A stretch of DNA of 58,898 nucleotides, filler included, from Sphacelaria rigidula (Eukaryota), in the NCBI GenBank assembly GCA_964200075.2. It is 4 parts of 4 records of this genome, joined end to end, with 100 filler letters (N's around TTAATTAATTAA, not from the genome) between each part and the next. Parts side by side here need not be neighbours in the genome. Positions count along the whole stretch, not along the records: positions 44,251 to 58,898 come from CAXNAA020002127.1; 3 more parts are not named here. One strand, given 5' to 3'. Position 1 is the stretch's first letter, and each line of letters opens with the position of its first letter. A model generated the notes under the pieces. It saw nothing but the letters and a program-made list of their open reading frames with translations. It had not been told where the DNA came from and did not search any database. This document shows, piece by piece, positions 1 to 58,898 of the stretch. Position numbers and translations under genes: made by a program.

Positions 1-165
1 GAGCGGATATCCGCCAACGAAAATGTTACGGTGCGGAGCGGATTTTCCGAATATGGTCCGGAGCGAATATCCGCCCCCTACAAACGCCACGGAGCGGCGC
101 GGATTGACAAACCGCTCCGTAATAATCCGCTCCGCGGATGTATTCTTAATCCGTGCACATCCCTG
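1..165. mobile_element. Right end of a probable hAT-type non-autonomous element (truncated by contig start)
   Basis: Clustered CGGAGCGGAT/ATCCGCTCCG motifs end in GTGCACATCCCTG, whose reverse complement CAGGGATGTGCAC resembles a hAT TIR start. The other end is not in the window. Confidence 0.4.
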
Positions 166-2624
166 CTATTTTCCTGCTGATCCTCGGAGGATAAGTGTTG
201 CGTGTTTGATGGCATGGCGTTGTGCGGTGGATTTTGTACGATCGTCGGTAGCGTTAATGCGAACTCGATTGAGAAAAGCGTTCAGGATTGCGGGCACGTC
301 TTCGCTCTGTTTTCCTTCTAGAATTAGCGTTGGCGGGAGATCTGACTGTTTTATCGAGAGTTTTTGAGTTCCGGTAGTGCTACTGTGGCTTGCTTGTGGC
401 GGAGTCAGCACTGGACCGGACATAATCTCTATGTTATGACTATCTTCCTGTGCGTTAGTGAGGCTTGTTGGCGGGTCTAATGTCAGGTACTAGAGTTCTC
501 TGTAAATTGGATTGGTGTAGTGTTAGGCAGTTCGACATTGGAATTATCGATTAATTCGTTGACACTGTCCGAGGGGTTAGTCACGGTGCTCTGTAGCATC
601 CTACTGTCACCTGAGTGTTCGATCTCTGGTGCTACAAGATTGCAAGAACGCGATTCCTGTGCGATCCGTTTGTCTTGAGGCACAGCGAATCCTAGCGCTT
701 GCATGACCCACGGGGCTGGCTCCGTCCCCTCGGCATCACTGTTCTCCAGCGCCCTATACGCTAGCTCAGCTGCGTGCTCTTTAATGATGGACAGTGGTGT
801 TGGGGTTGGCGTGGAAGTTGAGGATATGGTCGAGGAATCGCATAACACATCGTATCATTCCGTGGATGCTTCCACGGTTAGGATGACTCAGAGTTCATAC
901 GAGTTGACTCCTCATAAAATGACAAGATTCAACCTGTATAAATTGTTGGTCCCGCTGAGTCGAGGGTGGATAAGACATATCCAGCGCAAGCATCTTGCAC
1001 GCATTACAGCTGGGAGAAAAGTACGCGTAATTCAGGGCCCATGAAATGATCAGATTCAACCTGTACAAATTGCTGGTCCCGCATGAACCCAAAGGTGGGA
1101 AAAATATAAGGGCGCTCACCTCGAATGACTCGGTCAAGCAAGTTGTACATGACGTTCCCCCCTCATGATGGTAGGAAGTGCGTGGCATGTACAATCGATT
1201 CATTCAAATTGCAGTGCAGGGGGTGACCATGTGCCTACTATTTTTCCCGGTATTCACGGGAGGTAGGAAACAGGTACCTTTGACATGTACGGCACGACTC
1301 ACGAGCTGAAAAGCTGTATAAATTACAAATGATGTACGAATCGTATCATTTATTCGTTGGAAGGATGAAAATGAGTTGAATCACGATTTTAGTCGTCCTA
1401 ACCGTGGACACTTCGACGGATATCCATGCGCTGTTCGGAATCGTCGGAATCCTCGCTGTCGTCTTCTTCCTCGCGGCGGCTTGGTGGCGGGGTTGACACC
1501 GAAGCGTTAGCCGACGCGGGTGTAACTGACTGAGCTGCGTCTTTTAACTCTGAAGCTTTGCCGACGAGGCCGAGGTGGATGGGGCGACAGACTTGGGTGG
1601 ATGATCGATGGCTTGTGCGTTGTCCTTCGACTGAGTTGTGGCTGTACTGCGCGAGTTGATCCCGGCAGGATTTCCCCCTCGTTGGCCAGTTTTTCTGTGA
1701 AATGGTTTTTCTTCGTCATTGTGTAAAGCCAAGTTTTCTTTTACGATCTGACTTTCGTGAGTTCTTTTACTGGTGTCGCCAAATATGAGGAAGGTGTATC
1801 GCTAGGGTAGACAGAGACCTGTGGGTAAGTTTGTCGTTGGAGACGTCGTCCTCACGCCGAAGGAACTCCGAGGCTGGGCGATGGATTCCTCTTGTGTGGT
1901 GTAAGCAAGAAGGGGATCAGACTATAGAGGTGATCCACCGTGAGGTGGACCCTTTTCCTCGGGGGATGTTCGGCCGCTCTGATATCGGTCTCTTCCTGGC
2001 ATCACCCCGAGTTGTCTAGTATTGTTGGCTTTACAGGGTCCTGGTTTTCTGATCCTTTCGGACCGTTCTTACCCCGTTCCTGCATGCGCTGGTTCCTCAT
2101 ACATTTGTGGCATCAATCTCTGATGTATCGCTGCAAGGAGGTGTCTTCCACACATCAGGTTCACTTTTAATTGTGTCTGGTCGTATGTTGAACCTTTGAT
2201 GTGCCCCCTTGTCAACGGGCGATTCATGTTCCTTCTCGGGTCGAAGAAATAACTGTTTCTGCGAAAACTATTCCCATGAGTGGTTTTCATTCCCTCAAGT
2301 CGCTGATCAAAAGGCGGTTTTCGGGAACTTCCTTGAGGGGTGGTATCGCAGCGACCAGTCACAGGTCGTGCTGAGATTTTTTTCCGAGAAAGGCGATCAA
2401 TTCGTGTCGATAAGGTCGGGCCTTATACGCTCAAATCAGCGCCGCAGGAGCAGATATGATTTTTACCAGCATACCCTCTGCCTCCGTCACCCTCTGCACC
2501 TTCCCGAACGATCCCCGGCTGCCCTGGGTTTGGGGTGGCAAACATTTCTCTCGCTCTTGACCCAAATTGTAAGAAGCGCCACGAGTTTCTTCTAATTTAA
2601 ACGTCATTGCGCCGCGGTCTCAAC

Positions 2625-3002
2625 GTTTGTGTGTGTTGTGTGTGTTTTTTGACATCCCATCTATTCTAGACGCCAGTCTACACCTGTCGGTATATGTGGC
2701 CGCATCAGTTGGGGTCACAGGAGGAAGGCCAACACGGGAGCCTTTCCTTTTTTCTTTTGTTATAGTACTCCACATTCCTTCTGCAATGCTTGCCTTAATT
2801 CTTTATCGCGAGAGGGGTTCGGCAGTTCCTTTCCCTCGTCTACCGTGAAATCGTTTCTTTTGTGTACCCACGACATGGATGCTCTCCACTGTTGGCTAGG
2901 GTGTGAGAAAAAATCCCAGATCGTGTGACTGCACCAAGATTCGAACCACAACTCCCGTCAGAAGGTTTCGAGGTTACCAACTGAGCCACCGGGGCGACCG
3001 GC
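2625..3002 (-). mobile_element. tRNA-derived SINE, copy 1
   Basis: Minus-strand head GCCGGTCGCCCCGG, then Pol III A-box TGGCTCAGTTGG (2988-2977) and B-box GGTTCGAATC (2947-2938). The ~300-bp body is collinear with 32854-33222 and ends in a CA-rich tail. Confidence 0.8.
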
Positions 3003-3258
3003 ATAGAGTACGGCCCCAAATACTCCACTAAAAATTTGAGTAGATAAAGTACGACCTCCAAAACTCTACTTAAATATTGAGTAAGCACTCTCAGCAATAC
3101 TTAGATATAGAGTTTCATTTGGGTCTGGCGTTGATACTCTACTCAAATTTGGGTAGATTGAGTATGACCTCAATCACTCTACTCAAAATTGGAGTACCAA
3201 AAGTATAACTCTTCGAAAATACTGAGTATTGAGTGTACTCTACTCGACCTGCCCTTGC
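3003..3258. mobile_element. Right-end fragment of the hAT non-autonomous family (ACTC subfamily)
   Basis: TACTCTACTCAAA repeats and terminus TACTCTACTCGACCTGCCCTTG match the right end of 45140-46942. Confidence 0.75.
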
Positions 3259-6200
3259 AGAATTGCTCGCAGCTTTTTTCAAGATTAAAGCACCTATGTA
3301 TACACCATTTATGCATACACATACAACTCTACATCCATCCATAAATGTTTCCGAAGCGGTTTTTCACACCCTGATACCCAGCGTCTACAGTAGTGGGCGG
3401 TCTAACTATTCATTTTATGGCATTTTGTGATTTTCTCGCAATTGGCTACTTTCTTGGGCAGTTTTCGCTTGCCACCGCTCATCACATTGGGAATCTGAAG
3501 ATATTTGTATCCGCTCCATATAAAAAAAAAACATCTATACTTAATACCGAGTGACTTACGGGCTGACCGGTCATCGGGGGTCCTGCCACGTCTCAGCCCA
3601 GATTCTACTCTTTGGTACTTTCGGTCGATCGAGCCTGTCCCGATCATATCTGTCAAGGAATGTGCAGTTTTTTTTTTTTTTAATTTTACCTACTCATTGC
3701 ACTAGAGCCGAAAAACTGTGTTTCACGGTCAACAACACCCTCCTGATAAACGGAGTATTTACTCGTATCGCCCGATAGCACCAACTGACACTTGGACACT
3801 GTGTTTAGAGGATGATCTGTTCATTGTACCAAAATCTACCGACGCTAGCAATTTCAAGTTTTATCGAAGAGTAGTACGCGAGGAAAAACCCACACACCCC
3901 TCAATAGTTAGACCACCTACTACTGTAGATACTGAGAATACCGTAGATGCATCGTGGTATGGAATGGTATTTTTTGGTCGTCAAATACTCAGAGATGGGG
4001 TTGCCATCGACCGTGCTGTGGGAATATTTGTGCCTGGCCAGGGGCGGGCGAGGAGAAGGGACGTTCTTGTTTATTCCAGGTACTTCACATCGAATGCATG
4101 TAAACACCACAATTGAGCTATTTCCTATATTCTTTTTGTGTCGTGCCCTTCCGCGCATGCACCCATCCGACATTTTAAAAAATGAGCACAGGCTTTGCTG
4201 ACGGGAGACATGATTCTGGGCTGCGGCACCGCTATTTTCGAGGATTTCACAACGTATATGGCATCTCTGAAGCGAGTGCTTGGGATTAGCCAGAAAGAGA
4301 ATGGGAAATTCACCAGGTGCGTGGATGGGGTCACGCTGAAATATTAAACGTCTTGTTGCTGACATAAAGTAGACACAACTCGGGGGGTGTTTGAAAGCGA
4401 AATCCTGTCCTTCCGCTCCCCCTTGTCACGATATCGAGTGCCTGCTTGACGCGGCCAGTTGCAATGTGTTTGCCTTGTCGTGACGTTGTTGAACGACGCG
4501 TGGCACATTGTTCTGCACGTGGCTCCTCTCAAGGGAGCCTGGACTGGATGTCGCTTGGCATAACGTATATGAGGTTCAAGACATGCCGATGTTGGTCGAC
4601 TCTAGGTGCCCGCACGCATATGATGCAGTCGTATCTCTCGCCTTCTTTTCTGTGCAGAACAACGAATAGACAGCACGCAACTGCTGTTTTTTGCAGCAGT
4701 TAGTGTGTAAAGAAGAGAGGCGTTCTACGCATTGCGCACGCGCACATACGGAAAGAGTCTAATAAATATCTCTCCGTTATCGGTGTGTGTTTCCCGGGTA
4801 CAGACTCTACCCTGGCCACGGCCCCGTCGTGGACGCTGCGGAGGATAAAATTCGCTTTTACATACAGCACCGCCTGGAAAGGGAGGACCAAGTGTTGGAC
4901 ACGATGGCGAAGGCGAACGGTAGCACACTCAGCTCTCTGCAGGTAAACTGTCTCGTGTAGTAGGCAGAGCTCTGCGGGAAATCTGACACACAGATAATCA
5001 GAACCGAACGGGAGGCAGGGTCACTATCCACACACCCACTGTCCCAAATTACTCGATCGTCGCAAACATTTCAGTCTTGCCCTCGGCTTCCAGTTTACCG
5101 TGCCCCCGATCATGTTTTGATGTCGTCGCGAAATCGTTTCCGCCCAATGTTTTGCAGATAGCCTGTAAGGTGTACGGCTCTTTACCGCTTCCCATCCTCG
5201 TGTCCGCGCACTCCAACGTGACACACCACCTCTCCAAGCTCATACGCGAGGGAAGAGTGAAAGCGGGAGTGCTGCCTTCTTCCTTCCGTTTGGCAGGATC
5301 GGGTTCCGACCAACCTTGTATTCGCTCGTAGTACCGCAACAGGTTTTTTTTTCTGCCAGTGTTGAGTCACCGGACGGACCGAACAATAGCTACCGTCGCC
5401 GTTGTGGCGTTGCAAGGTTTGTTGTAATTAGTCGTTCGAGCTCGATTCTGGGTCGTAGAGTGGATGTGTAGGGGTTTCCACTATTTGTGTGATGCCCTCA
5501 TTTTGTACTCGACAGGCTCGTCACCGGTCGCGTTTTTGGCCTAACCTCGTGTTCGTGCAAGCGTGTTCTCCCTGCACGTTCCTTTTTTCATCGTAGTTGA
5601 GCGTGTGCTGGGTGTGGCGGGTGCGGTCAGTGGTGATGCTGACAAAATGACACACACGCCCTTCTCGCGAATGATGTGCTCATCGTTTCAAGTGTGTTCG
5701 GGTTCGCACATTACACGCAGTCCCCAAAATTCTTGCGTTAGATACGTGGAAGTGACGACAACGGTCTCGCTTTTGGGCCGCAAGATTGTGCACTTAAACC
5801 AGCGGACTGAAAAGCCTACTTTTGTGCACGAGGCTCCGCGAAATTCATCGTGTGAAACTCTGGAAGTGGCCTGCTGCCCCCAGCGCATGGTGCACGCCTC
5901 AAACCATTCTGGATCCAACTGTTCAACTCCTGGGCCAAGCAGAGCACGTGCGCCCTAAGTCCGACGTTCCGGGCCTCCCCCAATTCTTCCCTCATGCGTG
6001 CTGGGCGTATAATCTGACGATCGTTCCTCCACTATATGTTGGGGGGGAAATACCCAGCAATGGCGAGCATCACAAGCTAAAGTAGATTCGCTCAAAGTTT
6101 TTAGTAGAGGATATGACGACGATTATTGCTCTCGCCCGCGTATCATTGTCTTCATTTCCTTATCCTGCATGGATGGGCTCACTATAATACTGATAGTTGA

Positions 6201-7189
6201 AGCGTTTGGTGCCCGCCGCCTTCTGCCTCGAGACGCCGGCCTCTGCCAGTTCCGCTACTTCTTTAATTGAGCATTTAGTGTGGGCGTAGATGGGTCGCAG
6301 TAGGCTGGGAGGACGCTAGAAATCAAATGTTCGCGAGTTTTTTTCTGCTTAGTCAAATTGCAGCAGGTGAGAGTACACTGTTTGGCTGGCGAGACCGTGA
6401 GAATTGAGTCATTTCCCTTCCTACTTATTCAAAACGCACAAGTCAACCGAGGTCACCGTCTCTACCCCAAATCTCGTCGCTACGAGATTCCGCGCGGGCA
6501 CCAGGAACTTGTGAACGGGAAGCGCTCACCGCTGCGGTTCCACGTGCGTTGCTTGTCTGCATGTCACCTTATGATCGCCCTGATGAGTTGAATGTGGGAG
6601 GGAAACTAGGCGAACCTCAGGTACAAGATAATAAAACCATGCAACAACGCACGCACCGTCTACAGCATGCACACCCATCCCCAAGTACGCCACGCTGTTC
6701 AGCTGTCCATCGACAGCTGTGTTTTGACCACAAGTTTGTTCTGCTAATAGGCTTCCCGTCAGCTTGAGAGTCTAGTATTGATTGGGAGTGAGTTCTAAAA
6801 TTAGCTCGAACTTGACCAATTCCCACTGTGTGTGTCTGCGTTTTTGCCTGAAACATCGCTATAAACTTTGAAATAGTCTTGAACGATTTTCTCCCTCCAT
6901 TTGTAGCATCCATATCTATCTAACTGCCACGATTGAGGATGATCGGAGCTAAAACCCACATCACGGAAATATCACATTTTGGGGTATAACTCAATCCCAC
7001 ACAACCCGTTTTTGAATACTACGTTTTTTTCCTTTAGACTAGCGTGAATAGTGAATATATCCCCAAAAGCCGGTATAGATAGACTACTCTGCTTCGCATC
7101 GTGCCTCCAATGTTCCTATCCTTTCTTACATTGGAACGAAATGGAAAAGGGACAGGACAGACGCCTTCACAGTGCTGTTCCTTTTCGAT

Positions 7190-8050
7190 AATATGGAAGC
7201 TTTAATCACAGTGAGGTGTACCGCAGTTTCAATCATCTCGAGCTCAGACAGGAGGTCATCGTGGGAATAGGGTTTGGCACTGTTAGCTTCAACAGCTCGC
7301 TTCACGGGCGATGCCGCACATGGGAAAAAGCTGGATGACGCATGACATTCGCCACAGCACACGTTACAAGCGTTTCTTGCTAAATAGATTCATGTATCAA
7401 CAAGAACAGGGCAAGTTAGTGCAGATTTCTCTAGATACGGGTCCCACTCTGTGCGCATCGGTCTTGAAACACACATCCTCGTCTGCTGTACAAGAAACAT
7501 GCTGTTTGCTGCTATGGGTTCGACACTGCGTACCAACCGCGACGTTACACCTTCGATGGTAATACCCGCTCACTGCACAGCGGCAGGGTGCAGGGTGACA
7601 AAGCACACCACAGGACGCCACATCCTCAGCCTACCCCTGTGCTGCATTGATTTTGTGCTGTCCTACGCAGTTCGCCACATCATGCACGCAACCGCTTGTA
7701 TCTGCGGTCAACGTGGACGCGGGATAATATTTCGTAAAGCTCTTAGTGTTGTAGCTACAGCGTGCGTTTGCCCCAGGTTGCGCACGCAGGAGTGAAAGGC
7801 CGCCTCTGCTGCTGTCATGGCTGCCTGTATATTGGGCGAAAATAAAATTATTTGCAGGAAGAGCGATTATGTCCGAGCGTTCAAGATCAGCACCCTGCAA
7901 ACACTGAGGGTTCGTTCGAAATCAGCCGAAGAAGTAAAACATGGGACATGTCTTGTCTCACTGTACTGCATCACCAACACCCTCACTTCCGCTCTCATGT
8001 GCTGTAGCTATCACTGTTCTGGGGTGTGTTTAGACCTTGCGAAGACGGTT
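7190..8050 (+). pseudogene. Possible decayed armadillo/HEAT-repeat coding relic
   Basis: Fragments in several frames (VLKHTSSSAVQETCCLLLW; PQDATSSAYPCAALILC; TLRVRSKSAEEVKHGTCLVSL) resemble the H..s..vQ..aC.aL ARM pattern, with stops and frameshifts between them. Pattern recognition only. Confidence 0.25.
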
Positions 8051-8588
8051 TGGTCTCCGCTGAGATTGCTTGATGAGCTGTATTGTTGTGTTCGTCTCTC
8101 TGTAACCAAGCTGTAACATATATATAGTATCAGTCACGACGCTGTGATTTTGCAACAAGAGAAGCTGATGCATACTGTATACAGTTCATCTTCAGGCTCT
8201 AAAACTAGAAAACACAGCAGAACTACCGTGTTGTCTTGTGTTCACGGTCGTTCTCTGCTCTCCATATACCACTGCATAGCTGTCTTGTTTTCAGTGTAGT
8301 ACCCTGTACTCCATATAATGGGGTCATGGTTTGAGCAGTTTTTTTTCAAGTTCTCGTTGTTTTCTTTAAAGTATTCCGAAAAAACGAGAGTGTTTTCTGT
8401 CACAGAAATCTAATGCCGAATCTGGAATAGCCTGAGACAATAATCATTTTGAAAATTGGAATTGCTTCAAAATCAAAAGTTCAAATTTGATTCGTACCGA
8501 GGTAGTTCAGAAATTGCTTAAACAAAATTTCGTTGCGTTGCTCATAAAGCTGATCCCAAGCGGTCGATTCAACCCTTCTGCAACCGTT

Positions 8589-10283
8589 CATGGGCAGGTC
8601 GGGTAGGGTAAAACCAATACTTGGTATTTTCGTGACTTTCCAAATCTTATTACCCAAAAATTGGGTAGAGTACTTGAGGTCGTACCCAATCTACCCAAAA
8701 TATGGGTAACGTATTTGAGGTCATACCCATTCTACCCAATCTTTGGGTAGAGTATTGAGGTCATGCCCAAGGATACTCTATACTCGGGTATTCCTGAGAG
8801 TAGTTACACAGCACTTCGAAGCATTGGGTAGAGTATTTGAGGTCGTACTCAATCTACCCAATATACGGGTAGAGTAATGAGGTCATACTCAAGTAATTGA
8901 TACTCAATACCCAGGTATTGCTAAGAGTGCTTACCCAATATCGGGTAGAGTATTTGAGGTCGTACTCAATCTACCCAAAATTCGCGTCGATTGTTTGAGG
9001 TCGTACCCCGTCTACCCAAAGTTTGGGTAGAGTGTTTGAAGTCATACCCAATCTACCCCAAAATTGGGTTGATAGAGTAACTGAGGCCGGGCCCAATATA
9101 CCAAAATCTCGTGTATAACTTCAGTATTCAAGTTCGTCCCCAAGATACCCAAACCGCCTGTACAACACGGACCACCGGGGCCTATTTTGGGGGTCAGATC
9201 TATCACTCCTTACCCCGTCGCGCCTTTTTCTGTTGTTTCCCGTCGCGACTCTTGCGGTGTTACCACATCTTTTACCGTTTCCACCGCTGGGTCTCCCATA
9301 GAGGAGTCAGATGTGCGGCCCGTAGAGTCGCTCATTTTTACAATACCTACCCGACTACCCGTCTGCTTGATTACCCTATGATGATGAGTAGCGCTTTATA
9401 CTGAAGCTGATGTCGAAGAGGGTGCGAAGTATGAAATAACAAGCTATTATATAAAGTGAGGTTGTACGATGAAATGAGGTTCAAGCCCAAAACAGTGCTT
9501 TCCCCACACCTTCAGCAAGGGTGCCCAATGACTTTTTCGTCAGTCTAATGCCCGACGATCGCGTAGGTATTTTTTCAGCGCATTTTACCGACTCTGTGAG
9601 CTTACAGCGCTGACCGAAGCCGTCGTTTCCACTGACATCGCCCCCCCCCCCCTAAATAATCAGGAAAAAATCAACCATAGATCTCCGCCTAAAACTTTAG
9701 GTCGCCAGCCGTTCGCTCATACTCATTGTAGCCTATGACATGACGTCACTCATCCCATTGATGGCCACCGTTCGCCCATATTCGACATAGTCTTTGAAGT
9801 GACGTCACGAAGTCGCCAACGGTCATGGTTGATCATCATACCCAAGTTACCCCAATCCTGAGTCTTACTGAGACGACTTACCCAATATTGGGTAAAGTGT
9901 CTGATAACATACCCAATCTACACACAATTTGGGTAGAGTATTTGAGGTCATACTTAATCTATCCAAAGATAAGAGTACTGAGGTCATACCCAAGTGGTAA
10001 TCTATACTCAAGTATCACTGAGAGTGCTCACCCAATATTGGGTGGAGTACTTGAGGTCGTACCCAATCTACCCCAAAATTGGGTGGGGTATGAGAATCGT
10101 ACCCAATTTACCCAAAATTTGGGTAGAGTATTTGAGGTCGTACTCAATCTACCCAAGATTTGGGTAGGGTATTTGAGGCCGCACCCAATCTACCCAAGTC
10201 TTGGGTAGAGTAAATACCCGGGTATTTCACCCTAGTTCTTACCCTAGTATTCAAAAGTACGTACCCTACCCGACCTGCCCTTG
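8589..10283. mobile_element. hAT-type non-autonomous element, 1695 bp (ACCC subfamily)
   Basis: TIRs CATGGGCAGGTCGGGTAGGG / CCCTACCCGACCTGCCCTTG. Flanks CAACCGTT vs AAATCGTT match 6/8 (decayed TSD). Subterminal ~35-bp arrays; the core is homologous in reverse to that of 45140-46942. Confidence 0.8.
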
Positions 10284-10579
10284 AAATCGTTGATAGAAAA
10301 GCGACGATTTACAAACTCCCCTATGCGAGCTTTCGTCACCGGGAAACGTCACTTCGAGTTCGGTACACGAATCTGTCACAGTAGTATACTTTGACAGAGT
10401 GGTGCACCGTTTTGGTGGGCTCCGTCATCAACACTTGCTAAAAAAGAGCCATATCTTGCCCAAGAAAACGTCAACTGTAAATCGTCACTTTTCCATCAAC
10501 GGTTCCAAAAGGTTGAAGCTGAAACGCACAGGGAAAACGTCGGTAGCATACTTTAACCAAGCAAAATGGGGGTTCCGCG

Positions 10580-10837
10580 TACAGCTGTAAACTTATACTT
10601 CAACGTACAAACGGCCAATCGCTGACGCCGTTTTTTGGAGTTAGACCCTGAAATGTTGCATCCCCCTCTTGGAACCACGGATACCGGGCGAAAACAATAT
10701 TCGGAAGACCCATTCATACGGCCTTTCTAAATACCTCAAGAGCACCCGTATGCAAAATTTCCGGGTCTAACTCCAAAAGACGGCGTGGGCAATCGCCGGG
10801 GAGTAAATTGCGGTCGTTCACCCTGAACCAGCCTGTA
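10580..10837. mobile_element. Short MITE, possibly Tc1/mariner type (TA ends)
   Basis: TACAG...CCTGTA ends. Internal inverted pair CGCCGTTTTTTGGAGTTAGACCCTGAAATGTTGCAT (~10626-10661) / ATGCAAAATTTCCGGGTCTAACTCCAAAAGACGGCG (~10750-10785). Confidence 0.55.
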
Positions 10838-11867
10838 TAAGACCTGGAGGGGCATTTCGGAAGTCAGACTGTCTCAAGCACTAATCGACCATTTTTGGAA
10901 ATACAGAGCTCTACATTATTGCTGATTGACGAGGCCAACGCAAAACAACTTCATATTGGATTCATGTCAAGGCTATGAGCTGTCATTCGAGCCATCCGTC
11001 GCTTGGCTCGGCGGAGTATTCCCGAAGAAACACCAGTCGATGAATGGGTTAGCATTACCTGTTCTTTGTGCGGAAATAATAATGCTGAGGGCTCTCAGTC
11101 TTGATAAAACGCTAGACTTCAAACTGGCAAAAACCTCGTTCAATGTTGGCGCGATGGCGGTTCCTGTTCTGAATCGGTCATCTTTTTTCTGTTCTGATGA
11201 TGAGACGGCAATGGCACCAGTCGCGATCCATACACGGATATCAGTGACGCGCGGGATGTGCTTGGCAACGAACGACCTTCTTTATGTAGGCATTGCCTCT
11301 CACCTCAAATCCCTTATTCCGAACCCCCGAAAAGCGCCGTGGCACCCAACAGGTTGACTATGTTTGGTGTGGTCATGTCACGGATCGGTGCGAGGCGCTC
11401 GCCCTGTCTGAAGGCATTTGTTTTTTCTTCCTCCAATTTCTAGGAATATGCCGTGCTCCAGCTTCGAGCACCAGCACGAGGTTGGTCCTCCCGACTCACT
11501 TTTACGTCTGGTTCTGGTTCTGGTTCTGGTCTCCAGGTACGAAGCAAAGTCTGTACCAGCCATGTATACCATGACACAACGACCCTACAATCGGGAGACT
11601 TGTCTCATCCTGCTGCTATCATACCAGCACTGAGCATTAGCTGCCTGCAATCCTAGTGCGACTATGAGATCAACGACTTGCTCTGCATAAGTCAATCTGC
11701 TCCACAGGTATATTTCTAGAGCTTGTGTTACGAAGCACGGTATATGGAATCAGCCCTCTATGCACCCAAACAGCTACCACCTCGAAGCCTTAACAGTCCC
11801 CAAGTATATGCAGCAGATCCGTTTCAGTCACCATACTTGCGACACTGGATCCACCACACCTGCTTGC

Positions 11868-12005
11868 TTATTTGAAATTGGCATCTACCCTTACCCTACG
11901 TTTTACGGTCAGCAGCGCACCCTCCCGTGCCGTCTCACGTTCGCCCGCATCAATCGTTGAGTGTCGTCGAGGGGAAACGCCCCATTCCATGCCAAATGCG
12001 CCCAC
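11868..12005 (-). CDS. PqqB-like probable terminal exon
   Basis: CAG acceptor, then VGAFGMEW... to the stop of ORF 11868..12074. A possible GTAAGG donor near 11893 makes the true end uncertain. Confidence 0.6.
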   Translation of the reverse strand: MGAFGMEWGVSPRRHSTIDAGERETAREGALLTVKRRVRVDANFK

Positions 12006-13921
12006 CTGGCCGACGAGCAGACGCGCGCGGGGGTTCACATCATGTTCAGCATACTTCATCTGATAGATCATCAATCACGCGTCCTCAAAACGATGCAGCA
12101 GAAGCGAGGGGAGTGGGGTGAGTATGACTCAAGTCGTGCAACACGCCTGCCGTTTCACGCAGGTGAAACAGGGAATACCCGGCTTCCCGCCATGATCCAA
12201 CCACGGAACGGTACTCAAGGGGTCCGCTGACGTTGAGGAGGGGAAAGCTCCAACACAAAGTATATGACATACCTCTCATGTCAAATCCTTTGCCCCCACA
12301 GTCAGTCAGGCTACCGCTAACATAGACTGGAGGTCAATGCAGTTCATGCCACCGAGTTTGAAGAGCATGATACTCAAGAGTACGCACCTTGAAGCCTGCT
12401 GCTATAGCTTCCGCTCGCTGTGCAGAGTCAGCCGAGATGAGCGGGTTGGTGTGATTGAAATGGATTAGAACCACCTCAGCCGAACAACCCGCCAGTATCC
12501 TCATGGATTCTCGCGCAAGCGGGTGAGGGACCTGGGGCAGATAATTGAATAGCCAACTGATCGAGTTGAGTGTCTCATATTTACTGATCCGTTACAAATC
12601 CAGCCGTTATATTATTATGGACATCGCCGAAGTGCAAGTACGATATATTGAAATAAGGATGCAGCATGGTATCGCGTGTGGGGGCACGGGGTGAATCCAC
12701 TTCCCTATTTTTTAGGTGAGGGTCAAGAATGGAGACGGCGTATATGTTCTGCCAACGATGCCATCGCGAATCGCTCGCGGACGCATGGAGCTATCTTTTC
12801 TCGTGCGTGCGATGACCATCGTCTGCAGAACTAATCAACGTAACACGACAGCGTGAATCTCTGGAGATACGTCCACAGCGGAGAGCACTTTCGGGGACGA
12901 GACGGGAGGATCGCTCAGTACGATAGCTGAAAAAAAAGTCCGAACCACAAGCACCTCACCTCGCTCATGTCACGACCCGGAAGTTCCCCGTCATCATAAA
13001 ACGTTGCGTCGAGCAGCGCAAGATCGACGTCTTGGCACCAATCTCGGATACTCCTCTTCCATTCTGACCATGTATCTGTGTCGGGGCAATACAGCAGTCG
13101 CAGTCGCTCGCGCTCCGTGGCCCCGCCAACACTACACATAGTTGCACCATCAACAGCGAGTGTGTCTTGTGAACCATCATCATTCTTGCCCGTGGGTGTT
13201 GGTACCGCAGCGGTATCGCCTCGAATGACGTTCTCACTAGGGGGGGTACTAACATCATGTAGGGCAGTGCTACTGGTATCACCCAGCGTTATCGCGTAGG
13301 CTACGGTATCGGAAAACTCGGCTCGGTGAGGCACCGGCACGGGTACGAACGACACGTTGGGTGTCAGCTGGACCGATGGGATAGAGTGTGCTTCGCCTGT
13401 CGCGCAGAGGTCCAACTCTCGGATGGAGATGTTGCCTCGTCTGGATAGTTGTGCCCAGGGTTCGTTGTTCTGTAAGAAGGACGACATGCTGGGTGTGCAG
13501 AACACCTGTCATTTACAGGTAACGTAACGTGGCGTGCTTGTTTTGGTATTCAAATAATATCGCTCAGTACCTCGCTTATTTCTACGTTATCCCGATTCGG
13601 AAAAAGTGTGATAGATCGCACAGGAAGAAGTGAAACACTTCGTCTGCGATGGACAAGTTTCACTGGTAGGGGGACGTGTGTCTAGAATTTTCAAGTAAGA
13701 GATGTAATAGAACACTTAAAATCCCCCTATCCAAAAAAATGGGATTAGATGCCGTGAGGCTCGACGTGTAGATAACCATAGCAGTGGCCGTCACAACTCT
13801 CTCACCGGCACTTGGGTGGTATCCCCCCCTTCCTTGCCGAGCTGCAGCAGCCCGGCATAGTGACCCGTGTGCGCATGCGTTAGAAGAATCCCGCCAAGCT
13901 GCAGTGGACGATCGTCATAAC
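11868..13921 (-). CDS. PqqB-like metallo-beta-lactamase-fold hydrolase, spliced, 5'-partial (exons 13921-13806, 13505-12960, 12531-12388, 12005-11868)
   Basis: Four GT-AG exons join in phase and give the motifs LLTHAHTGHYAGL, VPHRAEFSDTVAY, LLYCPDTD.W, ALLDATFY, VPHP and LIHFNHTNP in the order known for PqqB-like MBL-fold proteins. N-terminal exons were not found before the contig end. Confidence 0.85.
12388..12531 (-). CDS. PqqB-like exon (PHP and HFNHTNP motifs)
   Basis: CAG acceptor, GTGCGT donor; encodes VPHPLARESMRILAGCSAEVVLIHFNHTNPLISADSAQRAEAIAAGFK. Confidence 0.9.
12960..13505 (-). CDS. PqqB-like large internal exon
   Basis: Lies within ORF 12915..13505; CAG acceptor, GTGAGG donor; 182 codons VFCTP...GRDMSE. 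Confidence 0.9.
13806..13921 (-). CDS. PqqB-like exon with metal-binding HAHTGH motif
   Basis: CAG acceptor, GTGAG donor; encodes YDDRPLQLGGILLTHAHTGHYAGLLQLGKEGGDTTQVP. Too short to appear in the ORF track. Confidence 0.85.
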
Positions 13922-14651
13922 CTGTATCAGGGAGCAAAACATCACCATTAGGTCTTGTGTTTTCTTAGCGAGCGTTCCCATTTTGGTTTCGTTGGGTACA
14001 CCTATCTTCTGATCATTCCTCGGTCCCTCCAGGATCAGTTCATGAGTAACAAATAATCAAATCAATCAAATAATCAAAAGAAAGTTTCGGAAAACGCTCT
14101 TTTCGTTATTTCAGAGGGCAAATATTTCAGGATCAGAATGTAACGAAATATTATTTCCCCCTCCATCAAATGTGGTATTCCCTTGACCTTTTTCGACGAA
14201 GATTGTTTTTTTTTCTGCGATCTGGTCCTGAGATATTTGCACTCTGAAATGACAAAGAAAAGGGTTTTACGAAACTCTCCAGTGTTGGGAATACCGAGCA
14301 TCGTCTGTCCCGCCTGTGCAACCAGGGGCTCAACCCCAAATACGCCTAGTCTACGGCTGATGCTCGGACAGGGTGCACAAAACTGTGGGATGCTTGGCTT
14401 TTCAGCGCAGGTAGGTCATTGGATTTCAGTGGGTCAGGCGTTCGAGATATTGTTTGTGATAGTTGGTTATAGTGGAGAGACAACTCCTGGAAAAGAACTG
14501 CGGGTGGGGGACACAAAGTTGTTGCCGCGGACATGACGCGTGGAATTTCTCTCTTGTAGCCGTAGCCATAAATGTTGTACTTCCTCTGTCCCATCAGTAA
14601 AGTCCGTTATGTTTATACGAGCCCTTAACGGTGTCCGATTTGATTTTCGAT

Positions 14652-14751
14652 NNNNNNNNNNNNNNNNNNNNNNNNNNNNNNNNNNNNNNNNNNNNTTAAT
14701 TAATTAANNNNNNNNNNNNNNNNNNNNNNNNNNNNNNNNNNNNNNNNNNNN
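14652..14751. other. Artificial contig linker
   Basis: 44 N + TTAATTAATTAA (stops in all six frames) + 44 N. Confidence 0.98.
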
Positions 14752-15393
14752 CTGCTTTTCCTTACCAGACACATTGCCAAAAAAAAGAAGAAATGAGAAG
14801 AGCGACGCCACGAAAACCGGTGAGAAGTAGCTCCCCCGAGTTCAACGGGAAGAGAAAAGCCATATCTGTCAAAAGTGTACACCGAAATAAAGGAAGAGCG
14901 AACAGAAGAAGAGACAAGGAACAGGAAAAGACAGGTGACACAAGGAGAGTAGTATGGCCACCATGTTTCGGGTTCAGCTCGGAAACAAAAAAAAACAAAA
15001 GAAACTCCATACACCCCCATATACGACGACGACAGCTGTTCGGAAAAAAAATTATCCAGTACATTTTCTCTTCACTTCTTTTCTTTACTCAGCGGCGGTG
15101 CCGTGTGTTACCAGGTTGGTCTGCGCTTCACAGCGAAATGCTGAAGTTGCGCTGATTTGGAAAACTCGAGGAGTAGTGTTGTGGAGAGCAAATAAGGGAG
15201 CAAAATATGTGGATGAACCTGCGCCTTTCCTACCCCCCTACCCCGACTACCCCCGTCGCCGATAGCACCCTCGTGGTACACACAGCCTCCGTCACCTGCA
15301 TCGCCCGCAGGTGACCTGATAATTTTTTACTCTTTTGCTGCGCTTCTTCCACCTTTCATTGGTTCTTCGCCGCATTTCACTCTTGTCGTTCAG

Positions 15394-15755
15394 CCGGGGA
15401 ACGCCGCAAGGCCGAAGCGATGCTCGCCGTTGCCGAATCTATGCTCGAGCCCGAGTCAGAGGAGGCGACTGCCACTGGCACAAGCGGTGCTGGCATCCCC
15501 GAGGTCACCCCCACGCGTCCCCTGCACAAATCGCAGTCCGGCACACAGAACAATGCTCCACGCTCCTCTGTTGAAAGCGAGGCGCGCGGTAGGACCGGCG
15601 GTGGGTCGAAGAAGTTGTCCGGGCCGGAGCAGGATGCGGTGGTGGCCAAGATCCGGTCCGCGGCTAAGCGGTCCGCTTCTCCGGAGAAGGCGCTACCGTT
15701 CCAGGATGATGACACCCCCACGACGAAGAGTCTTCGCCACAAGAAGGAGATGGAG
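15394..15755 (+). CDS. INCENP: INCENP-like exon
   Basis: CAG acceptor, frame of ORF 15420..15863, donor GTGCGT after HKKEME. Confidence 0.75.
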
Positions 15756-18700
15756 GTGCGTGTCGTGTTGTGTGTGCGTCGAACATGTGTCGGTCGTCTT
15801 TGGGAGGCGTTGTGGGTGATATATTTCCCATCAAACTCCCCCCCTTTACAGGATGAGAGATGAATATACAGCGGGGTCATTAGATGGACGCGCCACACAT
15901 GGAGCTGTGTACATGTACATCATTCAAGGCATTTTCTCCGCTCCGTGTAGCTGTGGTCGAGCGACATCCCCACCTCCTCTCCTGCCTCGACCGCTATCTG
16001 CACAACCGTCGGTCCTAATGCGAAGATGCATGCTGTACCCTGCCATGATTGGCCCGATTTTATCAACATACACACACACTTGGAGCGAGAAATACCTCCC
16101 ATCGTCCCCCCTCACCCGTGTTCATGCATCCGCTCACTCAAATCAGTGGACTGACATGGTTTGCAGCTACAACAATGTTTTCGTGAGATGGAGAGTAAAG
16201 GATACGATTGAGAGTGAAAACGGCCAATCAGTGAGGGACTCGTTTCAGTTCCGAAATGCCCCTCCACGGGGCCCGATATCCCTTCTGTAGTAACTTGCCA
16301 CTGAGGCGCTTGATACCCCTGAGTAGGATATCCACGTGAAGCTGTAAGCACACGGTAATGAAAGCAGAGAAGTGCACACAGAGGAAGAAAGATTGAAAGA
16401 TTGGCCAAGTTCAAGCGAATGATCAAAGCCACTCTCAATGATCGCCCTCTACTCTCAATCTCACGAAAACATGGTCAACAGTACAAGGCTTGCTTCATCT
16501 TTGTCTGCTTCCTTTTTCTCTCTTTTGTTGATCGAATGCGATCATGACTTTTGATCCATTTCGTACAGATCACATAAATCAATTCGGGGTCTCCAGCGAT
16601 GAAAGACATGCACCCTGGAATGATGGAGACTCTATCTAAAGAGACAGCGTGTGCACACTGTTGGGTGCAGATAGACTCTAGCCTTGAAGTATCTTGTATA
16701 TTTCTCGGTCGCGTTCTTCCCATGGATTCGTTGCGTGTAGGGTGGTTGAAAATTGCTCGAGGATCTAGCTGGGATGCAGGGGTTTAGAACGGTGCCTGTA
16801 CCTCCCAAATACTCAGAGCAAAAGCAAGCGGGGGATGCTCCATGTTCGTATATACATGATGTTCAACCTCCAATCAGCTTCTCGCTATCCCATGCCCGCA
16901 GTCGTCAAAATGACACGATGTTTGCCATGGGACGAAGGAGTCTGAACATTTTTTCCCCGAAAGATTTTTGCATTTTTGCCTCGTTCTTCATTAGGCTACT
17001 TATCATGTATGGAAAAAAATCCAAGCTGTTGAAAAGTGCATTTTTGACCCTTCCCCGTCGTTTTCCCCCCCGAAAGAGGACTAGGCGGCTGTTGACACTT
17101 TGGGATGACTTGCTCGACTCGCTGAGACGGTTTCAGAGCACATATGCGTTTCCCGCAGGTCACGGTTTCGTTTTTGGCCAAACTTGCATTTTCAACAACA
17201 AATGGTAAATTCATCTAAAAACGGAGCGAAACTGACATTTTTTCGGTAACTTGCCTCTTGTTATTGAAAATGCAAGCGTGGCCAATCACGAAACCGTGGC
17301 CTATGGGAAACGCATATGTGCTCTGGAACCGTCTCAGCGAGTAGAGCAAGTGATTCCGAAGTCAACAGCCACCTAGGGCCTCCGCCCCACGCAGAAGGCG
17401 ATAACAGAAGACTCGAAACGCAACTCTTGAATGGCCTGTGAAATACAGCTCCCCCTGTAGGCTGGCTGGCCCAGCCTGTAAATCAGGGACTCTCGCCTCG
17501 ATTTGAGGGATGCAACTTTAAATCTAGCACGGGGAGTCGGTAGGCATACTGAAAAAAGTTAACCCCGGACCCTGAGATTTTTTCAAATCTTTTTTTATGA
17601 GTTGAGGACGTTTTGGTTGAACCCCGATGATCTGCTTTGCAGTCAACACATCGAAAATATCCCAGAGTGGAGTTTTTTTTAATGCTCTCCCGGTGTCGTC
17701 TCCAACCCCTCGAAATCGAGGTGGTGATGCGCCTGCAACCTGCAGATCCGCTTCTAGGCTGGCTTAGTTTGTATTGCTCTCGATGGTGTTCAGCTTTTTT
17801 AAATCCTCGTCTTTCCTGGAAACTCATGTTCTCGGTACTGTTTTCGCCCGTTGTAGGTTGAAATTGGCATGTAGGCATTCATTGTAGACAGAGCACTTGA
17901 TTAACGAGTCGGATCATGTCCGTCTCACATGATGCTCCCACGCTCCATCACTCGGCATGGAGATGATGTGCCGTTCCATCTGATTCTTTAGTGCTTTGCA
18001 CGTTCGAGTACAAATGGTTCACCTAACGCGCCCTCCTCCCCCGTCCGGCTGCAACTCCCCCAACACCAGGAGCGTTTGGCGAGGCAACTAGAGGACAAAA
18101 CGGCGGAGGCTGCAGCGGCAGCCGCCGCCACCGCAGCCCCCACACCCAACGCGGCGGACCCAGCGGACGCGAGTGAACAAGACCTCCCGGCGCCCGCAAG
18201 CCCGATCTCGCCCCCCTCCCTCCGCCCTCCCGTGCCAAAGTCTCCGGCCCCCATGCCGCCCTCGTCCCCGCTCCGCGCCGCCGCCGTTGCCGATGCCTTG
18301 GACGCCGAGCTTACTGACAAGAGGACGTCTCCATCCGAAACAGGGGTACCGCCCGCTCCGAATGCTGAAGCTCCCCAGCCGGCGTCGGCACCGGCGCCGG
18401 CGCCGGCGCCGACACCCAGCACTGCGCCGCCCGCGCCCGAGAAATCGGCACCGCGTCCCGTTGGGGTCGCGTCTTCGAGCACGCCGGCAGCGCAGGATGT
18501 TAACGGCTCTAATTTGACGGTAGTTGCCAGCGATGAGGTCCCGGAGGCCCCCTCCTCTCCTGCGCCAGTGCCTTCCAGTGTTTCTGGTACGGCTACTTCG
18601 GGGACGGCGGCGGGGACGAAGGCGCCGGCCGATCCCACGTTCTCGAGCGCTGCTGTGGAAGACGTGATGGAGGCTAGTATTGTCAGCAATAAAGTGGCGG

Positions 18701-21700
18701 AGGCGGCGTCGGATAAGCAGGAGACGATGGCGATGACGACGACGAGTGACTCATCCGCCAAGAAAGAAGTGGACCTGCCCTTGTCTCCGAAGAAAGAAAC
18801 ATCCTCACCCAATCGCACCAGAGAGTTCGGTTCACCTATCCGCCACGGCCACGGCTCCCCCAATCGACCCAAGTCCCCGAAGAGTGAGTGCGGGCGCGCG
18901 TGTGTGTGTGGGTGTGTTTTTTTGCTTTGAGTATGTCCTACTTTTTTATGTACATATTTTGGTGATATAGTGGTTCTTCCTGCGCAAACCGGGTGTAGAC
19001 TGATTCCGTATTTCTAGCAAGCATGTCGTCAAGATCTTGCCCGTGTTTTGATCGTATAAACGAGATTCACACACGCGAACACTCCTCTTTTCATTGGTTC
19101 GTCCCCCCCCCCTCCCATTCTCCTCTTGTATCGCGTCTGTGTGATTTTTTTCTGGGTCCGATTTCATTTTCGATTTGATTTTACTCTAAGTTGAGATGGT
19201 TGAGCCTGTGACCACGGAAGGCGTCCGCATCAGATGCCCAGTACAGAGTACCGCGCAGAAGATATCGGAACGTTTTTTTTTCATGTGAAGACGACAGCAA
19301 CAAGACGAACAACACCCTGCAAGCCAGCCGTGGTCGGTACTCATTTGTTCGAGGGGGTGATGTACTTTCTGCAACGTCCCGCCTCCCCACAGCACGCAAA
19401 GGGAACAACCCCTTCGAAGGGTCGATATCATCTCCGTCTACCGGCTCCCCCCTCAAGGCGTCTGCGCTCAAGGCCCTCGAGAAGCTCGAGCCGGAGGCGA
19501 CGCCTCCTGCAACAAGCAGCACGACGCAGAGTGCGTTTGCGAAGTTCCGCGCCATGGTGAGAGGCGGGGGAATTTAATGGCTCGAATTTTTTCGGTTTCA
19601 CGGTGCTTTCATCTCTGCACAACGGAAGGTACACCATGTAAGGTTTTCAGAGCAGGTGCCCGGCACCGCCTTGATCCAGCGTGTAATGCGTGTCGTTTCG
19701 ATGCGTGATGTCACTCCAAGCGTGCGTTGCACGGGAGCTTCCTTGTTGCTGCAGGGACGGGCATCAAGGTTATGCACTGATTCGTTACGGAGTGATGTGT
19801 TCCTGTCTTGACCCCGTATTCGCCGGGGCGGTGGGTCATCCGGGCCATGCACTACTTGTACTTGTTGGGCATAAGTGGTTCCGATTTAATAACTGACCCA
19901 CCCTGGGATCAGAAGCGTTAACCAGTGGCGCGCGTTTCACCTCATTTCCCAAGGCCTAGCTGAATCTGACGGATCAACTCGTATCTGGGTATTTGACGTC
20001 GAGCGATGCTAAATCAAACCCCCGCGCGGTAGCAAGCAGGAAAATCATAACTTTCACGTGTCGGCATTTTCTTTCTCGTGCCGGAACTGCCCCCAATCAA
20101 ACGCAGGACGCGAAGAAGGAGAAGGGGAATACGCCCGTGTTCAAGCGGTCTCCCGGCAAGCCAGGTACCTCTCCGACCAGGTCAAACTACTCTCCAAGCT
20201 CCCAGATGTTCCCGGCGACGCAGCTGCAACCCACATTTGCCTCCGATCCCCAGTTCCCCTCGTCCACAATCTCTCCCTCAACCGGCGGCGGCGCGCCCAA
20301 CATCATGAACAAATTCGATCTTGCGAGAGCAAAGCGGGAGAAGGAGGAACGGGAAGCCGAAGCCGCCGCGGCTGCCGGTGCTGCCGCTGCCGCCGCCGCT
20401 GCCGCCGCCCGCTCGGCCGCCGCAGCTGAAGCAGCGGAGGCAAAAAGGCGAGCTGAAATTCAGAAAGCGAAGGCCAAATCTGCTGCCGATAAGGCCGCCG
20501 CCGACGAGGCGCGGCGCGAGGCCCAGGCCAAGGCGGAGGCCAAGGCCCGCGAGAATGCCCTCAAGGCTGCCATGGAGCGGGAGGAAGCACTCAAGAGGGT
20601 AGCCGAGAAAAAAGCGGCTGCTGCCAGAAAGAGGGAGGAGGAGAAAAGAAAAGCCGCGGCGGCTGCAAAGGCGGCTGCTGCCGCCAAAGCGGCGGCGGCG
20701 GCGGAGCGCGCGGCGCTCAAGGCCCGCCAAGAGGAGGAAGAGGCCGCCGCGATTGCAGCGGCGGCGCTGAAGCGCGCGCAAGCGACGGGGAAGGTGGCGA
20801 AACCCCCGACTCCTCCACGCCCGGCTGGCAAGGCCCCGCCTCCGACCCCCCCGAGGCCGGCGGGAGGGCCGGCTCCTCCAACGCCCCCGCGTCCGCCGTC
20901 GTATTCGTCCGGGGTCGGGGCTGCCGCTTCCACCCCGACTTGGGCGTCCTCGAGTGGTTTTTCGACTTCATCTTCAGCCTCGGGTGCGCCGTCGTCGACC
21001 AAAAAGGAAACGGATCACAAGCTGGCGCTTCAGAAGAAGAAGCAGGAGATTGCCAAGAGGTGGGGGAGGGCGTGGGGTGATTGACGTACTGAGGTGTACG
21101 GGGTGGTTGATTCTGTCTCATTTTTTATGTGGAGTTTGTGTATACATGCATGCGCATGAGCACGACCCAACTGGCAGAGCAGGTGGGGGAGTGAGGTGAG
21201 TTATTGTACCGGCGTTCAGCTCCTTGTTGGTGACGAGATGTCAGTGACGTGAATGCGCCGTACGTGATGAAGGCCCAAAACCCTCATTAACTTCGGTTTC
21301 GCCCCGAACCTGTGTTGCTCATACAGGATGGAAGACATGCGCAACAAGAAACTAGGAGTGACGAAGGCGACTACCTCCGCCGCGCCGGCTGCGCCTACCC
21401 CGGCGCCTGCCCCTGTCCCTGCCCCTGTCCCGGCGCCCGCGCCTGCGCCCGCATCTGTTGTCGCACCCGCCCCTGCCGCTAAGCCTGCCACCGCGAAGGA
21501 GGATCGTGAGAGCTACGACGATTACGATGTGGAGTGAGTTCGCTGTGTGATGATTGCCGCGTGGAGTTGGTGTTGTTGCTGATGTTTTGAGATCGATTGC
21601 ACTATGTATCTGGGGAGTGGACAGCATGCGTCCGGCTTGCAGGTTTGTGGCGTCATTCAGCTTCTTCTGTTGTGGTTCGAGTGCTGGTTGTAGTCCCAGT

Positions 21701-24700
21701 CTGGTTGTGACAAGTGCTGGTTGCGCTTCTCGTGCAGGTGTTGGTGTTGCCACCGTCGTTGCTGTTGTCGTCGCTGTCATGTTGTTGCGCACTTGCGTTG
21801 ATTTTTTCCCCCAGAGTCGGGGGGAGAGGTCGTTACAACAGTAGTGGTGGGTGTGACATGCCCCCCTTGCGCACTTAACCGGGCCCCGTCTCTCGACTCT
21901 TCACCCGCTTGACGCGTCAGCGCCATCCTGCTGGCTCTCTCCTTTCATCGAGCCTGACCGTTTCCGGTTGCCGTCTTTCGTATTTTCACGGCACTATCGT
22001 TACAATAGGGAAGGATCTGGATCTGAGTCGGGCGAGGAGGGCGAGGAGCCGGCGCAGGAGATCGTGGAACCCCAGGAGGCCAGCGACAAGTGAGGTTTCT
22101 ATTCCGATATTTTTAGCCATAGTACATTGGTGTGACTCTTCTACTTTTGTCCTTCAGAGTATGTTCCGAGTCCTCAGTCGCGCGTGCCTGGAGCTATTCA
22201 GAGATCAATATTTTGACGCAGATATTGCTGGGATTCTTCTCCGTTTTTACACTGCAAGTCTGGGTTGGTACCCTTTAAGTAATACTCTTATGGCGGAAAG
22301 ATTATGGGGTTTGCTAGCGAATGTTTGTGCTCGCTTAGACGATATCCGTCGGTTTTGTCTGAAGGTGAGTGGTGTTTATGACAATTACACTTGGAGCACG
22401 GTCTGGAGCCGCAGTACGCACCGCCGCCTCCCAGATGTCACCATCGAAGTGATGAAGCGATTTTTCCAGGTATAGCCATGCTGTTGGTGGATGGTGTGAT
22501 GATTGGAGGATGTCGTACTCCATTTTCTTGTCCGGTGTTTGATGTGTCGCCTCTTGGATGAACAAGTACGGGAACTGCGCCCGTTTTTTTATTCCGTCCA
22601 CCCCTCGGCGTCGAATTTGCATTTGAAGGTCTGGCATCCCGGACTGGGCTCGAGGGAAGGCTCTGGCTAAGATCTTGGACAAGCAATACGGCGGACCTAA
22701 CCCGCTCAACCCGGACAAGATCTTCCCTGAATTTTTCACATGCAACCTGGAACACATCTTCAACACGAAAAAAACCAAGTGGGACCGCAGCAGCAGGTAC
22801 GTGTGTTCGTCCCGTGCATATCCCGCCCGGCTCCCTTGTGATATTTTCCCGGCTTTCGGTGCGCGCGAGGTATGGGGGAGCGGTTGGTGACGACTAAATT
22901 TTGAAACCGGGTCCAGCACTCACTCTGCCATGTTCTTTGAGTTGTCGGTCCTACCGATTCTTGACAAGCGAGTTGTGAGATTGAAGAGTCCGATTGTGCC
23001 TTGCTTTCGCGCACATGGTTGCGGGGTTTGTTCTGTCATCCTTGATGCTGTCACACGTGTTGCCGTCGAGTTGCACGTCTACTTTGGCTGACGTGCTCTG
23101 CGCCACGCCGGTACGGTGGTGTCCGAAAAAAGGAATTTTCGAATAACCTCTGTTTTTGAGCCCTAGTCACCGGGAATTCGATTATATATTTCGATGCTTT
23201 GTCCCTGCTAGTCCTTGGAACATGCTTGGAGATGTTTGGATAGACGGTATATGGGCGTAGTCGTGCGAGTACGTTTGCATTCTCCAAATACCTCGATCTC
23301 ATGTGCGAGAGTGTGGTTTGATCAAGTGTTGAATTACTCGGACTGTGTGTGATCACGTTAAGGCGAATTCATCGTGATCATCACCGTCCGAGAGGCAGGG
23401 ATCCCTGTAGACTCGGGACTTGTTCCGAGTAATCGTCCCGAGCAATCGTTACGGTTCATATGAAAGTAAGAAGATTGCAATCCAATTCAAAGAAGGCCGT
23501 TGAAGGCGAGGTCGAACATCTATTTGCACCATCACTAAAAATGGAAGGAAGTTGTCTCGGGAATCCTCTTTCGTGCACCTCATAAACTCCATGGACGATG
23601 ACTGCTGTGGTTTCCCGAGCATACTGAATCGCATCATGAAGATTTCTTGACTGTATGTAGTTGACACGACGTCCGACAAAACTATTCCGAAACGATAGCT
23701 GGTCATTTTGATGTCTTCCCATACACTACCGTCAACTGTTTTGAACGCAAGACACGGGATATTTTCTCGTGTTTCATGTTGCGCAACGGGGGGTGCAAGA
23801 CAAGGTCAGGTGACAGACGATCTCTAGTGAATCGTGACACCACTGGTGGTGCGTGAGGTTTTTGTGCTGGTGATCGTGGTTTGTGCTTTGACAACCATGA
23901 CGCGCGGCATTTGCGTGTCAACAGCCTCTCCCACGTGGGCGTTGCCTTTCCGCCAAAAAACAGATTTGCTGAGTCATCAAGCCTGTCCGTTCACTGTTCG
24001 ATTAGAGTAGTCCGGGTGGTGAATGGATTTAACCCTCAGACTGCGAACTCGGAGCAGGTTCATAGGCGGACAGGACAGTCCACGGACATCCGAGGTTCTC
24101 CAGGGTGTAGGAGGGTGGTTTTCGATGGCCTGTTGGCAGGACCGCCGAAAAGCTCATCGAGTCAACAATGTTTGTTGAAAAGTTTCCCACGGAAGATTAC
24201 ACGCTAGGAGTGGTGCCCCACAGACGCGGAGTGACTATTCTGACCGATCACGGTCATCAGCATATTCACCGTGTTCCCCTATTGATGTACTTGAGGTAGC
24301 CTACATCGTTATTCAGCCGTATTTCTCATGTTGGTCGCGACAATTCGACCATAAATTATATGGGCACAAAAAACGTTTTTTACTCTGCTGCGGCAATCTG
24401 GGCTGAAACATGCAGCATGCAGTACACTGTGTCCGGGTTGACAGCGATTGAACATTGACTGTTGCCGTCGTATACAGCGAAGACATATGGTACGGCTCAT
24501 TCACTAATGATTATGCACGCAGTTGACTGCAGGGTCAGAGCTGGTCAGGGGTTGACCAGAACTATTTTCTATATAAATGCCGAACATCCGTATGTTCGTG
24601 AAAAATGTTTTTTTGTGCAGCGAGGAAACAGCTGTCGAACCCCAAATGCGGCACAGTCCATTTCAGTCCACGTGCGGGAGGGGTCGCTGTCCAAGGGCGG

Positions 24701-24947
24701 ATCTGCATAGGCATACATACGGCTGAGCGGCCGTGAAAGTCACAAAATGTGACCCTCTACGATGTCCTAAACAGCTCACCATCTCTTTGTCCCCTCCTGT
24801 GTGTACTGCCTTCCCCACGCGCGCATCTTGCTTCAACCTATGCATGCATCTCTTGCTCGGTATCGCATCAGCGGCAATTGGCACACGGACCGGCTCACAA
24901 TCGCAGAAAAACTCGCGTACCAGCGCGCCATGGGCTTCGACAAGTGA
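15394..24947 (+). CDS. INCENP: INCENP-like inner centromere protein, spliced, 5'-partial (exons 15394-15755, 18070-18883, 19393-19556, 20107-21059, 21327-21533, 22009-22089, 22629-22796, 24872-24947)
   Basis: Eight exons join in phase (~940 codons). The protein has a long P/S/A-rich disordered region, an E/K/A/R-rich helical segment, an acidic YDDYDVEE stretch, then the Aurora-binding IN-box IPDWA..L..Q...NPDKIF....CNLEHIF...RSSSGNWHTDRLT..EKLAYQRAMGF. Confidence 0.85.
16975..17400. mobile_element. Fold-back MITE-like element in INCENP intron
   Basis: ~120-bp inverted arms 17081-17201 / 17258-17376 bounded by CTAG; same family as 36800-37700. Confidence 0.75.
18070..18883 (+). CDS. INCENP: INCENP-like exon (Pro/Ala/Ser-rich)
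   Basis: CAG acceptor, ERLARQLEDK... in the frame of ORF 18076..18930, donor GTGAGT. Confidence 0.85.
19393..19556 (+). CDS. INCENP: INCENP-like exon
   Basis: CAG acceptor, (T)RKGNNPFEG...AFAKFRAM, donor GTGAG; phases match both neighbouring exons. Confidence 0.8.
20107..21059 (+). CDS. INCENP: INCENP-like exon (charged helical/SAH-like region and PPTPPRP repeats)
   Basis: CAG acceptor, frame of ORF 19993..21084, donor GTGGGG. Confidence 0.85.
21327..21533 (+). CDS. INCENP: INCENP-like exon
   Basis: CAG acceptor, (R)MEDMRNKKLG...YDDYDV, donor GTGAGT. Confidence 0.8.
22009..22089 (+). CDS. INCENP: INCENP-like acidic exon
   Basis: TAG acceptor, (E)EGSGSESGEEGEEPAQEIVEPQEASD, donor GTGAGG. 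Confidence 0.75.
22629..22796 (+). CDS. INCENP: INCENP IN-box exon
   Basis: AAG acceptor, SGIPDWARGKALAKILDKQYGGPNPLNPDKIFPEFFTCNLEHIFNTKKTKWDRSS, donor GTACGT. Confidence 0.85.
24872..24947 (+). CDS. INCENP: INCENP terminal exon
   Basis: CAG acceptor, (S)GNWHTDRLTIAEKLAYQRAMGFDK-stop; completes the IN-box in phase. Confidence 0.9.
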
Positions 24948-25369
24948 AGATCCACGGTCATCATCCAGGTACCATTCTAGGCTGCAATTCGCTCAGCCTC
25001 CTGGACTTCGCCTGCTGTGGCACATCATTGCCTCCAACGGTTGTTGGCCGATCATGATCATCGCGTCCGACAGTTTTGTGCTAGGAGTGTACGTGGTTCT
25101 TTTCTGAGAATTGGTGTATTGTAGTTGTCGCGGATGCGAAGCGCAATTGACGATTACCGGAGTGCATGTTCGAGAACTTGGAGTTTCTTCACGCGTATGA
25201 TATACGGGTGTTTATTGGTACAGAGCAGTGCCGTGGTGGAGGGTAGTGTGCGATTTGAGGAGGAAAATCCTCTTGGATCTGGACCGGACGGTGAAGGAAA
25301 GAAATCTGCGGAAGAGTTGACGGCGCGGGAGAAGAAGATTCTCCTTGTGTGCAATATAATTGTAGAAAA

Positions 25370-25877
25370 GGCAGTGAAGTGCGCGACCAAATGACTTATA
25401 TGCTACAGTAATCTGTGCTCGGAGAGATCGTTGTAGTCGAAGGGCGGGGGCGGGGGCGGGGGCGGGCGGGCGTGTGTGTTTGATCGTGTGCGTTATTGGC
25501 CACTACTTGCAGCTTATGCTTGTATTTTGAAGGATGAGTAGTCGTGGAGCCATGAAAGGGAAGGCCGATGAACACGAGGTGACTTACATATGCCGTGATA
25601 CATGCTTGGATAAATCATGGTGGACGAGGGCGGGCGAGCTTGTGTTGTTGTCTGTGTGCGTTATTGGCTACTACGTGGAGCTTGTCTGTATTTGGAGGAT
25701 GAGAAATCCTGGAGCCATGGAGAAAAATGCCATAAAAACGAAGTGACTTATATATGCAGTGATCCATTCTCGGAGAAACCATTGTGGACGAGGGCGGGCG
25801 GGCGTGTGTGGTTGGTGATTGTGCGCGTTATTTGCCACTACTTGGCTTGCTTGTATTTCGGAGGATGACGAATCGTG
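25370..25877. repeat. Three diverged tandem copies of a ~165-190-bp unit
   Basis: TGACTTA..ATG...GAGGGCGGGCG...TGCGTTATTGGC.ACTAC...TGTATTT.GAGGATGA recurs at ~25392, ~25580 and ~25743. Confidence 0.75.
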
Positions 25878-28124
25878 AATCCACGATAAGAGCTGGGATT
25901 TTGTGTGGACAACATTGTTAAGAGTGTCTTGTACGGGCACCATTGTGGAAGTAACACGGTGCTGGAGGAAGGGGGGAAGGAGGGCGGGGATTTCTCGCAT
26001 CGACGGGTGGAAGCGTATGTGTGTGTGTGTAGAAGTATATGGGGAATACCAGGTTGTTTGATTTTTAGCAGGGGGTTCATGATGCGGAGTAGGAAATTGC
26101 TTTCCCTTGGGAGTGCGTTCATGAGTAGTATATGCCGGTTTCCCTCTGTTGCAATCGAATTGCGATGCCTCTACGGGCATTTTCGAGAAATTTGATATTC
26201 ATTGTGCCATGTAACCCGATTAGTAACCTACCACATCCGAGGACGAGATGACGCACGCTCCCGCCTCGAACGTGCTCACAGGTCCACATCAAGATCACGG
26301 GAGAGATGCTCTCCATTATCTCCGCTTCGAACAGCCCTAGTGGCCAAAACCTTCACTCACCCGTCACATATTTCGAGAGGAAATTTGCATCGTCCCCTCC
26401 TCGATTAGGCTACAGAAACAGTATTATTTTCTGTGAAATGTTCGATACAAAGTAAAACATAGCTAGCTCACCGCTTTTATTCCCTACGGGAAGGGGATCA
26501 CGCAGCTCATTGGTCATGCGCATCTGTCGGGTGCTACTTTAATCATGTTACTACAGAGGCAGCGTGGATTTTTTTTTCGGACACGTACCCCCCCCCCCCT
26601 CCCGTCCCCCCCCACCCCATCTCGGAAGGGATGCGTGGTCGATGGTCACAAGACTAGGGCAAGCAACTAATGAGTACGCCCCCTCCACCCCGAGGGCGTT
26701 TTTTTGAAAATTGTCATGACCTCCTTGATTTTTGATATTTTTCGTCAGCACTGTCGCAAGAACTTGAAAATAAACACCGTTTTGATTTTCCCTGTTATTT
26801 CGCGACATGAATTGATTAATGAACACTGACAAGAACAGAAGAGCCTGGTGGGCTTCGCGGGGTTTACATATGTGCTTCTGCCCCTTGATACATGTGTCGT
26901 ATGGAAATATGACACTGTAAGGAGCATGGATATACTATATATGATATTCATGTTTCTAATATTAGGAGCAGAAAAAACAACATATATGAAGGACATGTAT
27001 CATCTCACATGTTTCACCACATTTCCCTAGTTTCCTACGGCAGCACAGCACTGTATCCCGCGCTTTCTCTTGCAGCGCAAGAATAAGACGCAGCGGTACA
27101 TCGCCCATCAAGATTGGGTGTCATCTGATGCCTGTGGCATGTGTTGTGGCCACCGAAGGTCGCCCAGAATGGCTCTCTAGCGCGGGGTGTCGATCCCGAA
27201 CCAAAAAAGCCTTCAAGACCGCGGAAAACTTCAAACACGAACCCGAATCGTAAATTAATGAAGCCTGTCCCCTGCGGGGTATGTTTTCACCGTAAGTTTT
27301 GTTGCGTTCTCGTTGAGTTGGGAGCACGATGACAGCGGTAATGGAGCGAATGTCACGAGGAAATGAGAGCACAGCAGTTGAAAACACTTGAACATCGCCA
27401 AGGCCTTCGTCAGTAGCAAACACGAGTAGAATGAGATCCCTCACCACTTATGTTTGACGTGAAACCTCTAACACCGTCATATCTGCGTATTGTGGGTCCC
27501 AGTGACTCGAAGCGAAAAGTCGACTAAAGCGTGTTGAAGATGACTAGATACCGTGTAGATTGGTATTATTAGAGCAAGGTGTCACAATCACAGCAGCAGC
27601 AGGGCAAGTCGCTGATGGCCCGGTCTGTACTATTACGGTGGATAGATACCCACGGTGCGTGGGATTTTATTTTTCAACACCCTGCTGTCTGATGACGGCT
27701 GAAGCGGGTACAGTGACAGTTGAGCACGTGGGCTGCCACGGACCCTGCCAGCGTCATCATCAATCTTCACCCACTTATGGATGGACGCTCGAAGGGACCC
27801 AGTAAACAAGCATCATTCATGGTCCGCTGTACATGTGAGGGTCGGAGGCTGAACATTCGCGCTTCAAAAATCTTGACAGTTGAAGGTTGAGCTCCTGACG
27901 CGCGACCAGTGCGTAGTGCCACGGACCCTTTCCGGCGTACTTGGCGGTGGGGGCGACATCCCGGTGCAGACAGTCCCATCACTATCGGAACGGCCGTGCA
28001 AACAGACGGGCAGCCGGAATGACCGTTGCACTGATGTTCTAGCGCTATCAGCTTAGACTACGGCCGCACAGGCTTCGAACGTGAAAAATCCGGTGATTGC
28101 CCCACTTCCACTTCGGCCATGTGC

Positions 28125-29401
28125 TGTGGAATATTTCACCATCTCACCGCATAATATGTGTAGAAATATATTACTCCCTGGGCAAGAGCTTTCTACAGTC
28201 AGTATACAATGTAATAGAACGGACTGTGCACAGTATTGAAGTTGTTGCCTACTGCGACGTGCGCAATACTGGTAGTGGGAACTGCGTGCAGTATCACTTC
28301 AAGACAGTGAGTGTAGGAACATCCACGCTGTATGGATTGTTACAGCCGACTTGCGCGCCATAGCGGCTGTGTCACCTGTTAAAGTGATTCAGATACCCAG
28401 TAATGCTGGATCTACGTAGAACCGGGGATCGGGGTGACGTACGAGTACCGACAGTCAAGTGTGTACAAATGTGGTACAGTACGGCTGAGAGCAGCGGAGC
28501 AGCCCGCCACCCTTGTTCATTTTCTCACTCATCTACCCTCCATCTCATCAGCACTCTCCCAAGTTACAGTAGAACTTGGGTGCTCTTCAATGAAATATCT
28601 GAAACCATTATCCTGTGCCTGAGCCGAGAAATACACTAGTGACCAATCGATTGGGCAAGTACGGCTATGAACGATGGTAACGGTCCGTCCTCAGAAGAAA
28701 GATTAGACGGGCTGACGAGTCAAATTGAAGGTATGATGAGTCTGTTCAGTGGTCAGTTTAGCACACTGACAGAGACGGTTAGAGAAGTACAATATACACA
28801 AACTGTAATACAGGGTAGAGTAGATGTCATCGAAGATAGAGAGTCCGGAGGCGCGAGGTGGAGCGGCGTCGTCGAAAGCGAAGAAGACCAAGCGATCCCG
28901 ACGCCCGACGGAGCGAGGGATGACAAGATCAAGGGAGGGCCGGTCGGCAGCGAGTCCGCGGAACAGCAAACTCCGGTGGTGCGTGCTTCACCCCGCGTTT
29001 CACGTCACGTGTCGTTCTTGCTCCCCAATTCAGGGCTGAACGCAGATGTGGCACAACAGACCCCCGCTATTGGCGGGGGGGGGCGCGGGATTTTACGCAG
29101 CCCTGTCCAGCACCTCATTGATCCCGAGGGATAAGCGCCGCCCACATCGCCGCCGACAGTCACGTCGCCGCCGACAGCACCACCGCCGCCGACAGCTACA
29201 TCGCCGCCGACAGCTACATCGCCGCCGACAACGCCGATAGCAACAACGCCACCGACAACGCCGACAGCAACAACGCCGCCGACAACCGTAGACACCCCCG
29301 AGCGCAACGACGGGGGGGGCGGTGGAGCTCCCGAAATCCCAACGACGGAGCTACGCCGTCTTGCACTCGACGATGAGTTGTCTCTGCCCACGCAAATGGC
29401 A
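28125..29401 (+). mobile_element. 5' end of a probable LTR retrotransposon (LTR-like segment plus gag-like start), truncated by contig end
   Basis: LTR-like segment ending AATACA (28635), followed by CTAGTGACC (decayed TGGTGACC-like PBS?) and an ATG ORF with a coiled-coil-like start. The left boundary is a guess. Confidence 0.35.
28667..29401 (+). pseudogene. gag-like N-terminal ORF with one in-frame TAA at 29132-29134
   Basis: ORF 28667..29134 continues in frame past the stop into 18-bp repeats encoding (T/A)TSPPT up to the contig end. Confidence 0.4.
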
Positions 29402-29501
29402 NNNNNNNNNNNNNNNNNNNNNNNNNNNNNNNNNNNNNNNNNNNNTTAATTAATTAANNNNNNNNNNNNNNNNNNNNNNNNNNNNNNNNNNNNNNNNNNN
29501 N
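29402..29501. other. Artificial contig linker
   Basis: 44 N + TTAATTAATTAA + 44 N. Confidence 0.98.
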
Positions 29502-29517
29502 GGGGGGGGGGTGGGGT

Positions 29518-29570
<53 letters not shown>

Positions 29571-29706
29571 GGTCGTCCACAGCGGGGGAAAAAATAAAGA
29601 AAAAACGTATTCGACTTTGAACGTTATTTTCTTGCAGAATTTAAATATTAAAAAGTTTAAAGAAAAATGCAAAATCGGAAAATAACTACAGAAAAAAAAT
29701 TCTCAC

Positions 29707-43662
<13,956 letters not shown>

Positions 43663-44150
43663 CTGCCACGTATATGACCATGCCACAGTTCATCCCGTTA
43701 TTGGGATCGGGCGGGGAAGGGGTTGGGCATCAGCACAGGGGGGGTCATTTTTTTGGTTTGGTTGGACTCCTTGTTCTGACCTTCAACGATGCGAGACTCA
43801 CGTCTACGTATGAACCACATAGACTTACTGCGGTAGCCATGCTCTTGCTTCTTGCCCCCCCCATACACCCCCCCCACGTGACTGCGAGCCTGATCCGGTG
43901 AAACCCGGCGCGCTGCACCCCGGCTTTGTAGGGATGCGAGGTCAACGGTCTAGTGACTACGGCATGCAAGTTCTTGAGAGCACTTCGCCCCCCCCCCCTC
44001 CCCTGCCTTTGGTGTCTCGAAAGGGATGCGTGGTCAAAAGTCAAGCGGCTATGACCAGAAACAAATGAGGACGCCCCCCCCCCCCCCCCCCCCTTTTTCC
44101 AAACCTCGGGGCAAGAGACCGAAAAACATATGGGCACACTTCAAAACATA

Positions 44151-44250
44151 NNNNNNNNNNNNNNNNNNNNNNNNNNNNNNNNNNNNNNNNNNNNTTAATT
44201 AATTAANNNNNNNNNNNNNNNNNNNNNNNNNNNNNNNNNNNNNNNNNNNN
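44151..44250. other. Artificial contig linker
   Basis: 44 N + TTAATTAATTAA + 44 N. Confidence 0.98.
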
Positions 44251-45139
44251 GAAAGCACTGTTTTAGGCTTGAACCTCATCTCGGAGTTAAACCTCAATAC
44301 GCACAATTTGTTGTTGTAGGAGTCCCTTGGGGATAGTCCTCTTGTTCAGATCGTCTCGCAGAGGCTACACTTCGTAATGTTTGTTTCGAACTTTGTTGCG
44401 GGTCTGATATCGGTTGCTGTGCTGTATATGAGTTCGTTCATCTCTGTGTGAAATTGATGAAAACTAATGTGTCACATTTCACATCAACCAGCGGCTCCCG
44501 CCACAACGTCACACACCAAACAGCCCAATCGACAGCTGTACAGTGTACAGCGCACGGTGCACAGCGCACCGATAGTACAGCAGTGAGCACTACACTACTA
44601 TGTGACCGAGGTGGGACATCCCGCTACCCCAACAGCGCGACACGACGGAGACCGCTGAGGAGCAGAGGGCGAGAGAAAAAGCGCAGAGTTTTAGTTTTGA
44701 TCATGTATTTTTACTTTTCTACTATTATTTTTATCATGGCCTTCGAAACCAATGAACGGAGAAAAAACGGGCAATCCTATCTTCCAAGTAATCGTGAAAT
44801 CTTCAAATGTTCAATGTGCCGTCTTGTTTTCTTGCTGGAAGGTACGTTCCATGGGCGGTGCCGCCAGCAACCCGCCAGTAAACGCCTCAAAAAAGACGCG
44901 AACAGCGCGCATAAGTCGCGCATATTTCACCAAAATACGTATGAATCGGCGCATAGTGTTCAGTTTCGAACATGAAAAAAATGGAAAACGCGCACAAAAA
45001 CAAAATGCGCATAATAAAGAGCAAAATCCATAGAATACACCTATTTGTTTCAAAGACATTCCGTCTGGCGCCGGCGGGTGTACAATATATACGTTTTTTA
45101 TTGCAAGTGGTCTTCATTCGTGTGCGGGTATGACGTTTC

Positions 45140-46942
45140 CAAGAGTAGGTCGAGTAGAATAGGTACTTTTGAGTACTCGAGTAAAGTACTCAAGTGTTTA
45201 CTCTACTCGACGTTTGAGTAGGTCGAGTACGACCTCAAATACTCTACTCAAACATTGAGTAGGCGCTCTCAGTAATACTCGAGTGTAGAGTATCACTTGA
45301 GTATAACCCCAATACTCTATTCAAGTTTTGAGTAGGTCGAGTACGGACTCAAATACTCTACTCAAATTTTGAGTAGGTCGAGTATGGTGTCAAATACTGT
45401 ACTCAAATGTTGAGTATAAGCCGAGTATGGTCTCAAATACTCTACTCGAATATTGAGTATGTACTCCCAGTAATACTCGAGTATAGAGTATCACTTAAAT
45501 ATGACCTCAATACTCTACTCAAATTTCGAGTAGGTCGAGAACGGCCTCAAATACTCTACTCAAATTTTGAGTGGGTTGAGTATGGTCTCAAATACTTCAC
45601 TCAAATGTTGAGTAGGTCGAGTAAGACCTCAAACACTCTACTCAAATATTGAGTAAGCACTCTCAGAAATACTGGAATATAGAGTACCCCTTGGGTATGG
45701 TGAGTACCCCTGACAGTCGGCGACTTCGTGACGTCACTTCACAGACTATGTTAAATGCATGGGCGAACGATGGCCATCACTCAGATGGGCGGCATTACAT
45801 TACAGCCAACAAGGAGTACGAGCGAATGATGGCCATAAAAAATTCAAGAAGCGTGCGGGTGAACGAACCTACTTGCCCCAGCGCCCCATCCTACCACCCC
45901 CCCCCCACGGCAGTTCATACTCGATACCTCTGAACGCCTTCGATATCACTTTCAGCACAGAGCGCTACTCATCATCATCGAGTAATCGAGTAATCGAGTT
46001 ATCGAGTAGGTTTTACCAAACTGAGCGACTCTACTTGCCACGGTTTGACAAGACAGTTTGATCTTGAATCAATACTCATCATGGGTGGGCAACTCTAGGA
46101 ATACCTCGGTATTCCCTCCACTCGAGTTTGAGTATCTTGCGTACGAACTTGAATATTGAAGTTGAAGTTATAGGTTTTCGGTGCATCGAATCCGGCCTTA
46201 GATACTCCACTCAAATCTTGAGTAGGTCGAGTACGCGGCCTCCAATACTCTACTCAATTTTTGAGTAGGCCGAGTACGATCTCAAATATTCTACTCGACG
46301 TTTGAGTAGGTCGAGTACGACCTCAAATACTCTACTCAAATTTTGAGTAGGTCGAGTACGGCCTCAAATACTGTACCCAAGTTTTGAGTAGGCCGAGTAC
46401 GGTTGAGTACGGGCTCAAATACTCTACTCAAAGTTTGAGTAGGTCGAGTACGGTGTCAAATACTGTACTCAAATGTTGAGTATAGGTCGAGTATGGTCTC
46501 AAATACCCTGCTCAAATATTGAGTAAGTACTCCCAGTAATACTCGAGTTTAGAGTATCACTTAAGTATGACCTCAATACTCTACTCAAATTTCGAGTAGG
46601 TCGACTACGGCCTCAAATACTTTACTGAAATGTTGAATAGGTCGGGTATGGTGTCAAATACTTCACTCAAATGTTGAGTAGGTCGAGTACGGCCTCAAAT
46701 ACTTTACTCAAATATTGAGTAAGCACTCTCAGTGATACTCGAGTATAGAGTATATCACTTGAGTATGACCTGAATACTCTACTCAAATTTCGAATAGGTC
46801 GAGTACTGCCTCAAATACTCATCTACTCAATTATTGAGTAGGTTGAGTACGGCTTTCAATACTCTACTCAAATTTTGAGTACTAAGAGTATGACTCTTCA
46901 AAAATACTGAGTATTGAGTGTACTCTACTCGGCCTACCCTTG
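45140..46942. mobile_element. hAT-type non-autonomous element, 1803 bp (ACTC subfamily)
   Basis: Perfect 8-bp TSD GACGTTTC (45132-45139 and 46943-46950); TIRs CAAGAGTAGGTCGAGTAG / CTACTCGGCCTACCCTTG; ~35-bp arrays flank a non-coding core. Confidence 0.9.
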
Positions 46943-47276
46943 GACGTTTCCTCCCCGTCCCCTCTCGTTTTTTGCTGTGTACAAAATGTAGCGTTCAGTA
47001 TGAAAGCGGTGTTTGCATAGGCGTTTACGGATTCTGACAGTGTGGGACGTACGTACAGAAAAACGGTACGGTGTCTGTCCTTGTTTTTCAGCTGCAGTGC
47101 CGCTGCCAGTAAACACGTTGGCCACCGCAGCTAGGTTGCCGCACACACGAGTACAGATACCATCACCAGCAGCAAGTACATTCATCTAGCAGCGGCCGAC
47201 TGGTATAAGCAGCACAAGTAGGGAGAAGTAGGCACGAACTAGCGCGCTTCGCAGAGGATCGATCGACTTTTACAGC

Positions 47277-48512
47277 ATGTCCGGCATTGGCGGGGGCGCG
47301 GCTCGAGCAGGCGGAGATGAAAATCTTGCACCACACGGAGACGGCATGGCTGGGGTGGGGGCCGGTGGATCTCCCATAGCCGGCGGCGGGAGCCAAGCAC
47401 ACCAAGGTGGCGAGGGGGTGACAGGGCATAACAACCCACACGCGGCAGCAGCAGCGGCAGTCGACCAACCTCAGGGCGTCGTGCAAGCACCCGTCATGTC
47501 GCAGCAGGTGTTCCAGCAGCACATGCTGGCGGCATTGGCTCAGTTGACCAATCGCCTGTAGACGGTCGAGAATAACCAGCAGCCGCAGCCGCTACAACTG
47601 CCACACGCACCCCCACAGCAACCACCGCTGCAGATCGGGAACGGTTGCCAACAACCACCACAACCGCAGGTTTCAGCAGCTGGCGCGCAAGCGTCGGCAC
47701 AACGGACCGCAGCTGAACAGGCGGGTATAAAGGCAAATGCCAAACGTGCCGTCGACTCGTGGCGGGCCACCACTGGGCCTATGTTTTTTTTCCTGAGGGG
47801 GGGCTTTGATGTGTGTGAAGATCTCACTTTCCACCTACAACAGCTCACGCTCAAGAAGGTGGCTCACGTTACGCACGCATCCGCTAACCAGCTTCAAACC
47901 CTGGCCAATTTCAAGACAATGGACTTAAAAAAAACGGTGCCACCAGGCTCGACCCCCCTGGATATGCCGGCTGATGTGCATTTTCACACGTTTGTCGCGT
48001 CCCTGTTCACGGTTTTGCTTACCCCCAAGGAGCACACTCCCGAGTTATGCAAGACACGCACGCGCGCCCTTCAGTCGGAGTTCGAATCAGTAGCTAACCA
48101 CACACGTGGCCACTGGAGGCTCCAGGACCTTGCAGGCACCTTGCGCAACCTGGCCCGGCAAGGTAGGTTATCCACCTTTGGCAAGGTGGAGGTTGCGCAA
48201 GGTACGTTGCACAAGGTCCTGGGAGGTTGTGGAAGGTCCCGTAAGGGACGTTGCGCAAGGTCCTGCAAGATACGTTGCACAAGGTTCTGCAAAGTGCGTT
48301 GCACAAGGTCCTGTATGGTACCTTGCACAAGGTTCTGTAAGGTATTTTACACCAGATGGCGCGAGGTACCTTACACCAAGGTCCAGCATTTGGACAGGTG
48401 TCAACGTCTCCAACACGTTGGAGTCAGCAACATGAAGCTTTCCTTGCAGCTGATCATGTCGTGTATGCTTCCTCTCTTTGCATCACATTACTCCACTGCT
48501 TTAAGGACATGA
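47277..48512 (+). pseudogene. Disrupted intronless ORF, probably ORF1/gag-like of a transposable element
   Basis: ORFs 47277..47561 and 47781..48512 share a frame with a single TAG at 47559. G/Q/P-rich N-terminus, short coiled coil LAALAQLTNRL*TVE, and 24-bp tandem repeats at ~48190-48390. Confidence 0.45.
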
Positions 48513-49385
48513 CGCGAACAATATATACCCCCCTCCCCCCGAAAAAATATAAAAGGGACATACGCCTGCCTCAGGATGCTCCTGTGCTGGTGAGCAAGGT
48601 TCTGTACTCGGTCATGAGTATAAGTACCAACAAGTCGCGAACTGTTTTCAAGATCATCCCGTAGATCCATTCAAGCTGTTGACAGGATACGTGTTCTATT
48701 CATGCAGGCGTCTATCGTGGTCATCCACGACGTCAGGTCCCCCCTCCCCCCCATCTGTACGTACAGCAGCATAAAAAACGGAGAGCTTCCACAGTATATA
48801 TATACCGAACACCATGCAGTATATACCCACTCAACCCCTTCAGAGGCATCGTACATGACGCCTTTGACATATTTATGCAGTATATGGCCATCAACCAAAG
48901 CCCTTCTCCCCACCCCATCTTCACCTTCAATGGGAAAAAAAAAAATTACGCCCACACTATACCGTAGACCGTCTCGAACGCCCATTCAAGCCATGGTCAA
49001 GCAATGCATATGACGTCCTTGACACATACATATAGTAACTATCGTGGCAAACAACTTGAAGTTCTCCAGCCCTCACCCCACCTTGCCTTTCGACAAAAAA
49101 CAAACAACAACGAACGCCCCTACTATATTCGCGGATTCATAGTAACACCACGCGCCAGGCTGGGTCCGCTCCGTGTCCCCCATCCGAAAAGGATTAAGCG
49201 CCAGTAGTCACAGGGGAAATGTGGGTGGGCGCAGTGCAAGGGGGGGAAGGACCGAGGAGAAGAGCCGTAGCTCGACGTCAGGTACATCATCTACAAAACA
49301 TGCTATGAATACGACACAGTTACACTATCGACACCGCACCTCGTAAACGTGGCCACTCGAAACGGAGTCTTTGAGAAGTGAAGAG

Positions 49386-49655
49386 TGTTGGTTGGCTCGG
49401 TTGCCCGTGAAGAGTTGTGGAGATAGTTTATTAAAGCAGGTCAGCCAGTCTGACTGCGGTGATGGAATGGAGTGAGATGATGTGCAAACCACATATCTCA
49501 AGTCACCAAGTCAAGACTTCACGTATGTAACGTAACGCCTAAATGCGGTGTAACACCCTACACGTGTACCCAACCAGATCACCACACGTCACGCCAATCA
49601 CTCCTACGTAGATCCTTGTCGTAGACCTCCTCAAAGATACACAATTACATGAACA
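49386..49655 (-). repeat. LTR-A1 (3' LTR)
   Basis: TGTTGG...AACA with AATAAA on the minus strand, adjacent to the PPT. Confidence 0.92.
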
Positions 49656-51596
49656 TCCCCCCTAATCTGTAATCTTTGGACTCGATATATCATGAGCAAA
49701 TAATGGAGTTCGCCCATGCAAAAAGGAATCTTCTCCTTCTCTTACTCACGCGCATAAAATCGGAACAATTAAACGCAAACACAAATCAGTCGCATACTCC
49801 TACTCAACACACAATCTCGACCCGGTTGGGGAGATAATTAATGCAAACATACCATCTCAACCCGACGTAGCCCGGCTGGGGAGATAAAAAACACACAGCT
49901 CGAACATTCTGAAGGCACGTACCGAGGCGACCCTCGAGGCATCAGAGGTGAGCGTCCGCTTATTCAAAAACTCAGCGGAAGAATCGGGAGAAGAGGTCCG
50001 CTCCTGCTCCCGATCCGAAAACAATCGTGAAACATCCTGCACTCTCACAGTCACTCTCAAGATTCAATCTCTCATCCACCAAAAACATATGTTATGCTAT
50101 TTCCACGTACAGATGGTCCCTCGAACTTTCATTCCAACCCGTAGTAATTTACAAACAGTACGCATCTGTACTACTTTCACGCGACATCAGACGGTAGCAG
50201 AAAACTCGAAACAGAACAAAAAGATACAGTTCTACTGCACCCCGCATCATGTCATACTGTTCACTATATCCTATTGTACTGCAAGCGATGCTAATTTGCC
50301 TCTTGTCATGCATACTTTTACCAAAGTCAACATCGCTACTGTATACCCAATCTACTTCGCTACTGCCTACACATTCTATCATCCCCCCCCCTTTTTCGTT
50401 CCTCAAAAACAAGGAAAAGGATTTGTGTAGCCCCGGTCTCTCGCGCAGTATGCAAACAACTTTCACCATCGAGATCATCCGCTCAAAAACTATAATCCCA
50501 GCATTTCACTGGCCCATGGTTGTTACAGAATAATAAGTCACCCTTACTGTACGTTTGGCAATTTGTCCGGCCTTTACCCAACTCCATGATTTGAATGCAG
50601 CGCATGTCGTTTCATTTCTCCACCTGAGGTGCACTCCTACAGCAATTTCCCGGAATCGTGTACTGTTATCATCTTTCGCAGCGCTACATATAATGGTCTT
50701 TCAGGCCTCCACGCTACGGCCCTTCATCGTGTTCACGTTACTGACCCAATATTATTTTCGCTTCAGCGGTCTACTTCATTCATCATGTCCTGCACTTCAC
50801 GTTCATTACTACAACAGTCAATCGAAAAGAATCAATCACCGTACCCCTTCACGTTCGTTTTCAGCAGTCATAATTTCAAATTACCGGTGTTGCGATAAAT
50901 TTTCAGTCCATGTTCACCGATCACCGTACTCTCTTCGCGTTTCGTTCCTACAGTTTATCAACTATAGTTAGCCGAACCAGAACCAATTTTGTTACGCTTC
51001 AACAGTGCACAACTCGATTGCTTGCACGGTTGTTTTGAAGAAAATCTGTGTTCCAGCACTCTCGACCTTTCCTCAGTCACAGTTTCAAGGTACTTTACCG
51101 GTATATTCACCAAAACAAAATAACCTCATTACTTCACTCCCTCGGCAGTGTTTCCGGCCATCACTTGACATCATGATTGACGCATATCGTTTTTCACTGT
51201 TCATGATGCAACCTCCTACAGTCATTTTTCGGAACCATTCCTGTGCACATGTTTTTCGCTGCAAAGCTCTCGTTGTGATCGGCCTACCTACGCTGTAACA
51301 TTTTACGTATCCACGTTGCTGACCCATGTTTCCACTACAGTATTCCGCACACCTGTGAAAAACTTCAGTCAACGTTCAACGATCCCTGTACTCTTGCGTG
51401 CCTCAGTCAAACAACTTTAGTGGATTTTAACACACTCTTGCGCGTCCAACTCACAGTCTATAATTTTTCCGACTGCAACTTGCATGCATACAGGCAAGCA
51501 GTCAACACTCCGATGCGTTCAACAATCATTCACAGTCAGTATCACATTTTCCGGTCTATCTACCAAAAATTTCATGCAGGGTCACGATATAAATAC

Positions 51597-53092
51597 CTAA
51601 AATGCCTCGGCGTCAGCATCGCTGCACACGGACGAGTCATCCTCGTCTACCCCGTTCATTACTAGCGCAATGTCTTCCTCAGCTAGCTTGGCATCGTCCT
51701 CGTCTTTGCACTTCTCCGCGCTGTGACCCTTCTTCCCACACCTGAAACATCTTCGGTGAGGACACTCGCGCGCCCTGTGCGCGACTATTTTCCTACACAC
51801 ATGGCACCTCCACCGTGGAGGGTCGTCGCTCGAACTGCTCGACGCCGTCGATCTCGTGTCATCGCTGTCGTCACCACCTGGACCACCTTCTCCCCGACCA
51901 TCATCACCATCCTGCCTCTGACCCCGGGCCCTTCCACCGCGGCGCGAGCCGCTAGCTTTGCCCAACCGCCCCCTTGCCACCAAGGCGCCATTACTGGCGG
52001 ACCCCTTCTCGAGTAGCTTCTGGAAAGCGCTCGACTCGAACCTCCCCCTCACCACGGAAACCACTTCCTCCCTCCTCAACGGACCCTTCACTCCCTCCAA
52101 CATCTGACGTTGTACCTCATACTCGGGAAGCAGCGCATTGAGGAATTTGGACAGAATAAGGGAGTCGTTCAGATGTTTGAACTCTTCGTAACATCGCAGT
52201 CTTCGTGCTGTGCTCTCTAGTTCCACCAGTTGTACGATCGGGTCTTTGTCGACGGCTATTGTGACGTTGTCAATCTTACTTAATAACGCAAGCCTAGCCC
52301 CCTGGGTCTTTGGACTCCGTGTCTCCACGAGAGTATCCCAAGCTTCACGTGGAGAATGGACTCTAAAAAGTATGTCCTGGTCTACTTCCTCTGTGAGACT
52401 AGCGGACAAAAGGTGCCATACCCTGACGTTTGTACTCACTACATCACGCCCGTACTGTGCTTCTAGTTCTTCAATTACTACGCTCGGGTCGCCTACGTGA
52501 ATCAACTCACAATCCCCTGTAAACACCCAGTCCAGTCTCAAGTGTCGTGCATACGTAATGAAAGATTGTCGGAACCTCTCGAAGTCACCCTCCTTCCCAG
52601 TGTACTTCGGTACCTCAGGTTTAAATCCACTTGGAAACCCACCCTCATACATCCCCTGCATATTGAACCATAACTGAAATTGTGTCCACCCCTGGAGGGA
52701 GACTCACGTTCGGGGCCCCTTGCCCCTGGCGTTCCTCTTGTAGCCCCTGAGCTCGAACCATGAGGGCCTTGACTGCTCCCCCCATGGCCACGAAGGTCTG
52801 CCGCCTGCAGTCCCCCCGTGCGTTGCGGTTGATTTGTTGCTGCAGACCTCACCCCTGCTGGTCCACTGCTGACGATGACGTTTCCGCTCCTGACGCCTCC
52901 GGCTCCACCCACCCCGTTGCTGCTGATCTGCATGGTGTCCAGCCTCTGTGTCATCCGCTCCAGCAGACGGCCGAATGCCACCATCGTGTTCTCCACTTGT
53001 GCTAGACGATCGACGGTTGAAGAGGCCTGCAAGCCCCTCTCTGAACCGTTGTCCGAGGATTGCTGTTGTGAGCCGTTTCATCTTGCAGCCAT
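51597..53092 (-). pseudogene. gag: Copia-type gag (UBN2/Retrotran_gag_2-like with two CCHC zinc knuckles), disrupted
   Basis: ATG at 53092, TGA at codon 5, frameshift near 52662 into ORF 51597..52661. Contains SPREAWDTL, FLNALLPEYE, CHVCRKIVAHRAREC and CFRCGKKGHSAEKC. Confidence 0.85.
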
Positions 53093-53131
53093 CTTCGTGC
53101 GTTGAACCGTACCGGTAGGTAAATACTAGTA

Positions 53132-53401
53132 TGTTGGTTGGCTCGGTTACCCGTGAAGAGTTGTAGAGATAGTTTATTAAAGCAGGTAAGCCAGTCTGAC
53201 TGCGGTGGTGGAATGGAGTGAGATGATGTGCGAGCCACATATCTCATGTCACGAAGTCAAAACTTCACGTATGTAACGTAACGCCTAAATGCGGTGTAAC
53301 ACCCTACACGTGTACCCAACCAGATCACCACACGTCACGCCAGTCACTCTTTCGTAGATCCTTGTCGTCGACCTTCTCAAAGATACACAATTACTTCAAC
53401 A
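53132..53401 (-). repeat. LTR-A2 (5' LTR)
   Basis: Immediately upstream of gag on the minus strand; followed on the plus strand by GATGG. Confidence 0.92.
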
Positions 53402-54296
53402 GATGGGTCACCTTGGACGCGACGCTGTTGGTGATGTTCATTTGACGTTGTGGTTGGCCGTCCGTGGATGCTCGGTGGTTGGCTGCCAGTGCCATGTGCC
53501 TTCTCTCCCCCCTACTCAAATTCGCAACACTTCAAAACCGAGTACCAGAATGTTCACGGAAATTTCGGTCGACACTCATGGCCCGGGGGGGAGAAGCAGA
53601 ATTCGGGGGGATCTTACTAACAGTAGCTCGTCGTGGAGCAGAACCAAAACCTCGGGGAATCTCACTGACACCAACTCGCTGTGGGATAGGAGCAAAATCC
53701 GGGGGGACCTTACGGACACTATCTTGTTGGGGAGCAGAATCAAAACCTGGGGGAGTCTTAGTAACACTAGCTTGTTGTAGGATGGATGTAGTGTCTCTCT
53801 CAGTGGCGGCAACAGGAGTGACAACTAGAAGCTGTCCGTAGGTTGATGGCAAGCGTGTGGCAAGCTGTTCGTAGGTTGATGTAGTGCCATGTATACATTA
53901 TTTCCAGAGTGATCAGCAAGCGGCAGATCGGCAGTTGAGGTTTGATAGCGGTATATCGCATGGGAATAATTGTCGGGTGACTCTTGGTAGAGTGAGGAGT
54001 ATGGTGGTGGTGGTGCACCGGAGGAAGGATCACGGTTGGCGTGGTCTGGCGATGAAAGTTGAGATTGGTGATGGCCCTGTGGTGCGGTTGACGAGGAATA
54101 GTATTGGGATTGGTTGTGTTTTGAAGACTGTGGTGGATGGTGATTGGATGATGGAGGTGGTGTGTAATGGGGGAGGTGTTCCGCGAATGTGGTAGGCTGC
54201 GGCTGCAGCTGATGTTGGGAGGTTTGGTATTGTACTGTGTGGACGTAACCGACATCGTTGAAAGTACCGTCCTCATAGAGAAAGTTATCAACGCTC

Positions 54297-55641
54297 TCAT
54301 GGTGCTGGTGGCGGGATCAGTCTACTGAACGGTGTTGGCTTGTGGTGGATGTTTGTGGATTTGGTGTTGCGGATGCGGGTGATGGGGTTGTGATGGTGTG
54401 TGGTTGGTTGTGTAGTTGGACTGTTGGTGGTGGTGGGTTGGTTGATGTTGCTGAGGATTGGGGGTTGCTGGTCGTTGGGATGCTGCGTGTGGTACTGACG
54501 AGGAAAGCAGTTGGGACAATTAAAAGGGCAACGAATTTGGTAGGCTCTTGGACTTGGCTGGTGGACCCTACCGCGGCCCGGTCCCGAACGACTCCATGGA
54601 CTGTTTGGTCGCCATGGCTGTTGTCTCGGGGAATGCCATCCCCCTCGACCATCATGACCACTGCTGATGTACTGCTGTGAATCATGGTTGGTATGGAAAT
54701 TGGGTCGATGTGGACTAGGAGGGATGTGGTGGTTGGGCTGGTTTTGCGGATTGTGGGATCTGCGCTTCCCCCCGTTCTGCCTTTTGCCAGGTGAGCCATT
54801 GCCCCTTCCACCAGTACTTGAAGCGGAAAGTGCATGGTTCAAGGTTGTGTTCTACCTCTCTTTCAACAACTGCGGTTCTGCATACGCATTTCCTAGCTGG
54901 CGGGTTACCTCATCTATGTATATCTCTCGTGGTGCTAGTAGGTTCCTACGTTCGTGCTCGTATTCTGATGAAAGGCATCCAACAATATGCCTGTTCGCTT
55001 CCCAGTCCGAGAGAACTACATCGAATTCTTCACGCTTCATACGAATAAACTGGGCCCGCGAGAGAAAGTTCATTGGCAATTAATTCACCGTCGGCCATCT
55101 GCAACGTTTGCCAGTCGTGTTCCAACTTGGCTTTCTCTTTGGCTTCTGGAATCCTGTAGTACTGAGCGATATAATTCCAAGCTTGACTTGGGCTCGCAAG
55201 CATATCAATATGTCTCACCAACGGAGGAAAGGTCACTTTATCGAGTATTATCCTCATAGCCCTTTTGGCCTTATCGACTGCTTCGTTTCCAAAACATGCT
55301 CGTAAATCGTCCTCGTTTTCACGGTGTACCCTGATGGGGTTCTCAACTAGCAAAGCGCCATAACAGTTTTCATCCTTGAAAAAGGCACACAACTGGATGT
55401 TGAATACCTCAAACCTATCCCTGACATTGGTAGATGTGGCAGCTTTTTCATCCCAAGGTAGGATGCTTTCGTTGCTGCGAATGCGATGAGAATTGGGGGC
55501 GTGAGGGGTGTGGAACGGTGCTTGCTGTGCTGTTATAGCATGCATCACCGGTGTGTTGTTCATTCTCTGTTGCATCCTACTCAACTGTTCAGTCGAAGAG
55601 CTTACTTGTTCTTCTATCGTGGGGTGTTGACTCTCTTCCAT
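54297..55641 (-). pseudogene. gag: Copia-type gag of family B, frameshifted
   Basis: ORFs 55030..55641, 54852..55079 and 54297..54842 read as one gag: SPSQAWNYI, L..DW.TLQM..GE, PMNFLSRA, CLSSEYEHER, then a G/R/N/P-rich tail. Confidence 0.75.
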
Positions 55642-55922
55642 ATTGAAACCTAGTCAAATTATCAGCCTCGCTCAATCTGTAATCAAACCTGACAAACTTC
55701 ACACCTCTCTCAAACATTCCTCGACTTCAACCCTGCTCTTGCTCAAACTCTCCCACTTCGACTCGAACTCTCCTCTTGCTCAAGCTCTCTCCAATCTCAA
55801 ACCCTTCTGCACCGGCGGTGATTCTTATCGCAAGCGTAATCGACCGATCTGATGAGGGGTAAGCGTTCACACAGATAAAGTGGGTGAACAGCAGTCAATA
55901 CCTTGGCTCAGGCGAATAGCAA

Positions 55923-56311
55923 TGTTCCAGAACGTTCGTATTATCTCTTCACTTCACCCTGTTCACTCTCACACAATCCAATCATTTCAGTCACACAGTA
56001 ACACACGCTCAATATCCCTCTCACTTCAGTATCACTCTCACAGACTCACCACGTGCACTTATGTGAACCCCCTAGAGCAAGGCAGGCAGTTGGCACCCAG
56101 AACCCAGAACCAAGATGAAACGACTGAGGAGGGCGGTGCGCAACCAGGATGCTCGCTCTGCACACGTGATTGTACCCGCATACCCTACGTCATTATACAT
56201 GATCCCTCTGATTGGTCACCTAGTCCTCCGCAATTGCAACATGGTCCATGCTATTTGTACCGCATTATATCCTGCATCTCTGTTGCCCATGGCAGAGCGT
56301 GAGCATAGTCA
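55923..56311 (-). repeat. Probable LTR of family B (single copy)
   Basis: TG...CA-bounded segment between a purine tract and the gag leader. There is no second copy to confirm the ends. Confidence 0.45.
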
Positions 56312-57690
56312 ATTAGCCCCCCTGTTCACGGCTCAGCCATTACTTGAAAACCTATACCGTTGAAAACCGGAATAAGAAATAATAATCATCCGACACAAAA
56401 ATGGAAACAATTCAAGCCATGTTCAAACTCCATAAATATATTATATAAAAATCGTAAGTTACCCAGAAAATAATACCTATATATCATGCCGTCCAAAACC
56501 TTCATCACTCATCTCAAGTCATATTTAAAATCCAAAAATATAAGACATGAGAACTGAAGTTACCCAGGAAATATTACCTTCAGTATTTGTTGCCCCCTAA
56601 AACCTACATCACTCTCCCCTTCGCAGTAATATATTCCATGTAAATCTCAGGTCAAAAAGAGTTCATATCGTCAAATTTTCCGCCCCACTTGCTTTCGTGG
56701 CCATAGCGCTTCTGTCAAAACATTTGCCCTATTTCCACAAATTGAGAGCAAACGAAAAAATATATCAAGTAACGTTAGCATCTCGGTGATACTATAAATT
56801 GAGGTTTATCCGATCAAAGTCGAGCGGAACTACGATCGAACATAGAATACAGTTCAAAAGGATCTGGCGGAGGTTTACACGCAAAACAGAAGTCTCGAGC
56901 CTGAATGTTCAAGCATTCTAGATCTACGCCAGTTTTCCACGCAAAATGATCCTCCGCAAGTCCTAAAATGCCCAGTGAAGCATGCCACTGATCAATGACT
57001 GCAAGTCTGATGATTTATCAAATTAATCACCACTGCCAGACAGTAGTCGCATACGTGCATCCTCATATAACCTATAGGTGTCAAACCTCGAACAAAAATC
57101 ATGCAAAGTATAAACCTACTGATGAGCTGGAGATGTCAACATCTATCTCCGAACTCTATGCTCCTCCTCTGGTCAAAAGCCTCGAATCCATCTTTGCGCT
57201 CCATTCCAATCAATGTGCTCCTCCATATTTCCATGCCATTTTCTTGCCCCCCTGCTTCCTTGCCCCCCCAGCTTCCTTGCGCCCCCCACCTCAATATGAT
57301 CGACACCGCGCCATGCGTGAAACGTTTATCGCAAACAGGGTTTGTGGTGGCGGCAGCGGCAGCGGTTGTCATTGAGTTGTTGGCGATGTTGCTGGCAGAG
57401 GAGGTGGTAGTGGAGGCGATTGCGGTGTTGTCGGCGATGATAAAGGGACTGGGGATGATGATGGTTGTCGCGCGTGGTGCAACCGCGGAATTGTTGGAGC
57501 GCGAATCAACCGCGGAGTTGTAGGAGCAGGAGTAGGAAGTGTAGCTGTGGTAGTAGGTGGTAGCGGTGGTGATGCGGCAACGGGGAAGGGTGACGATAAT
57601 GTCGGTATGTCGGCGGCGTTGGCGACGTGATCAATGTTGCTTCCCCCCCCCCCGCCGTCGAGCGACGCCGCTGTGTGAAGTTGCTGATGG

Positions 57691-58830
57691 TGTTGGTTGG
57701 CTCGGTTACCCGTGAAGAGTTGTAGAGATAGTTTATTAAAGCAGGTGAGCCAGTCTGACTGCGGTGGTGGAATGGAGTGAGATGATGTGCGAGCCACATA
57801 TCTCATGTCACGAAGTCAAGACTTCACGTATGTAACGTAACGCCTAAACGCGGTGTAACACCCTACACGTGTACCCAACCAGATCACCACACGTCACGCC
57901 AGTCACTCCTTCGTAGATCCTTGTCGTAGACCTTCTCAAAGATACACAATTACTTCAACATCCCCCCTAATCTGTAATCTTTGGACTCAATGTATCATGA
58001 GCAAATAATGGAACTTGCCCATGCAAAAAGGGATCTTTTCCTTCTCTTACTCACGTGTATATAATCGGAACAATTAGACGCAAAAACAAATCAGTCGCAT
58101 ACTCCTACTCAACACACAATCTCGACCCAGTTGGGGAGATAAGCAACTGCAAACATATCATCTCAACCCGACCTAGCCCGGCTGGGGAGATAACACACAG
58201 CTCGAACATTCTGAAGGCACGTGCCGAGGCGATCCTCGAGGCATCAGAGGTGAGCGTCCGCTGATTCAAAAACTCAGCGGAAGAATCAGGAGAAGAGGTC
58301 CGCTCCTGCTCCCGATCCAAAAACAATCGTGAAACATTCTGCACTCTCATAGTCACTTCCAAGATTCAATCTCTCATCCACAAAAAAATATGTTATGCTA
58401 TTTCCACGTACTGATAGTCCATCGAACTTTCATTCCAACCCATAGTGAATTTTCTTTCAAAAAATAGATGAAAAAACAAACAAACAGCACGCATCTGTAG
58501 TACTCTCACGCTACGTCAGACGGTAGCAGAAAACTCAGAACAGAAAAAGATACAGTTTTACTGCACCCCGTATCATGTCCTACTGTTCACCATATCCTGC
58601 TGTACTGCAACCGAAGCTAATTTCCCTCCTGTCATGCATACTTTACCACAGTCAACACCGCTACTGTATACCCAGGCAACATCGCTACTGCCTACACATT
58701 CAACATCCCCCACCCTTTTTCGTTCCTCAAAAACAAGGAAAAGGATTTGTGTAGCCCCGGTCTCCCGCGCAGTATGCAGACAACCTTCACCATCAAAATC
58801 ATCCGCTCAGAAACTATAATCCCAGCATTT
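57691..58830 (-). mobile_element. Second family A copy (3' LTR, PPT and 3' internal region), truncated
   Basis: LTR-A3 at 57691-57960, then sequence collinear with 49656-~50505; preceded by GATGG. Confidence 0.9.
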
Positions 58831-58898
58831 AACAGCAAATTGTGCGAATTGAGGTTTACCTTTGAGATGAGGCTCAAGCCTAAAACAGTGCTTTCCCC
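58831..58898. repeat. Dispersed repeat, inverted copy of contig start 44251-44316
   Basis: AAATTGTGCG.ATTGAGGTTTA....GAGATGAGG.TCAAGCCTAAAACAGTGCTTTC; a partial third copy lies at ~9457-9505. Confidence 0.8.

What the first reader, a model, noticed from the sequence alone, without database searches (positions are those of the whole stretch)
49386..58830. Inside-out nested retrotransposon: a circularly permuted 1-LTR element between sister LTRs with inward-facing TSDs
Seen in sequence: (1) GATGG lies to the right of LTR-A2 (53402-53406) and to the left of LTR-A3 (57686-57690), while LTR-A1 is flanked by AAGAG. (2) By eye A2 and A3 differ at about 5 of 270 positions, but A1 and A2 at about 16, so A2/A3 are the sister pair even though A1/A2 enclose the gag. 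(3) Joining the two ends of 53402-57690 through one GATGG restores an open minus-strand frame (...ASKVTH|QQLHTAASLD...). (4) That segment runs 3'-internal, LTR, gag, which is permuted. Inference: element B carrying a nested A was excised as a circle by LTR-LTR recombination and re-integrated by homologous recombination into a different A copy, giving AAGAG-A-GATGG-B(permuted)-GATGG-A-AAGAG. That would be integrase-independent mobilisation of defective elements via extrachromosomal circles.
Basis: partly seen in the sequence, partly recalled or inferred. Interest (0 to 1): 0.8.

Follow-up and report, generated by a model that had tools for sequence, protein, structure and literature searches.

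The report
Inside-out nested retrotransposon, likely assembly loop
One copia-type retrotransposon is written inside-out around a second one that had jumped into it, but this order is more likely a loop made by the genome assembler than a real DNA circle that re-entered the chromosome.

Summary
Three 270-bp A LTRs differ at 16/14/5 sites, GATGG faces inward on sisters A2/A3, and element B between them is permuted around one 479-bp LTR; B is continuous across 5 bp in 20 of 25 other copies. The mechanism is not supported over its rivals. The window ends with its contig, so the predicted fourth LTR cannot be read. Both halves of the oddity occur separately elsewhere in this assembly: contig C3952 has the same inside-out B and closes on itself as a circle, and 2 of 3 other same-contig A LTR pairs are non-sisters with mismatched TSDs. 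Contig ends point to a 127-base word assembly, and the central B LTR shares its last 158 bases exactly with another contig, right where the permuting join lies. Odds: assembler loop through an ordinary nested pair 0.50; real head-to-tail tandem plus a switch between A copies 0.25; circle plus homologous reintegration 0.12. Reads of the assembled individual would decide; none were available.

The parts
48101..49385 (.). Repeat C, host of the A1 copy; ends in AAGAG (49381-49385)
   Evidence: 92-97% matches on C21002, C7997, C6346, which run on past AAGAG without A; the same empty site shows as loose ends in runs X1, X2, X3
49386..49655 (-). LTR A1, a 3' LTR of another A clade (nearest: solo LTRs C3857 and C3935, 5 differences each)
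49656..53131 (-). A internal region: PPT next to A1; copia-type gag broken into two frames (52704-53099 and 51597-52703); no pol found; holds the unlocated switch between two A copies
   Evidence: (PF14223 E=3e-4, below cut-off)
53132..53401 (-). LTR A2, 5' LTR, sister of A3
   Evidence: 5 differences in 270
53402..53406 (.). GATGG, inward-facing target-site duplication, copy 1
53407..55836 (-). B, gag-side part (gag domain in 55030-55653; frames broken)
   Evidence: (PF14223 E=2.4e-3, below cut-off)
55837..56315 (-). Single B LTR with TA...TA ends and B internal sequence on both sides: the permuting join; 56158-56315 is identical to the LTR on C25954
56316..57685 (-). B, PPT-side part
57686..57690 (.). 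GATGG, inward-facing target-site duplication, copy 2
57691..57960 (-). LTR A3, 3' LTR, sister of A2
57961..58830 (-). A internal region next to A3; with its LTR it differs from the A1-side copy by 76 substitutions in about 1.1 kb
58831..58898 (.). End of a very high-copy repeat inserted in A; the contig stops here

Best explanation
The contig shows a gag-only copia-type element A that inserted at GATGG into a copia-type element B, and the inside-out order is likely a path taken by a short-read assembler through repeats rather than the order on the chromosome. Shown: the A-into-B insertion, the permuted order in the contig, and that A1 belongs to another A copy. Inferred: the chromosome holds an ordinary LTR-B part-GATGG-A-GATGG-B part-LTR; the assembler passed from B's 5' LTR into its 3' LTR across a shared stretch, turning the nested pair into a loop, and entered that loop from a different A copy.
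For: Two of 19 whole contigs tested (C25233, C22267) end on exactly 127 bases identical to their other LTR, and C3952 starts on such a 127-base copy: the mark of a word-graph assembly with word size 127 (inference). The central LTR shares its last 158 bases exactly with C25954, while its first 321 bases differ at 16; Fisher P=0.0012 against private changes in 11 other LTRs, and 0 of 55 other pairs are identical there. C3952 has the same inside-out B around another nested element, inward TSD CGCCA, no flank at all, and its ends overlap into a closed circle. 3 of 4 same-contig A LTR pairs have mismatched TSDs, against 578 of 3,799 intact elements in pear (PMC4668562, passages; P=0.012, or 0.06 for 2 of 3 without this locus). 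The sister of one mismatched LTR (C10775a) lies on another contig (C22516), as a swap would leave it. A third internal B LTR (C22375) shares 150 exact bases with a TSD-less solo LTR (C851). Both A and B are broken, so neither copy could move by itself.
Against: 7 of 7 B copies with two LTRs on one contig that I compared look like true sister pairs (C15121 and C13653 were not compared), and a pair of the D family has matching TSDs: the assembler is not generally chimeric. In C25233 and C22267 it stopped at the shared 127 bases instead of jumping. No false solo LTR identical to the central LTR was found for this contig (best 95%) or for C3952 (best 92%); only 40 of 91, 52, 57 and 107 candidates were scored. 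The central LTR of C3952 shares no exact run of 80 or more bases with any held locus. A2 and A3 kept 5 differences, so near-identical repeats were not simply merged. No shared run of 127 or more bases was found in the A1-A2 internal region (longest 120). The model needs two wrong joins. The 150-base run of C22375 is not rare at 17 differences in 488.
Confidence: 0.5

Rival explanations
1. A real head-to-tail tandem of B carrying A, formed by unequal recombination between B's LTRs after A had inserted, gives the shared LTR and the inward TSDs. The A1 end was added separately, by ectopic crossover between two A copies or by the assembler.
For: Tandems that share an inner LTR are common in long-read plant assemblies (266 in a rice pangenome; PMC11899658, parts 1 and 3 of 6). 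3 of 30 B LTR loci here have internal sequence on both sides. A collapsed tandem would be written exactly like C3952 (inference). Non-sister A pairs occur without B on C10775 and C631, so the two events need not be coupled.
Against: No outer B LTR close to the central one was found (best 95%). No second near-identical copy of B's gag side appears (next best 89%), though it would collapse. The 158-base identity with an unrelated B copy is not explained.
Confidence: 0.25
2. One reading: B with nested A was excised as a one-LTR circle by LTR-LTR recombination, and the circle re-entered the genome by homologous recombination into another A copy at AAGAG.
For: The contig order, the inward GATGG, the sister A2/A3 and the foreign A1 all fit. 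C3952 has the layout of such a circle. Intrachromatid LTR circles are known in yeast (PMC4751563, passages), and integrase-independent recombination of Tf1 cDNA into existing Tf2 copies is shown (PMC11042837, abstract and section 9).
Against: None of the three predicted pieces was found: no A LTR followed by AAGAG among 30 loci of 33 matches, no orphan right flank of C among 13 matches (the 2 pattern hits are unrelated), no donor solo LTR. These absences are weak (13 of 23 LTRs lack partners). It needs excision, survival of the circle and targeted re-entry in one germ-line cell, while both halves of the pattern occur separately elsewhere. It does not explain the 158-base identity.
Confidence: 0.12
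3. A one-LTR circle of B with A was present as free DNA in the sample and was spliced onto A1 by the assembler; or a read-through transcript of a tandem or circle was reverse-transcribed with a template switch to an A1-clade RNA and inserted as one composite at AAGAG.
For: C3952 closes as a circle without any flank. Complex elements made before integration have been proposed (10.1101/452573, part 1 of 2; PMC1950507, search listing only).
Against: A free circle would need chromosome-like read depth. The composite route needs a prior tandem or circle plus a switch. A2/A3 differ at 5 of 270 sites and both gags are broken, so these copies are not young or active.
Confidence: 0.07

Closest known systems
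Tandem LTR retrotransposons sharing an inner LTR (PMC11899658; parts 1 and 3 of 6 and passages read)
   Same: An LTR with internal sequence of the same family on both sides; the authors note that such structures are hard to tell from artefacts in short-read assemblies.
   Different: Here the unit carries a nested element of another family, so its TSDs face inward; the outer LTRs and outer TSD are not in the contig.
Intact elements without TSD, from inter-element recombination (PMC4668562; passages read)
   Same: A1-internal-A2 has non-sister LTRs and mismatched flanks.
   Different: Rate here is 3 of 4 against about 15% in pear, and in one other case the sister LTR survives on another contig.
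Integrase-independent insertion of Tf1 into existing Tf2 (PMC11042837; abstract and section 9) and Ty one-LTR circles (PMC4751563; passages)
   Same: Recombination into a resident copy yields tandem or hybrid elements; LTR-LTR recombination yields one-LTR circles.
   Different: The Tf1 donor is cDNA of a related element; re-entry of a genomic circle carrying a second family was not described in what I read.
TR-GAG non-autonomous LTR elements (PMC4350172; passages read)
   Same: A has LTRs, a PPT, 5-bp TSDs and a copia-type gag without pol found.
   Different: A is 4,016 bp and B about 4.76 kb with two LTRs, at or above the 4-kb limit; no tRNA-type primer site was shown.

Membership tests
Ty1/copia LTR retrotransposon (element A) | Direct terminal repeats with TG...CA ends | tested here: met
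   270-bp LTRs, TGTTG...AACA
Ty1/copia LTR retrotransposon (element A) | 5-bp target-site duplication | tested here: met
   GATGG on A2/A3; matching 5-mers on solo LTRs and on C11620
Ty1/copia LTR retrotransposon (element A) | Polypurine tract before the 3' LTR | tested here: met
Ty1/copia LTR retrotransposon (element A) | Copia-type gag | tested here: inconclusive
   PF14223 E=3e-4, 20.7 bits, below the cut-off of 27
Ty1/copia LTR retrotransposon (element A) | pol with integrase before reverse transcriptase | tested here: not met
   No pol family in the 4 A frames scanned; other A copies were not scanned, so A is filed only as a copia-like non-autonomous element
Ty1/copia LTR retrotransposon (element A) | Primer-binding site matching a tRNA | not tested
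   The site begins with an 8-base palindrome, not TGG; no tRNA set was compared; self-priming on the LTR was tested and not found
Ty1/copia LTR retrotransposon (family B) | LTRs, PPT and 5-bp TSD in unpermuted copies | tested here: met
   C1519 and C11070 have matching TSDs; ends are TA...TA rather than TG...CA in most copies
Ty1/copia LTR retrotransposon (family B) | gag, then protease region, then integrase, then reverse transcriptase | tested here: inconclusive
   On C3952, Pol_BBD (E=3.6e-5) then rve (E=2.1e-8, above cut-off) follow gag; the downstream frame had no Pfam hit at 1e-3. No pol hit in the window copy's 5 frames scanned
TR-GAG | Under 4 kb with gag only | tested here: not met
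   A 4,016 bp; B 4,284 bp with one LTR
Tandem LTR retrotransposon | Inner LTR shared by two internal regions | tested here: met
   55837-56315
Tandem LTR retrotransposon | Array starts and ends with an LTR and has an outer TSD | tested here: inconclusive
   Contig ends first; no close outer LTR found
Circle re-integrated by homologous recombination | Permuted one-LTR unit with inward TSD | tested here: met
Circle re-integrated by homologous recombination | Fourth LTR, A1-like, followed by AAGAG and the rest of repeat C | tested here: inconclusive
   Not found; partners are missing for 13 of 23 non-solo A LTRs
Circle re-integrated by homologous recombination | Solo B LTR at the donor site | tested here: inconclusive
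   Best match 95% and not a solo; 40 of 91 candidates scored
Circle re-integrated by homologous recombination | Both joins present on single DNA molecules | not testable with these tools
   No run holds half of the stretch's words; all listed runs are kept as short contigs

The most novel reading that the evidence does not exclude
Nested pairs of dead copia elements in this alga leave the chromosome as one-LTR circles and re-enter it by recombining with another copy of the passenger element. The window would be a re-integrated circle and contig C3952 a second case or the circle itself, so inward-facing TSDs would be a searchable fossil of integrase-free movement of one family piggy-backing on another.
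Probability: 0.12. Interest if true: 0.6.

Novelty: not a real feature. Interest (0 to 1): 0.22.

Why it matters
If the circle model were true, inward-facing TSDs between sister LTRs would give a rare dated footprint of a retrotransposon circle re-entering a germ-line genome without integrase, and a pattern to search for in long-read assemblies. On the likelier readings it is a caution: a short-read assembly can write an ordinary nested pair, or a tandem, in exactly the order that an excised circle would have.

Tried and rejected
Reading beyond the window: 58898 is the end of contig C2127. Fourth LTR with AAGAG: none in 30 loci of 33 matches; C2229 has an A1-like 5' LTR but another flank (CCCCT), rejected. 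Orphan right flank of C: the 3 close matches of 13 are intact empty sites; 2 pattern hits are unrelated. Continuation of A3's internal region: no second close copy among 12 matches (best 88%). Donor or false solo B LTR: none above 95%. Crossover inside A: not located; divergence from C2229 is 10 of 500 in 51800-52299 and 35 of 832 beyond, P=0.04 with a breakpoint chosen afterwards, too weak. Reads: the 4 runs laid hold 0.35-0.44 of the words and differ at hundreds of sites, so they are probably other individuals; no listed piece bridges the joins, but only 32 of about 10,000 pieces were shown, which proves nothing. Simple tandem B-A-B-A alone: rejected, as A1 is flanked by repeat C. C19028 and C25954 as outer LTRs of a tandem with this unit: rejected, as C25954 has a different, longer internal region and no match to the GATGG junction. 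Self-priming primer site: not found. No tRNA gene in the window. Earlier findings: 3 look-ups returned nothing.

Full report
Setting. The window is four contigs joined by N spacers. The finding lies on G000:C2127 (window 44251-58898), and the window ends where the contig ends. G000 has 244 Mb in 27,214 contigs. One run holding part of the stretch is labelled 'algae metagenome'; that the host is an alga is an inference from that label.

Observation. All four points hold in the contig. The three A LTRs are 270 bp: A1 49386-49655, A2 53132-53401, A3 57691-57960, with 16 (A1/A2), 14 (A1/A3) and 5 (A2/A3) differences; AAGAG precedes A1, GATGG follows A2 and precedes A3. A lies on the minus strand: A1 and A3 are 3' LTRs with a polypurine tract, A2 is a 5' LTR. 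The segment between the two GATGG is element B. Of 25 other B loci, 20 join its two ends across exactly 5 bases, 2 across 4 or 6, 1 across 85, and 2 lack a match to one side; none of the 20 reads GATGG. All 4 runs laid show the same joint. Each side is open in the same phase and the natural copy C25233 reads through. One B LTR (55837-56315) lies in the middle with internal sequence on both sides. A1 sits in a third repeat, C, whose empty site is seen on three contigs and in three runs. So an A copy did insert into a B copy at GATGG, and A1 belongs to another insertion.

What the elements are. A and B carry weak copia-type gag hits below Pfam's cut-off, and both gags are broken into several frames. 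A relative of B on C3952 carries integrase after gag. They are best filed as decayed, copia-like elements, gag-only in these copies.

Predictions of the circle model. None of the missing pieces was found: no A LTR followed by AAGAG (30 loci of 33 matches), no orphan right flank of C (13 matches), no continuation of A3's internal region (12 matches), no solo B LTR above 95% (40 of 91, 52 and 57 candidates scored). This is weak evidence, because 13 of 23 non-solo A LTRs have no TSD partner in the assembly. The crossover inside A could not be located.

The pattern is not unique, and its halves come apart. (i) C3952 has the same inside-out B around another nested element D, with inward TSD CGCCA; a natural B copy (C15476) is continuous there; the contig has no flank, and its ends overlap inside the D LTR, so it closes as a circle. 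C22375 is a third B LTR with internal sequence on both sides, making 3 of 30 loci. (ii) Of 4 contigs with two A LTRs around an internal region, 3 have non-sister LTRs and mismatched TSDs (C2127, C10775, C631) and 1 matches (C11620); the sister of C10775's 3' LTR lies on C22516. In pear 578 of 3,799 intact elements lack TSDs (PMC4668562, passages); 3 of 4 has P=0.012 at that rate, 2 of 3 without this locus P=0.06. A single concerted event is therefore not needed.

Signs of the assembler. Two of 19 whole contigs tested end on exactly 127 bases identical to their other LTR, two more on 120 and 106, and C3952 begins with an exact 127-base copy. I infer a word-graph assembly with word size 127, in which any exact repeat of that length is a shared node. 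The central B LTR shares its last 158 bases exactly with the LTR on C25954, while its first 321 bases differ at 16; eleven other LTRs carry 41 of 106 private changes in that right part (Fisher P=0.0012), and 0 of 55 pairs among them are identical there. The permuting join thus lies on such a node. Recent gene conversion could give the same identity. The two LTRs closest to the central one (C19028, C25954) carry a matching AGGTG flank pair; whether these are the true flanks of this B copy is open.

Results against the artefact reading. 7 of 7 two-LTR B contigs compared look like sister pairs, and a D-family pair has matching TSDs; C15121 and C13653 were not compared. The assembler stopped, rather than jumped, at the shared 127 bases in two B copies. 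No identical false solo LTR was found for either inside-out contig. C3952's central LTR shares no run of 80 bases with held loci. No run of 127 or more is shared inside A1-A2 (longest 120). The contig also crosses two other exact runs above 127 bases (132 and 142), so such nodes are not rare. Two wrong joins are needed.

Mechanism and odds. Shown: insertion of A into B; permuted order in the contig; foreign origin of A1. Inferred: how the order arose. An ordinary nested pair whose B LTRs are joined in the graph, a real tandem, and an excised circle all write the same sequence, so the assembly alone cannot decide. I put the assembler loop at 0.50, a real tandem with a separate switch in A at 0.25, circle plus homologous re-entry at 0.12, and a free circle or a composite retrotransposition at 0.07. 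These odds are judgement, not computed.

Comparison with what is known. Tandems sharing an LTR are common in plants and hard to tell from short-read artefacts (PMC11899658, parts 1 and 3 of 6 and passages). One-LTR circles by LTR recombination are described in yeast and in Magnaporthe (PMC4751563, PMC9694575, passages). Integrase-independent recombination into resident copies is shown for Tf1 (PMC11042837, abstract and section 9). Complex three-LTR elements are discussed in 10.1101/452573 (part 1 of 2). In the listings of searches I saw no report of a permuted element between sister LTRs with inward TSDs; this rests on titles and abstract starts, and no supplements were read. If real and made by a circle, it would be a new variant of a known kind.

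Verdict. On present evidence the inside-out order is more likely an assembly path, or a tandem, than a re-integrated circle. Interest 0.22.

Noticed in passing
L179/L180 (G000:C3952:1-12258): Second inside-out B, here with integrase, around nested element D; inward TSD CGCCA; the contig closes as a 12.2-kb circle without flanks.
   Followed up: yes
window 53124-53131 and 55829-55836; L091; L180: In A, in other B copies and in D the 5' LTR is followed by an 8-base palindrome with a CTAG core instead of the usual TGG primer site (recalled rule); the window's B copy has a changed form. No self-priming match in the LTR. Primer unexplained.
   Followed up: partly
window 55837-56315; L179:7171-7559: B and D-family LTRs mostly end TA...TA rather than TG...CA; TA-starting LTRs are reported for tomato TARE1 (PMC3701649, search listing only).
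   Followed up: partly
window 44251-44315 and 58831-58898; also 9454-9505: End of a very high-copy repeat (depth hundreds of times that of neighbouring bins) at both ends of C2127 and at or near the ends of C25066, C22054, C18989 and C13007; family not identified.
   Followed up: partly
L178 (G000:C22375) and L130 (G000:C851): A B LTR with internal sequence on both sides and a solo LTR with mismatched flanks share 150 exact bases: possible reciprocal products of one swap.
   Followed up: partly
L100 (G000:C10775), L163 (G000:C22516), L098 (G000:C631): Other A elements with non-sister LTRs and mismatched TSDs; the sister of one lies on another contig.
   Followed up: partly
window 45137-46900 and 8609-10229: Arrays of a 41-bp unit with higher-order spacing of 157-198 bp, in opposite orientation on two contigs.
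   Followed up: no
window 47232-48512: Two open frames on the + strand, rich in Gln and Pro, running into the 24-bp repeats at the start of repeat C; no Pfam hit.
   Followed up: partly
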